Origin: an uncultured delta proteobacterium
GTDB taxonomy: Bacteria; Desulfobacterota; Binatia; UBA9968
Assembly: GCA_963745035.1 (NCBI GenBank)
Contig: CAVUVW010000019.1
Coordinates: 192,001-256,000 of the forward strand
DNA: 64,000 bases
Reading direction: 5' to 3'
Each line of letters opens with the position of its first letter. The stretch's first letter is position 1. The translations under genes were made by a program, and so were the position numbers. This document shows positions 1-64,000 of this stretch, in pieces. The notes beneath the pieces were generated by a model, which was given only the letters and a program-made list of their open reading frames with translations, did no database searches and was not told the DNA's origin.

Positions 1-498
1 CTGACCTTCATTCCCTGGGCATTTCCCGGCACGGCGCTGGCCATCGGCCTGCTCTGGACCTATGTCTACATGCCGCTGCCGATCTACGGCACGCTCTGGA
101 TTTTGCTGATCGGCTACATCACGCGCTTTTTGCCGTACGGCTTGCGCACGATGACCAGCACCATCGTCCAGCTCCACGACGACCTGCAGCAGGCATCGAT
201 GGTTTGCGGCGCGAGCTTCCTGGCGACGTTCCGGCGCATCTTGCTGCCGCTCTTGCGGCCTGGGTTCATCGCCGGCTGGATCATCCTCGCGACGATCTAT
301 CTGCGCGAATTCAGCATGTCGGTGTTTCTCTATTCGCCCGGCTCCGAGCCGCTGGGACCGCTGCTCTATCATTTTTACGTCGACGGCAATCTCGGGCCGA
401 TGTGCTCGCTGGCGCTGATCGTGAGCGTGGTGTGCATCGCGCTCATCATCGCGGCCCGGCGCATCGGCAAGGCCGGCGGAGCGATCGAGGGACATTGA
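1..498 (+). CDS. Fe3+/FbpB-type ABC transporter permease, C-terminal part (5' truncated by window)
   Basis: Hydrophobic ORF open from base 1; EAA-like loop LQQASMVCGASFLATFRRILLPLLRPG; similar to the permease at 34144. Confidence 0.85.
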   Translation: MTFIPWAFPGTALAIGLLWTYVYMPLPIYGTLWILLIGYITRFLPYGLRTMTSTIVQLHDDLQQASMVCGASFLATFRRILLPLLRPGFIAGWIILATIYLREFSMSVFLYSPGSEPLGPLLYHFYVDGNLGPMCSLALIVSVVCIALIIAARRIGKAGGAIEGH

Positions 499-503
499 GA
501 AGA

Positions 504-533
504 AGGCAATAGGCATTAGGCAACAGGCAACAG
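504..533. repeat. Short tandem heptamer repeat (AGGCAAT/AGGCAAC-like x4)
   Basis: aggcaataggcattaggcaacaggcaacag, intergenic. Confidence 0.7.
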
Positions 534-570
534 TGGCTTAGAAATAGGAGGGGAGCCGTCGATTCCCAGA

Positions 571-605
571 CCAGTACTCCATTACTCCAACACTCCAATA
601 CTCCA
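571..605. repeat. GGAGTAAT-family octamer repeat, half element
   Basis: ccagtactccattactccaacactccaatactcca; related copies at 8379, 25232, 26225, 44231. Confidence 0.85.
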
Positions 606-614
606 AGGATTTCC

Positions 615-1803
615 ATGGATGCAGGCACCGCAAAAAAATTGATCGAGAAAAATCTCTCCTACGACGAGGTGAAGCGGCTGACGGTCAAGCTCGTGCAGCA
701 TGCGAGCCCGCAGACCGAGCTGCTCGAAGCGGAGCCGCAGGTGCTTGGCGCTGATCCGCGACGTGATCAAGCCGGAGCTGGAGCAGTCGGGGCTCAAGCC
801 GTTCGTCGACAAGATGGGAAATCTGGTCTTGCATCTCAAGGGCCGGACGCGCAGCGACCGGCTGATCCTCGTCGGCTATGCCATGTGCGCGGCGCCGAGC
901 ACGATGAAAAATCCCTATTCCGGCGAGATCGTCGACGGCGCGCCGTACAAGCTCGCCGGCGAGTGCGTCTGGGGCCGCGGCGCCTGCGAGCAGAAGGGCA
1001 GCCTGGCGGCGATGATGGCGGCGGTCAAATTCATCGGCGCGGCCAAGGTGGAATTGCCGAGCGATCTATATTTCGTCGTGAGCACCGCCGGCGAGACCGG
1101 CAAGCACGATTCGCTCGTCTACGTTTTGGATCAAGACAAGGTCGAGGCGGACTGGTGCATCATCGACGGCCCGCCGGAAATTCAGCTTGGCAACAAGGGC
1201 CGGGTGGATGTGCGTGTCATCGTGCGCGGCAAGCAGTCGCACAGCAGCCGGCCGTGGGAAGGAATCGACGCCATCGCCGGGGCGATGAAAGTTCTGGAGA
1301 AGTTAAAGCCGCTGATGCCGTATCCGGAGACAAAAGCTCACCCGGAGCTCGGCAAAGTGAGCTTGACGCCGAACGCCATCGAGAGCTTCCCGAAGGCCAC
1401 CCACACGATCCAGAGCGAGTGCCGCATCATGTTCGACCGCCGTTTGCTGCCGGGAGACGATCCGAACAAGGCGATCCAGCAAATGAAAGATGCCATCGGC
1501 AAGATCGAACCGTACGAGATCGAGGTGCAGCCGCGCGACTTCATGTATCCGAGCGAGGTAGGGAAAGACGCCGAAGTCGTCGGCGCGCTCGAAAACGGCA
1601 TACGCGCCATGCTCGGCTACGAGCCCAAGTTTTCGTTCTCGACAGCGGCCAACGACACCGGGTTATTCAACTTCCGCGAGATTCAGGCGGTCAACTACGG
1701 CGCGCGGCATATCCAATTCCAGCACACCGATCACGATCTGGTGCCGCTGGACAACGTATTCAATGCGGCCAAGGTTTTCGCGTTTCTCGCTATTCACCGA
1801 TAA
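615..1803 (+). CDS. M20/ArgE-DapE family metallopeptidase/deacylase (frameshift near 745)
   Basis: ORFs 615 and 700 join; motifs VWGRGACEQKGSLAAM, GETG, GKQSHSSRPWEGIDAI, QHTDHD. Confidence 0.85.
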
Positions 1804-1815
1804 ACGCGGCGTGAC

Positions 1816-1906
1816 GTTCAAGAGTTCAAGGTTCAAAACGTTCCGAAAGACGATTTGAACTTGTTTGAACGGCTTGAACGGAGGCTGTCCGCAGCCGGTT
1901 GAACGG
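1816..1906. repeat. Inverted GTTCAA/TTGAAC repeat element between convergent genes
   Basis: gttcaagagttcaaggttcaa ... ttgaacttgtttgaacggcttgaac ... ttgaac. Confidence 0.7.
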
Positions 1907-2599
1907 CTACCCTTCTTCGTGCTTTTTCAGCATCCTGACGTAGTATTCCCATAAATTGATCATCGCATCCGGGCGGTAAATCCGCTTGCGCTTGAGCAGC
2001 GCGTCCGCGTCGGTGGCCCAGGAAAACGCGCCCATGGATGCGGCCGTAACTTGCGTCTTAGCGCTGTGCTCGAGCAGCACGCCGCGAATGCAGGCTTCCT
2101 CGATGGAGGGGCCGGCGACGACGATGCCGTGGTTGCGCAGCAGCACGATCTGATGCACGCCGAGCAGCTTTGCCACGCTCACGCCTTGCTCCGCCGTGAC
2201 GATCAGGTCGGAGGACTCCTCGAACTTGTTGATCGCGGGCGGGTAGAAGGCGCAGCTCAAGTTGGTGATCGGCAGCAGCCGATGCTCGGACGATGCGATG
2301 ATCGTCGAGTACGTCGGGTGGGTGTGAATCACGCAGCGGATGTCCGGATTGGTCCGATAAACTTCGCTGTGAATCGGGAACTCGTTGTGGCGCTTGCGCT
2401 TGCCGGCCAAGGTGTTGCCTTCGAAATCGATCAGCACCATATCGTCTGCGGTCGCTTCTTCGAGACCGATGCCCGAGCCTTTGATCCAGTATTGACCCGG
2501 CGTGTCGGTGAGCGCGGAGACGTGGCCATAGATCATGTCGTTGTGGCCTTGCATGGCCAAAACCCGGCACGCAGTCGCAAGCTTCTCTTGTAAAGTCAT
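1907..2599 (-). CDS. Class II aldolase/adducin family protein
   Basis: GHVSA, EFPIHSEVY, VIHTHP, LLRNHG zinc motifs. Confidence 0.9.
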   Translation of the reverse strand: MTLQEKLATACRVLAMQGHNDMIYGHVSALTDTPGQYWIKGSGIGLEEATADDMVLIDFEGNTLAGKRKRHNEFPIHSEVYRTNPDIRCVIHTHPTYSTIIASSEHRLLPITNLSCAFYPPAINKFEESSDLIVTAEQGVSVAKLLGVHQIVLLRNHGIVVAGPSIEEACIRGVLLEHSAKTQVTAASMGAFSWATDADALLKRKRIYRPDAMINLWEYYVRMLKKHEEG

Positions 2600-2629
2600 G
2601 GAGCTTCCTCCGGATGAAAGACGGCGAAT

Positions 2630-3397
2630 TTAACCGAGCAGTAGATTGGCGCCATGGGTGAGGCGCAGGTCGAAGGGTTTTGCGTGCGCCCCACCGCGCA
2701 GCACGGCGGAGTAGGGAGACGGGCCGAAGCGGCGCAGCCAGTCGACCAGCGGGCTTGCCGCGTCGCGCGGCGCGAGGAAATCCAACATATGAGGTCCGGC
2801 GTTGAAGCGCAGCCCTTCCGCGCCGAGCTCTGGCGCGGCGACCGTTTCGCCTGTTGCGCCGAGCAGCGCGCCGTACCAACTTTCGACGTGCGCCAACTCG
2901 CCGACGGCGACGGTGACCTTGGCGATGCCGTTAACGCCATTGGCGTGCTCGAACTCCTGCGGAACCCGCTCCGTTCGCGGCGTCACGTCTTCGATCAAAA
3001 ACGGCGCAACGCCGCGATGGCTTCCGGTTGCTAGCGACAGCAGCCATTTGAGCTCGTAGCCGTCCGGCCGCTTGCGCGACCAGGGCACCGGCTCATTGAT
3101 CGCAACCCCGGCATCTTTGAGCCTTCTCATGTCGCCGCGCAGGTCGTCGGTTTGAAAACAAAAATCGACCAACCGCTCGCCCTTGCTCAGCGGCTCCCAC
3201 CAGCGATGGTCGACAGCCTCGCGGTAAAAAGCGATGAGCTCCAGATAGGAGCCGTCGGAAAACGAGATGAGAACGTTGTGGCTGCCGACGGGATGTTGTC
3301 CGCCGGAAACGACGGTAAAGCCGAGTTGCTCGTAGTCTTTGGCGGCCTGATCGAGCTCGTTGACCACGATAACCAGGTGATCGATACCTTGAATCAT
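2630..3397 (-). CDS. VOC/glyoxalase-like domain protein
   Basis: IDHLVIVV...GGQHPVGSHNVLI...YLELI, PFLIEDVTPR. Confidence 0.85.
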   Translation of the reverse strand: MIQGIDHLVIVVNELDQAAKDYEQLGFTVVSGGQHPVGSHNVLISFSDGSYLELIAFYREAVDHRWWEPLSKGERLVDFCFQTDDLRGDMRRLKDAGVAINEPVPWSRKRPDGYELKWLLSLATGSHRGVAPFLIEDVTPRTERVPQEFEHANGVNGIAKVTVAVGELAHVESWYGALLGATGETVAAPELGAEGLRFNAGPHMLDFLAPRDAASPLVDWLRRFGPSPYSAVLRGGAHAKPFDLRLTHGANLLLG

Positions 3398-3416
3398 AAA
3401 GGATACAGCTCTGAAT

Positions 3417-4427
3417 TTATTCGATATTTACTCGAATCGCCGGAACCACTTCTTCAAGGAATCGTTTAAGATGCTTGTGCTGGTCCCAGGAGGTCATGCG
3501 CAGGGTGATATGCTCGATGCCTGCGGCAAAGTAGGCCTTCAGCTCGTCGACGCACTGCTTTGGGCTGCCGGCGGTGGTGAATCCTTCGACGAATTTCATG
3601 CTGAAGTTCGACGTGTAGTATTTGTCCAGAAAAGCTTTGCTCTCGTCCAGAGCGGCCTGGCGGTTCTCGTTGATGTTGATGTTGTGGTAGAGCGAGCTGC
3701 CGATCTTCGACGGATCGCGGCCTTCTTCTTTCGCCATCGTCTGAATGCGCGTCCATTGCGATTTGAATTCCTCCGGCGTGACTTTGTTGGTCATCCAGCC
3801 GTCGGCGTGCTTGGCGACGCGGCGTAGTCCTTTTTCAACCGCCGGGGATGGCGCGCTGGCGCCGTCCTTCCAAGTGAGGCCGGTGGGGTTGCTGGCGATC
3901 CAGATCGGTAACGGATTTTGCACCGGGCGTGGTTGGATGGTCACGCCTTCGAATTGATAATATTTTCCCTGATGCGACGCTTTTTCTTCGTGAAAAAGTT
4001 TTTTGAGAATGACGATGCCTTCTTCGAGACGGCTGACTCTTTCAGTGTCTTTGATGCCCATGACTTTGTGCTCGAGCGCTTGAGCCGGACTCTGCTCGTT
4101 GGGTCCGCCCAGACAAACCGCCAGCCAGGATCGGCCGCCGGAAATCACGTCAAGGCTCGCCCATTGCTGCGCGAGGAGCGCGGGATGGCGCTGGGGAAAC
4201 GTCGCCATGCAGCCGACGGCAAGCTTGACCTTCTTCGTGATCGCCGCCAGCGCCGAGAGGAGCGCGATGGATTCCAGACGCGGCTTGGCGAGCAGGCTGT
4301 CGCCGACCCATACGGCGCTGAAGGCGCCGGAGTCCTCGCCGCGCTTGGCCATATCGAAAAGTTCCGGAACCGTGACCGCGCCGATGATCACGCCGCGGTT
4401 TGCCAGTGTCAGTCCAAATGACGCCAT
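3417..4427 (-). CDS. LLM-class flavin-dependent oxidoreductase
   Basis: Start MASFGLTLANRG; VWVGDSLLAKPRLE, LAQQWASLDVISGGR, PIWIA. Confidence 0.9.
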   Translation of the reverse strand: MASFGLTLANRGVIIGAVTVPELFDMAKRGEDSGAFSAVWVGDSLLAKPRLESIALLSALAAITKKVKLAVGCMATFPQRHPALLAQQWASLDVISGGRSWLAVCLGGPNEQSPAQALEHKVMGIKDTERVSRLEEGIVILKKLFHEEKASHQGKYYQFEGVTIQPRPVQNPLPIWIASNPTGLTWKDGASAPSPAVEKGLRRVAKHADGWMTNKVTPEEFKSQWTRIQTMAKEEGRDPSKIGSSLYHNININENRQAALDESKAFLDKYYTSNFSMKFVEGFTTAGSPKQCVDELKAYFAAGIEHITLRMTSWDQHKHLKRFLEEVVPAIRVNIE

Positions 4428-4505
4428 AGATCGCCTTTCGCAAAGTCGAAGTTGACTGGGCGGTATATAACACAGCGAACCGCGCAATGCGAAAAGTGCC
4501 GACCG

Positions 4506-4593
4506 TTTCACCGCAGAGGCGCGAAGTTCGCAGAGTCGGAGGTTTCTTTCGAGGGATTTTACACTCTGCGTTCTCTGCGCCTCCGCGGTGAAA
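4506..4593. repeat. Palindromic CACCGCAGAG...CTCTGCGGTG element
   Basis: tttcaccgcagaggcgcgaag ... ctctgcgcctccgcggtgaaa; second copy at 42782-42869. Confidence 0.8.
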
Positions 4594-4686
4594 TCCTTGC
4601 GCTGCCTGCGGCACAATAGTTGGACTTAACCATAGGCGCGTGTTAGTCCTCGACGAAAATCAATCTGCTTGTGACGGAGAAAGAAA

Positions 4687-6265
4687 ATGAAGGCGAGCTT
4701 TCGCGATTACATCCATACTCTACGAAAGAACGGGGAGCTGCTCGAGATCGAAAAACCGGTCGATTTGCGCAACGTCGCCGCTTTGGTGGCGCAATCCGAC
4801 AAGGCGCTGCTGTTCAAGAACGTGACCGGGATATTCGATGCCGGTAGTGTCCGGCTTGCTCCAGTCGCGCAATCGCATCGCCCTCGGCATGGGCGTCGCT
4901 TACGAAAACATCGCCGAGAAACTCGCGAGCGCGATGGACAAGCCGATAAAACCGAAGCGGATCGCCAATGCGCCGGTAAAAGAAGTCATTCGGACCGGGA
5001 AGAAAGTGGATCTGTACGATTTGCCTGTGCCGGTATTTTCCGTCATGGACGGCGGGCCGATGATCACGGGCGCAGTCGTGATCGCCGAAGACCCCGAGTT
5101 CGGTATGAACGCCGGCATGTACCGGCTGATGCTCAAGGAAAGAAACATCACCGGCATCGATATCGTTACGCCCAACAATATGCGCCGCTTCGCCGAGCGC
5201 GCGCTGGCGAAAAAAAAGCCGCTGCCGATCTCGATCTCCATCGGCACTCATCCGTACGAGCTGGTATCGTCTACATTTAAAGCCAATCTCGGCGTGAATG
5301 AGCTCACCTTCTCCGGCGGACTGCGCAATGAACCGCTGCGGTTGGCGGACGGAGAGACCGTCCCCGTGCCGTGCATCGCCGATGCCGAGATAGTCTTGGA
5401 AGGGGAGATCCTGCCGGAGGGCTGGGTGCATCCCGAAGGGCCGTTTTGCGAGTTCAATCGGCTGATGGGCGGGCTGCACATGAACCCGCGCGTGCGCATC
5501 AAGTCGATCATGCACCGCAAGGATGCGATGTACTATGCGCTGCAGATGCCTTGGGAGAATATCTGGATGAGCGCGCCGATCTACGAAGCGGCGGCGCGGC
5601 GCGTGCTGTTCGAAGCGGGCGTCCAGACTAAAGCGATCAACGTCACTCCCGGCGGCTGCTGCCACTGGCACATCGTCGCGTCGATCAAGAAGGCGCCCGG
5701 CGACGGCAAGAACGCGATCATGGCGCTGCTTTCGATCGCCGATATCAAGCACGTGACGATCGTCGATGACGACATCGACGTGTTCGATCCCGTCGACGTC
5801 GAATGGGCGGTGGCGACGCGCGTACAGGCCGATCGCGACGTGCTCATCGTGCCCAACGCGCGGGCAAAGCCGCTCGACCCATCGTTGCCCCTGCCGATTC
5901 ACGGCAAAGTGCCGACGACGGCAAAGATGGGAATCGACGCCACGATTCCGGAAAATATTCCGGCGGACCGCTACAAGCGCATCGTTTACTTTAATGAAGG
6001 AAAAGTGGATCTGAAAAATTATGTCGGGCATGCCGAGAACGGCAAGAAGCCTGCTGCCGCGAGAACTGCCGAAACCGTCGAAGAGCTCATTGAGAAAATT
6101 GCCTCAACTCTCGAGAAGTCGCATTACTTCTTCGCCGATCTTCTCGATAAATTCCCGAAGGCGGAGTACAAGACCGTCGCGAGCGCCGTCGCGCGGTTGT
6201 ATGAAGAGGGAAGAATCGTGCAGGATAAAGATGGGAAGTTTGAATTGCGAAGCCAAGTAAACTAG
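4687..6265 (+). CDS. UbiD family prFMN-dependent decarboxylase with C-terminal extension (frameshift near 4835)
   Basis: ORFs 4687 and 4838 join; NAGMYR, EGPFCEF, VDDDIDVFDPVDVEWAVATR, KMGIDAT. Confidence 0.9.
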
Positions 6266-6266
6266 C

Positions 6267-6962
6267 TCAGAACGTCCTCTCACGCTCCCGGCGCACGATC
6301 GTCAATCCGATCAGCCGAGAGACCACCACGGCGATATAAGCGACGCCGGCGAACTGTTCGAACATCACCAGAACCCGGGCCGCCGAGGTGATCGGCAGGA
6401 TATCGCCGACACCGACGGCCGAAAGATTGGTGAAGCTCAGAAACAAAAGCTCGAGGAAGGTCCGCGCCTGTCCGGAGTTGGTTCCGCCGATGAAGCTCCC
6501 CGGGTACCAAGTCTGGCAGACCAGGTACAGGTAGGCGAAGCCCCACGCGATCAGCGTGAAGGTAGCGCCCGCGGCGAACAACTCGTCGGGGGTCACCCGG
6601 TGATCGCCCATCATGTAGGCAATCAGGCTGCCGGCGGCATAGAAATACAGTGCCGCCTCCAGCAGCGATGACCACGCCAACAAAGCGGGATCGACAATCA
6701 GCGCGGACAGCAGCGACAACACGAACGCCGGGATTGCGATGACCCATGCGATCCAGTCGATCGCCGGGGTGCGGTTGACGACCCAGACCGCCAACAAGAG
6801 GACCAATACGCTGAAAGCTCCGAGCAATGCCCGGCCGCTGTGAGCGCCGTCGAACGCGGCATACAGCGGCAGGCTCAACAATTGCGCGGCAAGCAAGAAT
6901 GCGGATGGGTGATGGCTCGCAAGGGCACGCCGGAGCGAAAACGAAAGGTTCTGGTCATTCAT
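6267..6962 (-). CDS. Ion channel (Ion_trans_2-like) membrane protein
   Basis: Several TM helices; pore-like SFTNLSAVGVGDILP. Confidence 0.75.
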   Translation of the reverse strand: MNDQNLSFSLRRALASHHPSAFLLAAQLLSLPLYAAFDGAHSGRALLGAFSVLVLLLAVWVVNRTPAIDWIAWVIAIPAFVLSLLSALIVDPALLAWSSLLEAALYFYAAGSLIAYMMGDHRVTPDELFAAGATFTLIAWGFAYLYLVCQTWYPGSFIGGTNSGQARTFLELLFLSFTNLSAVGVGDILPITSAARVLVMFEQFAGVAYIAVVVSRLIGLTIVRRERERTF

Positions 6963-7033
6963 TGCCGCGGGAGCGCAACAAATCGCATGCCGCATTCGGC
7001 ATTTGAACTTTTGAATCCCTGGAGCAGCCTGAT

Positions 7034-7444
7034 TCAGAACATGCTGGGTTGAAGGAGAATGTCGCCGCTCTGGCCGCTGGCGACTCTCAGAATCCGCTGA
7101 CGCTCCGGCATAACAACCACCGCCGTCTCGGATGTGCCGCCGCCGCAAATGCCGTTGGATGTGACGACGACGCTGTGCTCTCCGACGGCTACGAATACTT
7201 CGACCTTTTCCGAGGGCGCCAGGTCGGCGACGGGCACGGCATCGACAAAGACGCGGATCGTGCACGCCGATCCCATGAAGCCGCTGTCGCGCTTTACGAT
7301 CAGGCTCCCCGTATTCGACGCCTGAGCTAACAACTGCGGCGCCAAGATCCGGGAGGCGGGCACCGCCGCCGCTTGGTTGATCGTGACCGGCGTTGTCGCG
7401 CATGCCGTGAATGGAAAAAGCAGAAGTATCGTTAAGTAGCGCAT
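7034..7444 (-). CDS. Putative lipoprotein
   Basis: MRYLTILLLFPFTAC signal/lipobox; RBS ggaggg; VKRDSGFMGSAC. Confidence 0.7.
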   Translation of the reverse strand: MRYLTILLLFPFTACATTPVTINQAAAVPASRILAPQLLAQASNTGSLIVKRDSGFMGSACTIRVFVDAVPVADLAPSEKVEVFVAVGEHSVVVTSNGICGGGTSETAVVVMPERQRILRVASGQSGDILLQPSMF

Positions 7445-7562
7445 AGGCCCTCCCGACAAGGTAGGGACATTCATCTCAAAGAAATGATAACGACGCAATC
7501 TACGATGATCGGTCGCCAGCCACGCTTCTTCAGCAAATGCTACACGGTCGCCGGCGCGCCGG

Positions 7563-8363
7563 CTAAACTGTGATTATCTTCGCCTGCTTCTCGATCAGCG
7601 TCCAACCGATTTCTCCCGCAGGTTTGAAATCGCTGATCACCGATTCGTAGATTGTTCGCAAATGGCGCCACGGATTTTCGTCGCGGTAGAAGCGGTGGAG
7701 AAAGAGCATGTCGGTCAACAGGCTGAGCATCCAATTGACGTCCGTCGTGTAGCCGATGACGGCGCGGCAACCGGAGGCCTCGAGAAATGTCTTGGCGAAG
7801 CGCTGGCCGTTACGGCCCTTGAGCACGCTGCATGCCGCGAAGTAGACGAGATTGTTTCTGACGCCGAAGCCTTTGAAGGCGTCGCAGAGCGGCTGCTCGC
7901 CGATCGATTCGAGCACCGATTTTACTGCGCGGGGCGCGCCGTGAAAGGCGAGGTAAAAGATCGGCGCGTCAACGGCGCCCGGATCGCGCCAGAGCAGGCC
8001 TTCGGGTGATGCCGTGTAGTGCGCGAGGCCCCGCTGGGATTCGACGAAGCGATGGGCGAGCTGCAGCGGTGGGTCGTGGAGCGGTCCCATAGACTCGAAG
8101 AAGCCTTTCACGGACATCGTCTGAAAAAGGCGATTGTCCCAGTACGATTCCAGAACGACGAGCTTCGCGGGCACGCGCCGGCCGCGATCGACGCTCGGCC
8201 AAGTCGGATGTCCCGCGCGGGCGCAGGCAGCGAACCATTGCGGCGATTCCTTCGGGCAAGTTTCGACGCAGCAATGGCTGCACACGGTGCTCTTGCCGTC
8301 GTAGCAGGGGAACGATTCCTCAGGTTTGATATCGTGCTTCCAGTAACAGAGGTCGGTGGGCAT
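7563..8363 (-). CDS. Cys-rich N-terminal domain fused to a caspase/CHAT-like (DUF6642-like) domain
   Basis: Start MPTDLCYWKH; CSHCCVETC; FYLAFHG and VYFAACS His/Cys dyad; VIGYTTDVNW. Confidence 0.6.
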   Translation of the reverse strand: MPTDLCYWKHDIKPEESFPCYDGKSTVCSHCCVETCPKESPQWFAACARAGHPTWPSVDRGRRVPAKLVVLESYWDNRLFQTMSVKGFFESMGPLHDPPLQLAHRFVESQRGLAHYTASPEGLLWRDPGAVDAPIFYLAFHGAPRAVKSVLESIGEQPLCDAFKGFGVRNNLVYFAACSVLKGRNGQRFAKTFLEASGCRAVIGYTTDVNWMLSLLTDMLFLHRFYRDENPWRHLRTIYESVISDFKPAGEIGWTLIEKQAKIITV

Positions 8364-8378
8364 GGGAGGGTTTAAGAG

Positions 8379-8413
8379 TTGGAGTGATGGAGTATTGGAG
8401 TTGTGGAGTAATG
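8379..8413. repeat. GGAGTAAT-family octamer repeat
   Basis: ttggagtgatggagtattggagttgtggagtaatg. Confidence 0.85.
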
Positions 8414-8437
8414 TAAGCGGCAGTGAACTGCGTTCCA

Positions 8438-9291
8438 TCAATACAGCACCGAAGGCAGATAGGCGCCCGCCGGTTCGTTGTAAAGACCGATCGTCATCAG
8501 GGTCAGGACCTGTGACGACGCGCAGGCGTTGGCTCAGGCACCACTGGAATAGCGCGGCATTCCGGAGCGGCACGAGAATACCCGGGCCGGCGAAAGCTGG
8601 CGCGGCGCCGATCAGCGCCATGAGGTCCCGATTGGTCTCGCCGACGGCGTGAGCAAGAAAACCCAGATCGGTCGCGTAGCCGGTCACACGGTCATTGTGT
8701 TCCACGACCGTCGCCGTGCCCAGCTTGATCGCGTCGAGGGTCTCTCCCGCGCGGTCGTGACCGTGGACGGACATGCAGACGCGATTGCACGCTTCAAGAT
8801 CTGACTCGACGGCCCGCCGCACGTGATAGCCGGCGGGCACGTTCCCGATCGCAGATCCTTGCATGCAGGCGATAGACTCGCGAGGGAGAAAACCGAGGCT
8901 TGCATAGAGCGCGAGGGAGCGGCTGTGATAGGCGGACTGTAGCAGCCGCACCCCGGCAAATTTCCGCTCGTCGGCTCGGTCGAGAACGGCCTGCATGAGG
9001 CGGCGACCCGTACCCCGATTCTGAATCTTTGGATCCACTGTAATGGGACCGACACCGGCGATCGGCGAGCGCTCGTCGAGAAAATTGCTGCCGACGACTT
9101 CTCCCCCCGCTTCGGCGACGACGCTGAAGAAGCCCGGATGTGACAGCAGCATCGTGATCAGATCCGTTGCGACTTCCACCGAAGGAAAGTCGGGCGGAAA
9201 GTTATGCTGCCGCGCGATTGCTTCAAACGCCTCATAACAGATTCTGCCGCACGCGCTGCTATCCGTTGGTCTGCCGGGTCGCAAACGTCAT
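8438..9291 (-). CDS. GNAT family N-acetyltransferase (frameshifts near 9285 and 8510)
   Basis: VGPITVDPKIQNRGTGRRLM acetyl-CoA motif; alternate frame gives the end GAYLPSVLY*. Confidence 0.85.
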
Positions 9292-9339
9292 AGGGATCTG
9301 AGGATCTTGGGAATTTGCCATCGTTACCATCCTGTTCCA

Positions 9340-9622
9340 AAATAGACAGTGCTTTGGTAAGTCGAAAAACGGCTTGCCGATAGGCTCCGTTTTCAGCAGT
9401 AAGACTATTGTAACGATTACGTAAATCAAGGAAGGGACCGAGATAATCCGCTTATCTCATGAGTGCAGATGAGTTTTAAAACTGAAACAATCTTCATCTT
9501 GGGTAATATGAGTTCAAGGAGTTTTCGGATCAGTGACCTATCTCGGATGAAAGATTCCGTTGTCAAGGCCGGTAAAAGAAGAATTCGTCTCGCGTATCGA
9601 AATTCAATAGAATATCGCCCAT
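9340..9622 (-). pseudogene. Decayed AT-rich cassette ORF following attC
   Basis: ggagg RBS + ATG at 9622 just after the GTTAGGC core; several stops; low GC. Confidence 0.4.
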
Positions 9623-9647
9623 AAATCCTCCGGTGAGCGATCGTGGA

Positions 9648-9706
9648 GCCTAACGCTTGGGTGAGAAACGCGGTCCACCGCGTCCTTCTCAACCCAATAG
9701 TTAGAC
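9648..9706 (-). mobile_element. Integron attC site (59 bp)
   Basis: Minus strand GTCTAAC-TATTGGGTTGAGAAGGACGCGGTGGACCGCGTTTCTCACCCAAGC-GTTAGGC: RYYYAAC/GTTRRRY ends, palindromic, unpaired extra T in left arm, upstream gene's TAA lies inside GTCTAAC. Confidence 0.85.
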
Positions 9707-10481
9707 CCCACACTGCTCAATCTGCCCATCAATACATAGGAATCCGGAGTGTCGAAAGTACAGAAGTTCATAATTCGAGGAGAATTCGTAAATCACACCG
9801 ACGAATCGAATCCCAAACCTCGCTGAATAAAAGCCGGACCGCCACTAAGACCACCAAGATCCGCGAGGTGATCTGTCCCTCTATTATCAAGCACTTGAAC
9901 CCAGTACTCACGGCCAAGTGTTTTTCAGATCGGGAATTGCCGGCTTAACCCGCTGTCACAGCTTATTTCGGAAGACAAAAATCTAGATCTGGCCGTTATT
10001 GGGCTTCGAGACGATCAAGCCAAAGAGATTACGGAAGATGGCGAGATTGGATCGTCGTTTTTCCGTCCGATTCTTGGCCCCCAAAGCCAGTGGCGAAGGG
10101 TGACTTCATCGCGTTTGGGGGTTTTCCCGGCCAATGGCGTTCACAGTTGCATTCTGATGCGCTGGAGTTTGGAACGTACGGGATCGGCGCTTCTGGCGTC
10201 ACCACGGTAAGCGACGCTTATTTCGTATCGCAGTTCGAGCGTCCCTGTCGCAGTCGTTCTCTGAAAGAAGTAATCACGTGCGAACACGTGATCGCGAGGG
10301 GCCCATTTCCAAAATCTATAAGGGAGGCCGTACCGTTGTTGATTCTTGCAGGCGCATGCGGCGACGGGAGATCGCCAAAGAGGATTGCCTTTGCAAAGCG
10401 CAATGGAAACTTGGACATCTCTCGGCCCAGAGGACCTGCGGCCAACTTCTTTGCTTCCTCAGGGGAAATAGTTGATGACAT
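9701..10481 (-). pseudogene. Trypsin-like serine protease cassette gene with internal segment 9910-10242 inverted
   Basis: His motif AITCSHV (minus), Asp motif DLAVI and GGFPG (plus), Ser motif GGLSGGP (minus); re-inversion joins both junctions in frame. Confidence 0.8.
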
Positions 10482-10493
10482 TCTTATTACAAG

Positions 10494-10530
10494 GTCTAAC
10501 TGGTCTAACTATTGAGTGAGCTGCCGTAGG
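10494..10530 (-). mobile_element. Right half of attC site with duplicated GTTAGAC core
   Basis: Minus strand ...cctacggcagctcactcaataGTTAGACcaGTTAGAC, 12 bp upstream of the protease ATG. Confidence 0.55.
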
Positions 10531-10634
10531 CGACGACAAAGGCTGGTCGGCCCGATCTCCAGCGGTGGCTCCGACAGTATTGTGTCCCCGGGATTCTGCC
10601 CCAGCGCCGGAATTGCCTGCAAAAACCGCTCAGG

Positions 10635-11075
10635 CTAGTCTTTGCCCCAACCGCTGACGACCTCGGGCCGCACCCGGAACTGCACCCGTCGCTCTCCTGG
10701 GGCGCGATACGGGTATGCTTCCACTCCGAGATACTTCTTGGCGAGGCGGTTGATCCCCGCGCCGGCGCCCTGCTCTTCACTAATGACCTGGACCACGCGG
10801 CCACGCAGGCCGAGGTTGCGGTAGGGGTTTTCAGGATCAAGGACACTGAGCGCGACGGGGCTCCCGAGGCGAAGGGCGTTGGCCTTGGTCCGTCCCTCCG
10901 CTGTGTTGAGAAGGATATCCTCACCGTCCAGATCCACCCACATCGCCGATACGTGAGGTGTCCCGTCTGGCAAAACGACGCCAACGTGAACGAGCACCGG
11001 CTTCTCGATCAACTGGCGCTCCTTCGCGGTCAACTGCCGATGCGCCACCGTCATGTTTGGATGCTGCAGAGCCAT
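10635..11075 (-). CDS. PPOX-class (F420/FMN split-barrel) oxidoreductase, cassette-like
   Basis: PDGTPHVSAMWVDLDGEDILLNTAEGRTKANAL, LAKKYLG...YP; aggagg RBS just after a GTTAGAC core. Confidence 0.85.
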   Translation of the reverse strand: MALQHPNMTVAHRQLTAKERQLIEKPVLVHVGVVLPDGTPHVSAMWVDLDGEDILLNTAEGRTKANALRLGSPVALSVLDPENPYRNLGLRGRVVQVISEEQGAGAGINRLAKKYLGVEAYPYRAPGERRVQFRVRPEVVSGWGKD

Positions 11076-11092
11076 CTCTCTCCTCCTGTCCT

Positions 11093-11239
11093 GTCTAACT
11101 ATTGAATATACAGACCCGTATATCTCGATGCCTGTTAACCTTCAAATAGTATGAGTTTTGCTATGAATTTAAGCAGCTGACAGTGATTTCTAAAGTAAAA
11201 CGAAGAAGTAATATACGGATCTGTATATTTCCGTTATAC
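11093..11239. mobile_element. Long attC-like palindrome (147 bp)
   Basis: GTCTAACtattgAATATACAGACCCGTATAT ... ATATACGGATCTGTATATTtccGTTATAC around an AT-rich loop. Confidence 0.6.
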
Positions 11240-11269
11240 CCGCCGGGATCGCCGTTACCGGCGTAGTCT

Positions 11270-11734
11270 TTAAGAACCCTTTGCCAATTCCGCGACCACC
11301 GCGAGAACCTCCTTGTACGTGCCGCAGCGGCAAAGGTTTCCGGATAGATAATCCCGCGCCTGCTCTTCTGTGGGATGCGGGTGGGCGTTGAGCAGGCCTT
11401 TCACCGCCATGATCATGCCGGTGGTGCAGAAGCCGCACTGGAAGGCTTGGTGTTTGAGAAACGCTTGCTGCACCGGGTCGAGCTCACCGTTTTGTGCTAG
11501 GCCCTCGATGGTCGTGACTTGTTTGTCTTCGATATTGCTTGCGAGGGTGAGGCAGGAGCTGACGGGTTTGCCGTCGATGAGCACCGTGCAGGAGCCGCAG
11601 ACGCCGACGCTGCAGCCTTCGACCGCGCCTTTGAGTTTCAAATCCTCGCGCAGGAATTCCAAAAGGGTTTGATGGGCGTTTACCTGAACGTCCTGCCGCT
11701 GGCCGTTGATCGTGGTTGAAAGTGAGATCTTCAT
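11270..11734 (-). CDS. (2Fe-2S) small subunit, CoxS/XdhC family
   Basis: GCSVGVCGSC, QCGFCTTG, GNLCRCGTY. Confidence 0.95.
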   Translation of the reverse strand: MKISLSTTINGQRQDVQVNAHQTLLEFLREDLKLKGAVEGCSVGVCGSCTVLIDGKPVSSCLTLASNIEDKQVTTIEGLAQNGELDPVQQAFLKHQAFQCGFCTTGMIMAVKGLLNAHPHPTEEQARDYLSGNLCRCGTYKEVLAVVAELAKGS

Positions 11735-14022
11735 CAGCGATCTTCTTTCGCCGCCTGGATAGCCGCAACGATTTTGTCCGGCTTGATCGGCAGATCTCAT
11801 CACGCGCGACGCCGTTGAGTGCGTTGGCGACGGCGTTGCCGATCGCCGCCGCCATCGGCGGTAGTGCGGCTTCGCCCATGCCTTTGGCTCCGAACGGACC
11901 GTCGGGATGCGGGGTTTCGACGAGCACGGATTCGAATGTCGACCGGATGATCCTGCATGGACGGCAGCAGGTAGTCGAGAAACGTGCCGTTGATCGGCTG
12001 GCCGTTGTCGAAGCGCATTTCTTCGAAAAGCGCGGAACCCAGGCCGGCGAGCGCCGAACCTTCATTCTGGAGATCGCATTGCTTCGGATGAATGCCTTTG
12101 CCGACGTCCACGGCGGTGGCGACTTTCAGCACACGGACCTTGCCGGTTTCAGTATCGACTTCAACTTCGGCTCCGGCGGCGGAGTAGAACCAGAACGATG
12201 AACCTTTGCCCTGGCCGGTCTTGGCGTCGACGCCGCCCTCGGTGCGCAACGTGTGATTGCCGAACAAGCTGCCGTTCGGCTCGCCGAAGATCGCGCGAAA
12301 GAGCTGCGGGAAAGTGAGGCTCTTTTCAGGCACGCCTTTGACCTGCAAGCGCAGGTCGCGCAATTCCAAATCTTCGATTCGTGCTTCCAGCGCTTTGGCG
12401 CCGGCTTGCAGCAATTGATCGCGTATCTGGCCAGCCGCGATCTGCGCGGCGCGGCCCATATGGAATGTCGTGCGGCTGGAGCTGGTCGATTTGTCGTAGG
12501 GCGTTACGTCGGTATCAGGGAACGTCACGGTCACTCGCTCGAAGGGCAGGCCGAGCACGTCTCCGACGATCTGAGCGAGAGAAGTATGCGCGCCCTGGCC
12601 GATCTCGGCGCTGCTCGTCAACAAGATCGCCGAGCCGTCCGCATTCAGGCGGACGCTGGCTGCAGATGTGCTGGGAGTCGATGTACTCTTGATAGCGACG
12701 GCGACGCCTCTGCCGCGCACGAACGGTCGAGCTGTTCGTGGCGTTTGCTCTTGGTGCGTCGGTCCAGCCAATCGGCCTGCGCGGCTTGGCGCAGGCATTC
12801 GGACACGCCGACCGAAATCATCGGTTCGCCGGTGATGAAGCGATCGCCCTCTTTGATCAAATTTTTCAGTCGAAGCTCGACCGGATCGACACTCAAGCGT
12901 CGCGCGATCTCGTCCATCTCGGACTCGTAGGCCCAGCACACGTGCGACGCGCCGACACCGCGATAGGGGCCGGCCGGCGGCAGGTTCGTGTAAACGGCGC
13001 AGGTCGTGTAATCACGGTGCGGAATATTGTACGGGCCGCCCGCGATGATGCAGGCGTTCTTCGTGTTCGCCGGACCAGAGAGCGCGTAGGCGCCCATGTC
13101 ATAGTGGGCTTCGACTTTGCGCGCCCACAGCCGGCCGTCGCGCTTGAAGCCGGTCTTGATCTTAATCACCGCGCCGAAGCGACGGCCCGTAAGAAAGACT
13201 TCTTCTCGCGTGAGAATCCATTGCACCGGCCGTCGCGCTTTGCGCGCGAGCAACGCGACGACGGGCTCGATGCGCGCGTGGTTCTTGCCGCCGTAGCCCC
13301 CGCCGACCGGCGGCACGATGACGCGCACGCGATTGAGCGGCAGCTTGAATACTTTCGCGAGCTGCTCTTGCAACGGCGATGGCGTCTGGCAAGGAGAGTG
13401 GACCACGAGCTTGCCGCCACCCTCCCAATAGGCCGTGACGGCGTGCGGTTCGATATGACCGTGCTGCACCGGCGGCAAACTATAAGTGTTTTCAATAACT
13501 TCATCGGACTCTTTGAAGCCTTGCTCTATGTCGCCGCTTGCCGCGCGATAGACGCCATGAATGTTTCCACCGGCTGGCTTTGTCGACATGCTCTTCATGG
13601 ATGATCGGCGCGCCGGACTTTGCCGCTTCGAGAATATCCGTGACCGCGGGCAATTCTTCGTACTCTACATCGATCAAGGCAATCGCTTCCTCGGCGATCT
13701 CGCGGCTATCGGCCGCGACGGCCGCAACGATGTCGCCTACGTAGCGGACCTTGTCGATGGCGACGACCGGCTGGTCTTCCACGCCGGTGCCAAAATAGGG
13801 ATTGATGCCGGTCAAATCATCCCGTGTGACGATCGCGCGAACACCTGGCAGCGCGGCGGCTTTGCGCGCATCGATTCGAAGGAGCTTGGCGTGCGGGTAG
13901 GGGCTGCGCAGGGCCTTGGCGAAAAGCTGGCCCGGAAATTCCAAGTTCGCGATGTAACTCACCGCGCCGGTGACTTTAGCGAGCGCTCCGGTCATCGGAA
14001 CATTGGTGCCGACGAGCGTCAT
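11734..14022 (-). CDS. Xanthine dehydrogenase-family molybdopterin large subunit (about 4 frameshifts)
   Basis: LRSPYPHA, VGGGYGGK, PYRGVGA, EIGQGAHT, FGAKGMGE across ORFs 13501/12645/11800/11484. Confidence 0.9.
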
Positions 14023-14886
14023 CAGGTTCGCTCCCTCGTCTCGGTCACGGTGGTAAGGGCTCGGCGCACCAAGACACCAACGAGATGGCGCTTGTATTCA
14101 GCCGGCCCGCGCACGTCTTCAATGGGATCGACGGCACGCGCCGCTTCCGCCGCTATACGTCCAATCAATTCTGCATCAAGGCTTTGGCCTCGAGCGAGTT
14201 CTTCGCCGGCAGTGATGCGTACCGGCCGCGCCGATACGGCGCCGACAGCCAAACGAAGGTCGCGACAGATTCCATCTTCCAGTCGCGCGAGCGCTGCGAC
14301 GCCCGCGCAGGGGCGCTCTTCCGAGGAACCGGTGGTGAATTTGATGTAGGTTCCCCTAAATTCTTTCGGAAGCGGTGGAATAGAAATCGCGGTGATCAGT
14401 TCGCCCGCGCTCGAGTGCGGTCTCGTAGCTACCGCGTTGAAAGTCGCTCAATGGCATCTCCCGGGCGCCGCGCCCGCTCGTTATCTCGACCGTGGCGTCC
14501 AGTGCCACGAGTACGGTTGGTGGATCGGATTGATAGTCGCCGTGAGCCAGGTTGCCTCCGATGGTTGCCATGTTTCGTATTCGAATATTGGCGACGAGGT
14601 GGCAGGCTTCGGCGAGGATAGGGTAGTGCTGCTGAACCAACGGCGAAGTTTCGATCTCGTTGATCGTCGCCAGCGCACCGATGCGCAGACCGCGCTGTGG
14701 GTCAAATCTGATTTCTGCGCCGTCGCGGATCTTTTTGAGATTGACCAGCGTCTTGGGGGCTAGCAGGCCTTGTTTGATGATCGTCAGGAGCGCCGTGCCG
14801 CCCGCAATGGGTTTGGCTTCCGCATCCGCGAGAGCGGAGCAAGCCTCGGCAAGAGATTTCGGTTCGCGTAGTTCAAAGCTTCTCAT
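14022..14886 (-). CDS. FAD-binding medium subunit, CoxM family (frameshift near 14400)
   Basis: IAGGTAL, IRNMATIGGNLAHGD, DVRGPAEYKRHL. Confidence 0.9.
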
Positions 14887-14918
14887 CGGGAACTTCGCCA
14901 TTCGCAGCTCATGCAACT

Positions 14919-15626
14919 CTAGCTCGCCGGCGGCCGCGGATAAGTTTTCGTGCTGTGGGTCAAGCCCATGCGCACCAGCATTTCTGCCGTTTGAATGCTG
15001 GTCTTCAGCGCGTCCATTACCGGGACGCCGAGTTCCTTTTCAAATTCGTGCGGTGAATACTGCACCGGCACCATGGTCACGCCCATCGGCACGATGATCT
15101 CCGCGTCGTGGTTGTCGATCAAGTCGCGGCCGACTTGGATAAATCGTTCGCGCATGGCGTTACGGTTCTTGGTGCTTTCGGGCAGCGGGATCTGAACGCT
15201 GCGCATTCCCACGACTGAGTCGGCGACTCTCCAGGCATGCATCTGCTTGCGCATGAACGCAATGCTCTTTTCTTCGTAGGCAATGACACCTAGGCGATTG
15301 CTGAGCTGCACTCCAAGATGCATGACCGATTGGCCGGCGCCGACCACGGGAATTCGCACGAGATTGCGCGCGAGCTCGACTCCTGCATCGAGAGTGCCGA
15401 ACGGCACCACGGCGTCGTAGCCGTCGGCTTCGGCTTTGACGGCAACCTCTGCGACCAGCGGTCCCGCGGAAAGGGAATTTACCTGAGAGTTGGAGCGGCG
15501 AAAGAAGGTCGCCTTGATGACGGCGAAACCGATCTCTGTGCCCGGCGACGCGCACTTCAAAACGGCTTGACGGCGCCGTTCGCCTTCCTCGGGCGGGTAT
15601 TCGCCCATGACCATCATAATTTTCAT
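14919..15626 (-). CDS. Hydantoin/Asp-Glu racemase family protein
   Basis: AEADGYDAVV, ARNLVRIPVVGAGQS, LGVPVMDA; the canonical catalytic Cys residues are not evident. Confidence 0.75.
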   Translation of the reverse strand: MKIMMVMGEYPPEEGERRRQAVLKCASPGTEIGFAVIKATFFRRSNSQVNSLSAGPLVAEVAVKAEADGYDAVVPFGTLDAGVELARNLVRIPVVGAGQSVMHLGVQLSNRLGVIAYEEKSIAFMRKQMHAWRVADSVVGMRSVQIPLPESTKNRNAMRERFIQVGRDLIDNHDAEIIVPMGVTMVPVQYSPHEFEKELGVPVMDALKTSIQTAEMLVRMGLTHSTKTYPRPPAS

Positions 15627-15759
15627 TCGTCGCTCCTCACTGGAAGATGCTTCAGCGGGAACTATCTCGTATTCGCAAAACTATTGTCAACTTCGATGGA
15701 GAGACTCATTCCTTCGTCCTTGACACAAACCGGCCGCCCGTTATTTAGTAAGGCCGCCT

Positions 15760-16359
15760 ATGAAAATTCAGAACGGCGCGCTCGGACACATCGTTCTCAA
15801 TGTCGCGGACCTTAAAAAGTCGGAAGATTTTTATCGCTCGATTCTCGGTCTGAAAGTCTCCGCGCGAAACCTGGATACCAGGATGACTTTCTTGAGCTAC
15901 GGCAAGGAGCATCACGACATCGCTCTCCAGGCTTTGCCCAAAGGCTCGAAGCATGTGAGCGGCAAAGGGATGCCCAAGCTGCACCATTTCTGTGTTTACG
16001 TCGATTCGAACGACATCATCGACAAGATCCATCCGATCTTGAAAACGCGAAAGATTCCGATCGTCAGCGGCCCGGAGACGCTTGTCGTGGCCGGCAACCG
16101 CTCGATCAGTTTTCTCGATCCGGACGGCAACCGCGTCGAGATCGCCTGCAACGCGAATAAGTTTCAGTTCGACAATCGGCGAGCGCAAAGAGATCGTCAA
16201 AACTCGCCGCAGCATGCGATAGTTCGATGCACCGCCTATCCTAACCTTCCCCCGTCGAGGGGGAAGGGATCGGATTTGTGGCATTCTGACCGGGAAGCGA
16301 AGAAGTGGTTTTTATCGAGGCGTGTGACAAATTATCACGAGGTAACCAATGTCAGCTGA
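15760..16359 (+). CDS. VOC family protein (extradiol dioxygenase-like single domain)
   Basis: LGHIVLNV, HHDIAL, LHHFC, FLDPDGNRVEI; C-terminal ~60 aa run through a palindrome and may be spurious. Confidence 0.8.
   Translation: MKIQNGALGHIVLNVADLKKSEDFYRSILGLKVSARNLDTRMTFLSYGKEHHDIALQALPKGSKHVSGKGMPKLHHFCVYVDSNDIIDKIHPILKTRKIPIVSGPETLVVAGNRSISFLDPDGNRVEIACNANKFQFDNRRAQRDRQNSPQHAIVRCTAYPNLPPSRGKGSDLWHSDREAKKWFLSRRVTNYHEVTNVS
16235..16269. repeat. CCCCC/GGGGG hairpin REP-like element
   Basis: cctatcctaaccttcccccgtcgagggggaaggga. Confidence 0.6.
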
Positions 16360-17125
16360 AGCTGTGCTGAGCGGCGAGACACTGCCAGTGAAGGAATTCT
16401 GCGATGTGCTGGTGAACGAGGTGAAAAACAAGCACGCGCGCTTGTACCATCCGTTCTATCTCGATTTGTACGAAGGCAAGCTGCCGTTGGACGCCGTCAG
16501 GATTTGGGCGAAGGAGGCGTGGGGCATTTTCGCTTACAACGTCGCGATCAACACGGCAAAGCTGGTGCGCTGCCAGTTGTCGGGCATCCACGATCCCGAG
16601 ATTCACAAGAAGTTCGTCGACATCATTCACTCCGAGGTCGGCTACACCTATTTCGAAGGATCGCCGCGCCCAGTTCTGGGACACCGCGCGTTGTTTCTGC
16701 GCTTCGGCGAAAGCATCGGCATACCCGGCAAGGAGCTGGAGCGCTGCGAAGTGGAGGAAGACTTTTTGCCGACAACGGTGTTGGCGCGGGTCGGCTGGCT
16801 CGACATCGCCCTCAGAAGCAATCACATCCTCGAGCAAGTGGCATCGACCAATTGCTGCAATGAGTTTTCGAACCAACTGACCGGAGGTAAATTTTTCAGA
16901 GCATTCAGGGATCATTACGGCCTCAAGCCGCACGATATCGAATTTTTCGCCGAGCACGGCGAAGCGGACACGGAGCACAGCAACATCGGCTACGAACTGG
17001 TGGAACAATTCGCCACGACCAACGACTTGCAGGTTCGCGTCCTGAAAGCGCTGCGCAAGGGGCTTGCGATCTGGTGGGCGTTGACCGACGGCGTCGCGCG
17101 AGAGTGCGCGAAATTGAAAAAATAA
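16349..17125 (+). CDS. Heme-oxygenase-like dimetal enzyme (TenA/PqqC/CADD family)
   Basis: HPFY...G.L, E...GH (SEVG...GH), NEF, FFAEHGEADTEH (H-x3-D-x2-H). Confidence 0.8.
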   Translation: MSAEAVLSGETLPVKEFCDVLVNEVKNKHARLYHPFYLDLYEGKLPLDAVRIWAKEAWGIFAYNVAINTAKLVRCQLSGIHDPEIHKKFVDIIHSEVGYTYFEGSPRPVLGHRALFLRFGESIGIPGKELERCEVEEDFLPTTVLARVGWLDIALRSNHILEQVASTNCCNEFSNQLTGGKFFRAFRDHYGLKPHDIEFFAEHGEADTEHSNIGYELVEQFATTNDLQVRVLKALRKGLAIWWALTDGVARECAKLKK

Positions 17126-17180
17126 CGGATCCACCATCAAGCAAGTCATGACCTTATGAAAATCGACCGATTTCCTTCGT

Positions 17181-17259
17181 CGTCATTCCCGCGCACGCGG
17201 GAATCCAGGTTTGTTTTCCGCCTCAATTAGCCTGGATACCCGCTTTCGCGGGTATGACG
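17181..17259. repeat. GTCATTCC...GGAATCCAG REP-like inverted pair
   Basis: cgtcattcccgcgcacgcgggaatccagg ... cctggatacccgctttcgcgggtatgacg; related copy at 39888. Confidence 0.85.
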
Positions 17260-17388
17260 GAACGCAACGGTTGCGTAGCGTATTCCGCTTTCTCATTACA
17301 CGGATCCGCCACGCGCGCGTACTTGCGGAGGAGCATGCGATGAGTTCGAAGGATACGATTATTCTTTCGGATCCAATCGGAGGATGTC

Positions 17389-17946
17389 ATGGAACTCCTG
17401 TCAACCTATCATCTGAAGAAATGGGCTGAGGCAAACAAGGACTTTTTCAAACCGCCGTTTCGCACCAATAAGCTGCTCGTTCATCACAAGGATTTTCTCG
17501 TCATGATGCTGCGCGGGCCGAATACGCGGCTGGATTTTCATATCGAGCCGGGGGACGAATTCTTCTATCAAGTGGAAGGCGAGATGGAGCTTCATCTCAA
17601 ACCCGAAGGCGAGCGGCGCGAGGTGGTGAAAGTCAAGGAAGGCGAAATCTTCGTCGTTCCGGGCGGCTTGCCGCATTCGCCGCGGCGCTTCGAGAACACC
17701 TGGGGACTCGTGATCGAGCGCAAGCGGCGCGATGAAGAGAAAGAGGAGTTCGCCTGGTTTTGCGAAAAATGCGACGAGCTGGTGCTGTCGCGCATCGTCA
17801 ATCAGGGCAACATCCCGTCTCAAGTGTCGGCGGTGTACGGCGAATTCAACGCCGACCCCAAGCTGCGCACCTGCCGCGCCTGCGGCTACGTCTTTCCCGA
17901 GACCCCGATGGCAGAGCGGTTGAGCTTTCTGGAGCCGAAAAAATAG
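17389..17946 (+). CDS. nbaC: 3-hydroxyanthranilate 3,4-dioxygenase family
   Basis: GPNTRLDFHIEPGDEFFYQ, LPHSPRR, GLVIERKR, rubredoxin-like CEKC...CRAC. Confidence 0.85.
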   Translation: MELLSTYHLKKWAEANKDFFKPPFRTNKLLVHHKDFLVMMLRGPNTRLDFHIEPGDEFFYQVEGEMELHLKPEGERREVVKVKEGEIFVVPGGLPHSPRRFENTWGLVIERKRRDEEKEEFAWFCEKCDELVLSRIVNQGNIPSQVSAVYGEFNADPKLRTCRACGYVFPETPMAERLSFLEPKK

Positions 17947-18021
17947 TTTTCAGCCAGGGACCTCTCCATCCTCACCACAGCCGAAGGTCGACCACCGTCG
18001 CCTCTAAGTTACAAGTCAGCC

Positions 18022-19443
18022 ATGAACGCGGACCACGAAATATGCTTCATGAGCGCGCGCTCTCTTGCAGAGTCATTGCGCCGTCGCGATCTTTCTGCCC
18101 GCGAAGTCATGGAGGCGTTCCTGGCGCAGATCGAGCGATTGAATCCGAAAATCAACGCCATCGTAGCCAAATTGGATGATGAAAAATGTCTGAGTCTCGC
18201 GGACGAGGCTGATCGGCGATCGGGTCGGGGCGAAGGCGTGGGGCCGCTGCACGGGCTGCCATTCGCTTTCAAGGATCTCGACCCGGCGATCGGGTTTCCA
18301 ATGACGCGCGGCTCGCCGATCTTCCGGAACTTTATGCCGGCGGAAGACTCGGTTCTCGTCGGACGGCTCAAGCGCGCCGGGGTGATTCCCATCGGCAAGA
18401 CCAACGTGTCCGAGTTCGGCATGGGCTCGCACACCTACAACGAAGTGTACGGCACGACGCTCAATCCCTACGACCTCACGAAGACCGCGGGCGGCTCGAG
18501 CGGCGGCGCCGGCGCCGCGCTTGCCGCCGGGCTATTGCCGCTGGCGAGCGGCAGCGATCTTGGCGGCTCGCTGAGAAATCCGGCCAATTTCAACAACATT
18601 GTCGCTCTGCGCCCGACCGTCGGACTTGTGCCCGGCGCGCCGGTCGCCCTGCCGTTTCTGGGATTCACCGTAAAGGGGCCGATGGCGCGGTCGGTCGCCG
18701 ACGCGGCTTTTCTGCTGAGCGCCATGGCGGGAGCCGACCCGCGCGACCCTCTCAGTTATCCCTGCGATCCCTCGGTGTTCGCGAAGCCGCTGGAGCGGAG
18801 CTTCAAGAGCGCGCGCATCGCCTGGTGTCTCGACCTCGGTGGATTGCCGATGGACCGCCGGGTTCGCGACGTGTTGGAAGCACAGCGCAAAACTTTCATC
18901 GACCTCGGGTGTGCGGTCGAAGAGGCTTGTCCTGATCTCAGCGGCGCCGATGAAATGTTTCTCACTCTCCGCGCCTGGAACTACTGGCACACCCTCGGTC
19001 CATTGCTGGAAACACATCGCGACGAAATGAAAGACGAGGCGGTTTGGCAAATCGAAGCGGGCAGAGAGCTGAGCGGAAGCGACGTCGCCGAAGCGATGGC
19101 ACGGCACGGCGAACTGATGGAGCACTTCCGCCGTTTTCTGGAGCAATACGAATTTCTCATTTGCGCGGTGAATCAGGTGCCGCCCTTCGATGCCACGATA
19201 CACTGGCCCAAGGAAATCGAAGGGGTCACGATGGAGCATTACATCGCGTGGATGAAGACCGCATATTGGATCACGCCGACCTTTTGTCCGGCGATCTCAG
19301 TTCCGGCGGGATTCACGAGCGACGGCCTTCCCGTCGGGATTCAGATCGTCGGCAGGTATCGCGCGGATTTCAGCGTGCTGCAAATTGCTCACGCCTTCGA
19401 GCAAGCAACAGGTTTCGGCGAGATCAGGCCGGCAATCGCATGA
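18022..19443 (+). CDS. Amidase signature family protein
   Basis: GPLHGLPFAFKD, GKTN, AGGSSGG, SDLGGSLRNPA. Confidence 0.95.
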   Translation: MNADHEICFMSARSLAESLRRRDLSAREVMEAFLAQIERLNPKINAIVAKLDDEKCLSLADEADRRSGRGEGVGPLHGLPFAFKDLDPAIGFPMTRGSPIFRNFMPAEDSVLVGRLKRAGVIPIGKTNVSEFGMGSHTYNEVYGTTLNPYDLTKTAGGSSGGAGAALAAGLLPLASGSDLGGSLRNPANFNNIVALRPTVGLVPGAPVALPFLGFTVKGPMARSVADAAFLLSAMAGADPRDPLSYPCDPSVFAKPLERSFKSARIAWCLDLGGLPMDRRVRDVLEAQRKTFIDLGCAVEEACPDLSGADEMFLTLRAWNYWHTLGPLLETHRDEMKDEAVWQIEAGRELSGSDVAEAMARHGELMEHFRRFLEQYEFLICAVNQVPPFDATIHWPKEIEGVTMEHYIAWMKTAYWITPTFCPAISVPAGFTSDGLPVGIQIVGRYRADFSVLQIAHAFEQATGFGEIRPAIA

Positions 19444-19497
19444 TGCTCGGAACCCTTGGCTTCGAGGTGAGGATTGTTGATATCATCTCCGGCAAGA

Positions 19498-20509
19498 TCA
19501 TCTCTGATAGAGCTTGGCGACGAAGCCGCTCTTCTCGATTTCCTTCAAAATCGTGCCGTCGAAAAACTGCTCGGGTTTGGCCGCTTTCGCGCGCGGGTCT
19601 TTTTCCGCCATCCAGGTAAGCTGGGTTTGGATTGCCGCCGGCGGAGGGATGGGGAATCTGCGGGTAGATATCGCGATAGAGGCGGTAGACTTCCTCCAGC
19701 GTTTCGCGGTCATCGATGCGCAGGTATTTGCTCATCGCGCGAATGCTCGGCTCGGGGTTGTTCTTGACCATGTGGATGCCTTCGATGATCGCGCGCATGT
19801 ATCGGGTTGCCACATCCGGCTGGGCCTTGAGGAAGGCGCGGGTGGTGATCACTTCGAGCTGCGGAAACGGAATGTCGTATTGAGTCGGATCGACGAGAAT
19901 GCTGAAGCCCGCCTTCTTGCCGAGATTGAAAAACTCCGGCGTGAGAACCGTGGTGTCGACGCTGCGTTTGCTCAGCGCTGAAAGACGCGTGCTCGTGCCG
20001 CCGGTCTGAAGAATCGTGACGTCTTTATCCGGCACCAGGCCGTAGCGCTGCAGGATCAGGCGCGCCGCCAGATCCGAAGCACTGCCGAAGCGGGATATCG
20101 CGAGCTTCTTTCCCTTCAATTGATCCAGTGACTTGATTTCCTTTTGCGCAAGCAGCGCGTACGGCAAGCGCGGCTCGATGCTGGCGATGGAAACCACGTC
20201 GCTGCCGGCGAGATTGCTGCTCACTGCCACCGTCCCGCCGCCCATGGCGATCTGGGTCTCGCCGGCGGTCAGCGCCTGCACCGTGGTGACGCCGCTTTCG
20301 ATCAGCACAACGTCGACGCTCAGACCGTGCTTCTCGAAAATTCTTGCGTCTTTCGCCAGCCAATAGGCCGCCATGTTGGCGGTCAGGGCGCTGTACGAAG
20401 TCTTCAATCGAGTGTGTTGGGCGGTGGCGGTGCCGGCAACGACATGGCTCATCAGCAAAGTCACAATCAGACCAATCGTTCCGATATGTCGGGTCGGTTT
20501 TATCTGCAT
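19498..20509 (-). CDS. NitT/TauT-family ABC substrate-binding protein (frameshift near 19645)
   Basis: Signal peptide; LKGKKLAISRFGSASD; paralog of 26313 and 37125. Confidence 0.85.
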
Positions 20510-20518
20510 AGCGCCTCT

Positions 20519-21341
20519 CTAACTCAGCAGAAAATCGGTCAACACCCGATTGAACTCTTCGGTCTCTTCGATCTGCGGCTCGTGGGCGGAGTGCATGAAG
20601 CGATGCACTTTCGAGCCGGGAACAATTTTCTGAAAGTTCACGTCCCAGTCCGGCTGATTGAGCGGGTCGTGCTCGCAGGACATGATGAGCAGCGGAATGG
20701 CCAGCCGCGAAAGCTGCTTGACGAATTCGTCGGTCGTCGATCGAACCTGGTGCGCGGGGCTGCGCAGGCGCGCCGCCGAGAGCGTCTCCCAGGCGCCGGG
20801 GATGATCGAGCACTCGTAGCGCTCGCGGATATTGTCTTCCGTTTGCCACTTGGCATCGTGGTAGAGCAGCGCGACGATTTTTTTCATGTTTTCCAGCGAT
20901 GGCGTGTAGTTTTCCAGATCGGCCTGCGAGGTCGTCTTGAACACGCTGGCGTTGCCGCAGATGGTTACCATCTTTTGAATCTGTAGACGGCGCGGGATTG
21001 CGCACCGCGGCGCGCAGGATCAGACCGCCGCCGGCGGAATTGCCGACGAAGAAAGCACTGCCGATGCCGAGAGTTTCGAGAAATCGTTGCAGGTGCTTGA
21101 TGCGCAGGCCCGCCGGATCGGAGAAACTGTAAACCTTGTCGGTTTCGCCCCAGCCGAGAATATCCGGCGCGACGACATGAAATTGTTCCGCGAGCGCGGC
21201 GATATTGGCGCGCCAGGTGATTTCGGCCGAAGCGCCGTACTCGCCGCCGTGGAGCAGGACCAGATCCGGTCCGCTGCCGGCTTCGAGAAAGTGGGTCTTG
21301 ATATCGCCGGCGACGATCGTGCGATGTTGGTACGATGTCAT
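20519..21341 (-). CDS. Alpha/beta hydrolase, meta-cleavage-product hydrolase-like (frameshift near 20985)
   Basis: LVLLHGG, APDILGWG, VGNSAGG nucleophile elbow, SAHEPQIE. Confidence 0.85.
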
Positions 21342-21358
21342 GGAACAACCGTCCTCGA

Positions 21359-22129
21359 TTATAAAAAAGCGACACCGCCGTCGACCGCAACGGTCTGCCC
21401 GGTCATGAAGTCGCTCAGAGGCGAGGCGAGAAATAGCATTGTGCCGACCAAATCCTTGGGCAACTGCACGCGCTTCAAACAGCGATCGCCTACCCGCGCG
21501 CCGCGCATCTTGAGCACTTCCTCGGACGGGTTGTCTTCGGAGAGAGTCGACCCGGGCGCAATCGCGTTGACGTTGATGTTGTCGTCGCCGACTTCGCGCG
21601 CGAGCGTCCGGGTGAAGCCAATGACTCCCGCCTTCGACGTGACGTAATGAATCCGTCCGGCGCTGCCGTTGAGCGCTGTGCCGGATGAGATGTTGATGAT
21701 CTTGCCGGATTTCTGCCGGCGCATCGCCGGCAAGACCGCACGGCAGCAGAAGAACAAACCTTTCAGATTGACCGCCATCATGCGGTCCCACTCGGCCGGG
21801 TCGATGGTGTCGATGCCGCCCCGGTTCATCGGAATGGTCGCGAAAATCGCCGCGTTATTGATCAAGATATCGATGCGACTGAATTTATCGAGGGCGAGCT
21901 TGGCCATGTCCTTGGTCGACGCTTCGTTGGCGACATCAACCTTGGCGGCGAAGGCCTTGCCATCGAACTGCTGCACGATTTCGCCGGCGACTTTCTCCGC
22001 TGCCGGCGCATCGATATCGGCGACCACAACTTTGGCGCCGGCTTCGCCGAAGCCGTGGCAGTAGGCCCGCCCTATGCCATGGCCGCCGCCGGTGACTATG
22101 ACAACTTTATCTTTCAATCCTTCGATCAT
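21359..22129 (-). CDS. SDR family oxidoreductase
   Basis: TGGGHGIG, NNAA, YVTSK. Confidence 0.95.
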   Translation of the reverse strand: MIEGLKDKVVIVTGGGHGIGRAYCHGFGEAGAKVVVADIDAPAAEKVAGEIVQQFDGKAFAAKVDVANEASTKDMAKLALDKFSRIDILINNAAIFATIPMNRGGIDTIDPAEWDRMMAVNLKGLFFCCRAVLPAMRRQKSGKIINISSGTALNGSAGRIHYVTSKAGVIGFTRTLAREVGDDNINVNAIAPGSTLSEDNPSEEVLKMRGARVGDRCLKRVQLPKDLVGTMLFLASPLSDFMTGQTVAVDGGVAFL

Positions 22130-22246
22130 GATCGCTCCTTCGTTTGATTTGCGGTCAAAATAGCCCTAGAAGTTTTAGGGTGTCAAGGTAAGCGCGCGAG
22201 TCAGGTGGTGAACCCATGTTCACTTGCGCTCAAGGCGGAATCTTTG

Positions 22247-22996
22247 ATGAGAGTAGGATCTCGTTTGCCGATCAATTTCTCCAAGCTCCGGCCGGTCGTA
22301 GCGGTGCTGTTGTGTTGGCTGGCCTGTCTAGCCGGTGGGCCACAACCGGCCCACGCGCAGAGCGAAGAGCCGGACAAATTGCCCATGTTCGGCCAGCCGA
22401 AGATACCGCGACCAGATAATCTCAAGAAGGCCGACGAAGAATTTATTCGCGACAGCACGCTGCGCTTCGGAAACAGGGCGGCGGGCAGCAATGCGCTGGC
22501 GACCCAGGGGTGGACCGCGATCCGCGCCAAGCAGCCCGACGTGGCGATGCAGCGCTTCAATCATGCGTGGTTACTGAACCCAAAAAATTTTCGCGTTTTT
22601 TGGGGCTTCGGCGCGCTTCTGAGCGAGCGCGGAAGATTGAAAGAGGCCTTGGAACACCTGGAGACGGCGCGCGAGTTGGTCGATGATCCGGCGCAGCGCG
22701 TCGCGCTGTTGTGCGATCTCGGCACCGTGCACTCCGAATATGCCGTGCGCCTGCCGGCCGATCGCCAGTTGGAGCGCGCGCAGCATTTTGTTCTGGCCAA
22801 TAGCCGTTTCACCGAAAGCCTGGAGAACGATCCCAAGTATGCGATGAGCTGGCGCGAGTGGGCGATGTCGTTGTATGACCAGGAGCGCTATGGCGAGGCC
22901 TGGGTCAAAGTGAAGCAGGCACGGGAAAGCAATGCCGAGCCGTTTCCTTCGGAATTTCTCAAAAAGCTCTCGGCCAAGATGCCGGAGCCAAAATGA
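22247..22996 (+). CDS. Exported TPR-like protein
   Basis: Signal-like segment; LPMFG, AMQRFNHAWLLNP. Confidence 0.7.
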   Translation: MRVGSRLPINFSKLRPVVAVLLCWLACLAGGPQPAHAQSEEPDKLPMFGQPKIPRPDNLKKADEEFIRDSTLRFGNRAAGSNALATQGWTAIRAKQPDVAMQRFNHAWLLNPKNFRVFWGFGALLSERGRLKEALEHLETARELVDDPAQRVALLCDLGTVHSEYAVRLPADRQLERAQHFVLANSRFTESLENDPKYAMSWREWAMSLYDQERYGEAWVKVKQARESNAEPFPSEFLKKLSAKMPEPK

Positions 22997-23159
22997 GCGT
23001 TCTATTTTTCTTGCCGATTCATGACGGCGCAGCTTGAAACCGGATCACTCCCTGTTGAGAATGCGGACTCTCAAGACCGTCAGATTATTTGGCTCGGTCC
23101 AGATCCAGTTGGAGGCCGTGACGCATAACGCTTGCGCCGTCCGACGATAACTCTTCGAG

Positions 23160-23981
23160 TTGATTCTCTTGACTGTCGCGACGCTACGCCAAAATTCCAT
23201 CGAGCCGGACGAAAGACAATCGCCCGATGAGTGGCTCACGGTCTGGGCGGGCATGTTGCCGATTATCCTTTCGGCGCCGCATGGCGGGCGTGACACGATT
23301 CCCGGAGTGGCGGAGCGCCGCGGCATCGGCGTGGCGCAGTTCACCGTCGAGCGTGACAGCAATACCGCTGAGCTGGCGGAAAGTCTGGCCGCCCGGATCG
23401 CCGAGCGCCTGGGCGCCAAGCCGTTTCTCGTCGTCGCTCGCTTCGAACGAAAATACGCGGATGCCAATCGCGCCGAAGGCGCCGCCTTCGAATCCGCGGA
23501 GGCGAAATCTTATTACGATGCCTATCATCGGGCGATGGCTGGCGCGGTTGCGAAGGTTCGGCAAACCTGGAGCGGCGGTTTGCTGCTCGATATTCACGGA
23601 CAGCGAGCGGAAGCCGGTACGATTTTCCGCGGCACTGACAACCGCAAAAGCGTTGCCGCGCTCGAGCGACGATTCGGCACGGAAGCGCTCATCGGAACAA
23701 AGAGTATCTTGGGACAGATGGCGCTGAAAGGCTACAGAGTCGAGCCCGGCGCCGACCATTCGGAACGGCGCTACACCGGTGGCTACACGACGAGGATGTA
23801 TGGCAGCCACCGCGACGACGGCGTCGATGCGATCCAGCTCGAATTCGGCGCCGGCTTGCGCGCAAGGAGAAATATCGAACGCACGGCCGGAGATCTCGCG
23901 CATGGCATCGAGATTTTTTCCCGGAATTATCTGCCGCTCGCCAAAGGTTTCACCAGCGAAACGGCGGCCATGCAGCCTTGA
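23160..23981 (+). CDS. N-formylglutamate amidohydrolase-like protein (start uncertain)
   Basis: LSAPHGG, DANR, LLLDIHG, YTGGYTT, DAIQLE. Confidence 0.8.
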   Translation: MILLTVATLRQNSIEPDERQSPDEWLTVWAGMLPIILSAPHGGRDTIPGVAERRGIGVAQFTVERDSNTAELAESLAARIAERLGAKPFLVVARFERKYADANRAEGAAFESAEAKSYYDAYHRAMAGAVAKVRQTWSGGLLLDIHGQRAEAGTIFRGTDNRKSVAALERRFGTEALIGTKSILGQMALKGYRVEPGADHSERRYTGGYTTRMYGSHRDDGVDAIQLEFGAGLRARRNIERTAGDLAHGIEIFSRNYLPLAKGFTSETAAMQP

Positions 23982-24133
23982 CACCGAGGCGGCAAACCTC
24001 GCATTGATATTTTCGCTTACGTCGATGCTCGCGGCGCGGCTCAGGCCGGCTTGTCAGCAGGGCTGGTCTGGAATTACCGCGCGATCCCAGCCAGAATAGC
24101 TGCTCCAGTATTCGGTCGTTTGAGGTGGAAGCC

Positions 24134-25218
24134 ATGTCTGAAAACTCAGTATTCGACTCGGCCAAAGCCAACGCCTTTGCCGAGCGCTTGTTGGGCACGC
24201 TCAACCACGGCGCGCTTTGCTTGATGATCTCGGTCGGCCATCGCACCGGTTTGTTCGATGCGATGCGGCAGATGGCGCCGGCGACGTCGGCGGAGATCGC
24301 CGCGAAAGCAGCGCTCAACGAGCGCTACGTGCGCGAGTGGCTGGGCGCGATGGTTACCGGCCGGGTGATCGATGTCGATTCGGCTACCGGACGATTTGCC
24401 TTGCCGAAGGAGCACGCGGCGTTTCTTTCCCGGCCCGCGGGCGCGGATAATCTAGCCGTGTTCGCCCAGTACATTCCGCTTCTCGGAAGCGTCGAAGACG
24501 AGATCGTGGAGTGTTTCAAAAAAGGCGGCGGCGTTCCTTATGCGAAGTTTCCACGCTTCCACGACGTCATGGCGGAGGACAGCGGCCAATCGGTGTTGTC
24601 GTCGTTGGAAACGCACATCATCCCTTTGGTGCCGGGTTTGGCCGAACGTTTCGACGTCGGGATCCAGATGCTCGACGTCGGCTGCGGCCGCGGGCGGATT
24701 ATCAACCGGCTGGCCGAGCTTTATCCGAAGAGCCGTTTCACCGGCATCGACCTATCGAGCGAAGCGATTCTTTCGGCGTGGGAAGAAGCTGCAGAAAAGA
24801 AATTGCGCAACGTTGAATTTATCGTCGTCCGACTTGAGCCGTTTCGACGAGAACGCGGAATTCGAGGCCTTCGATTTCGTCACTACCTTTGACGCCGTTC
24901 ATGACCAGGCCAAACCCCTCAACGTGCTACGCGGGATTCACCGCACGCTCCGGCCCACCGGCGTTTATCTGATGCAGGACATCAAAGGGTCAAGTCATGT
25001 TCACAAAAACCTGGATCATCCGCTCGGTCCATTTCTGTATACGGTTTCGTGCATGCATTGTATGACGGTGTCGCTGGCGCAGAACGGAGAAGGGCTGGGG
25101 GCGATGTGGGGCGAGGAAAAAACGCGGGAGTATCTCGAGAAAGCGGGTTTCCGATCAGTGGAAAAAAATGAGCTGGCTCACGATATTCAAAACAACTGGT
25201 ACGTCGTTACGAAAATAG
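24134..25218 (+). CDS. HTH-fused class I SAM-dependent methyltransferase (frameshift near 24830)
   Basis: [44 protein letters not shown]. Confidence 0.85.
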
Positions 25219-25231
25219 GTAGGTTGAAGAA

Positions 25232-25302
25232 TTGGAGTGTTGGAGTAATGGAGTATTGGGTTAACGTCCATCACTCCATACTCCAGTACTCCATCACTCC
25301 AG
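25232..25302. repeat. GGAGTAAT-family full inverted element between convergent genes
   Basis: ttggagtgttggagtaatggagtattggg ... ccatcactccatactccagtactccatcactccag. Confidence 0.9.
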
Positions 25303-25308
25303 TCTGTT

Positions 25309-26141
25309 CTACGCGTCGATGGTTTGCCCGCCGTCGACCACCAGCGCGTGGCCGGTGACGAACGAAGCTTCCTCGGAAACTAAAAACAAAACGCCATAAG
25401 CGATCTCTTCCGGACGTCCCATGCGCAGCAGCGCTTTGTTGCTGCGCGCCCATGGTTTTTCTCTGTTCCTCGGTCATGCCTTCGCCGAGCGTCGGTCTGG
25501 GCGGGAAGCCGCGGAAGCGCGGCGTCTCGATGGCGCCGGGGCAGACGCAGTTGATTCGGATTCCCAGCGGGCCGTAGTCGAGCGCCATCTCGCGCGTCAG
25601 ATTGATGATCGCCGCCTTGGTGGCGCAGTAGCCCGGATACTCCGGGCGACGCCAGCAAGCCGAAGGTCGACGCGGTCGTCACCACGTTACCGCTCTTCTG
25701 CTTGATGAAGTGCGGCATCACCGCGCGCGCGCCGCGAAACATCGCGTTCAAATTGGTATTCAAGACAAAGTTCCATTCCTCGTCGGTGTGTTCGTGGATT
25801 TTTTTCCGAATACCGGCGCCGGCGTTGTTGTAAAGAATATCGACGCGACCGAACTGATCGACCGCGCTCTTCACCGCATTGTCCAGGTCTTCCTGCTTTG
25901 TGACGTCGCACTGAAGGAACAGCGCTTCGCCGCCTTCCTTGTCCTTGATCAGTTGGTCGATGCGCGGCGAGATGGTTTCCTGAATGTCGCAGCAGACGAC
26001 CTTCGCGCCTTCACGCCCGAACAATCGCGCCGTCGCGCGGCCGATGCCGCTGTTCGCTCCGGTGATGATCGCCACTTTGCCTTTGAGTCTTCCCAGTCCA
26101 GGCCGCAGTAGAGCGTGTTCGTCTGTCAGAATTTCAGCCAT
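25309..26141 (-). CDS. SDR family oxidoreductase (frameshifts near 25640 and 25450)
   Basis: [17 protein letters not shown] in shifted frame, [11 protein letters not shown]. Confidence 0.9.
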
Positions 26142-26224
26142 GAATTTGCCTCCTGGCACTTGCGTGTGAAGTTCTACGTTTCCTTAGCGCAGCCAGGCGA
26201 GGAATTTCAACTGGCGCGGCAAGA

Positions 26225-26306
26225 TTGGAGTATTGGAGTAGTGGAGTGCTGGAGTGATGGGTTTTCGGAAGCCCAAAACTCCAGGACTCCATACTCCAAC
26301 ACTCCA
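26225..26306. repeat. GGAGTAAT-family full inverted element
   Basis: ttggagtattggagtagtggagtgctggagtgatggg ... cccaaaactccaggactccatactccaacactcca. Confidence 0.9.
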
Positions 26307-26312
26307 GGATGG

Positions 26313-27299
26313 TTACTTCTTGTACAGCTGCTTGATCAATCCCGAGGCTTCGATCTCCTTGACCAGGCTCAAATCCACAAACGTTTTCGGGTCGGCGCTT
26401 GCGGCTTTGGGGTTTTTCGCCAGGTCATCGAGCATGGTCTTCACGCCGTCCGCCGTCGGATAGGGTACTTCGGGGAAGACGTTGGAATAGTCTTTGTACG
26501 CGCGTTCCAGTCCTTCGGGATCGGACACGCCCAGGTTTTTCTTGAATAGCCCTTTGGCGTATTCCTTTTCGGTTTTGATGATATGAATGGCCTGGACCAT
26601 CGCGCGGGTGAGTTTTAGCATTAGCGGTCTTTTGGCTTTGATGATCGCTTCGCGGCTCAGGATGCCGTTCCACCAAAAAGGAATTTTCAGATCGGTGATG
26701 TTGTAAAGATTGCGGAAGCCGAGTTTTTCCGCCTGAGTCAAGAAGGGCTCCGGAATGATCGTGAACTGCGTTATGCCTTTTGACAGCGCCGCGAATCTTT
26801 CCGCGGTGCCGCCGGTGGGGATGATTTTTACGTCCTTGTCCGGGTCAACGCCAAGTTTTCTCAGTGCCAACCGGAGCCCTAGATCAGATGTGCTGCCCAG
26901 ACGATTGACTCCGGCGGTTTTGCCTTTGAGTTGCTCGACCGCGGTGATGTTGGACAATGACACAATATGATCGACGAAAGTCGGCACGACGCCGACGATC
27001 ATCACGGTGTCCGCGCCCTGCAGGCGCGAGCTGGTGAGCGTCGTCACCGAGATGCTCGCGGCGTCGATTTCGTTGGCTAAAAGCGCCTGCAGAACCGTTG
27101 GGCTCGCGCTGATGGCGATGATCTCCGGCTCGACGCCCTGTTTCTGCAGAAGCTTTCGATCTTCCATCACCCAGATCGGGCTGTTGGTCGGGCTGAAGCC
27201 GGCCCAGGCAAGCCTGAGTCTTTCCTGTGCGATTGCCGGCGAGCTCGCGATCGCCATGACAACGAGCGCGAGGAATGAAAAGGTCCATCGCTTCCGCAT
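26313..27299 (-). CDS. NitT/TauT-family ABC substrate-binding protein
   Basis: Signal peptide; LKGKTAGVNRLGSTSD. Confidence 0.85.
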   Translation of the reverse strand: MRKRWTFSFLALVVMAIASSPAIAQERLRLAWAGFSPTNSPIWVMEDRKLLQKQGVEPEIIAISASPTVLQALLANEIDAASISVTTLTSSRLQGADTVMIVGVVPTFVDHIVSLSNITAVEQLKGKTAGVNRLGSTSDLGLRLALRKLGVDPDKDVKIIPTGGTAERFAALSKGITQFTIIPEPFLTQAEKLGFRNLYNITDLKIPFWWNGILSREAIIKAKRPLMLKLTRAMVQAIHIIKTEKEYAKGLFKKNLGVSDPEGLERAYKDYSNVFPEVPYPTADGVKTMLDDLAKNPKAASADPKTFVDLSLVKEIEASGLIKQLYKK

Positions 27300-27568
27300 G
27301 ATCTCTTACCTCCAAGCCACGATCTATTGCGCGCAGGGTGACATATTGCTCCAAAAAAGAGTTGGGTCAAGACACCGGCTAGATAAGGCCGCAGTAAACA
27401 TTCAATCGCTGTCGCTGGTCTTTCGTTGCTTGGTTCGTCACTGTTGCAGGCAAGCACCGGGATTCCCGGCGAATCGCCGTTACCTTGCTGATGAATTTCG
27501 CTGTCGCTACGTTGACTCAATGTACCATTTGGTATACTAGAGGCACGTCTCAAAGGACGGACTTCATC

Positions 27569-28540
27569 ATGGCTAAGAAGGGGATACTCGTCACCGGCGG
27601 CACCGGACTGGTGGGCGCTTACGCGGTGGGTATGCTGCTCGATCGCGGCGAGCGGCCTGTGGTTTTCGACGTGGCGCTCAACGAGCGGCTGTTAAGCGCC
27701 GTCGGCGTCGATCCCGCCAAGGTCACCCTGATTCGCGGCGATATGATGGATTTACCGGCGCTCATCTCAGCCATTCGCGACAACGACTGTGATCGCATCA
27801 TTCACTTGGCGGCTTTTCTGGGCGAAGAAGTCCAGCGCCGGCCGTACAGCGGCGTGCGCTTGAATTTCATGGGCACGATCAACGTCTTCGAGGCCGCCAG
27901 ATTAGAAAAAATCGCGCGGGTGATTTTCCCCAGCTCCGGAACCGTGTATCTAGGCTCGCTCGGCGAAGGACTTGGCAAGATCGACGAGTCCATTCCGATG
28001 AATCCGCCGTCGGTTTACGCCGCCACCAAGGCGAGCTGCGAGTTCATGGGCCGCGCCTACGCCAAGCGATACGGCTTTGAATTTATTTGTCTGCGCTACA
28101 CCGGCGGTCTCTACGGGCCTTCGCCGGCGGCGCTCAAGGCCACGCGCGAGATCGCCATCCAGCAAATGATCCGCGCAGCCGTAAAAGGCGAATCGGCAAA
28201 AATCGGTTGGCCCTACGGACCGGCAGAGATTCTCTACGGCAAAGACGCGGCCAAGGGGACGGTCTTGGCCGTGTTGAAAGACAAGTTCAAAGACAGCCTC
28301 TTTCACATCGGCAACGGCAATACCCTGAGCGGCGATGATATCGTCGCCGCGGTGCGAAAAGTGTTCCCAGGATCGAATATCGAGCTGATCAAGGGAAACA
28401 ACCCGATGCCGTACCCCGAATCCCGCCTGGCCAGCGATTTCTCCCGGGCCAAAGACCAGCTCGATTATGAGCCTGAATATACCATCGAAAAAGCGGTCGC
28501 GGACTACGGCGCGACGTTAAAAAGGCTCGAGAATATTTGA
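27569..28540 (+). CDS. NAD-dependent epimerase/dehydratase
   Basis: VTGGTGLVG, HLAA, YAATK. Confidence 0.9.
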   Translation: MAKKGILVTGGTGLVGAYAVGMLLDRGERPVVFDVALNERLLSAVGVDPAKVTLIRGDMMDLPALISAIRDNDCDRIIHLAAFLGEEVQRRPYSGVRLNFMGTINVFEAARLEKIARVIFPSSGTVYLGSLGEGLGKIDESIPMNPPSVYAATKASCEFMGRAYAKRYGFEFICLRYTGGLYGPSPAALKATREIAIQQMIRAAVKGESAKIGWPYGPAEILYGKDAAKGTVLAVLKDKFKDSLFHIGNGNTLSGDDIVAAVRKVFPGSNIELIKGNNPMPYPESRLASDFSRAKDQLDYEPEYTIEKAVADYGATLKRLENI

Positions 28541-28658
28541 AGCTCGGCAAATTGAGCGCTGAAGTTTCCATCCATGCGATTCGTCTAATGAATGGCGTGG
28601 CCGGTCCACGACGCCGGCGAAGACTCCAGGCGGTAGAAAAGGGGGCTGCAAGCTCGTT

Positions 28659-29736
28659 ATGAGACTCAAATCACTCTTTGTTGCCGGCTTCTTTGCCCTG
28701 TGGGTTCTGCCCGGCGCTGCATTCGCCGCTCAAGCGACCAAACCGGCATTCGACGAGAAGGCGGTTGCCACTTTCTATCAGGGCAAGACCGTGCGCATCG
28801 TCGTCGGCTTCTCGGCCGGCGGCGGCTACGATCAGTACTCCCGCATGATCGCGCGCCATCTCTCCAAATACATTCCCGGCAATCCGTCGGTGATCGTCGA
28901 CAACATGCCCGGGGTCGGCAGCATCATCGCGGCGAACCATGTGTTCAACGCCGCGCCGAAGGACGGCACCATCGTCGGCAATATTTCCGGACCCATCGTA
29001 CTCGAGCAACTGTTCGGCGCGCCGTCGGTGCAGTTCGACATGACGAAGTTTCGTTATCTGGCAGTGCCGGTCAGTGAAAGTTATATGATGATCGTCCACA
29101 AGCGGACCGGCGTCACCAAGTTAGATGATCTGCGCGGTGAAAAAGCCAAACAAGTGAGCATGGGCGCGATTCCGGGTTCGACGGTAGAACACGCGCCGAT
29201 CCTGGTTAAGGAAGCCCTTAATCTGAATCTCAAGGTCGTTTCCGGCTACAAAGGCACGGCGGATGTCAGGCTCGCTCTCGATAGCGGCGAGGTCGATGGT
29301 TTCTTCAACACTTGGGTATCATCGAAAATAACGTCTTACGACAAGATCAAAAGCGGTGAATGGGTTTTGCTGGCGCAGATGACCGAGAAGCCGATGAAGG
29401 ATCTCATCATACCCAACGTGCCGACGATTCAGATGATCGCTCGCTCTGAAGAGCAGCGCCTATTGCTGAAGCATGGCACCAGCACTCCGAATGATTTCGG
29501 CAAAGTTTATGTGTTGCCGCCGGGCTGTTCCTGCTGATCGCAGCCAGGCTCTGGAAACCGCGTTTGCCCGTGTCTTCAACGATAAAGAGCTGCGCGCCGA
29601 CGCGGAGAAGGGGAAGTTGGAAATCGATCCGCTGATCGGCAATTCCATACAGAAACTGGTGGTCGAGTTCTTAGGCATGCCGGTAGACTTGAAAAACAAG
29701 CTCCAGACGGTGCTCAAGCCGCCGGCAAAGAAATAG
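28659..29736 (+). CDS. Tripartite tricarboxylate transporter (TctC/Bug) binding protein (frameshift near 29525)
   Basis: VGFSAGGGYD, VDNMPGVG, GYKGTADVRLALDSGEVDG. Confidence 0.9.
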
Positions 29737-29776
29737 CCCGGTATGCGATGTACGCTTACTTAATAAGGAGGATTTT

Positions 29777-30793
29777 ATGCAGAAAACGGTAATGGGACTG
29801 CTCGCCGGCATCGGCGCGCTGCTTTTGCAGCTCGCAGCGTCGCCGGTTTTGGCTCAGACCGAAAGCATCGAAGAGCTCTATAAAAAGGCGCTCAAAGAGT
29901 CGGGCGTACTGAACTGCTACTGCTCGCTTGCTCAGATCAATGCGGAGAAGATCTATCCGGTGTTCGAAAAGCGTTTCCCGGGCATTAAGATCAATCACGT
30001 CGATGCCACTTCTGACAAGTTATCCGCCCGTGCTATCACGGAAGCCCGCGGTGGCAAAACACTCGCCGACGTTGTCGAGTTCGGCCTGGAAGACATCAAC
30101 AAGATTCACGAGCAGGGGCTGATCCTCGACAAGGCGCCGCCGGAAGCCGCCGCTTACCCGGCGAATTTAAAAGGTTCGTATTGGACGGCAAACAATCTGA
30201 TCTTCTTCGTCGGCGCTTGGAATACCGACAAGGTCAAGAAAGAGGAGGAGCCGAAGTTTCTCGACGATTTCGGCGACCCGCGCTGGAAGGGGCGCCTGAT
30301 TGCCGAACCGAGGGATTACGAGATCCTGGTTGCGCTCACCCATAAGCACAAGAGCCTGGAGAAAGCGCGGGCGGTGCTTGCCCGGATCGCGGCGAACAAC
30401 GTCGAATTCCACAAAGGCCATTCGCAGCTCGCCGAGCTTTTGGTCGCTGGGCAGGCGGCAGCCTGCTTCACCTGTTACTCGCACCATTACCCCTCGCGCA
30501 AGCGCAAAGGCGCACCCGTGGACTACATGTTGAGCGAAGGCGCCGCGGGAATCATCGCGGTGGCCGTCATGAAAAATGCCCCCAATCCGAATACTGCCTG
30601 GCTCTTTAACCGCTGGGCGGCTTCGGAGGAAGGGCAGGCGGTCTATTCCAAAGGCGGCAGAACACCGGCCCATCCAAAGGTGGAGCTGACCGAGAAGATT
30701 CGGCCTGCGGTCATTTATCCCGTCGGTGTGGAAGACCTGAAGCAGTACACCAAATACGAAAAAGCCTGGAAAGAAGTATTCAAGCTCAGATAG
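29777..30793 (+). CDS. Fe3+/AfuA-like ABC extracellular solute-binding protein, paralog 1
   Basis: Signal peptide; FEKRFPGIKINHVD, CFTCYSHH, ends KEVFKLR. Confidence 0.9.
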   Translation: MQKTVMGLLAGIGALLLQLAASPVLAQTESIEELYKKALKESGVLNCYCSLAQINAEKIYPVFEKRFPGIKINHVDATSDKLSARAITEARGGKTLADVVEFGLEDINKIHEQGLILDKAPPEAAAYPANLKGSYWTANNLIFFVGAWNTDKVKKEEEPKFLDDFGDPRWKGRLIAEPRDYEILVALTHKHKSLEKARAVLARIAANNVEFHKGHSQLAELLVAGQAAACFTCYSHHYPSRKRKGAPVDYMLSEGAAGIIAVAVMKNAPNPNTAWLFNRWAASEEGQAVYSKGGRTPAHPKVELTEKIRPAVIYPVGVEDLKQYTKYEKAWKEVFKLR

Positions 30794-30839
30794 ACGGAGT
30801 AACCCGACAACATCAAAGAAAGTTATATTGGGAGGCCTT

Positions 30840-31856
30840 ATGTTTGGCATATCCTCATTTACGATCGGAAGTTTCGTGTCGGGCGTCTTGCTTCTTGCGG
30901 CGGTTTCGACGGCAGGCGCTCAGAGCTTGGAGGAACTGCACAAAGCGGCGATCAAAGAAGGCGGGACAGTCAATTTCTACGGCACTCTGGCGCAAATCAA
31001 CGCGGAAAGAATTCTTCCCGTATTTGAGAAACGCTTTCCCGGCATGAAAGTCAATCACGTCGATGCCACCGCCGACAAGCTCGCCGCCAGAGCGATCACC
31101 GAAGCGCGCGGTGGCCGAGTGTTGGCCGACGTTTTTCAGATGGCGCTTGAAAACGTCTTGCAGGTGATCGATCAGAAGCTGACTGTCGACTGGCTTCCGT
31201 CTGAGGCGGCTGCCTATCCAGCGAATTTTAAAGGGCCAAATTGGCTGGCTGCTGACATGGTGATCATCACCGCGGCGTGGAATACCAGCCAAGTGAAGAA
31301 GGAAGATGAGCCTAAGCAGTTCGATGACTTCGCCGATCCCAAGTGGAAAGGGAAAATGATCGCGGAGGGCAGGGACGTTGAATTGTTGATCGGCCTGGCT
31401 CGCCACAAATACAAGAACGACGAAAAGGCATTTGACTTTATACGCAAGCTCGCGGCGAATAACGTCGAATTCCATAAGGGCCATTCCGAGCTCGCGGAAT
31501 TTCTGGTCGCGGGCCAGGCGGCCGCATGCATAACCTGTTATGCGCATCACTATCCGCCGCGGATCAAAAAGGGTGCTCCGCTTGGATACATGCTCAGCGA
31601 AGGTATTGCGACGATCACGGCGAACGCTCTGGCCAAAGACGCTCCGCATCCCAACGCGGCGCGGCTGTTTTATCGCTGGTCCGCCAGTGAGGAAGGCCAA
31701 AAAGCTTATGCAGAGGGAGGCCGCTTGCCGCCGCATCCAAAGGTCGAGCCCAGGGAGAAAATCCGCCCGGCGGTGCTCTATCCAATCGGTACGGAAGAGA
31801 TTAAGGAATGGAAAAAGTACGAAAAGATCTGGAAGGAGATTTTTAAACTGCGTTAG
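30840..31856 (+). CDS. ABC extracellular solute-binding protein, paralog 2
   Basis: CITCYAHH, ends KEIFKLR. Confidence 0.9.
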   Translation: MFGISSFTIGSFVSGVLLLAAVSTAGAQSLEELHKAAIKEGGTVNFYGTLAQINAERILPVFEKRFPGMKVNHVDATADKLAARAITEARGGRVLADVFQMALENVLQVIDQKLTVDWLPSEAAAYPANFKGPNWLAADMVIITAAWNTSQVKKEDEPKQFDDFADPKWKGKMIAEGRDVELLIGLARHKYKNDEKAFDFIRKLAANNVEFHKGHSELAEFLVAGQAAACITCYAHHYPPRIKKGAPLGYMLSEGIATITANALAKDAPHPNAARLFYRWSASEEGQKAYAEGGRLPPHPKVEPREKIRPAVLYPIGTEEIKEWKKYEKIWKEIFKLR

Positions 31857-31885
31857 CGGATATTCGGTTTAAGTACGGAGTTCCT

Positions 31886-32892
31886 ATGCGACGAACTTTG
31901 CTATGCTTTGGTTGCGTCTTGCTCATTCTGTTTTCGAGCACCGGGAGTCCATGGACAAACGCTGGAGGAGCTTCACAAGCTCGCGTTGAAGGAAGGCGGC
32001 ACGCTCAATTTCTACGGCGTGCTGGCGCAGATCAACGCGGAGAGAATCCTGCCGGTATTCGAGAAGCGTTTTCCGGGGATCAAGGTCAATCACGTCGATG
32101 CCACAGCCGATAAGCTCGCCGCCAGAGCGATCACCGAGGCGCGCGGCGGCCGGGTCTTGGCCGATATCTTCCAGATGGGTCTTGAAAATGTCCTTCAGGT
32201 GGCCGAGCAGAAGCTGACGATCGATTGGCTGCCACCCGAAGCCGCGGCATACCCGGCCAATCTCAAGGGAAGCTATTGGTTGGCCACGGATATGCTCTTT
32301 ATCATCCCCGCCTGGAACACCAATGCGGTCAAGAAAGAGGATGAGCCGAGGCAGATTCGAAGACTTCGCCGACGCCAAATGGAAGGGCAAGCTGATCGCC
32401 GAGCCGCGCGATGTCGAATTGCTCATCGGACTGGCGAGACATAAATACAAAAACGACGAGAAAGCGATTGAGTTCATCCGTAAGCTCGCGGCCAACAATG
32501 TCGAATTTCACAAGGGCCACTCGGAGCTCGCCGAGTTTCTCGTAGCCGGGCAGGCGGCTGCCTGTGTCACTTGCTATGCCCATCATTTTCCGCCGCGAAT
32601 CAGGAAAGGCGCGCCGCTGGGCTATATGCTGACCGAAGGCCCGGCGACGCTCTCCGGAACTGCGCTCTCGAAGGACGCGCCCCACCCGAATACCGCGCGA
32701 TTATTCTTCCGTTGGACGGCGAGCGAAGAAGGCCAGAAGGTCTATGGCGCCGGCGGGCGTACGCCGTCGCACCCCAATGTCGAACCCAGGGAGAAGATTC
32801 GCCCGGCGACGATCTATCCCATCGGTACGGAAGAGATCAAGGAGTGGCGCCGCTATGAAAAATCTTGGAAAGAGATTTTCAAGCTGCGTTAA
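31886..32892 (+). CDS. ABC extracellular solute-binding protein, paralog 3 (two frameshifts)
   Basis: ORFs 31886, 31908 and 32323 join; CVTCYAHH, ends KEIFKLR. Confidence 0.85.
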
Positions 32893-33084
32893 CTGCTGAA
32901 ACGTGAGTTGCTGATCTGCTGTGCCTAAAACAGAGCCTTGTCGCTTCTTACGCATGGCACCCATGCCCGACGGTGCAGCATGCATGGTCCCGTGCCATTG
33001 ATATTGACTCGCAACGATTAATGGTATTAGTTAACGCGCGACTCGCTAGGGCCGCAACATTCCTGTCAGTCGGAGGTTGTTTAA

Positions 33085-34104
33085 ATGGTGTGCTGTAAGA
33101 ACCTGAGACGTGTAACCGGCCTGCTTTGCCTCGTCTTGGCAGTTACGTGGCCTGCGGTTGGTCTCGGCCAAAGCCTCGATGAGCTGCACAAGCTCGCGGT
33201 CAAAGAAGGTGGAACGCTGAACTTCTATGCCACCTTGGCGCAGGTGAACGCGGAAAAGATCTTGCCGGTGTTCGAAAAACGATTTCCTGGGATCAAGATC
33301 AATCATGTCGATGCCACTTCGGACAAATTGGTGGCCCGCGCGGTGACCGAAGCGCGAGGAGGCAAAACTTTAGCGGATGTCCTGCAAGTTCCGCTTGAAA
33401 ACGTCACCCAGGCCCACGATCAGGGCTTGCTGCTCGATACCAACTTGCCGGAAGCGGCCGAATATCCCGCGGGGTTGAAGGGGCCTTTTTGGACCTCCTC
33501 GGACCTGCAATATTTCATTGCCGCCTGGAACACCAGTCTGGTTAAGAAGGAAGAAGAACCGAAGAGCTACGACGATTTTCTCCATCCGCGCTGGAAGGGC
33601 CGTTTGATCGCCGAGCCGCGTGATCTAGAGATGCTGCTCGCGTTCGCCAAGTACCGCTTCAAGAGCGATGAAAAGGCGATCGATTATTGGAAAAAGATCG
33701 CCGCTCAAAATGTCGAATTCCACAAAGGTCATTCGCAGTTGGCGGAGCTGCTGGTCGCCGGGCAGGCGGCGGCATGCTTGACCTGCTACTCGCACCATTA
33801 TCCGAGCCGAATCAAGAAAGGCGCGCCGGTCAACTACATGCTGAGCGAGGGTGTGGCGTCGATCAACGCCACGGCCATCTTCAAAGGCGCGCCGCATCCG
33901 AACACCGCGACCTTGTTCGCACGCTGGGTAGCGAGCCAGGAGGGCCAGAAGGTCATGTCTCAAGGCGGGCGCAATCCGGCGCATCCGAAGGTCGATCCAG
34001 TCGAGAAAACCAAGACCGATAAGACATACTTCATCACGGTAGCCGATCTGAAAGAGTTTCCGAAGTACGACAAGATTTGGAAAGAAATTTTCAAATTGAG
34101 ATAG
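33085..34104 (+). CDS. ABC extracellular solute-binding protein, paralog 4
   Basis: CLTCYSHH, ends KEIFKLR. Confidence 0.9.
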   Translation: MVCCKNLRRVTGLLCLVLAVTWPAVGLGQSLDELHKLAVKEGGTLNFYATLAQVNAEKILPVFEKRFPGIKINHVDATSDKLVARAVTEARGGKTLADVLQVPLENVTQAHDQGLLLDTNLPEAAEYPAGLKGPFWTSSDLQYFIAAWNTSLVKKEEEPKSYDDFLHPRWKGRLIAEPRDLEMLLAFAKYRFKSDEKAIDYWKKIAAQNVEFHKGHSQLAELLVAGQAAACLTCYSHHYPSRIKKGAPVNYMLSEGVASINATAIFKGAPHPNTATLFARWVASQEGQKVMSQGGRNPAHPKVDPVEKTKTDKTYFITVADLKEFPKYDKIWKEIFKLR

Positions 34105-34143
34105 CGCGCCGGCTGGCTGCGCCTATCGATCGAGGGTAACTTT

Positions 34144-35868
34144 ATGGCGACTGCGGCACTCCCGCGCACTGGCAGAGCGAGCCTGTCTTTGGATCCGGCG
34201 CTGCTGATCCCCGTGGTCGGCGCCGGCATCCTGGTCTATCTGGCGGTTCTGCCGCTGTTCATGCTTTTTCTCGGCAGCTTTCAGGCGGAAGTCGCGCCAC
34301 GGGAGTTCGTCTACACGCTTAAGAACTACCATGCCGCCTACGCCAGCGAATACACCTACTCGACTTTTCTCAACTCATTGATCTTTGCCTCGGGCTCCGC
34401 GGGGCTCAGTTTCATTCTTGGCACCATGCTCGCCTGGTTCACCGAGCGGACCAATACGCCGTTGCGCGGGATATTCGTGCCTGTTGCGGTGGTGCCTTTG
34501 ATTCTTCCCGGTGTCCTGGAGTCGATCGCGTGGATTTTTCTCTTGAGTCCGAAGTTTGGTTACCTCAACGTTTGGTTGATGAATTTGTTCGGCCTCCAGT
34601 CGCCGCCCTTCAACGTTTTTTCCTTGCCGGGCATGATCTGGGTCCATTCAGTGGGCCAGGTGCCTTTGGCGTTTCTGCTGATGGTGGCGGCGTTCAAATC
34701 CATGGACCCTTCGCTCGAAGAATCGGCGATGATGTCCGGTGCTAATACTTGGCAGACCTTTCGCCGCGTAACTCTGCGCCTACTGATGCCGACAGCGGGC
34801 TCGGTGCTGTTGATTTTGTTCGTACGTACCTTGGAATCCTTCGAAACCCCGGCGCTTATCGGCATCCCCGCCCGCATCTATGTTTATACCAGCGAGATTT
34901 ATCTGGCGTTCAATGAATATCCGCCGGATTATGGGCGCGGCGGCGCGCTGGCGGTGGGCTTGCTGCTGTTGAGCGCTGTCGGTGTGTGGTTGTACACGCG
35001 CGCGACCAAGGAAGGAAAGAAGTTTCAAACCGTGACCGGCAAGGCGTTTCGACCTCGACAGTTCGATCTCGGCGCCTGGCGTTGGGCCGGTTTCGGATTC
35101 TTGTCCGGTTATTTCTTATTCGTCGTCCTGCTGCCGTTTTTGGTGTTGTTCTGGGCGTCATTTCTGCCGTTCTTCGCGGCGCCGAGTTGGGATGCCGTGA
35201 GCAAGCTCAGTCTCGACAACTATCGCTATCTGTCAGGCTTTCGCCCCTTTTGGGATGCGATGCAGAACAGCATCATCCTCTCTACATTGACGGCGACTGT
35301 GGCGATGGTGCTGACCTCACTGGTGGCGTGGATCGTTTACAAAAGCCGGTTGCCGGGTTCGTGGGTTCTCGATTTTCTCGCCTTCGTGCCGATTACGATC
35401 CCCGGGATCGTTATGGGCATGGCATTGATTCTGCTCTATGTCGCCTTTCCGATTCCGATTTACGGCACGATCTGGGTTTTGCTGATCGCCTATGTTACCC
35501 GCTTTATTCCTTACGGCATGCGCGCGGCGTCAGGGTCGATTTTACAAATTCACAGCGAATTGGAGGAGGCCGCGGCGGCCTCCGGCGCTTCCTGGTGGGA
35601 GTCGTTCAAACGGGTTACGTTGCCGCTGTTACGGCCCGGCTTGGCGGCGGGCTGGATTTACATCTGCATCGTGTCGTTTCGGGAATTTTCCACGTCCGTC
35701 TTGCTGGCGACGGGCGAAAGCCGTGTGCTCTCGATTCTTCTGTTCACCATGTTCGAGCAGGGGCAAGTGACCGTGGTCGCGGCCATCGGCGTGTTGATGA
35801 TTGCGGTCTTGCTTTCGATCGTGGCGGTATTCTATAAGCTTACCGGCAAGGTCGGGCTACAGACTTGA
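34144..35868 (+). CDS. FbpB-type fused ABC permease
   Basis: Two EAA loops (LEESAMMSGA, LEEAAAASGA). Confidence 0.95.
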   Translation: MATAALPRTGRASLSLDPALLIPVVGAGILVYLAVLPLFMLFLGSFQAEVAPREFVYTLKNYHAAYASEYTYSTFLNSLIFASGSAGLSFILGTMLAWFTERTNTPLRGIFVPVAVVPLILPGVLESIAWIFLLSPKFGYLNVWLMNLFGLQSPPFNVFSLPGMIWVHSVGQVPLAFLLMVAAFKSMDPSLEESAMMSGANTWQTFRRVTLRLLMPTAGSVLLILFVRTLESFETPALIGIPARIYVYTSEIYLAFNEYPPDYGRGGALAVGLLLLSAVGVWLYTRATKEGKKFQTVTGKAFRPRQFDLGAWRWAGFGFLSGYFLFVVLLPFLVLFWASFLPFFAAPSWDAVSKLSLDNYRYLSGFRPFWDAMQNSIILSTLTATVAMVLTSLVAWIVYKSRLPGSWVLDFLAFVPITIPGIVMGMALILLYVAFPIPIYGTIWVLLIAYVTRFIPYGMRAASGSILQIHSELEEAAAASGASWWESFKRVTLPLLRPGLAAGWIYICIVSFREFSTSVLLATGESRVLSILLFTMFEQGQVTVVAAIGVLMIAVLLSIVAVFYKLTGKVGLQT

Positions 35869-35888
35869 TAGATCGGTAAAGGCACCCT

Positions 35889-37014
35889 GTGATTGAAATT
35901 AAGTCGCTAGTAAAAATTTTCGCGGATGGCGATAACGCCGGCGTCAAAGCCGTCAACGATATTTCTTTTAACGTTGAAGAAGGTCGCTTTTATACTCTTC
36001 TCGGCCCGTCCGGGTGCGGCAAAACAACAACGTTACGGTGCATCGCCGGATTGGAAAAAGCCAACGAAGGCGAAATTCTTGTCGCCGGCAAGAAAGTCTT
36101 TTCCGCCCGCGATGGAACGTTTGTCCCCGCATATCGCCGGCCTATAGGAATGGTTTTTCAAAGTTATGCGATCTGGCCGCACATGACGGTGTTCGAAAAC
36201 GTCGCGTTTCCTTTGCGCGTCGGCAAGGAGCGCGTGAGCAGCGCGGAGGTGCAGAAAAAGGTAAGGGCGGCGCTCTCCCAGGTCGAGTTGGGCGGCTACG
36301 AAGACCGCATGGCCACCCAGCTTTCCGGCGGTCAGCAACAGCGCCTTGCTCTGGCGCGAGCGCTGGTGCGCGAGCCCCAGGTGCTGCTCCTGGACGAGCC
36401 GCTGAGCAATCTGGACGCCAAGCTACGCGAAAGAATGCGCTTTGAGCTGCGCGAATTGCAGCGCCGTCTGCGCATTACGACTCTCTATGTCACCCACGAC
36501 CAAATCGAAGCGCTGTCCATGTCCAACGTCATCGCCGTGATGAATTCCGGCGTGATCGTTCAGGAAGGGCGCGCCGCGGGATATCTATCTCCAGCCGAAG
36601 AGCCAATTCGTCGCCAACTTTATCGGTTCGACCAACCAATTGACCGGCGAGATCGCGCGCATGGACGGCGGCACCAGCGCACTGGTGAAGACCGGCGATG
36701 GGGACATTACCTGCAGCCTGCTCGAAGGCTTGAAGGTCGGCAGTAAAGTGGTCGTGGTGGTGCGGCCGGAAAGCATCAACCTGCACCAGCAAAAGCCCGC
36801 CCATTGCACCAACATGCTCGAAGGCAAGATCGGCGCGGCAATGTTTCTCGGCGAGTATGTGGACTGCACCGTCGAGCTCGGCAAGAACGTCTTGCAAACC
36901 CACCAGCGCTACACCCTGCAAGTGCGCCGCGGCGACCCGGTTTGGGTCGAGTTGCCGGCCGGCGAATGCATGGCGCTGCCAGCCGAGCAGCCGACCAGTG
37001 CACCGCTGCCGTAG
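35889..37014 (+). CDS. ABC ATPase, FbpC/PotA type with TOBE domain (frameshift near 36570)
   Basis: GPSGCGKT, LSGGQQQR, LLLDEP, VTHDQ. Confidence 0.95.
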
Positions 37015-37124
37015 ACGTTTACCTTTTTTTCGTTCGGTTGATTCCCACAAGACGACCGAGTTTAATCAGCATCACGCCGCCACGGCGTTTGTGTCGGAGA
37101 CGATTCCAAGGGAGGGTTGATCTC

Positions 37125-38117
37125 ATGAACCATCGAGTCGGCATACGGCTGTGGCTTGGTCTTCTCGCGGTACTCGGCGGCTCGGTTGTCGCTACCGCCC
37201 AGGAGCGCGTCAAGATCGCCTATAGCTCGGCGGACGCATCCAACGTCGTATGGTTTACCGCCTTGGATGCCGGTATTTATCGCAAGCACGGTTTGGACGT
37301 CGAGTTGATCTTTATTCAAAGCTCGACCATGAGCGTGTCAACTTTAGTCTCGGGCGATATTCAGATTGCGAACAGCTCCGGAGGCGCAGTGGCGAGTGCT
37401 GTCGTGGCTGGGGCCAATCTGGTGATGACTGCGTGCTACATCAATACGTTGCCGTACGAGTTGGTGGTTCAGGAGTCGGTCAAGTCGATTGAAGACTTGA
37501 GAGGAAAGCACGTTGGCATCAGCCGCGTGGGAAGTGCTTCGGATGTCGCGGCAAGGGTGCTGATAAAAGGGCTGGGTTTGGAGCCGGTAAAGGACGTGCC
37601 GATCATGCAGGTGGGTGGCCCGTCAGAGCGAGCGGCGGCTTTTCGCACAGGCAAGATCGTCGGCTTTCCATCACCGCCCGGAACGATTCACCTCGCCAAA
37701 GGCATGCCCCATCGGATCATGATCAGCACGGCGGATTTTAAAAAGCGTTTCGATTTTCCGTACATTTGCTCGACTACCGCAAAAAATTATCTGGCCGGTA
37801 ACAGGGAAACCATGAGAAAGCTCACGATGGCGCTCATCGAAGCGACCCATTTTCTCAAGAGCCGCAAGCAAGACACTATGAAATTCATCGCCAAGTACAC
37901 GCGTCAGAATAACCCGCAGTTTTTAGAGTCATCCTGGGCCGCCAACGTAAAGTTGCACGATCGCGTTCCGCTGGTAACCCGGGAAGGTACCGAGGTCCAG
38001 ATCAAAGAGGCGCTGGCGCGAAAACCCGGCGCTACCTTGCGTGTCGAGGATATCGTCGACGACAGCATCGTGAGAGAACTAGAGAAGAGCGGGTTCATCG
38101 ACAAAGTGTACAAGTGA
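37125..38117 (+). CDS. NitT/TauT-family ABC substrate-binding protein
   Basis: Signal peptide; LRGKHVGISRVGSASD. Confidence 0.85.
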   Translation: MNHRVGIRLWLGLLAVLGGSVVATAQERVKIAYSSADASNVVWFTALDAGIYRKHGLDVELIFIQSSTMSVSTLVSGDIQIANSSGGAVASAVVAGANLVMTACYINTLPYELVVQESVKSIEDLRGKHVGISRVGSASDVAARVLIKGLGLEPVKDVPIMQVGGPSERAAAFRTGKIVGFPSPPGTIHLAKGMPHRIMISTADFKKRFDFPYICSTTAKNYLAGNRETMRKLTMALIEATHFLKSRKQDTMKFIAKYTRQNNPQFLESSWAANVKLHDRVPLVTREGTEVQIKEALARKPGATLRVEDIVDDSIVRELEKSGFIDKVYK

Positions 38118-38177
38118 CGGAGCCCATCGCGTGAAATGTTTGAGCATCCAATGTTCGAAAGCTTCTATCGCTCCAAA

Positions 38178-38271
38178 AAAATCCCCCTCTCTCCCCCTTT
38201 GACAAAGGGGGATGATCGACGTAGCCCGACTTTTACCCCTCTTTGAAAAAGAGGGGACAGGGGAGATTTTT
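38178..38271. repeat. CCCCT...AGGGG double-hairpin REP-like element
   Basis: aaatccccctctctccccctttgacaaaggggg ... cccctctttgaaaaagaggggacaggggagattt; half copy at 51969. Confidence 0.8.
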
Positions 38272-38301
38272 GACTGCGAGAATCGCGAGCACGAATAACC
38301 C

Positions 38302-38899
38302 ATGATCGTCGCCGTCGTTCTCTCCGCCGGTGAATCGAGCCGCATGGGACGGCCCAAGGCGCTTGTTGCCCAATCGACGGCGAGACTTTCATCGAAAGAA
38401 TCGTCGCCGCGCTCAAGAAGACCTCGCGTCGGCCAAATCATCGTCATCTCGGGCCACAACGCCGATGAGATTGAGCGGCGAATCGAGCATCTGCCGGTCG
38501 AGATTCTGATCAACCCGGATTACAAGCTGGGTCAGTTGTCCTCGCTGCAAGTCGCCGTGCGGCGCTTGGAAAAGGATCGCCGACTGCGACGGCATGCTCG
38601 TCCACCTCGTCGATCATCCCTACATCGATCGCCGAACTGGTGGACGACCATGATCGAGCGCTTCTACGAAAGCGGCAAGCTCATCGTCGTGCCGCGTCAT
38701 GGCGGCAAGCGCGGTCATCCGGTGATTTTTTCGCGCAAGCTGTTCGGCGAACTGCTCGCGGCGCCCATGGATCAGGGCGCCAAGGCCGTGGTCAACGCGC
38801 ACCGCGACGAGACGCTGGAGATCGAGACTGAAGGATGAGGGCATCACCGTCGACATCGATACGCCGGAGCTGTACCGGCAACATGTTAAAGGAGAGTAG
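38302..38899 (+). CDS. mocA: Molybdenum cofactor cytidylyltransferase-like nucleotidyltransferase (several frameshifts)
   Basis: LSAGESSRMGRPKAL, NPDYKLGQLSSL, RGHPVIF, DIDTPE. Confidence 0.75.
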
Positions 38900-39874
38900 A
38901 TGGCGAAGCTGAACCTGACTCTGGCGTGCGGCGACTATGATTTTTTACGCCCGTTGATCAACGGCGAGATTCAACCCCAGGGCATCGAGTTGAATGTTTT
39001 AACCATGGCTTCGCCCGAGCGCCACGGGCGCATGCTGCGCCACGAAGAATTCGACATCTGCGAGCTCTCGCTGATCGGCTATTTGGTATCGCGCGACAAA
39101 GGCTGCAACTACAACGCCATCCCGGTTTTCCCGCACCGGCGTTTTCGCCACCAGTACATGGTCAAGCGAACGGGTTGCGGCATCGAAAAGCCGTCCGATC
39201 TCAACGGCAAGCGGGTCGCTCTGGATACTTTGCAGAACTCCGCGGGTTTGTGGATGCGCGGCATTCTGCAGGACCACTACGGCGTGGATCTGAAGACCAT
39301 CGAATGGTGGTGCCAGGAAGAAGAGGACATTCGCGTTCGAGCCCGCCGCGTGGATGAACGTCAAGCGCGTGCCGCATGGCAAGAATGTCGACCAGATGCT
39401 GCTCGACGGCGAGCTTGAGGCCGCACTCTATCCGGAGACATTGCCGTCGATCCGCAGCGGCAACCCGAAAGTCGCTCTGCTTTTCCCCGACCCGAAGAAG
39501 GCCGAGATCGAGTACTACAAAAACGGCGGCTTTTTTCCGATCATGCACACCGTGGTAGTGAAGAATCCGATCTTGGCGGAGCATCCCTGGGTCGGGAATC
39601 AGCTTGGTGCGAGCATTTCAGCAAGCGAAAGAGATCTGCTACGCGCGCAACAGCGACCCGCGCAGCTTCGCCTTGGTCTGGGTTCAGGATCTCATGCGCG
39701 AGCAGAAGGAAATCTTCGGCCCGGATCCATGGCCCTACAATTTGGAAGACAATCGCAAGGCTTTGGAAGCGGTTATCCGGTACGAGTTCGAGCAAGGGAT
39801 GATCAAGAAAAAGCCGGCTGGTGGAGGAGTTATTTTTCCCGCCGAGCTTGCAGCGGATCCAGCATTACGTCTGA
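38900..39874 (+). CDS. 4,5-dihydroxyphthalate decarboxylase-like protein (frameshifts)
   Basis: LTLACGDYD, FDICELS, IPVFPHRRFRH, FPIMHTVVV, DPWPYNLEDNR. Confidence 0.75.
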
Positions 39875-39887
39875 TCTTTCATTTCTA

Positions 39888-39973
39888 TGCCATTCCGGCG
39901 AAGGCCGGAATCCGGTGTTTTCTTAGGTGCTCTGAAGAGAAGAACCTGGATGGCGGCCTACGCCGGCATGACG
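39888..39973. repeat. GTCATTCC-type REP-like inverted pair
   Basis: tgccattccggcgaaggccggaatccgg ... ctggatggcggcctacgccggcatgacg. Confidence 0.8.
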
Positions 39974-39980
39974 AACATGC

Positions 39981-41180
39981 TTACTGCGATGTCCTCGATG
40001 ATGGGGCAGCCACGACAGGAGGCGGGAAACTGAACTCTTCCTCGATCGAGTTGTCGATCCCATAGCGCAGCAGTTCTTTCACGTCGAATTTCGTTTCATC
40101 TTCCTCGACCTCATCGAAGCGCGCCTTGGTAGCCGGGTGTTTCGGCACGAAGAGCTGGCAGCAGTCCTGATCGGGAATCGACGATATCTCGAACGTGCCG
40201 ATGCGGCGGGCTTGATCGATGATTTCCTGCTTGTCCATGCCGACCAGCGGACGCAGAATCGGCAGGCGCGCCGCCTGTTGGATCACCGCCATGTTGTCGA
40301 GCGTCTGTGATGCTACTTGACCCAGGCTTTCGCCGGTGACGAGAGCTTTGGCTTTCTCTTTGCGCGCGATCGCTTCGGCGATGCGCAGCATCATTCTGCG
40401 ATAGAGCACGACGCGCAGCGGCCGGGCGACGGCGGCGACGATCTGGCGCTGGATCTCGCCGAAAGGCACGAGATAGAGCCGCGAGGCGAATTGATGCCGG
40501 GTCAGCACGCTCAGCAATTGGCGGACTTTTTCCTGGGAAGTCTTGTCTTGAAACGGCGCGCTGTGAAAATGGACAAAGATCAGCCGGCAGCCGCGCTGCA
40601 TCATGCGGTACGCCGCAACGGGTGAATCGATCCCTCCTGAGATAAGGGCCACGAGCCGTCCGCTGGCGCCGACCGGCAATCCGCCGGCGCCGGGAATTTT
40701 GTTGAAGCCGAAAAATGCGTCGCGCGGCAGGATTTCCACAGTTACTGTGAATGCGGCGTTTTCCAGATCGACTCGAGCCCCGGATTTCGCCTTGACCGCG
40801 GCGCCGAGCTGCCGATTGATTTCCGGTGAAGTCATGGGAAAGGTTTTGTCGCCGCTTTGAGTTTCGATGCGAAAGGATTCGAAACGCGCGCCGTTCAATG
40901 AATCCAAGATCCGGCTCTGCAGCGCGTCGATGTCGCGCTCGGTGCGCTCGACGATGGAGAAGTTCGCGACGCCGAATACCGTGCCCATGCGCTCGATGAG
41001 GGTCGCAAGCGGAACGTCATTTTTGAAAGTGAGCAGCAGGCGCGCCGGCAGGCTGCGAATGTCTTTCGCTCCGAGATCTTTGACCGCGGCGAGCAAATTT
41101 CGCTTGAGCAGCTCGGTGAAATAGGCGCGGTTGCCTTTCTTGAGGGCGATCTCATGATAGCGAATGAGCACCGAATCCAT
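39981..41180 (-). CDS. thiI: tRNA 4-thiouridine sulfurtransferase ThiI (short form, no rhodanese domain)
   Basis: EIALKKGNR, THUMP domain, PP-loop SGGIDSPVA, TGESLGQVASQT, DCC. Confidence 0.95.
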   Translation of the reverse strand: MDSVLIRYHEIALKKGNRAYFTELLKRNLLAAVKDLGAKDIRSLPARLLLTFKNDVPLATLIERMGTVFGVANFSIVERTERDIDALQSRILDSLNGARFESFRIETQSGDKTFPMTSPEINRQLGAAVKAKSGARVDLENAAFTVTVEILPRDAFFGFNKIPGAGGLPVGASGRLVALISGGIDSPVAAYRMMQRGCRLIFVHFHSAPFQDKTSQEKVRQLLSVLTRHQFASRLYLVPFGEIQRQIVAAVARPLRVVLYRRMMLRIAEAIARKEKAKALVTGESLGQVASQTLDNMAVIQQAARLPILRPLVGMDKQEIIDQARRIGTFEISSIPDQDCCQLFVPKHPATKARFDEVEEDETKFDVKELLRYGIDNSIEEEFSFPPPVVAAPSSRTSQ

Positions 41181-41267
41181 GCGTCACTGATAACAGATCC
41201 ACTGTGCTTTTGCATGTAACTACCCCTATGGTACTATCCCCTCAAGACTGCCCGCGGGGAGCTATCC

Positions 41268-41594
41268 ATGAGCAACTTCAAAAAGATTTCGGACGCCATG
41301 CAATTTTCCTCTGAAAAGATGAAAAAAAATGGCGTCTTCGAAACCGACAGATTCTTCTGCGACACCTATTGTTTCGAGCCGGGACAGGAGCAAAGCCCGC
41401 ACACCCACGGCGGGGAGGACAAGGTCTATTACGTTCTCGAAGGCAAAGGGCTGTTCACGGTCGGAGACGAGCAGCGCGAGCTTGGACCGGGAGAGATCGT
41501 GCTCGCGCCCGCCGGCCAAAACCACGGCGTCGCCAACCGCAGCCAGCAAAAGCTCGTGACTCTGGTATTTGTCACGCCCAAGCCGCACCATTAG
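41268..41594 (+). CDS. Cupin domain protein
   Basis: PGQEQSPHTH...YYVLEG, PAGQNHGV. Confidence 0.9.
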   Translation: MSNFKKISDAMQFSSEKMKKNGVFETDRFFCDTYCFEPGQEQSPHTHGGEDKVYYVLEGKGLFTVGDEQRELGPGEIVLAPAGQNHGVANRSQQKLVTLVFVTPKPHH

Positions 41595-41598
41595 CGCC

Positions 41599-42025
41599 AT
41601 GACTTCGGAAGAAAAAGACGTCGCGCAAGCCAACGAAAGCTTCTATCGCGCTTTCGAAAGTCTCGACATCAAGCGCATGGAGTCGGTATGGGCCAACGAC
41701 CGCGAGATCCAGTGCGGTCATCCGGGTTGGAGCATTCTGCGCGGGTGGCAGCCGGTGATGGAGAGCTGGCGGCAGATTTTTGACAACACGCCGAAAATTC
41801 ATTTCATGCTGACCGACTTGACCATCGAAGTGCGCGGCGACCATCGCCTGGGTGACGCTTTACGAAAATCTCAACAGCTCACTGGAAGGACAAAATCTCG
41901 CCGCGACCATTCTTACGACGAACATTTTCCGCAGAGGCGCCGACGGCTGGCGCATGATTCATCACCACGGCTCATCCGTCGCCCAAGCCGCGCCGCCGCA
42001 AGACGAGACGCCGACCGTACATTGA
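41599..42025 (+). CDS. SnoaL/NTF2-like protein (frameshift near 41843)
   Basis: ANESFYRAFE, CGHPGW...GW...SW, WRMIHHHGS. Confidence 0.85.
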
Positions 42026-42050
42026 TCTCGCGTTTTTCTTGGTCTCACCC

Positions 42051-42772
42051 ATGAAAAGCCTGGAAGGCAAGGTTGCGCTGGTCACCGGCGCTGGGCGAGG
42101 CATCGGAAAAGCCATCGCGCTGTTGCTTGCTAAAAGCGGCTGCCGCGTGATCCTGGCTGCCCGCACCACGGCTCAACTCGAAGAAGTAAGAAAAGAAATC
42201 GAGCACGGCGGAGGCGCTGCGCAAGTAGTCGAAGCAGACCTCGCGCGCGATGAAGATATCGAGAGTCTTACCGCGGAAGGCCGGCGCGCCTACGGTAGCG
42301 TCGATATTCTGATCAATAACGCAGGCTGGGGCCGGCGCGCGCCGGTTGAACGATTGAAGGTGGAGGATTTGGATCAGACACTGCGGGTGAATTTGCGCGC
42401 GCCCATGCTGCTGGCGAAGTATCTCGTGCCCGGCATGATCGAAAAAGGCGAGGGGGCGGTCATCAATATCGGTTCCGTATCCGGCAAGAGCGGCGAAGCC
42501 AACGGGGCAGCTTACTCAGCGTCGAAGTTCGGTTTGATCGGATTCACACAGTCGCTCTACGAAGAGGTGCGCGAGCACGACATCAAAGTCGCCGTGATCT
42601 TGCCGGGCTTCGTCGACACACCGATGATTCCGCCGGTCAAGCACTTGGATCGCAGCAAGATGATTCAAGCCGACGATGTTGCTCAAGCGGTTCTACTACG
42701 TCCTGACTTCGCCGGCCACGTGCTTGTCCGGTGGAAATCACGATCCGACCGCAGAGAACGCCGTATCGGTAG
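42051..42772 (+). CDS. SDR family oxidoreductase (C-terminal frameshifts)
   Basis: TGAGRGIG, NNAG, YSASK. Confidence 0.9.
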
Positions 42773-42781
42773 ACATGAGGA

Positions 42782-42869
42782 CTCACCGCAGAGGCGCAGA
42801 GGTCGCGGAGTCGGAGTATTCTTTCCAAAAAAATCTTTATCTCGGCGTGCTTGGCGGCTCTGCGGTGAG
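42782..42869. repeat. CACCGCAGAG...CTCTGCGGTG element, copy 2
   Basis: ctcaccgcagaggcgcagagg ... ggctctgcggtgag. Confidence 0.8.
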
Positions 42870-42930
42870 AGTATCCTGTTCGGCTGTCGGTTGGGCTCTA
42901 CTGCGCTGGTTGTGGAGATAGCGTGATTCG

Positions 42931-43611
42931 TCAGGTGCACATCTTCTGCAGCAGCGGGAGCGTGACTTCCTCCAGACTTTCGACGACGACGTCGGCTTCG
43001 CCAAGCAGGTCCGCCGGATGAGAATTCGTCACGGCCAAGCACTTCATGCCGGCGCGGCGCGCGCCGCGGACGCCTTCCTTCGAATCTTCGATCACGACGC
43101 AGTCGGCAGACTCGATGGGTGAGTTCTTTTGCGGAGCATTGAGCGCGGCGAGAGCCTTCAAGAAAATCTCCGGCTCGGGCTTACCGCGCGTTACGTCTTC
43201 GGCACTCACGATGGCGTCGAAATGATCGAGCAATCCGGCTGTCTGTAGAATCGTCTCGATTTCCTGTCGCAATGCGCCGGAAGCGACAGCCAGCGGTAGG
43301 ATTCCATCAAGCGAAGCGACCAGGTTTTTCACGCCGGGAAAAATCGCCACCTGCTCGCGGATTGCGTCCTGGTAGTAGGCCGCCTTGCGCTCGATCAGTC
43401 GATGAAGCTTGGTATCATCCAACGGCCGTCCGTTCTCGCGAAAGCCGGCTGTGAAGGCGCCGCGATCGTCGAATCCCAGGTAGCGGGCGTAGTAAGCTTC
43501 TTCGGTAAGAACGATTCCTTCTTCGCCGAGAACTTTTTGAAAAAGTCGAAAGTGGATCGGCTCGTCGTCGACGATGATGCCGTTGAAGTCAAAAATGACC
43601 GCTCTTAGCAT
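42931..43611 (-). CDS. HAD family phosphatase
   Basis: IFDFNG, VASG, KPEPEIF, VIEDS. Confidence 0.9.
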   Translation of the reverse strand: MLRAVIFDFNGIIVDDEPIHFRLFQKVLGEEGIVLTEEAYYARYLGFDDRGAFTAGFRENGRPLDDTKLHRLIERKAAYYQDAIREQVAIFPGVKNLVASLDGILPLAVASGALRQEIETILQTAGLLDHFDAIVSAEDVTRGKPEPEIFLKALAALNAPQKNSPIESADCVVIEDSKEGVRGARRAGMKCLAVTNSHPADLLGEADVVVESLEEVTLPLLQKMCT

Positions 43612-43670
43612 GATTGACGATCGCAGAATTCCTCTTTTGTTTCAACTGAATATCGGCTAGAAGGGAAAGT

Positions 43671-44222
43671 ATGGCATCAGACCACGATCAACATCATGCC
43701 GCGCATCATCACGGCCATATCGAGTACCGCTTCTGTCCGCGGTGCGGCGGCAACTTGGATCGCCGCATCGTCAAGGCGAACGAGCCCAAGCGGCTGGTTT
43801 GCCAGGCCTGCTCCTTCATCTTCTATCAAGATCCAAAGGTCGTTGCCGGAACCGTTTTTACGCTCGACGGCGGCATTCCGCTCTTGAAGCGTGGCGTCGA
43901 GCCCGCCCTTGGCAAATGGGTATTTCCGGGCGGCTATGTCGATCGAGGAGAGAGCGTGCGCGATGCCGCTGTTCGTGAGACGAAGGAAGAATGTCAACTG
44001 GACGTTAAATTGTGTTCTCTGCTGAACGTCTACTCTTATCCGCGTTCACCCAACGTCATCGTCGTCTATGCCGCGGAAGTAATCGGCGGCGAGCTTGCAG
44101 CCGCGGATGAATGCGCGGAAGCGCGCATCTTCCTGCCGGGGGAAATACCCTGGGATGATCTTGCCTTCGACAGCACCCGGGATGCGCTCAAGGACTACAT
44201 CGGCTCTTATCTAAAATCCTAG
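43671..44222 (+). CDS. Zinc-ribbon NUDIX hydrolase
   Basis: FCPRCG...CQAC, GGYVDRGESVRDAAVRETKEE. Confidence 0.9.
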   Translation: MASDHDQHHAAHHHGHIEYRFCPRCGGNLDRRIVKANEPKRLVCQACSFIFYQDPKVVAGTVFTLDGGIPLLKRGVEPALGKWVFPGGYVDRGESVRDAAVRETKEECQLDVKLCSLLNVYSYPRSPNVIVVYAAEVIGGELAAADECAEARIFLPGEIPWDDLAFDSTRDALKDYIGSYLKS

Positions 44223-44230
44223 TGGACTCC

Positions 44231-44265
44231 GGAGTGATGGAGTAACGGAGTATTGGAGTGATGGG
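44231..44265. repeat. GGAGTAAT-family half element
   Basis: ggagtgatggagtaacggagtattggagtgatggg. Confidence 0.85.
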
Positions 44266-44272
44266 CTTAAAT

Positions 44273-44308
44273 AAAAAACGCCCATCGCCTCGGCGAAGAC
44301 GATGGGCA
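44273..44308 (-). terminator. Probable intrinsic terminator of the Rieske gene
   Basis: aaaaaacGCCCATCGcctcggcgaagaCGATGGGC: hairpin followed by a U-tract on the minus strand. Confidence 0.55.
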
Positions 44309-44329
44309 AGGTCGTATCAACTGTAGGTG

Positions 44330-44639
44330 CTAGGAGAGATCTACTAGCACGTCATCTTCTTCGATTTTCACGTCGTACTTCTGAGTCGGCAGGCTGGGCA
44401 ACAATTCGTTCTCGCCAGTGGTTACATTGTAGCGCCACCCATGCCACGGGCAGATCACGGTCGTGCCGTCCAGCTCGCCTTCACCCAGAGGGCCGCCACG
44501 ATGGCCGCAGACATCGTTGATTGCGTAGAATTTGCCGTCGACGTTGAAGACGCCGACGGCTTTGCCGTCGATTTCGATGCTCTTGCCGCAGCCGGTCTTT
44601 GACTTCTCCCGTTTTGCAGACTTTGACGAAATTCGCCAT
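44330..44639 (-). CDS. Rieske [2Fe-2S] ferredoxin (absent from ORF track; extra base near 44600)
   Basis: Hand translation MANFVKVCKTGEVKTGCGKSIEIDGKAVGVFNVDGKFYAINDVCGHRGGPLGEG...VICPWHGWRY; CxH/CxxH ligands. Confidence 0.9.
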
Positions 44640-44701
44640 TCTAATTTCCTTTCATAATCGCGGTGTAAAGTTCCGGGTAATATACGAATTGAAGTCGGGA
44701 T

Positions 44702-45791
44702 TCAAGAGGAACGCACAAACGGCAACGCGGCCACCGTCGCGCGCAATTTCGACGGCTCGCTGCGAATCGCGACTTCGGTTCCCGGCATCCAAAAGTCCTT
44801 GTGCAGATATCCGAGCGCGATGGGGCAGTCAAGTCGCGGCGAAAATACTGAACTGGTGACGCTGCCGACGGATTTTCCCTCGGCCTCGATGACGCTGCCG
44901 GCGCGGACAGCCGCGTCGCCGGCGATCAACAGACCGAAGAGTTTCTTGTTTACGTGGCCGCGCGAACGGATGCGCTCGACCACTTCCTGGCCGAGATAGC
45001 ATCCTTTGGTGAAGCTTACGGCTTGTTCGAGGCCGACTTCGAGAAGCAGGTGGTCTTCGGTAAAATCGACGCCGTAACGCGGAATGCCGGCTTCGACGCG
45101 CAGAATATCTTGGGCGTCTGCACCGACCCAGCGCGCCGAAAATGGTTTTGCAGCATCGGCCAAACTCTGTGCGATCTTTTTCACGTCGGCTTTCGGAATG
45201 ATCAGATCAAATCCCGGCTCGCCGGTATGGCTGGAAGCGACCACGCAGATCGCGGCGCCGTCGAGGGAGGCCATGACATGGCCCAGGGCATGCTGCGGTA
45301 ACGCCGTTTCGCCGAAGGCGGCGCGGAGCACCGCGCCGGACTGCGGGCCTTGAAGCGAGACGGTCGAATATTCATCGGAACGGTCAGCGATCTCGACTTC
45401 GTCGGCGATCAGGTAGCGATTAAGGTGAGCGAGAATCTTCTCTTTCAAGCTCTCCCAGAAATCCAGATAAAATGAATTCATCGCGCACAGCACGCGCACG
45501 TCGGCGATCAACTTTGCCTTGCTGCGTGAGCAGAGTCGCCTCCTGGCCATCGAAGGGCTTTAGGGTCCGGAGATCGTTGGACAGCATGCCTTGAAGAAAC
45601 GACAAGCGATCGGGGCCGGTAAACTGCAGCAAGCCACGGTGCGAAAAATCGATCAAACCCACAGCCGCGCGCACCGCCTCGTATTCGCGCGCCGGGTCGC
45701 CGAAGTGCTTTGGCAAGCGCCAGCCATCCTGTTCGACGAAGACGGCGCCGTTGGCGCGATGCGATTCAGACAATAAAGATTGTTTCGCCAC
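44702..45791 (-). CDS. YgfZ/GcvT-family folate-binding protein (frameshift near 45515)
   Basis: GPDRLSFLQGMLSND, RVEAGIP, KGCYLGQEVVERI. Confidence 0.9.
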
Positions 45792-45922
45792 TTTCGAGAA
45801 ATATAGCCGCTCAACGCCACGATGACAACGCGGGGGAGAGGAAGCGGACATGGGCGATCTGTTTGATCGTTCGCTCGCCGCTGTGATAGAGAAATAACCG
45901 TACAAAATTTATGGAGGTGGCC

Positions 45923-46391
45923 ATGGCAAATTTGGAAGGGCAGAGGGCTCCAAACTTTACACTGGAAGGGAGCGACGGCAAAAAACACTCGCTCAGCGAC
46001 TATGCCGGCAAGAACGTTATACTTTGGTTCTATCCGAAGGATGACACTCCCGGCTGAACCAAGGAAGCGTGCGGGTTCCGCGACGCTATCGACTCGGTTA
46101 CCAAAGCAAATACTATCGTCGTCGGCGTGAGCCGAGACAGCATCGATTCCCACAATCAGTTTGTCGCCAAATTCAATCTGCCTTTCGTGCTTCTCTCCGA
46201 TCCGCAAGTCGGCACGATGAAGGCTTATGGCGCTTGGGGCCCGCGCCAAAACGCTCAAGGCGAGACGGTCGAAGGGCCGATTCGCTCGACCGCTTTGATC
46301 GGACCCGATGGAACCGTCAAGAAACACTGGATTCCGGTGGCGCAACGCGGAAGCCCATCCGGCCGAAGTCTTGGAGTATTTGCAGAAGTAG
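45923..46391 (+). CDS. bcp: Putative selenocysteine-containing BCP/PrxQ peroxiredoxin (TGA at 46055-46057 = Sec; frameshift near 46340)
   Basis: ggagg RBS, ATG 45923; reads FYPKDDTPG[TGA]TKEACGFRD, colinear with paralog [19 protein letters not shown] at 50059. Confidence 0.85.
46066..46087 (+). promoter_or_regulatory. Putative bacterial SECIS hairpin
   Basis: AGCGUGCGG-GUU-CCGC(G)ACGCU; loop starts with G, 17 nt after the UGA; absent from the Cys paralog. Confidence 0.7.
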
Positions 46392-46497
46392 ATTTTCCGC
46401 CGCGCGGGAGCGGCCGACGGTCTTTTAGGCCGCCGCTCTCCCGCGCGATCGCTCTGTCCTTCCTGCCCGCGCCGGGACACCGGCAGCGATTTGTGCC

Positions 46498-47411
46498 ATG
46501 AGCAAAGTCAAAGCCGATCTCGATCTTCGCAAGCTCGAAATTTTTTACTGGGTTGCCGAGCTCAAAAGCTTTTCTCAAGCTGCCGAGCTTCTCTCGCTGC
46601 GCCAGCCGACCGTGAGCGCGCACGTGCAGGAATTGGAAGATGCGTCGGGCGGCAAGCTGTTCTATCGCATGCACGGCCGGGTGAGTTTGACGCCACTGGG
46701 CGAATTACTCGCGGAGCACGCTAAAATCCTGCTGGCTTTCAAGCGGAAAACGCGCGCCGCAGTCGAGCAGTTCCACGGCACCTTGAGCGGCGAGCTATGG
46801 GTCGGCGGCAGCAGCATTCCCGGAGAGTATTTGCTTCCCGCCAAAGCTCGGCGCGTTCACAAAAAAATATCCCGCGCGTCAAGCCGATTCTGCGCATTCG
46901 CGATTCCGCCGGGATCATCGAAGACGTGCTCGACGGCAAAGTCGAGCTGGGTTTTGTCGGGTCCAAGATCGCCGACGCGCGGCTCGCGTTCAAAAAACTA
47001 TGGAACGATGAGATGGTGCTCGCCGTGCCGAAGGCGCATCCTTGGAGCCGCCGCAAGTTCGTTCAAATCGCGGAGCTGCGCTCGCAAAAGTTTATTTCGC
47101 GAGAACCCGGCTCGGGCACCCTCGAATCCTTCAGCCACCTCCTGTCCAAAGGCCGGCGCTCGGTAGACAAGCTGTTGGACGTGTCGATGGAGTTGGGCAG
47201 CACGCAGGCGGTCATAGAAGCGCTGCGGGGCGGATTCGGAATATCGATCTTGTCGCGGATTTCGATCCAGCATGAGCTTGCGGAAGGAAGTCTAGTCGAA
47301 GTGCGCGTTCGAGGTTTGACGATGCGGCGCGATTTTTACGAAGTTTCGCATCGCCGCCGGCCGCTGCACCCGATCGCGCAAGCCTTTCGCGAATTCCTGA
47401 AACCTTCCTGA
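46498..47411 (+). CDS. LysR-family regulator, CysL/selenium-associated-like (frameshifts near 46840-46875)
   Basis: HTH SFSQAAELLSLRQPTVSAHVQELE; GGSSIPGEYLLP, REPGSGT, ELGSTQAV. Confidence 0.85.
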
Positions 47412-47459
47412 TCGTCGCACCCTCCACAAGCGTTCCAAACTTTTCGGGGAAACCCTCTT

Positions 47460-47498
47460 ACATAGGCATTGTCTATGTTGTATATAGATTTCTTCAAT
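47460..47498 (+). promoter_or_regulatory. Twin LysR boxes upstream of the sulfoxide synthase operon
   Basis: ACATAG-N7-CTATGT (T-N11-A) and ATAG-N7-CAAT, 22 bp apart. Confidence 0.65.
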
Positions 47499-47517
47499 CA
47501 AGCGTGGGGAGTTTTTT

Positions 47518-48877
47518 ATGGCGCTTCCATTACGACGCAAAATTCCCAGCAAGAGCGAAGACCACAGGGAAAAGCTCACGGCTGCGTGGGCGCGCACCGA
47601 TGAGATTTTCGCAACTGTCCCAAATGCGGAATCGAATACCAGCCCGATTGTTTGGCGGCATCCATTCATATTCTATATTGGACACTTGCCGGCATTTTCC
47701 TGGAATCAGATCGGTGCGGCGATTCTCAACTGGAAGTCATTCAATCCTTATTTCGACGATTTGTTTTGCCGCGGCATCGATCCCGACGTCGATACCGGTG
47801 AATGTCATTGGCATCCGGAGGTTCCGGAAGAATGGCCAACTTTGGCCGATACGCTGGAGTACAGAGATCAGGTACGTGCCGCGTTGCTGGAATCTTTCGA
47901 GGCGGTGGCCCGTTCAAGCTCATCGGATGTCATGGCGCAGCAGGGACGGGTTTTTCAGATGGTTTTGGAGCATGAGTTCATGCACCAGGAAACGCTGCTG
48001 TACATGCTGCAGCAGTTGCCGCCGGAGAAAAAGCGCCACCCGGACGGCTTTTCCCGCTACTTTTTTCAGCGCGCTGCCGGCGGGGCACGAAGTTTTGATC
48101 CCCGCGGGCCGGGCGCGCCTGGGCGCAAAATTCGACGAGACGCTTTTCGGTTGGGACAACGAGTTCGAGGAGATACTCGTCGACGTGCCAGCGTTCACGA
48201 TCGATTCGCTGCCCGTCACCAACGGTGAATTCTTCGAGTTCGTCGCAAGTGGCGGCTACGAAAACCAAATCTACTGGCAAGCGGAGGATTGGCGCTGGAA
48301 GAACCTGGAGATGAAATCTTGTCCGACGCTTTGGCTGAAACGTGATCGGGCTTGGTTTTATCGCGCGATGTTCGATACTCTGCCGCTCGCCGAGGTCGCA
48401 AGTTGGCCGGTTTACGTGAGTCTTGCGGAAGCGCGGGCCTATGCGAGCTGGGCCGGCAAGCGGCTGCCGACGGAAGCTGAATTCCATCGCGCGGCCTATT
48501 ACGGACCGGACGCCCGCGAGACGGACTACCCGTGGGGCAATACACCGCCGACGGCCCAGCACGGCAATTTCGATTTCGTCTCGTGGTCACCGCTGCCGGT
48601 GGGGTCGCGACCCGCGGGCTCGAGCCGCTGGGGCGTTATGGAACTGGCCGGCAACGGCTGGGAGCTCACGGATACGCCGTTTGCGCCGTTTCCGCGCTTT
48701 ACTCCGTATATGGCGAGCTATCCGGACTACTCGCGCGACTTCTTCGACGGCAAACACTTTGTCTTGAAGGGCGCGTCCTGGGGCACCGCTGCGGACCTGC
48801 TGCGGCCGAGTTTTCGCAACTGGTATCAGGCCCACTATCCCTACGTGTTCGCGAAGTTTCGCTGCGCCCGCAATTAA
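47518..48877 (+). CDS. EgtB/Egt1-like non-heme iron sulfoxide synthase (DinB + FGE-sulfatase domains; frameshift near 48060)
   Basis: RHPFIFYIGH, RGIDPDVD...CHWH, iron motif HEFMH-QETLLY, RLPTEAE, GNGWE, YSRDFFDGKH, SFRNWYQ. Confidence 0.8.
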
Positions 48878-48889
48878 GGAGACCGCGCC

Positions 48890-49171
48890 ATGAAAGCGAT
48901 CTGGGAAAATACCGTCTTGGCCGAATCCGATCACACCGTCGTTGTCGAGGGTAATCAGTACTTTCCGCCGGCGTCCATCAAACGGGAGTATTTCACCGCG
49001 AGCGATACCCATTCTACCTGTCATTGGAAAGGCGTCGCGAGCTACTATGACGTCAAGGTGGGCGACAAGACCAACGCCGACGCCGCCTGGTATTATCCGG
49101 AGCCGAAGGAAGCCGCCAAATCGATTAAAGATCATATCGCCTTCTGGCGCGGCGTGACCGTGACCGAATAA
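48890..49171 (+). CDS. DUF427 (NTP_transf_9) protein
   Basis: LAESD...VEGNQYFPP, CHWKGVASYY, AAWYYPEP. Confidence 0.9.
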   Translation: MKAIWENTVLAESDHTVVVEGNQYFPPASIKREYFTASDTHSTCHWKGVASYYDVKVGDKTNADAAWYYPEPKEAAKSIKDHIAFWRGVTVTE

Positions 49172-49192
49172 CTCGCAGCGTCGACGTACCCC

Positions 49193-49985
49193 TTGAAACT
49201 TGCATCTTGCATGGCGGAAAACAGCGAAGGCTTCTGCCGCGCGGTCGCTAGTTTTATCGAAAATCGTATTCGGATTCCCACGCAGTATGTCACAGGCATC
49301 CCATGGCAGGAGCGCGAAAGCCTTTTTGATGGCGGCGAAATTCACATCTTGTGGCTCTGCGGGCTGCCCTACGTGGAAAAGGCGGACATGGCTCAAAACA
49401 AATTGGAATTGCTCGCCGTGCCGACTCCGTGCGGAGAACGCTATCAAGACCGGCCCGTTTATTTTTCCGATGTTGTCGTTAGGCGTGATCGTCCATTTCA
49501 AACTTTCTTCGATCTCCGTGGCGCGTCCTGGGCCTACAACGAGCCGCGCTCCCATTCCGGATTCAATGCCGTGCGAGCCTATCTTGCCGGATTCGGTGAG
49601 CGCGATAACTTTTTCGGCGCGGTCGTCGAATCGGGCGCGCATCACGCGTCGCTCGAGATGGTCTTGTCCGGCCAAATCGATGGCGCAGCGATCGACAGCA
49701 CGGTGCTCGAATGGCTCGTGACCGAGCGCGCCGGGCTCGGCGGAGGAAATTCGCGTGATCGACACTATCGGGCCGAGTCCGATGCCGCCCTGGGTGATAT
49801 CACGCCAGGTTCCGGCAAAGTTGCGCGACGACATCCGCACTTTGCTGTTGGGCATGCACACGGAGCCGTTCGGCAGAGTTATGCTTGCTCGCGCGCGGCT
49901 TGACCGCTTTGTTGAGGCGGCGGACCGGGACTACGATCCGATTCGAGTCATGGCGCGGAAGGCTGAACAAGTTTCATTGGCGTAG
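49193..49985 (+). CDS. PhnD-like substrate-binding-fold protein without signal peptide (frameshift near 49745)
   Basis: WLCGLPYV, PVYFSDVVV, AYNEPRSHSG, SGAHHASL, AAIDS, GPSPMPP. Confidence 0.8.
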
Positions 49986-50058
49986 CCATTCATGTTACAG
50001 CACGTATTTTCAGGCGCCGTGACAGCTCCGCAAATATTGACAAGGGGGATCATTGAGA

Positions 50059-50526
50059 ATGGCAAACTTGGAAGGGAAGAAGGCGCCGTCCTTTAGCCTC
50101 GATGGTAACGACGGCAAGACGCATGCGCTTGATGACTACAAAGGCAAGACCGTCGTGCTTTATTTTTATCCCAAGGACGACACGCCGGGCTGTACGAAAG
50201 AGGCGTGCGGTTTTCGGGAGCAAAGCTCGGCATTGAAAAAGTCCGACGTGGTGGTGCTCGGAGTCAGTAAAGACAGCGTCGAGTCGCATAACCGGTTCGC
50301 CGGAAAATATAAGCTGCCGTTTACGCTTCTTTCGGATCCCAAAGCCGACGTGATGAAGAAATACGGCGCGTTCGGCAAAAAAATGATGTATGGCAAGGAA
50401 GTGCAAGGAACCATCCGTTCGACCGTCGTGATCGGCCCCAAAGGCGACGTCCTCAAACACTGGTCCACCGTAAAAAAGGCCGAGGCTCATCCGGACGAAG
50501 TGCTGGCGTTTTTGAAGGCCCGGTAA
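50059..50526 (+). CDS. bcp: BCP/PrxQ peroxiredoxin, Cys form
   Basis: [30 protein letters not shown]. Confidence 0.95.
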   Translation: MANLEGKKAPSFSLDGNDGKTHALDDYKGKTVVLYFYPKDDTPGCTKEACGFREQSSALKKSDVVVLGVSKDSVESHNRFAGKYKLPFTLLSDPKADVMKKYGAFGKKMMYGKEVQGTIRSTVVIGPKGDVLKHWSTVKKAEAHPDEVLAFLKAR

Positions 50527-50632
50527 TCGTTCGAACGCGATTCGTTTTGGCAGTTGGTTTGGTTGACAAAGAGTGACCAAGAGCTATATTTGCCCTCATC
50601 GAAAATAGCTATTCGGTCAAGAGGGAGGTTCT

Positions 50633-51727
50633 ATGAACCGGCGGGATTTCATCAAAGGTGGACTGACCGTGTCGGCGGGATTGGCTCTCGGCGGCATTCC
50701 GAAGTTCAGAGATCTGGCGTTCGCAAACGAAGCCAAATGGCGCACGTTTGAAGTAACGACCCGGCTCGAGGTGACGGATCCAGTTGGCGCGGTGCGCGCC
50801 TGGGTGCCGGTACCGCTCACTTCCAACACCGACTATTTCAAACGTGAACCGGACAGTTGGACGGGCAATTATAAATCGGTGAAGGCGGTGCAGTATGATA
50901 AGTACGGCACCGGCATGGTTTTCTCCGAATGGGCGCCGGGCGAGAAGGCGCCCGTTGTTGAAGTCAAGAGCCGCTTCATGACGCGCGATCGCGCAGTGGA
51001 TTTGAGCCGAAAACCGGCTGCGGCGCCGAGCGAAAATAAGGCGGTGCTCGACTACTTTAAGAAACCATCGAAGCTGATTAAAACCGACGGCATTGTTGCG
51101 ACGACATCGAAGGGCATCGTGATGGGTTACAAAACCGATGTCGATAAAGCGCAGGCGATCTACGAGTGGATCGTCGATAACACCTTCCGCGATCCGAAGG
51201 TGAAGGGATGCGGTATCGGCGATATTTCGACGATGCTCCACACCGGTTATCTCGGCGGCAAGTGCGCCGACCTGAATGCCTTATACGTCGGACTGGCTCG
51301 CGCCGCCGGACTGCCGGCGCGGGACGTATACGGCGTGCGAGTGGCGGCCTCCGATGAATTTAAGAGTCTGGGCAAGGCTGACGACATCAGCGGTGCGCAA
51401 CACTGCCGCGCCGAAGTCTGGCTCAACGGGTTCGGCTGGGTGCCGGTCGATCCCGCGGATGTGAGAAAGGTTGTGCTGGAGGAGAACCTGCCAGGAGCGC
51501 CGCTTCCGCTCGACGATCCGAAAGTGAAAAAAGCTCGCGGCAAACTGTTCGGCGCCTGGGAGATGAATTGGCTGCCGTACAATTACGCTCACGACATTAA
51601 GCTGCCGAACTCGAACGGGCCGGAGATCGGCTATTTCATGTACCCGCAATCCGAGACCGCTAACGGCCGGAAAGACAGTCTCGATCCGAAAAGCTTTAGT
51701 TACACAATCAAGTCAAAAGAAGTTTAG
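50633..51727 (+). CDS. Tat-exported transglutaminase-like protein
   Basis: MNRRDFIKG Tat motif; GGKCADLN, HCRAE, WVPVDPAD triad. Confidence 0.9.
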   Translation: MNRRDFIKGGLTVSAGLALGGIPKFRDLAFANEAKWRTFEVTTRLEVTDPVGAVRAWVPVPLTSNTDYFKREPDSWTGNYKSVKAVQYDKYGTGMVFSEWAPGEKAPVVEVKSRFMTRDRAVDLSRKPAAAPSENKAVLDYFKKPSKLIKTDGIVATTSKGIVMGYKTDVDKAQAIYEWIVDNTFRDPKVKGCGIGDISTMLHTGYLGGKCADLNALYVGLARAAGLPARDVYGVRVAASDEFKSLGKADDISGAQHCRAEVWLNGFGWVPVDPADVRKVVLEENLPGAPLPLDDPKVKKARGKLFGAWEMNWLPYNYAHDIKLPNSNGPEIGYFMYPQSETANGRKDSLDPKSFSYTIKSKEV

Positions 51728-51753
51728 AGCAAGAACTTAACAGCTTGTGTTTA

Positions 51754-51788
51754 CGAGGCCTCCACATTTTGTGGGGGCCTCGCTGTTT
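51754..51788 (+). terminator. Probable terminator hairpin
   Basis: cgaggcctccac-atttt-gtgggggcctcg followed by ctgttt. Confidence 0.55.
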
Positions 51789-51968
51789 GTGGGGCAAGGG
51801 AATAGAATCATGAGTGTGCACAAACCCCTTGGGATTCTTGCAGAAGGCGAGTCTTTTCAAGCGTATTTGTTCCACTGTAGATGCCTGACATCGCGGCATC
51901 GGTTCAAAGATACTGGCGTACATACCGTCTTCGAACGTTAGCGACGAAGAATGCCGCTTTTGCATTTA

Positions 51969-52003
51969 ACCCCTCTTTGAAAAGGAGGGGTTAGAGGACA
52001 TTT
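51969..52003. repeat. CCCCTCTTTGAAAA-GAGGGG half element
   Basis: Matches the right hairpin of the 38178-38271 element. Confidence 0.7.
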
Positions 52004-52061
52004 GCGAAAGGAGCGGCGCGGGAAACTACGCGGCGAATTTCTGCACTGCAAATCACGGCGC

Positions 52062-52921
52062 TTATCTTGCCAGCGCCTCTTGAATCGCGCGCGCTAGATA
52101 AACCTCGGTCAAATGCTTGCGGTACTCCGCGGAGCCATTGATGTCTTCGATGACCTCGATGTTGCGCGTGGACTCCGCGACCGCGTCTTCGATGGTTTTG
52201 GCGTCGAGTTTTTTGCCCGTCAGCATCTGTTCGACTCGATCGGCGCGATAGGCTTTGTCGGTGACTCCGGTGATGCCGATGGCGGCGCGGCTGCAGTCGC
52301 CGGACGCATCCAAGCCAATTCTCACTGCTGCGCCGACAACAGCAAATCCGGATGAGCGCGGCGCGGCCTTCAAGTAGGCGGTCTTGTCATTTCCGGTCAC
52401 CGGTACTTTGATCGCAGTGACGAGCTCGTCGGGCTCGAGCACGCTCATCAAAAGCCCGAGAAAAAAATCGTCGCACTTCACCCAGCGCTCGCCGTTGGGC
52501 CCGAAGCATTTAATCTCGGCATCCAGCGCCAGGATCGCGGCCGGCCAGTCGCCCGCCGGATCGGCGTGGGCGATGCTGCCGCCGATGGTGCCGCGATTGC
52601 GCACCTGCACGTCGGCGATGGTGGTCGCCGTCTGCGGCAGCAGGGGACATTTCTTTTGCAGCAGGTCTGAGGATTCGATTTGCGCGTGGGTGACCAGCGC
52701 GCCAATGATTAGATGTTGCCGTTTTCTTCGCTGATCGTGTCCAACCCGGGAACGCGGCCTATATCTACGATAAAGCCGGGCTTCGATAGACGCATCTTCA
52801 TGAGGGGCAGCAAGCTTTGGCCGCCGGAGAGAACTTTGACGTCATCTCTGTGCGCGGCGAGATATTCGACCGCGTCGTCAAGCGAGCGCGGCGCGTAATA
52901 CTCGAAAGAACCGGGAATCAT
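52062..52921 (-). CDS. CoxM-family FAD subunit (frameshift near 52710)
   Basis: LSGGQSLLPLMKMRL, QVRNRGTIGGSIAHADPAGD, GSAEYRKHL. Confidence 0.9.
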
Positions 52922-52923
52922 TT

Positions 52924-55360
52924 TTAGTAAGACCTCCGCTCGGTCTCGGGATTATTATTCGCCAAACGCCATACCGCTTCGGGCGTCAGTGGAAGGTCGC
53001 AGACTTTGACGCCGAAGGGTTGCAGCGCATCTTCGACCGCGCTGGCGATGGCAGCGGGCGAGGGGATAGCGGCGCCTTCGCCGGCGGCTTTTTGGCCGAG
53101 CACCGTATAGGGCGAGGGCGAAGGTTGATGTACCACTTCGACGCGCGGCGTTTCTGCCGTCGAGCATTTGCCGTAATCGAGATACGTGATCGTCAGGGGC
53201 TGTCCTTCGGCGCTGTACATGAAGCCCTCGCCTAAGGCGATCGCGATGCCGTGCGCGGCGGAGCCATAGACTTGGCCGTTGACTACATCCGGGTTGATCA
53301 CGGTGCCGTTATCGCCGACGATGAGATAGCGTAGGACATGGACTATCCCGGTGGCCTTGTCGACTTCGACGACGGCGGCGTGGGCGCCGGCGGAAAAGGT
53401 AAACTGCGCCCGCACTAACCGATCGGGGCCTGGAACGATATTCGGTTTGGCGTGGGGAAACATGTAGTAGAACGTCGACTCCAGTCCCGCTTCCATGTCG
53501 TCGGGGATGAGATGCTGATTGTTGTAAGCGATGCGGCCCAGTTCGGCGAAGGTGATCTGCTTTGCCGTCGCGCCGGGCACCTTTACGACGCTGTCTTCGA
53601 TGGTTAACGTCGGACGGCTCAACTTTGAGATTGAAGGCTGCGAGCTTGAGAATTTTTTCGCGCAGCCGGGTGGCGGCGCCGTGGATGGCGCCGATGTCGT
53701 AGAGATGAAAATTATTGCCGCTGTTCGCCGCGGCGACGCCCCACGCTGACAAGTCGCTATCGAAAGGAATGCTGGTGCTAATCTTGTCCGGCGTCGAGCC
53801 GAGAATCTCCGCCGCCACTTGAGCCGTCGTCGTCTCGTGAGCTTGGCCGCAATTGGGCGATCCGAGATGAAGCGACAGGCTGCCGTTCTTTTCCAGCTTG
53901 ATCTTTGCGCCGTTGACGCCGCCGGAGCCGGGCGGTTCTTTCATCTCCGGGAAGATCGCCATGTCGCGCGCCGCGTTGCGCCCGCCGGGCTCGACGCCGA
54001 TGACGATACCGATGCCCATGAGCTTGCCGTTGGCGCGCGCCTGCTTTTGCTCTTCGCGCACTTTGTCGTAGTCGATTTTCTCCAGCAGCGTCGACAGCAA
54101 CCGAGGATAGTCGCCGCTATCGTAAACGTTGCCGCTGATCGTGCGGTAGGGCATTTCGCTTGGCTGAATCAGATTTTTGCGCCGCACCTCGATAGCGCTC
54201 AGCTTCAACTCCTGAGCGACCCGGTCCATCATGCGCTCCCAGATGTAGCACATGCCTGGCTTGCCGATGCCGCGGTTCGGGATGACCGGGCATTTATTCG
54301 TCACCACCGCATTGCCGATCATATGGATAGCCGGCGTGCGATAAGTATTCGAAAGATTGTTGAGCTTGTTGGTGAAGTGGATCGTCAAGGTGCTGATCGA
54401 GCCGCCGACGTCGTCGTATTCATTGAAGCGCAGGCCGAGGACAGTGCCGTCGTTTTTGACCGCCGCCTCGCATTCGAACTCCTGGGCGCAGGCGTGTCCG
54501 CCGGCCATCATGTGTTCGCTCCGGTCCTCGATCCATTTGACCGGCCGCCCGCTCTTCATCGCCAGCAAGGAAACCAGCACGACGTATTTGCGAATGAGAT
54601 GAATCTTCTGGCCGAAGCCGCCGCCGACGTCGGGAATGATCACGCGGATATCCTGCAGGCCGAGCGCTTCGCGCAGGCCGTCATAAATCACTTCGGGTAC
54701 CTGCGCGGTCACCCAAACGGTCAAGCGTTTGCTCGCTGCGTCGTAGGAAGCGATGACAACGAAGGGCTCGAGCGGCGTCGAGCTGTAGCGGTGAATCTTG
54801 AGATTTTCTTTGACGACCCGGTCGGCGGATTTGAACGCTGCGTCGATGTCGCCGTATTGCAGCGAGCCGGTCCACGCCAGGTTCGTGCCCAATTCGTCGA
54901 ATAGCGTCGCCGATGACGGTTTGATCGCTTCGCGAACGTCGACGACTGCGCGCAGCGGTTCGTAGTCGACTTGAATCAATTCGAGTGCGTCTTCGGCGGT
55001 ACCCCGGTCGCGCGCAGCAACCGCGCCGATGGGCTCGCCGACGTAGCGCACTTTCTCAATGGCGCCGGCGTACTCATCGATGGGCCGCTTCAAGCCGGCG
55101 GCATAGCGGCCGGGCTTGAACGGTTTGGTGAGCTGCTTGACGTCGGTCGGCGTGATCACCGCCATGACGTTCGGATTCTTGAGCGCCTCGGAAGGATCGA
55201 CCGCGTTGATCTTCGCGTGCGCGTGCGGGCTCCGCACGATCATCGCCTGAAGCATGCCCTGGCAAGGGTGAAGTCGTCGGTGTAAAGACCGCGGCCGGTG
55301 ACGTGACGCGGACCTTCCTTGCTGCGGACTGCGCGCGCCGATGAATTTTTTCTCAGCCAT
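52924..55360 (-). CDS. CoxL/xanthine dehydrogenase-family molybdoprotein (frameshifts)
   Basis: VRSPHAHA, DVGGGFGQK, PNRGIGKP, YDSGDY, GQAHETT, GQKAAGEG. Confidence 0.9.
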
Positions 55361-55377
55361 AAATGATACCTTACGAA

Positions 55378-55523
55378 GAAATTCGAAATTCGAATATCGA
55401 AATCCGAAACAAAAGAAAGAAATCAAAACCAAATTACAAATCATTCGAAAACGGTGCCAGTTTGGAACTTTTGAAATTTCTTGAGCATTCGAATTTGTTT
55501 CGGATTTCGAATTTCGAGCTTCG
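55378..55523. repeat. TTCGAAA heptamer inverted element inside a molybdoenzyme operon
   Basis: aattcgaaattcgaatatcgaaatccgaaac ... gtttcggatttcgaatttcgagcttcg. Confidence 0.85.
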
Positions 55524-56006
55524 GTTCTTATCTTCCGCGGCTTTTTGCTTCTCCGCCGCTTCTTTCACCGCTTCAACGATCTGCACATAGCCCGTGCACA
55601 TGCAGAGATTGCCGGCGAGCGCCTTGCGGATTTCCGGCTCGGACGGATCGGGATTGTTTGCAAGCAGCGCGTGACTGGTCATCACCATGCCCGGCGTGCA
55701 GTAGCCGCATTGAAACGCGTAGTTCTTGACGAACGCTTGCTGAATCGGGCTTAGCTCGCCGTCCTTGGCGAGGCCCTCAATCGTAGTGATTTCGCGGCCG
55801 TCCGCCTGCACGGCGAAATGAAGACACGACTTCACGACTTTGCCGTCGAGGAGCACGGAGCAGGCGCCGCACTCGCCGACGACGCAGCCGACGTGGGTAC
55901 CGGTAAGCCCGATGGCTTCGCGCAGAAAATGCGCGAGCAGAATGCGCGGCTCGACGTCTTCTTGATAGAGCCGGCCGTTGATGGTGACCTGGATCGTTTG
56001 TTTCAT
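55434..56006 (-). CDS. CoxS-family (2Fe-2S) subunit
   Basis: GCVVGECGAC, QCGYCTPG, GNLCMCTGY; tail reads into the repeat. Confidence 0.9.
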   Translation of the reverse strand: MKQTIQVTINGRLYQEDVEPRILLAHFLREAIGLTGTHVGCVVGECGACSVLLDGKVVKSCLHFAVQADGREITTIEGLAKDGELSPIQQAFVKNYAFQCGYCTPGMVMTSHALLANNPDPSEPEIRKALAGNLCMCTGYVQIVEAVKEAAEKQKAAEDKNRSSKFEIRNKFECSRNFKSSKLAPFSNDL

Positions 56007-56279
56007 GAAAAGCAACCATAACGGTTGCATGAAAATGGGTCAAGCAAGTGCGCCCGGTCAGGGCTGACGGATCATTTTGGTGCTTTGATGAGTGAAGCCG
56101 TTCGACTACAAACCGTTTGAACTATTTGAACGCGTAAATCGGCTTCGCGCGCCTCTCGATTTTGGAAAATATGCAATTCGTGAAAGAAATGCGAAAAACC
56201 ATGTAGTATACTCATGCTAGTTGGAGTGGAGAGGGTTAAAAATGTTTCAATCCGATTGTTGAAAGTCGGGAGAATCGCA

Positions 56280-57644
56280 ATGACGAAGATCTCTGCTAAC
56301 GTGCTCGAAGCCGTCGGTAACACTCCGGTCGTCCGTCTAAACCATATTGCCGCCGGAATTTCCGCGACGGTTTGTGTCAAACTCGAGGCGTCCAATCCGG
56401 GAAGGAGCGTTAAGGATAGAATCGCGCTCGCGGTGGTTGAGGATGCGGAGAGGAAGGGATTACTCAAGCCGGGAGGCACGATCGTTGAGCCTACTTCGGG
56501 GAACATGGGCGTCGCGCTGGCGATTGTCGCTGCAGTGAAGGGTTACAAGTGTATCTTTACGATTCCGGACAAAATGAGCATCGAAAAAATTCGCCGGTTG
56601 CGGGCTTTCGGCGCAGAGGTGGTCGTGACTCCCACGGCGGTGCCGCCGGAATCCTCCCAGTCCTACTATTCGGTTGCCAAACGTCTCGCCGACGAGATCC
56701 CGGGTGCCTATATGCCCATGCAGTACGATAATCTCGCGAACCGGGAGGCTCATTACGCCTCCACGGGTCCGGAGATTTGGGATCAGACCGACGGCAAGAT
56801 CACACACTTTGTCGCCGGGATTGGCACCGCAGGGACAATCTCGGGAACTGCCAAATACCTGAAAGAAAAAAATCCGCAGTGCACGGTTATCGGAGTCGAT
56901 CCCGAGGGATCGATCCTCGCGAAGGCTTTCAAGCGCGAGAAATGGTCATGGAGCGACTCACATCCTTACAAAGTCGAAGGGATTGGCGAGGACTTTGTGC
57001 CGAAGAACCTGCTCATCGAATACATCGACGACGTGGTAACGGTTTCCGACCGCGACTCGTTTCTGATGGGCAGGCGGCTTACGCGGGAGGAGGGCCTCTT
57101 CTGTGGCGGATCTTCCGGTTCGGCCGTTGCGGGCGCGCTTGAATACGCCCGGGAGCGGCAGCTCGGCAAGGACAACCTCGTCGTCGTCTTACTTCCCGAC
57201 GCGGGCGAAATTTATCTTTCGAAGATGTACTCCGATGAATGGATGAGGCAAAACCAGTTTCTTGGAAAAAGCGCCCGGGTGGGCGACATTCTCCAATCGA
57301 AGCGGCGGAAACTCCCCGAGCTTCTGTCGGTCGAGACAACAGCCGTCGTGCGCGATGCGATCACAACCATGAACCGATTCGGTGTCTCGCAACTCCCGGT
57401 GTTCGATAAGGGGAATCTTATCGGGTCGCTATGCGAGAGCGTACTCTTTCAGAGATCTATGGAGAGTCCCGAGGTGATGGATCTTACCGTTGGAGCTCTG
57501 CTCGAGCCGCCGTTTCCCACGATCGGGCCGGACGAAGACGTCTATGAGGTCGTGCAGCTCCTCAAGTCTTCCCCCGCTGTTCTCGTCCGCGACGCGGAGA
57601 AGTACCAGGGAATCGTGACACGGTTCGACGTCGTCGGTCACTAG
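56280..57644 (+). CDS. cbs: Cystathionine beta-synthase with C-terminal CBS domains
   Basis: NPGRSVKDR PLP lysine, EPTSGN, GIGTAGT, YKVEGIGEDF, SQLPV. Confidence 0.85.
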   Translation: MTKISANVLEAVGNTPVVRLNHIAAGISATVCVKLEASNPGRSVKDRIALAVVEDAERKGLLKPGGTIVEPTSGNMGVALAIVAAVKGYKCIFTIPDKMSIEKIRRLRAFGAEVVVTPTAVPPESSQSYYSVAKRLADEIPGAYMPMQYDNLANREAHYASTGPEIWDQTDGKITHFVAGIGTAGTISGTAKYLKEKNPQCTVIGVDPEGSILAKAFKREKWSWSDSHPYKVEGIGEDFVPKNLLIEYIDDVVTVSDRDSFLMGRRLTREEGLFCGGSSGSAVAGALEYARERQLGKDNLVVVLLPDAGEIYLSKMYSDEWMRQNQFLGKSARVGDILQSKRRKLPELLSVETTAVVRDAITTMNRFGVSQLPVFDKGNLIGSLCESVLFQRSMESPEVMDLTVGALLEPPFPTIGPDEDVYEVVQLLKSSPAVLVRDAEKYQGIVTRFDVVGH

Positions 57645-57657
57645 GTGGACAGTCCTG

Positions 57658-58825
57658 ATGGCACGGAAAAACGGGCGACGAGTCCAGGCAATTTGCCACG
57701 CGCGCGATTCACGCCGGACAAGAACCCGAGCCCGCAACCGGAGCGATCACCGTTCCGATCTATCAGACCAGCACTTTCGCGCAGAGCGCGCCCGGCATCC
57801 ATAAAGGGTACGACTACTCGAGGACCGACAATCCGACGCGCAGCGCGCTCCAGACGGCGCTCGCGAGCTTGGAGTCGGCCGAATTCTGCCTCGCCTTCTC
57901 CTCCGGTATGGGCGCCGCGACTACCGCGATGCTCCTGCTCAAAAGGGGCGATCACGTGGTCTCCTCGCGCGACGTTTACGGCGGCACCTACCGGCTCTTC
58001 AGGGCGATACTGGAAAACTTCGGGCTCACGTTTTCCTTCGTCGAAACTTCCAACGTCAGAGAAATCGAGCGCGCCATGACTCGGCGCACCCGCCTTGTCT
58101 GGATCGAGTCGCCGACTAACCCGCTGCTCCGGATCACCGACATCAAGACGGCGGCGAAAATTGCCCACCGCCACGGCGCGCTCTGTCTCGTCGATAACAC
58201 CTTCGCGTCGCCGGTCTTCCAGCGGCCGCTCGAGCTCGGCGCCGATCTCGTCCTTCACTCGACGACAAAGTACCTGGCGGGGCACGCAGACGTAGTCGGG
58301 GGAGCCATCTGTCTCAATGAATCCTCACTCTATAAGCGGCTCAAGTTCCTGCAAAATGCCGCCGGCGCGACGCCTTCTCCCTTCGATTGCTTTCTTACGC
58401 TGCGAGGAATCAAGACTTTGGCATTGCGCATGCGGGAGCATGAAAAGAACGCGACGCAGATCGCGCAGTTCCTGCAGGACCACGCGCGCGTGCGACGGGT
58501 CTACTATCCCGGGCTCGACAATCACCCGGGCCATGATGTCGCGGCCGCCCAAATGGGCGGCTTCAGCGGGATCGTTTCGTTCGAGGTGAAAGGAGGGCTC
58601 GCGGAAGCGCGCCGCGTTCTAGCGCGTCTGCGCCTCTTCAAAATCGCCGAGAGTCTCGGCGGCGTCGAGTCGCTCGTCGAGTTGCCCGCCGTCATGACCC
58701 ACGCCTCGATTCCCAAACAAGAGCGCAAGAAGGCGGGACTCGATGACGGACTGATCCGTTTGTCAGTGGGAATCGAGGGTTTGCAGGATCTTCTTGAGGA
58801 TCTGAAGCGAGGACTGGGCCGGTAA
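57658..58825 (+). CDS. Cystathionine gamma-lyase/synthase (Cys/Met PLP family; frameshift near the start)
   Basis: YSRTDNPTR, FSSGM, ESPTNP, VDNTF, HSTTKYLAGH, AESLGGVESL, IRLSVGIE. Confidence 0.9.
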
Positions 58826-58900
58826 CTCGGTTTCCCGCTCAATAACCCACGCCAGTTCGTACCTCATCAACTTCGGAACCAGCAGCCCATGCCACGGAAT

Positions 58901-58948
58901 TTGACGTCCCGAGAGAAGGAGCATACACTATGTAGTGATATCACTACA
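58901..58948 (+). promoter_or_regulatory. Sigma70 promoter and palindromic operator of the TA module
   Basis: TTGACG-17bp-TACACT, then perfect 18-bp palindrome TGTAGTGATATCACTACA at 58931-58948. Confidence 0.8.
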
Positions 58949-58964
58949 AATTAGGGAGATCGAT

Positions 58965-59249
58965 ATGCGTATGGGATTGAGAGAAGCTAACCAGAGTTTC
59001 TCTAAGGCGATGAAAGCGGTGAGGCAGGGCAAGGAGGTGGTGTTGACCGAGCGGGGAAAGCCGATCGCGGTCATCAAGCCGCTTGAAACCAAGGAAGATC
59101 AAGAAGCGATCATTCGCCGTCTGGAGGCGGAGGGACTGCTGCGTCCGGCTCTGAAGCGAGGACCCATGCCAAAGCCAACCTGGAAGGCAATTCGTGTCAA
59201 AGGCAAACCCATGTCGCAGACGATCAGCGAGGAGCGTAACGAGCGGTGA
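58965..59249 (+). CDS. Phd/YefM-family antitoxin
   Basis: MRMGLREANQSFSKAMKAVRQGKEVVLTERGKPIAVIKP. Confidence 0.9.
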   Translation: MRMGLREANQSFSKAMKAVRQGKEVVLTERGKPIAVIKPLETKEDQEAIIRRLEAEGLLRPALKRGPMPKPTWKAIRVKGKPMSQTISEERNER

Positions 59250-59680
59250 CGTTCGCCTATTTCGACACTAGCGCTTTAATCAAGCGATACGTAAGGGAGC
59301 CGGGATCTGCTCGGGTTGTGTCCTTGTTGCGTCGGCACGACTTACTGTCTTCGGCGATCACCCCCGTCGAAATCATGTCCGCCTTGGGAAGACGTCGACG
59401 CGATAGAGAGCTGTCCGAGGAAGCCTTTGTTGTGACACTGAGCAGAATTCGGAGTGAACGCAGCCGCTGGGAATTGGTCGAGGTGGGCGAGACGGTCTTG
59501 AGTCAGGCCGAAGAGATTGTTCAGGGGACGGTGCCGATGAGAACTTTGGATGCGATTCATGTCGCGTCGTTGATTGCATGTCAAACCGCCGCGGGTCTCC
59601 GCATCCCATTCGTAACCGGCGATGGTCGCCAGCGAGACGTGGGGTTACTTCTCGGCCTAGAGATCATTTGGATTGGGTAG
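59246..59680 (+). CDS. vapC: VapC PIN-domain toxin
   Basis: YFDTSALIKRY, E, RTLDAIHVASL, FVTGD; GTGA overlap with the antitoxin. Confidence 0.9.
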   Translation: MTFAYFDTSALIKRYVREPGSARVVSLLRRHDLLSSAITPVEIMSALGRRRRDRELSEEAFVVTLSRIRSERSRWELVEVGETVLSQAEEIVQGTVPMRTLDAIHVASLIACQTAAGLRIPFVTGDGRQRDVGLLLGLEIIWIG

Positions 59681-59692
59681 CAGGCTGTGACA

Positions 59693-59852
59693 TCGAGTCC
59701 CTCGTCGACTGCCCGCCGTCATGACCTACGCCTCGATTCCCAAACAAGAGCGTAAGAAGGCGGGACTCGAAGACGGCCTGACCCGTTTGTCAGTGGGAAT
59801 CGAGGGTTTGCAGGATCTTCTTGAGGATCTGAAGCGAGGACTGGGGCGGTAA
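59693..59852 (+). repeat. Direct repeat: duplicated 3' end of the cystathionine gamma-lyase gene (copy of 58665-58825)
   Basis: Hand alignment: about 8 substitutions and 1 indel over ~160 bp; homology ends one base after the TAA. Confidence 0.95.
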
Positions 59853-60210
59853 CAGGGAACGGAGATCGTCCGAACCGTAAATGCGTTTCCGATTCCACGG
59901 GACCAGCATCTGACGAAAACGATGAAGTCCCTGGCGGTTTCTATGATAGTCAAGCATCATGAAAGATGATATTGATTGTTATGTTTGATCAGCTAACGCT
60001 TCAGTATTGCGACGCGCCCGATCCGCACCGCCCGAAGAATAAGAACTAAATGCAGCCATTAGAGCGAAGTTGTCGGCCAAATTGAAGGCTTACCGCGCTT
60101 CAACGAAATCCGGCAAGAAGTAGTTGATCGACACCTTCGAAATCTTTTTGATCCGTAAGGCATCGCGCTAGGTAATCGCAGTTCGACTAAACATCAACCC
60201 GAGCCATCCT

Positions 60211-60720
60211 ATGGCGACTATGCGACGGTACGATGAAGATCTTCGGTCTGTTGGCCAAGCGCTCGAAGCCAGAGACATTATCGACTTTGAGCTAAAACTG
60301 CTTGCGGACTCATATGTTATCGACGGTATGCTTGAGGAGGGCAGATCGAGGCGCTCGAAAGTGCGCCAATGGCTGTGGCGATTGCGTGGCCGTTCCACTC
60401 ACGGACCAATAATTTTCCAACTGGCAGAGGTTGAGCGGTTATCCCAAGCTGGACGAGCGAAGCGCTCTAACCCTGGGCAGGTTACGAATTTTCGCAATGT
60501 TTCGAATATCCTGCGCACCATAGGCGCCTACCTCAAGGCAAACGAACTAGAGTTGGTTGAGATTCAGAAAAGACGAGTTTCGGTTACACTATCTTACCTA
60601 GATGCGGCACGCCAGAAACGAGAAGAACTCCGTACGATAGCTTCTTTCTATAGACTCTTTCTTGAACTTTGCGAGAAACGGGGTCAGGTGGAACCAACCC
60701 CGCGCCAGTCAAGAAGTTAG
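60211..60720 (+). CDS. Hypothetical protein with two internal similar segments
   Basis: DLRSVGQALE vs ILRTIGAYLK; lower GC. Confidence 0.6.
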   Translation: MATMRRYDEDLRSVGQALEARDIIDFELKLLADSYVIDGMLEEGRSRRSKVRQWLWRLRGRSTHGPIIFQLAEVERLSQAGRAKRSNPGQVTNFRNVSNILRTIGAYLKANELELVEIQKRRVSVTLSYLDAARQKREELRTIASFYRLFLELCEKRGQVEPTPRQSRS

Positions 60721-60832
60721 TTCCAAATTTGGCTTTCCTCTTTGGCTTAAGCCGGGTCCAAAATCTGCGTTCAATTTTAGCAGGGTGTGTTACGGGTTGG
60801 CCACGGGGTATGGTCTTTTGAAATTTTCCGGA

Positions 60833-61693
60833 TCAACCCGCGCGTTGGAGTGCTTCCTGAGCGGCGCGACGGACGAGGACTTTCACTAAATCGAGCTTGT
60901 ATTCCGCGGAGCCGCGGTTGTCGTCTGTGGGGTCGCATTCGCTCGCAGCGACCTCGCCCATTTCTCGCAGCGTGTCCTCCGTGATCGCCTTTCCGCGCAG
61001 AACTTCCTCGGCTTTTCTTGCGCGCACGATAGTTGAAGCGACGGAGTTGAGGCCGATGCGAATATCATCGCAAGCGCCGTTATTTGCTTTCAAGGTGAGC
61101 GCGACGCCGACCGTGGCGAAATCTTCAATGCTCCGTGGCGTGAATTTGATATGCGACCAGCCCGGCCGCTCCGGCGGCGGCACACGGATCTCCGTCAACA
61201 ACTCACCGGTCTCGAGCGCGGTCTGGTAATAGTCGACGAAAAATTCGTCCAATTTTAGGGCGCGCTGCCCCTTGCTGCTCGTGAGTGTGACTTCCGCGTC
61301 AAGCGCAATCAGGCTCGCGCCCGGATCGGTCAGGGGGTCGCCGGCGGCGAGATTGCCGCCAACGGTGCCCATATTACGAATGCGCGGCTGGGCCACTTTG
61401 CGGAAAGTTTCGTGAAGCAGGGGGTAGTGCTTTTTCACCGCCGGCGAAAGCTCGATGTCGCGATGGCGTGCGCCGGCGCCGATACGCAGGCCGTCCTTGG
61501 CGTTGAAGCTAATCTTGTCGAATTTCGGAATGCGCCCCAGGCTGATCACGACCTTCGGCATGAGGAGCCGCTGGCGCATCATGATGAGCAATGAAGTCCC
61601 GCCGGCAATCACGCGCGCGTCGTCGCCGTGCTTTTCCATCAAGCTAAAAGCTTTTTTGAGGCTCGTCGGTTCCTGGTAGTCGAAGCGAATCAT
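60833..61693 (-). CDS. CoxM-family FAD subunit
   Basis: IAGGTSLL, IRNMGTVGGNLAAGDP, RGSAEYK. Confidence 0.95.
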   Translation of the reverse strand: MIRFDYQEPTSLKKAFSLMEKHGDDARVIAGGTSLLIMMRQRLLMPKVVISLGRIPKFDKISFNAKDGLRIGAGARHRDIELSPAVKKHYPLLHETFRKVAQPRIRNMGTVGGNLAAGDPLTDPGASLIALDAEVTLTSSKGQRALKLDEFFVDYYQTALETGELLTEIRVPPPERPGWSHIKFTPRSIEDFATVGVALTLKANNGACDDIRIGLNSVASTIVRARKAEEVLRGKAITEDTLREMGEVAASECDPTDDNRGSAEYKLDLVKVLVRRAAQEALQRAG

Positions 61694-61699
61694 GTGGTC

Positions 61700-61730
61700 A
61701 TTTTGGATTTTGGATTTTAGATTTTGGATT
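61700..61730. repeat. TTTTGGA heptamer tandem repeat
   Basis: attttggattttggattttagattttggatt. Confidence 0.75.
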
Positions 61731-61762
61731 CGGGCCCAGTAAGTCTGCGTTGAACATTACCG

Positions 61763-64000
61763 TTAACCTTTTTCTTTTAGCGCGCGGAGAATTTTTTCCG
61801 GCGTGATCGGCAAGGTTTTCACCCGGACGCCGACGGCATCGAAAATGGCATTGTTAATCACCGCCGCCGTCGGATCCATGTTGAGCTCGCCCAATCCTTT
61901 GGCGCCAAACGGGCCCGTGGGCTCATAAGAATCCGCAAACGCATGCTGCAGCGGCGGCATGTCGCGCATGGACGGAATACGATAATCGGAAAAATTTGGA
62001 TTGACCGGCTTTCCCTCGTCGATCTGCAAGCCTTCGGTGAGGGCGTAGCCGATGCCTTGGGCCAACCCGCCTTCGACCTGGCCCTCGGCCCCAAGCGGGT
62101 AGATCACCGTGCCGCAGTCCGAGGCGACGACAAACTGAAGAATTTTCACCTGTCCGGTTTCCGGATCGACGTGCACTTGCGCGGCCTGGGCGCCGTAGTT
62201 ATAAGCGCCGGACTCGTTGCCGAAGCGGGTGCTGTCCGGCAATACCGAATCGGCGTCGAAGCTGCCGGAGCCGACGATGGGGGCGCCGTTGTGGCGGAAC
62301 AGTCGCGCGCGCGCGACGTCCGATACCGTCAACGATTTTCCCTCCGCGCCTTTGACGAAAATCTTTCCCTCGCGGGACGTAAGATCGGCGGCGTTTGCTT
62401 CCAGCATCTCGGCGGCTTGCTCGAAGAGTTGCTGCTTAACGTTGGTCGCGGCGTTCTTGACTGCATTGCCGCTCACGTAGGTGAGCCGGCTCGCGAAAGC
62501 GCCTAGGCAAAAAGTCGTGAGATCGGTGTCGGCGCGGGAGATCTCCACGTCTTCCACCGGCACGCCCAGTTCCTCGGCGGCGATCTGGCACATGGCGGTA
62601 TGCACGCCCTGGCCGCATTCGCCTTCGCCGCTCAAGATCAGCGCCTTGCCGTCTTCATTGATCTTGATCGTCGCCGAGCTGCCGTCGTAATCGCCGAAAT
62701 GGCGCTTGCCGCTGACATGCACGGTGCAGGCGAGGCCCAAGCCGGTGTTGGGCTGCTTGTTGGCGCGCTTGGCTTTCCAATCGATCATTTTTTCGGTCAT
62801 ATCGAGGCACTGCTTCAGCTCGCAGCTCGTAACCCGGTTGCCGTGCGGCGAAACATAGCCGACTTCCGCGGCGTTGATGCGCGCAAGTTCCATCGGATCA
62901 ATACCGAGCGCGTGAGCGCCTAAGTCGATGGCTTGCTCGACCGCCCATTCCGCCGACGGATTGCCGAAGCCGCGGAACGCGCCGGTGGGAACTTTGTTGG
63001 TGTAAACCAGCTTGGCGTCGATCTTGACGTCGGAATATTTGTAGCAGGTGTCGTGGCGCATGGCCGCGACACCGGTGATCGCCGGCGCTTTGGCCGAGTA
63101 GGCGCCGTTGTCGGCGATGACTTTCAATTCCTTGGCGCGGATGCGGCCGTCCTTCTTGAAGCCCATCTTGACGTTGATCTTCATGAACACCCGCGGCCGG
63201 CAGCCGGCGAGAAATTCTTCCTCGCGCGTGTTGATCAACTTGACCGGCTTGCGCGCTTTTTTCGCCAGCACGGCGGCGACCAGAGCGTTGTTGTCGTCGC
63301 AGGACTTGCCGCCGAAGCCGCCGCCGACGGCGCTCTGGATGATGCGCACGTCGGTCTCGGGAACGCCCAGCGCGGTGGCGATGCGATAGCGCGCGTTAAA
63401 CAACGTCTGGGTGTTCATGTAGATCGTGTACTTGCCGCTGGTGGCGTACTCGGCCACGCTGCCGATGGTCTCGATGGAGCAGTGCCACTGCGGCATGCTC
63501 GTAAACGTGTCTTCGACGATCACATCGGAGTCGGCGAACGCCTGGGCGACGTTGCCGCGCTCCAGGTCTAAATGCATGGCGATATTGTTCGCCTTGTCGT
63601 CGTGCACCAACGGAGCTCCGTCTTTCATCGCCTCTTCGGCGTCGAACACTCCGGTCAGCGGCTCCCAATCGACTTCGATGAGATCGATTGCTTCCTCGGC
63701 GATATCCGGATCGATGGCCGCCACCGCAGCGACTTCCTCGCCGACGTAGCGGGTCTTGCCGACGGAAAGAATATATTGATCGGCAAAAAACGCTCCCCAG
63801 GGTCGTTTGATCGTGTCTTCCGCGGTCACAACGGCGCGCACGCCGGCAAGTTTTTCCGCCTTGCTCGTATCGATATGGCGGATGCGCGCATGAGGAAAGG
63901 GACTGCGCAAAACCTTTCCCACCAGCATGCCGGGAAGATAGATATCTGCGATATACTCCGAGTCGCCGGTCACCTTGTCGAAGCCTTCGACCCGCTGCAC
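61763..64000 (-). CDS. Xanthine dehydrogenase-family molybdopterin large subunit (5' end at or beyond window edge)
   Basis: LRSPFPHA, VGGGFGGK, AFRGFGNP, ECGQG, GQVEGG, FGAKGLGE. Confidence 0.95.
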   Translation of the reverse strand: MQRVEGFDKVTGDSEYIADIYLPGMLVGKVLRSPFPHARIRHIDTSKAEKLAGVRAVVTAEDTIKRPWGAFFADQYILSVGKTRYVGEEVAAVAAIDPDIAEEAIDLIEVDWEPLTGVFDAEEAMKDGAPLVHDDKANNIAMHLDLERGNVAQAFADSDVIVEDTFTSMPQWHCSIETIGSVAEYATSGKYTIYMNTQTLFNARYRIATALGVPETDVRIIQSAVGGGFGGKSCDDNNALVAAVLAKKARKPVKLINTREEEFLAGCRPRVFMKINVKMGFKKDGRIRAKELKVIADNGAYSAKAPAITGVAAMRHDTCYKYSDVKIDAKLVYTNKVPTGAFRGFGNPSAEWAVEQAIDLGAHALGIDPMELARINAAEVGYVSPHGNRVTSCELKQCLDMTEKMIDWKAKRANKQPNTGLGLACTVHVSGKRHFGDYDGSSATIKINEDGKALILSGEGECGQGVHTAMCQIAAEELGVPVEDVEISRADTDLTTFCLGAFASRLTYVSGNAVKNAATNVKQQLFEQAAEMLEANAADLTSREGKIFVKGAEGKSLTVSDVARARLFRHNGAPIVGSGSFDADSVLPDSTRFGNESGAYNYGAQAAQVHVDPETGQVKILQFVVASDCGTVIYPLGAEGQVEGGLAQGIGYALTEGLQIDEGKPVNPNFSDYRIPSMRDMPPLQHAFADSYEPTGPFGAKGLGELNMDPTAAVINNAIFDAVGVRVKTLPITPEKILRALKEKG

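Follow-up and report, generated by a model that had tools for sequence, protein, structure and literature searches.

A predicted selenium-responsive LysR locus with an Egt1-type sulfoxide synthase and paired selenocysteine/cysteine peroxiredoxins in an uncultured member of the Binatia

The window analysed in this work, a stretch of 64,000 nucleotides from an uncultured delta proteobacterium (Binatia), contains six co-oriented genes at positions 45923..50526 of the plus strand, in agreement with the first-pass annotation. Prx1 (45923..46391, +), a selenocysteine peroxiredoxin of the BCP/PrxQ type (AhpC-TSA/BCP), bears the motif PxxxTxxU with Sec45 encoded by TGA (46055-46057) and comprises 155 aa once an extra base near 46341 is discounted. 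It is located upstream of a gene for a LysR regulator of a selenium-associated family (46498..47411, +), outside the unit headed by a conserved predicted operator, CATAG-N7-CTAT-N7-ATAG-N7-CAAT (47461..47498, +). This unit encodes a stand-alone non-heme iron sulfoxide synthase (DinB_2 + FGE) with an Egt1/EgtB-IV-type motif (47518..48877, +), a DUF427 protein (48890..49171, +), a protein with the PhnD fold, of the oxyanion-binding type and without a signal peptide (49193..49985, +), and Prx2 (50059..50526, +), a BCP/PrxQ peroxiredoxin with TGT at the peroxidatic codon (50191-50193), so that the described pair of TGA and TGT paralogs is present. A GC-rich stem-loop occupies the gap between Prx1 and lysR (46399..46448, +; z -2.86, no U tail), and an Rfam scan of 44000-52000 gave no matches. 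The genes egtD, senB and selD are absent from the window, as had been noted, and all three are encoded elsewhere in the genome. The gene order is kept in relatives. Every part of the cluster comes from a known family, and novel chemistry is not likely.

Frameshifts interrupt four of the six genes in this assembly. Short-read contigs from independent runs are one base shorter at 46341, 46841/43, 46871/74, 48077, 49610 and 49738, two of the insertions affecting lysR, one the synthase (48077) and two the PhnD-like gene, and the same genes are unbroken in the relative G021. Based on both observations the frameshifts are assembly errors, and a pseudogene reading of the cluster was rejected because the reads remove them. 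Parts of the locus also appeared in the RNA run X15, as contigs that give no expression readout.

The genome encodes the full Sec machinery (selA, selB, Sec-type selD and tRNA-Sec, all above cut-off). The in-frame TGA of Prx1 corresponds to the peroxidatic position, aligned with the Cys of homologs, and is unchanged in two independent DNA contigs. It is followed by a SECIS-like hairpin (46067..46086, +) with a GUU loop 17 nt past the UGA and G as the first loop base, in line with the hairpin right after UGA, initial G and loop of 3-9 nt described in PMC13188914. The hairpin is unchanged, synonymous sites included, in 20/20 TGA genes and disrupted or altered in the four Cys genes compared. Since its folding z is only -1.5 and the aligned genes, with invariant columns, gave no covariation, the support for this element comes from conservation and not from energy. 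Given selA/B/C/D and the SECIS-like hairpin, the TGA of Prx1 is a genuine Sec codon.

Seven out of seven intact orthologs of the LysR scanned exceeded the curated cut-off (250 bits) of NF040786 (LysR_Sec_metab, LysR_Se/HrsM), with 260-279 bits, and the window copy, split by its two assembly insertions, scored 102.8 and 137.6 bits for halves that are each below the cut-off alone. YeiE-like models were the next-best families, yet the orthologs fall far under the YeiE cut-off (167-178 vs 480). LysR_Se was equated with HrsM in PMC5322559, where gene neighbourhoods had led to the proposal of the family; PMC11097638 describes HrsM as a repressor of Cys isogenes and reports that in M. maripaludis transporters go up when Se is depleted. 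Both the link to selenium and the analogy with HrsM put forward at first pass are sustained by this family assignment, the Sec machinery, the conserved gene order and the presence of the same box before a putative selenate importer in relatives. A literature search found no operator for a bacterial LysR_Se.

The box ATAG-N7-CTAT-N7-ATAG is conserved just 3' of the lysR gene, and CATAG-N7-CTAT..GT..ATAG is identical in all 16 aligned spacers. The exact 26-nt pattern occurs at 49 sites in 43 of the 90 genomes of the family (16 for the reversed control), and 42 of these sites follow lysR immediately or precede the transporter. The predicted operator consists of two T-N11-A sites 22 bp apart; as to the twin LysR boxes reported previously, the box is real and conserved, and a perfect palindrome is found in the first one only; in the second, the right-hand half-site (CAAT in the window) varies. 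A perfect TTGACA lies within the N7 spacer between half-sites at several relatives' loci, which would be the expected placement for a repressor site. In the window this spacer reads GTTGTA instead, and a sigma-70 promoter scan gave none at the box. The exact box is missing at the locus in genus g27 (0/8, including the G111 locus), and g23 has no exact copy (0/12, with a degenerate form in G087). G015 and G077 have two boxes each, of which one precedes the Prx/synthase module and the other the transporter. A genome-wide search with one mismatch returned the window site and another overlapping a transglutaminase start, a yield at control level (2 vs 4 in the control); hence, at this stringency, the sel, sen and egtD genes are unboxed. 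Four more box-like sites were detected in G017 (two), G020 and G025; the two examined lie between GGDEF-like and TctC-like genes and probably belong to another regulator. A metagenome scan with ATAG-N7-CTATTTGACA matched at least 119 stretches, with the full pattern in one among the matches listed.

In 73 genomes with this LysR, which are not phylogenetically independent, the first gene downstream of lysR encodes the synthase (28), a Cys-Prx (20), a TIGR04553 transporter (15), an ArsP permease (2) or an unrelated protein (1), with seven unresolved. The four TIGR04553 proteins scanned from the lysR-box slot exceeded the family cut-off (331-346 > 250); the label "selenate transporter" is hypothetical in NCBIfam and the substrate is putative. 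This transporter was not found in the window's genome. Synthase and transporter occur together in 10 of the 90 genomes, with 19 expected if independent, a shortfall that is suggestive only, as related genomes are not independent and the genomes are incomplete.

The Sec/Cys state of the peroxiredoxins was compared among related genomes, in counts uncorrected for kinship: genes upstream of lysR have TGA in 29/29 cases and those directly downstream in 0/20. Distal Prx2 orthologs contain Sec in 13 of 31 genomes; ten genomes encode two Sec proteins, and three show the reverse arrangement of the pair. The fixed Sec/Cys pair is general only in part. A Cys back-up is hard to reconcile with a Sec Prx2 (13/31; both Sec in 10), except if Prx2 is transcribed from a separate promoter, for which there is a weak hint only. 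In G027, Sec-Prx1 immediately precedes the synthase, and lysR and the box are absent from the locus.

The synthase (452 aa) shows the DinB+FGE fold, a 3-His triad, the catalytic Tyr, R-x-Y..D thiol-site residues and the Asn-Trp hercynine pair. Its active-site motif, RHYH--DxHMHYYNWYY, equals Neurospora tetrasperma Egt1 (P0242) at every defined position, which upholds the label "Egt1-like", and differs from EgtB-IV (RxYH--DxHxHYxNWFx, positions mapped by hand) at one, Tyr for Phe. Pairwise scores (177 bits to Egt1 by BLAST, 199 bits to EgtB-IV by phmmer) do not separate the two. The AlphaFold model (pLDDT 71.5, low in the active-site loops) was used for the fold only. The closest solved structures share about 29% identity and none is a characterized near relative; the nearest long relatives (40-45% identity) are mostly EgtD fusions, and relatives are either fused with or adjoining EgtD. 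Other assignments were discarded: SenA (220 < 420, NF041186; the motif xNEH--HRHxHYYN(F/Y)(F/Y)R is absent, with no xNEH, H..R or final R), OvsA (xNEH--HRHxHYMQAYR not matched), OvoA (257 < 400, TIGR04344; Asn-Trp instead of (Y/F)-Ala, no methyltransferase domain) and EgtB-I/EgtB-II (221 < 360, TIGR03440; neither xSDH..RR nor xSHHYYRR matched). A new selenium enzyme was likewise rejected given the Cys/hercynine motif and the failed SenA and OvsA comparisons. Judged by its residues, the synthase is likely of the Cys-plus-hercynine, ergothioneine-forming type, and the same motif speaks against the new seleno-histidine product suggested earlier.

Independence of the cluster from the canonical genes is not supported either: the contig (C19) also carries senA, senB and egtD, at a distance of about 190 kb, egtD as a separate gene at C19:51816-52715. 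The genome's SenA (490.8 > 420) has the SenA motif and SenB scored 404 > 300. The first pass had named as a refutation an ordinary ergothioneine synthase that uses Cys, with egtD at another site and no Se response; the motif and the position of egtD agree with part of this. The gene order is kept and the Sec machinery is present. EgtC was not detected in the genome and neither was a dedicated EgtE. In the family, SenB is near-core (80/90) and the synthase accessory (48/90); a search of 250 other genomes in the phylum sample found no synthase at E<=1e-80.

DUF427 proteins often neighbour these synthases (5.7%; PMC13674229). The nearest solved relatives of the PhnD-like protein are AioX/ArrX (WLCGLPY vs WICGYPF), ESM Atlas returned PhnD-family clusters only, and the gene is missing from several relatives' loci. 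Identity with the putative selenate-binding TIGR04553 protein was dismissed (65.7 < 250 bits, no signal peptide, no ABC genes in the locus). The DUF427 and AioX-like proteins are accessory.

Altogether, these sequence comparisons make it probable that the locus belongs to a regulon for selenium limitation, which would scavenge the element or replace selenoneine and Sec-Prx by ergothioneine and Cys-Prx. The LysR is predicted to bind the ATAG-N7-CTAT box and to keep the genes behind it repressed as long as selenium is abundant, the selenium versions being encoded upstream or elsewhere (Sec-Prx1 with its SECIS-like hairpin; senA/senB/selD for selenoneine). When selenium falls the regulator would leave the box, the Egt1-type synthase would couple cysteine with hercynine from the shared EgtD, and Cys-Prx2 would stand in for Sec-Prx1. 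Ergothioneine would be set free by a PLP C-S lyase borrowed for the purpose, given that neither EgtC nor a dedicated EgtE was detected. The gene order of relatives places the lysR-box cassette instead, or also, ahead of a putative ABC importer for selenate or of an ArsP-type permease, so that scavenging and substitution would be two outputs of one switch. The full proposal, in which one HrsM-type regulator with a definable operator governs the change from selenoneine to ergothioneine (through a stand-alone bacterial Egt1-type enzyme), from Sec- to Cys-Prx and, in sister lineages, the importer (TIGR04553 ABC or ArsP-type), is more tentative, its chances lying slightly short of even. Counter to a swap, PMC11030361 argues that selenoneine and ergothioneine do not replace one another and rather form a redox couple. 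The Sec-type Prx2 orthologs, the clades that lack the exact box and the G027 locus also count against the main reading.

It could be argued that the LysR is YeiE/CysL-like and senses sulfur or another oxyanion, or that it responds to oxidative stress in general; the locus would then be an ordinary antioxidant unit of ergothioneine and peroxiredoxin and its Sec link a reflection of a Sec-rich lineage. Indeed, Sec co-occurrence says little because selA is found in 77/90 family genomes, YeiE-type models rank second for the LysR, the transporter substrate is putative, the PhnD-like protein resembles arsenite-binding AioX/ArrX, and Prx2 contains Sec in 13/31 genomes. This explanation is unlikely, considering that the orthologs pass the LysR_Sec_metab cut-off and stay far from that of YeiE, that the box-proximal Prx is always Cys (20/20) and the upstream one always Sec, and that the alternative cargo is the sole PhnD subfamily labelled selenium-associated.

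Only a small probability is assigned to a switch of opposite sign, in which the LysR activates with selenium present and the Egt1-type enzyme converts free selenocysteine to selenoneine, as an additional route or as a sink for detoxification: TTGACA inside the operator, together with a proximal Prx that is always Cys, points to repression by Se, plenty is not expected to induce an importer, and the dedicated SenA/SenB route is already near-core, even if selenoneine is formed via fungal Egt1/Egt2 at high Sec (PMC10903977), Sec-Prx2 sits in the operon of 13 genomes and the G027 synthase directly follows Sec-Prx1. Slimmer still is the prospect of a pathway, made up of the synthase, DUF427 and the AioX-like cytoplasmic protein, whose product would be a novel thio- or seleno-imidazole (2-thiohistidine or a modified form, for instance) and not ergothioneine. 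The motif has no exact match among the bacterial classes of PMC11030361 (NWY, not NWF), OvoA-branch enzymes produce 2-thiohistidine (PMC13674229) and characterized near relatives are lacking; yet the agreement with Neurospora Egt1 extends throughout the defined positions, the hercynine pair is retained, relatives are EgtD-linked, the AioX-like gene is often absent and the locus holds no tailoring enzyme.

To our knowledge the host lineage of soil bacteria (Ca. Binatia) has no cultured member, so tests of the proposed selenium-limitation switch must be heterologous. A first operator for LysR_Se in bacteria, and the identity of true selenium transporters, would follow if the full proposal holds. 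Targets and binding of bacterial LysR_Se, a family based so far on gene neighbourhoods (PMC5322559), would become directly testable. No specific selenium transporter is known according to PMC11097638, and for bacterial selenium import the relatives offer two transporter candidates behind the same box as the Cys back-ups. Ergothioneine and selenoneine genes co-occur (PMC11030361); the locus predicts their substitution under Se shortage, beyond a redox couple alone, and also supplies a stand-alone bacterial Egt1-type enzyme.

Among known systems, the HrsM switch of Methanococcus involves the same LysR family, and here too a Cys isoform lies downstream of a predicted repressor site; the present system is bacterial, its candidate operator is defined by conservation, and its predicted targets are antioxidants and a small-molecule synthase, whereas those of HrsM are hydrogenases. 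The TIGR04553 ABC transporter fills the same lysR-box slot in relatives, while the PhnD-like protein of the window, signal-less and AioX/ArrX-like, is of another subfamily. With fungal Egt1 the synthase has the segments RGIDPDVD and NWYQxxYPY in common; it differs in being stand-alone, without an EgtD domain, in its 30% identity to the Neurospora enzyme, and in being bacterial and placed under a selenium-family regulator, type III being termed "of fungal origin" in PMC11030361. By structure the best match is EgtB-IV (TM about 0.8), at 28-29% identity. The sen and ovs clusters share the enzyme superfamily, and the genome holds true SenA and SenB, the window synthase being 31% identical to that SenA. 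Lastly, Sec-containing peroxiredoxins are a known prokaryotic selenoprotein family with an identical PxxxTxxU motif (PMC13188914); in contrast to those, the Sec/Cys state here follows the position relative to lysR and the box.

The six co-oriented genes described in the first-pass annotation are present in the sequence where it placed them, and so is its peroxiredoxin pair: Prx1, upstream of lysR, reads PKDDTPG-U with TGA at 46055, and the distal Prx2 has TGT. Four of the six genes are frameshifted in the window assembly; independent short-read contigs (from 4 of 24 listed runs) have one base fewer at 46341, 46841/43, 46871/74, 48077, 49610 and 49738 and retain the Prx1 TGA. Since the window copies are frameshifted and the locus genes are intact in the related genome G021, protein tests were run on intact orthologs. 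Runs containing this DNA are mostly labelled soil, rhizosphere or winery metagenome. A YgfZ/GcvT-type folate-binding gene, frameshifted here (44702-45905, minus strand), points away from the locus; nearly all relatives read share this arrangement, commonly with a Rieske-like ferredoxin next. A TAT-exported transglutaminase-like protein (50633-51727, plus strand), preceded by a strong sigma-70-like promoter of its own (50563-50590, 11/12), comes after the locus in many relatives. Upstream (39981-44222) are thiI, cupin, SnoaL, short-chain dehydrogenase, HAD and Nudix genes, and a CoxL/M/S-type molybdenum hydroxylase cluster occupies 52062-56030.

The selenocysteine machinery, whose presence the earlier reading had left to be checked, was found in the window's genome (G000): selA, selB, a TGA-containing selD and tRNA-Sec each exceeded their cut-offs. 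A selA-selB-selD cluster followed by glycogen genes lies at G000:C17:315264-319742 and tRNA-Sec at G000:C17:371273-371363; the selD product likewise contains Sec, and a hairpin follows the UGA in its gene. PMC13188914 lists Sec-Prx as a known selenoprotein family, and the SECIS criteria it gives for bacteria agree with a putative hairpin of Prx1 whose GUU loop lies 17 nt after the UGA. This hairpin is unchanged, synonymous positions included, in 20/20 TGA genes and altered in 4/4 Cys genes; its folding energy by itself is unremarkable (z -1.5), and no covariation was found in it. A stable GC-rich stem-loop lacking a U tail between Sec-Prx1 and lysR (46399-46448) could uncouple or stabilise transcripts.

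All seven intact LysR orthologs scanned passed the cut-off of NF040786, the selenium-associated LysR family, a type equated with archaeal HrsM in the accessible text of PMC5322559. HrsM represses Cys isogenes when selenium is sufficient, transporters rise on selenium depletion, and no specific selenium transporter is known, according to the portion of PMC11097638 consulted. A LysR piece elsewhere (G000:C13:80870-81445; 149.5 bits on NF040786, positions 2-195) may represent another member of this family, disrupted by a frameshift. The spacer after lysR contains CATAG-N7-CTAT..GT..ATAG in 16/16 aligned loci, and the exact 26-nt box (ATAG-N7-CTAT-N7-ATAG) occurs at 49 sites in 43 of 90 related genomes (reversed-pattern control, 16); 42 directly follow lysR or precede the transporter, six are elsewhere and one is at a contig end. 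TTGACA stands between half-sites before the transporter, the permease and the Cys-Prx of genome G081. This places a perfect -35 within the predicted operator, an arrangement consistent with a repressor; in the window the corresponding spacer is GTTGTA. Box-like sites (ATAGAAT..CTAT..CATAG) at L118:2152, L119:1936, G017:C540:12712 and G017:C656:3437 may belong to another regulator; the two that were read are flanked by a GGDEF-like gene on one side and a gene for a TctC-like binding protein on the other.

The Prx directly upstream of lysR has an in-frame TGA in 29/29 genomes (excluding G003, whose match misses codon 45, G026, on another contig, and G027, without lysR), whereas the Prx directly downstream has none in 20/20, G081 among them. 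Even the Prx1 type is Sec if upstream and Cys if downstream (G067 and six genomes of genus g27). Because the genomes are related, this relation is a pattern and not a statistic. For Prx2, a -10-like TATG(A/C)T before three Sec genes, degenerate before Cys ones, weakly suggests that this gene has its own promoter.

Gene coordinates plus loci read directly place the synthase first after lysR in 28 of 73 genomes, Prx in 20, a TIGR04553 ABC transporter in 15, an ArsP_1 permease in two and an unrelated gene in one (seven unresolved). All four transporters scanned passed the cut-off of TIGR04553 (putative selenate ABC transporter binding protein). G015 and G077 carry two boxes each, in front of the Prx/synthase module and of the transporter. 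Judged from this gene order, rather than from a tree, the module appears to be a later insertion into a lysR-box-transporter locus that predates it. The ArsP_1 (PF03773) permeases directly behind lysR (L116:2099-3142 in G105, boxed with TTGACA; L245:1348-2391 in G102) represent a second candidate selenium importer.

For the synthase, we mapped the intact 452-aa ortholog P0004 through alignments onto the 17-residue motifs given for each class in the available part of PMC11030361. Its residues (R47 H48 Y53 H56, D88-x, H152 M155 H156, Y401 Y404, N434 W435 Y436, Y440), the same in the window's copy, match the EgtB-IV motif RxYH--DxHxHYxNWFx except for one Phe-to-Tyr change, and at none of the defined positions do they differ from Egt1 of Neurospora tetrasperma. 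The predicted fold also best matches EgtB-IV. P0004 scores below the cut-offs for SenA (220, cut-off 420), EgtB (221, cut-off 360) and OvoA (257, cut-off 400), and its residues depart from the SenA and OvsA motifs. Among the longer relatives (120 listed of 220 matches), most are EgtD fusions, protist or metagenomic at 40-45% identity and fungal Egt1 at 30-39%; a Ca. Baltobacteraceae homolog (42%) lies, by eye, head-to-head with an EgtD-like ORF. Motifs and fusion partners, in place of a tree, thus point to an Egt1-type enzyme, whose clade may already sit among uncharacterized motif classes in the supplements of PMC11030361 or PMC13674229. The protist and metagenomic proteins P0124-P0136, closer to the Binatia synthase than fungal Egt1, combine this type with EgtD and often a PLP aminotransferase domain (PF00155), possibly as single-chain ergothioneine pathways.

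A true SenA (490.8, cut-off 420, complete motif) and SenB (404, cut-off 300) are encoded in G000, about 190 kb from the window, as a canonical senB-senA pair (G000:C19:44576-46934) near egtD (G000:C19:51816-52715; both in stretch L053); no EgtC or EgtE exceeded the cut-off in this genome. In the accessible sections of PMC13674229, C-S lyases are often borrowed, and known neighbours of these synthases include DUF427 (5.7%) and a putative selenate transporter (3.1%). An OpuBA/OpuBB-like ABC transporter adjoining egtD by eye is possibly an ergothioneine/selenoneine or betaine transporter. The 90 family genomes include 80 with SenB, 77 each with selA and EgtD, and 48 with the synthase; given these counts and the motif and class results, the synthase most likely serves as the sulfur counterpart, for ergothioneine, to a selenoneine pathway that is near-core in the family.

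The reading we favour, with moderate confidence, is that with plentiful selenium LysR would bind the box and repress the genes behind it; shortage would release them, yielding ergothioneine and Cys-Prx here and selenium uptake in relatives. Several observations count against it: the exact box is missing in genera g27 and g23 and degenerate in G087, and G027 has lost lysR and box at the locus; distal Prx2 has TGA in 13/31 genomes (at codon 45 in the loci read; ambiguous G070 excluded), both Prx being Sec in 10 and the pair reversed in three; no TIGR04553 transporter was found in G000. Ergothioneine and selenoneine are moreover argued to be non-interchangeable in the part of PMC11030361 seen. 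The window's PhnD-like gene encodes a signal-less AioX/ArrX-like protein. It shares with AioX a Cys that we take to bind arsenite there. The available part of PMC10820871 does not confirm such binding.

A regulon for sulfur, oxyanions or stress is unlikely as an explanation of the locus; selenium-activated formation of selenoneine from free Sec is rather less likely, and a new thio-imidazole product the least expected. In the literature covered, with most subscription papers outside its scope, this locus, a bacterial LysR_Se operator and Binatia selenium biology were not found; among known systems, the HrsM-type switch is the one of which the Binatia locus would be a variant.
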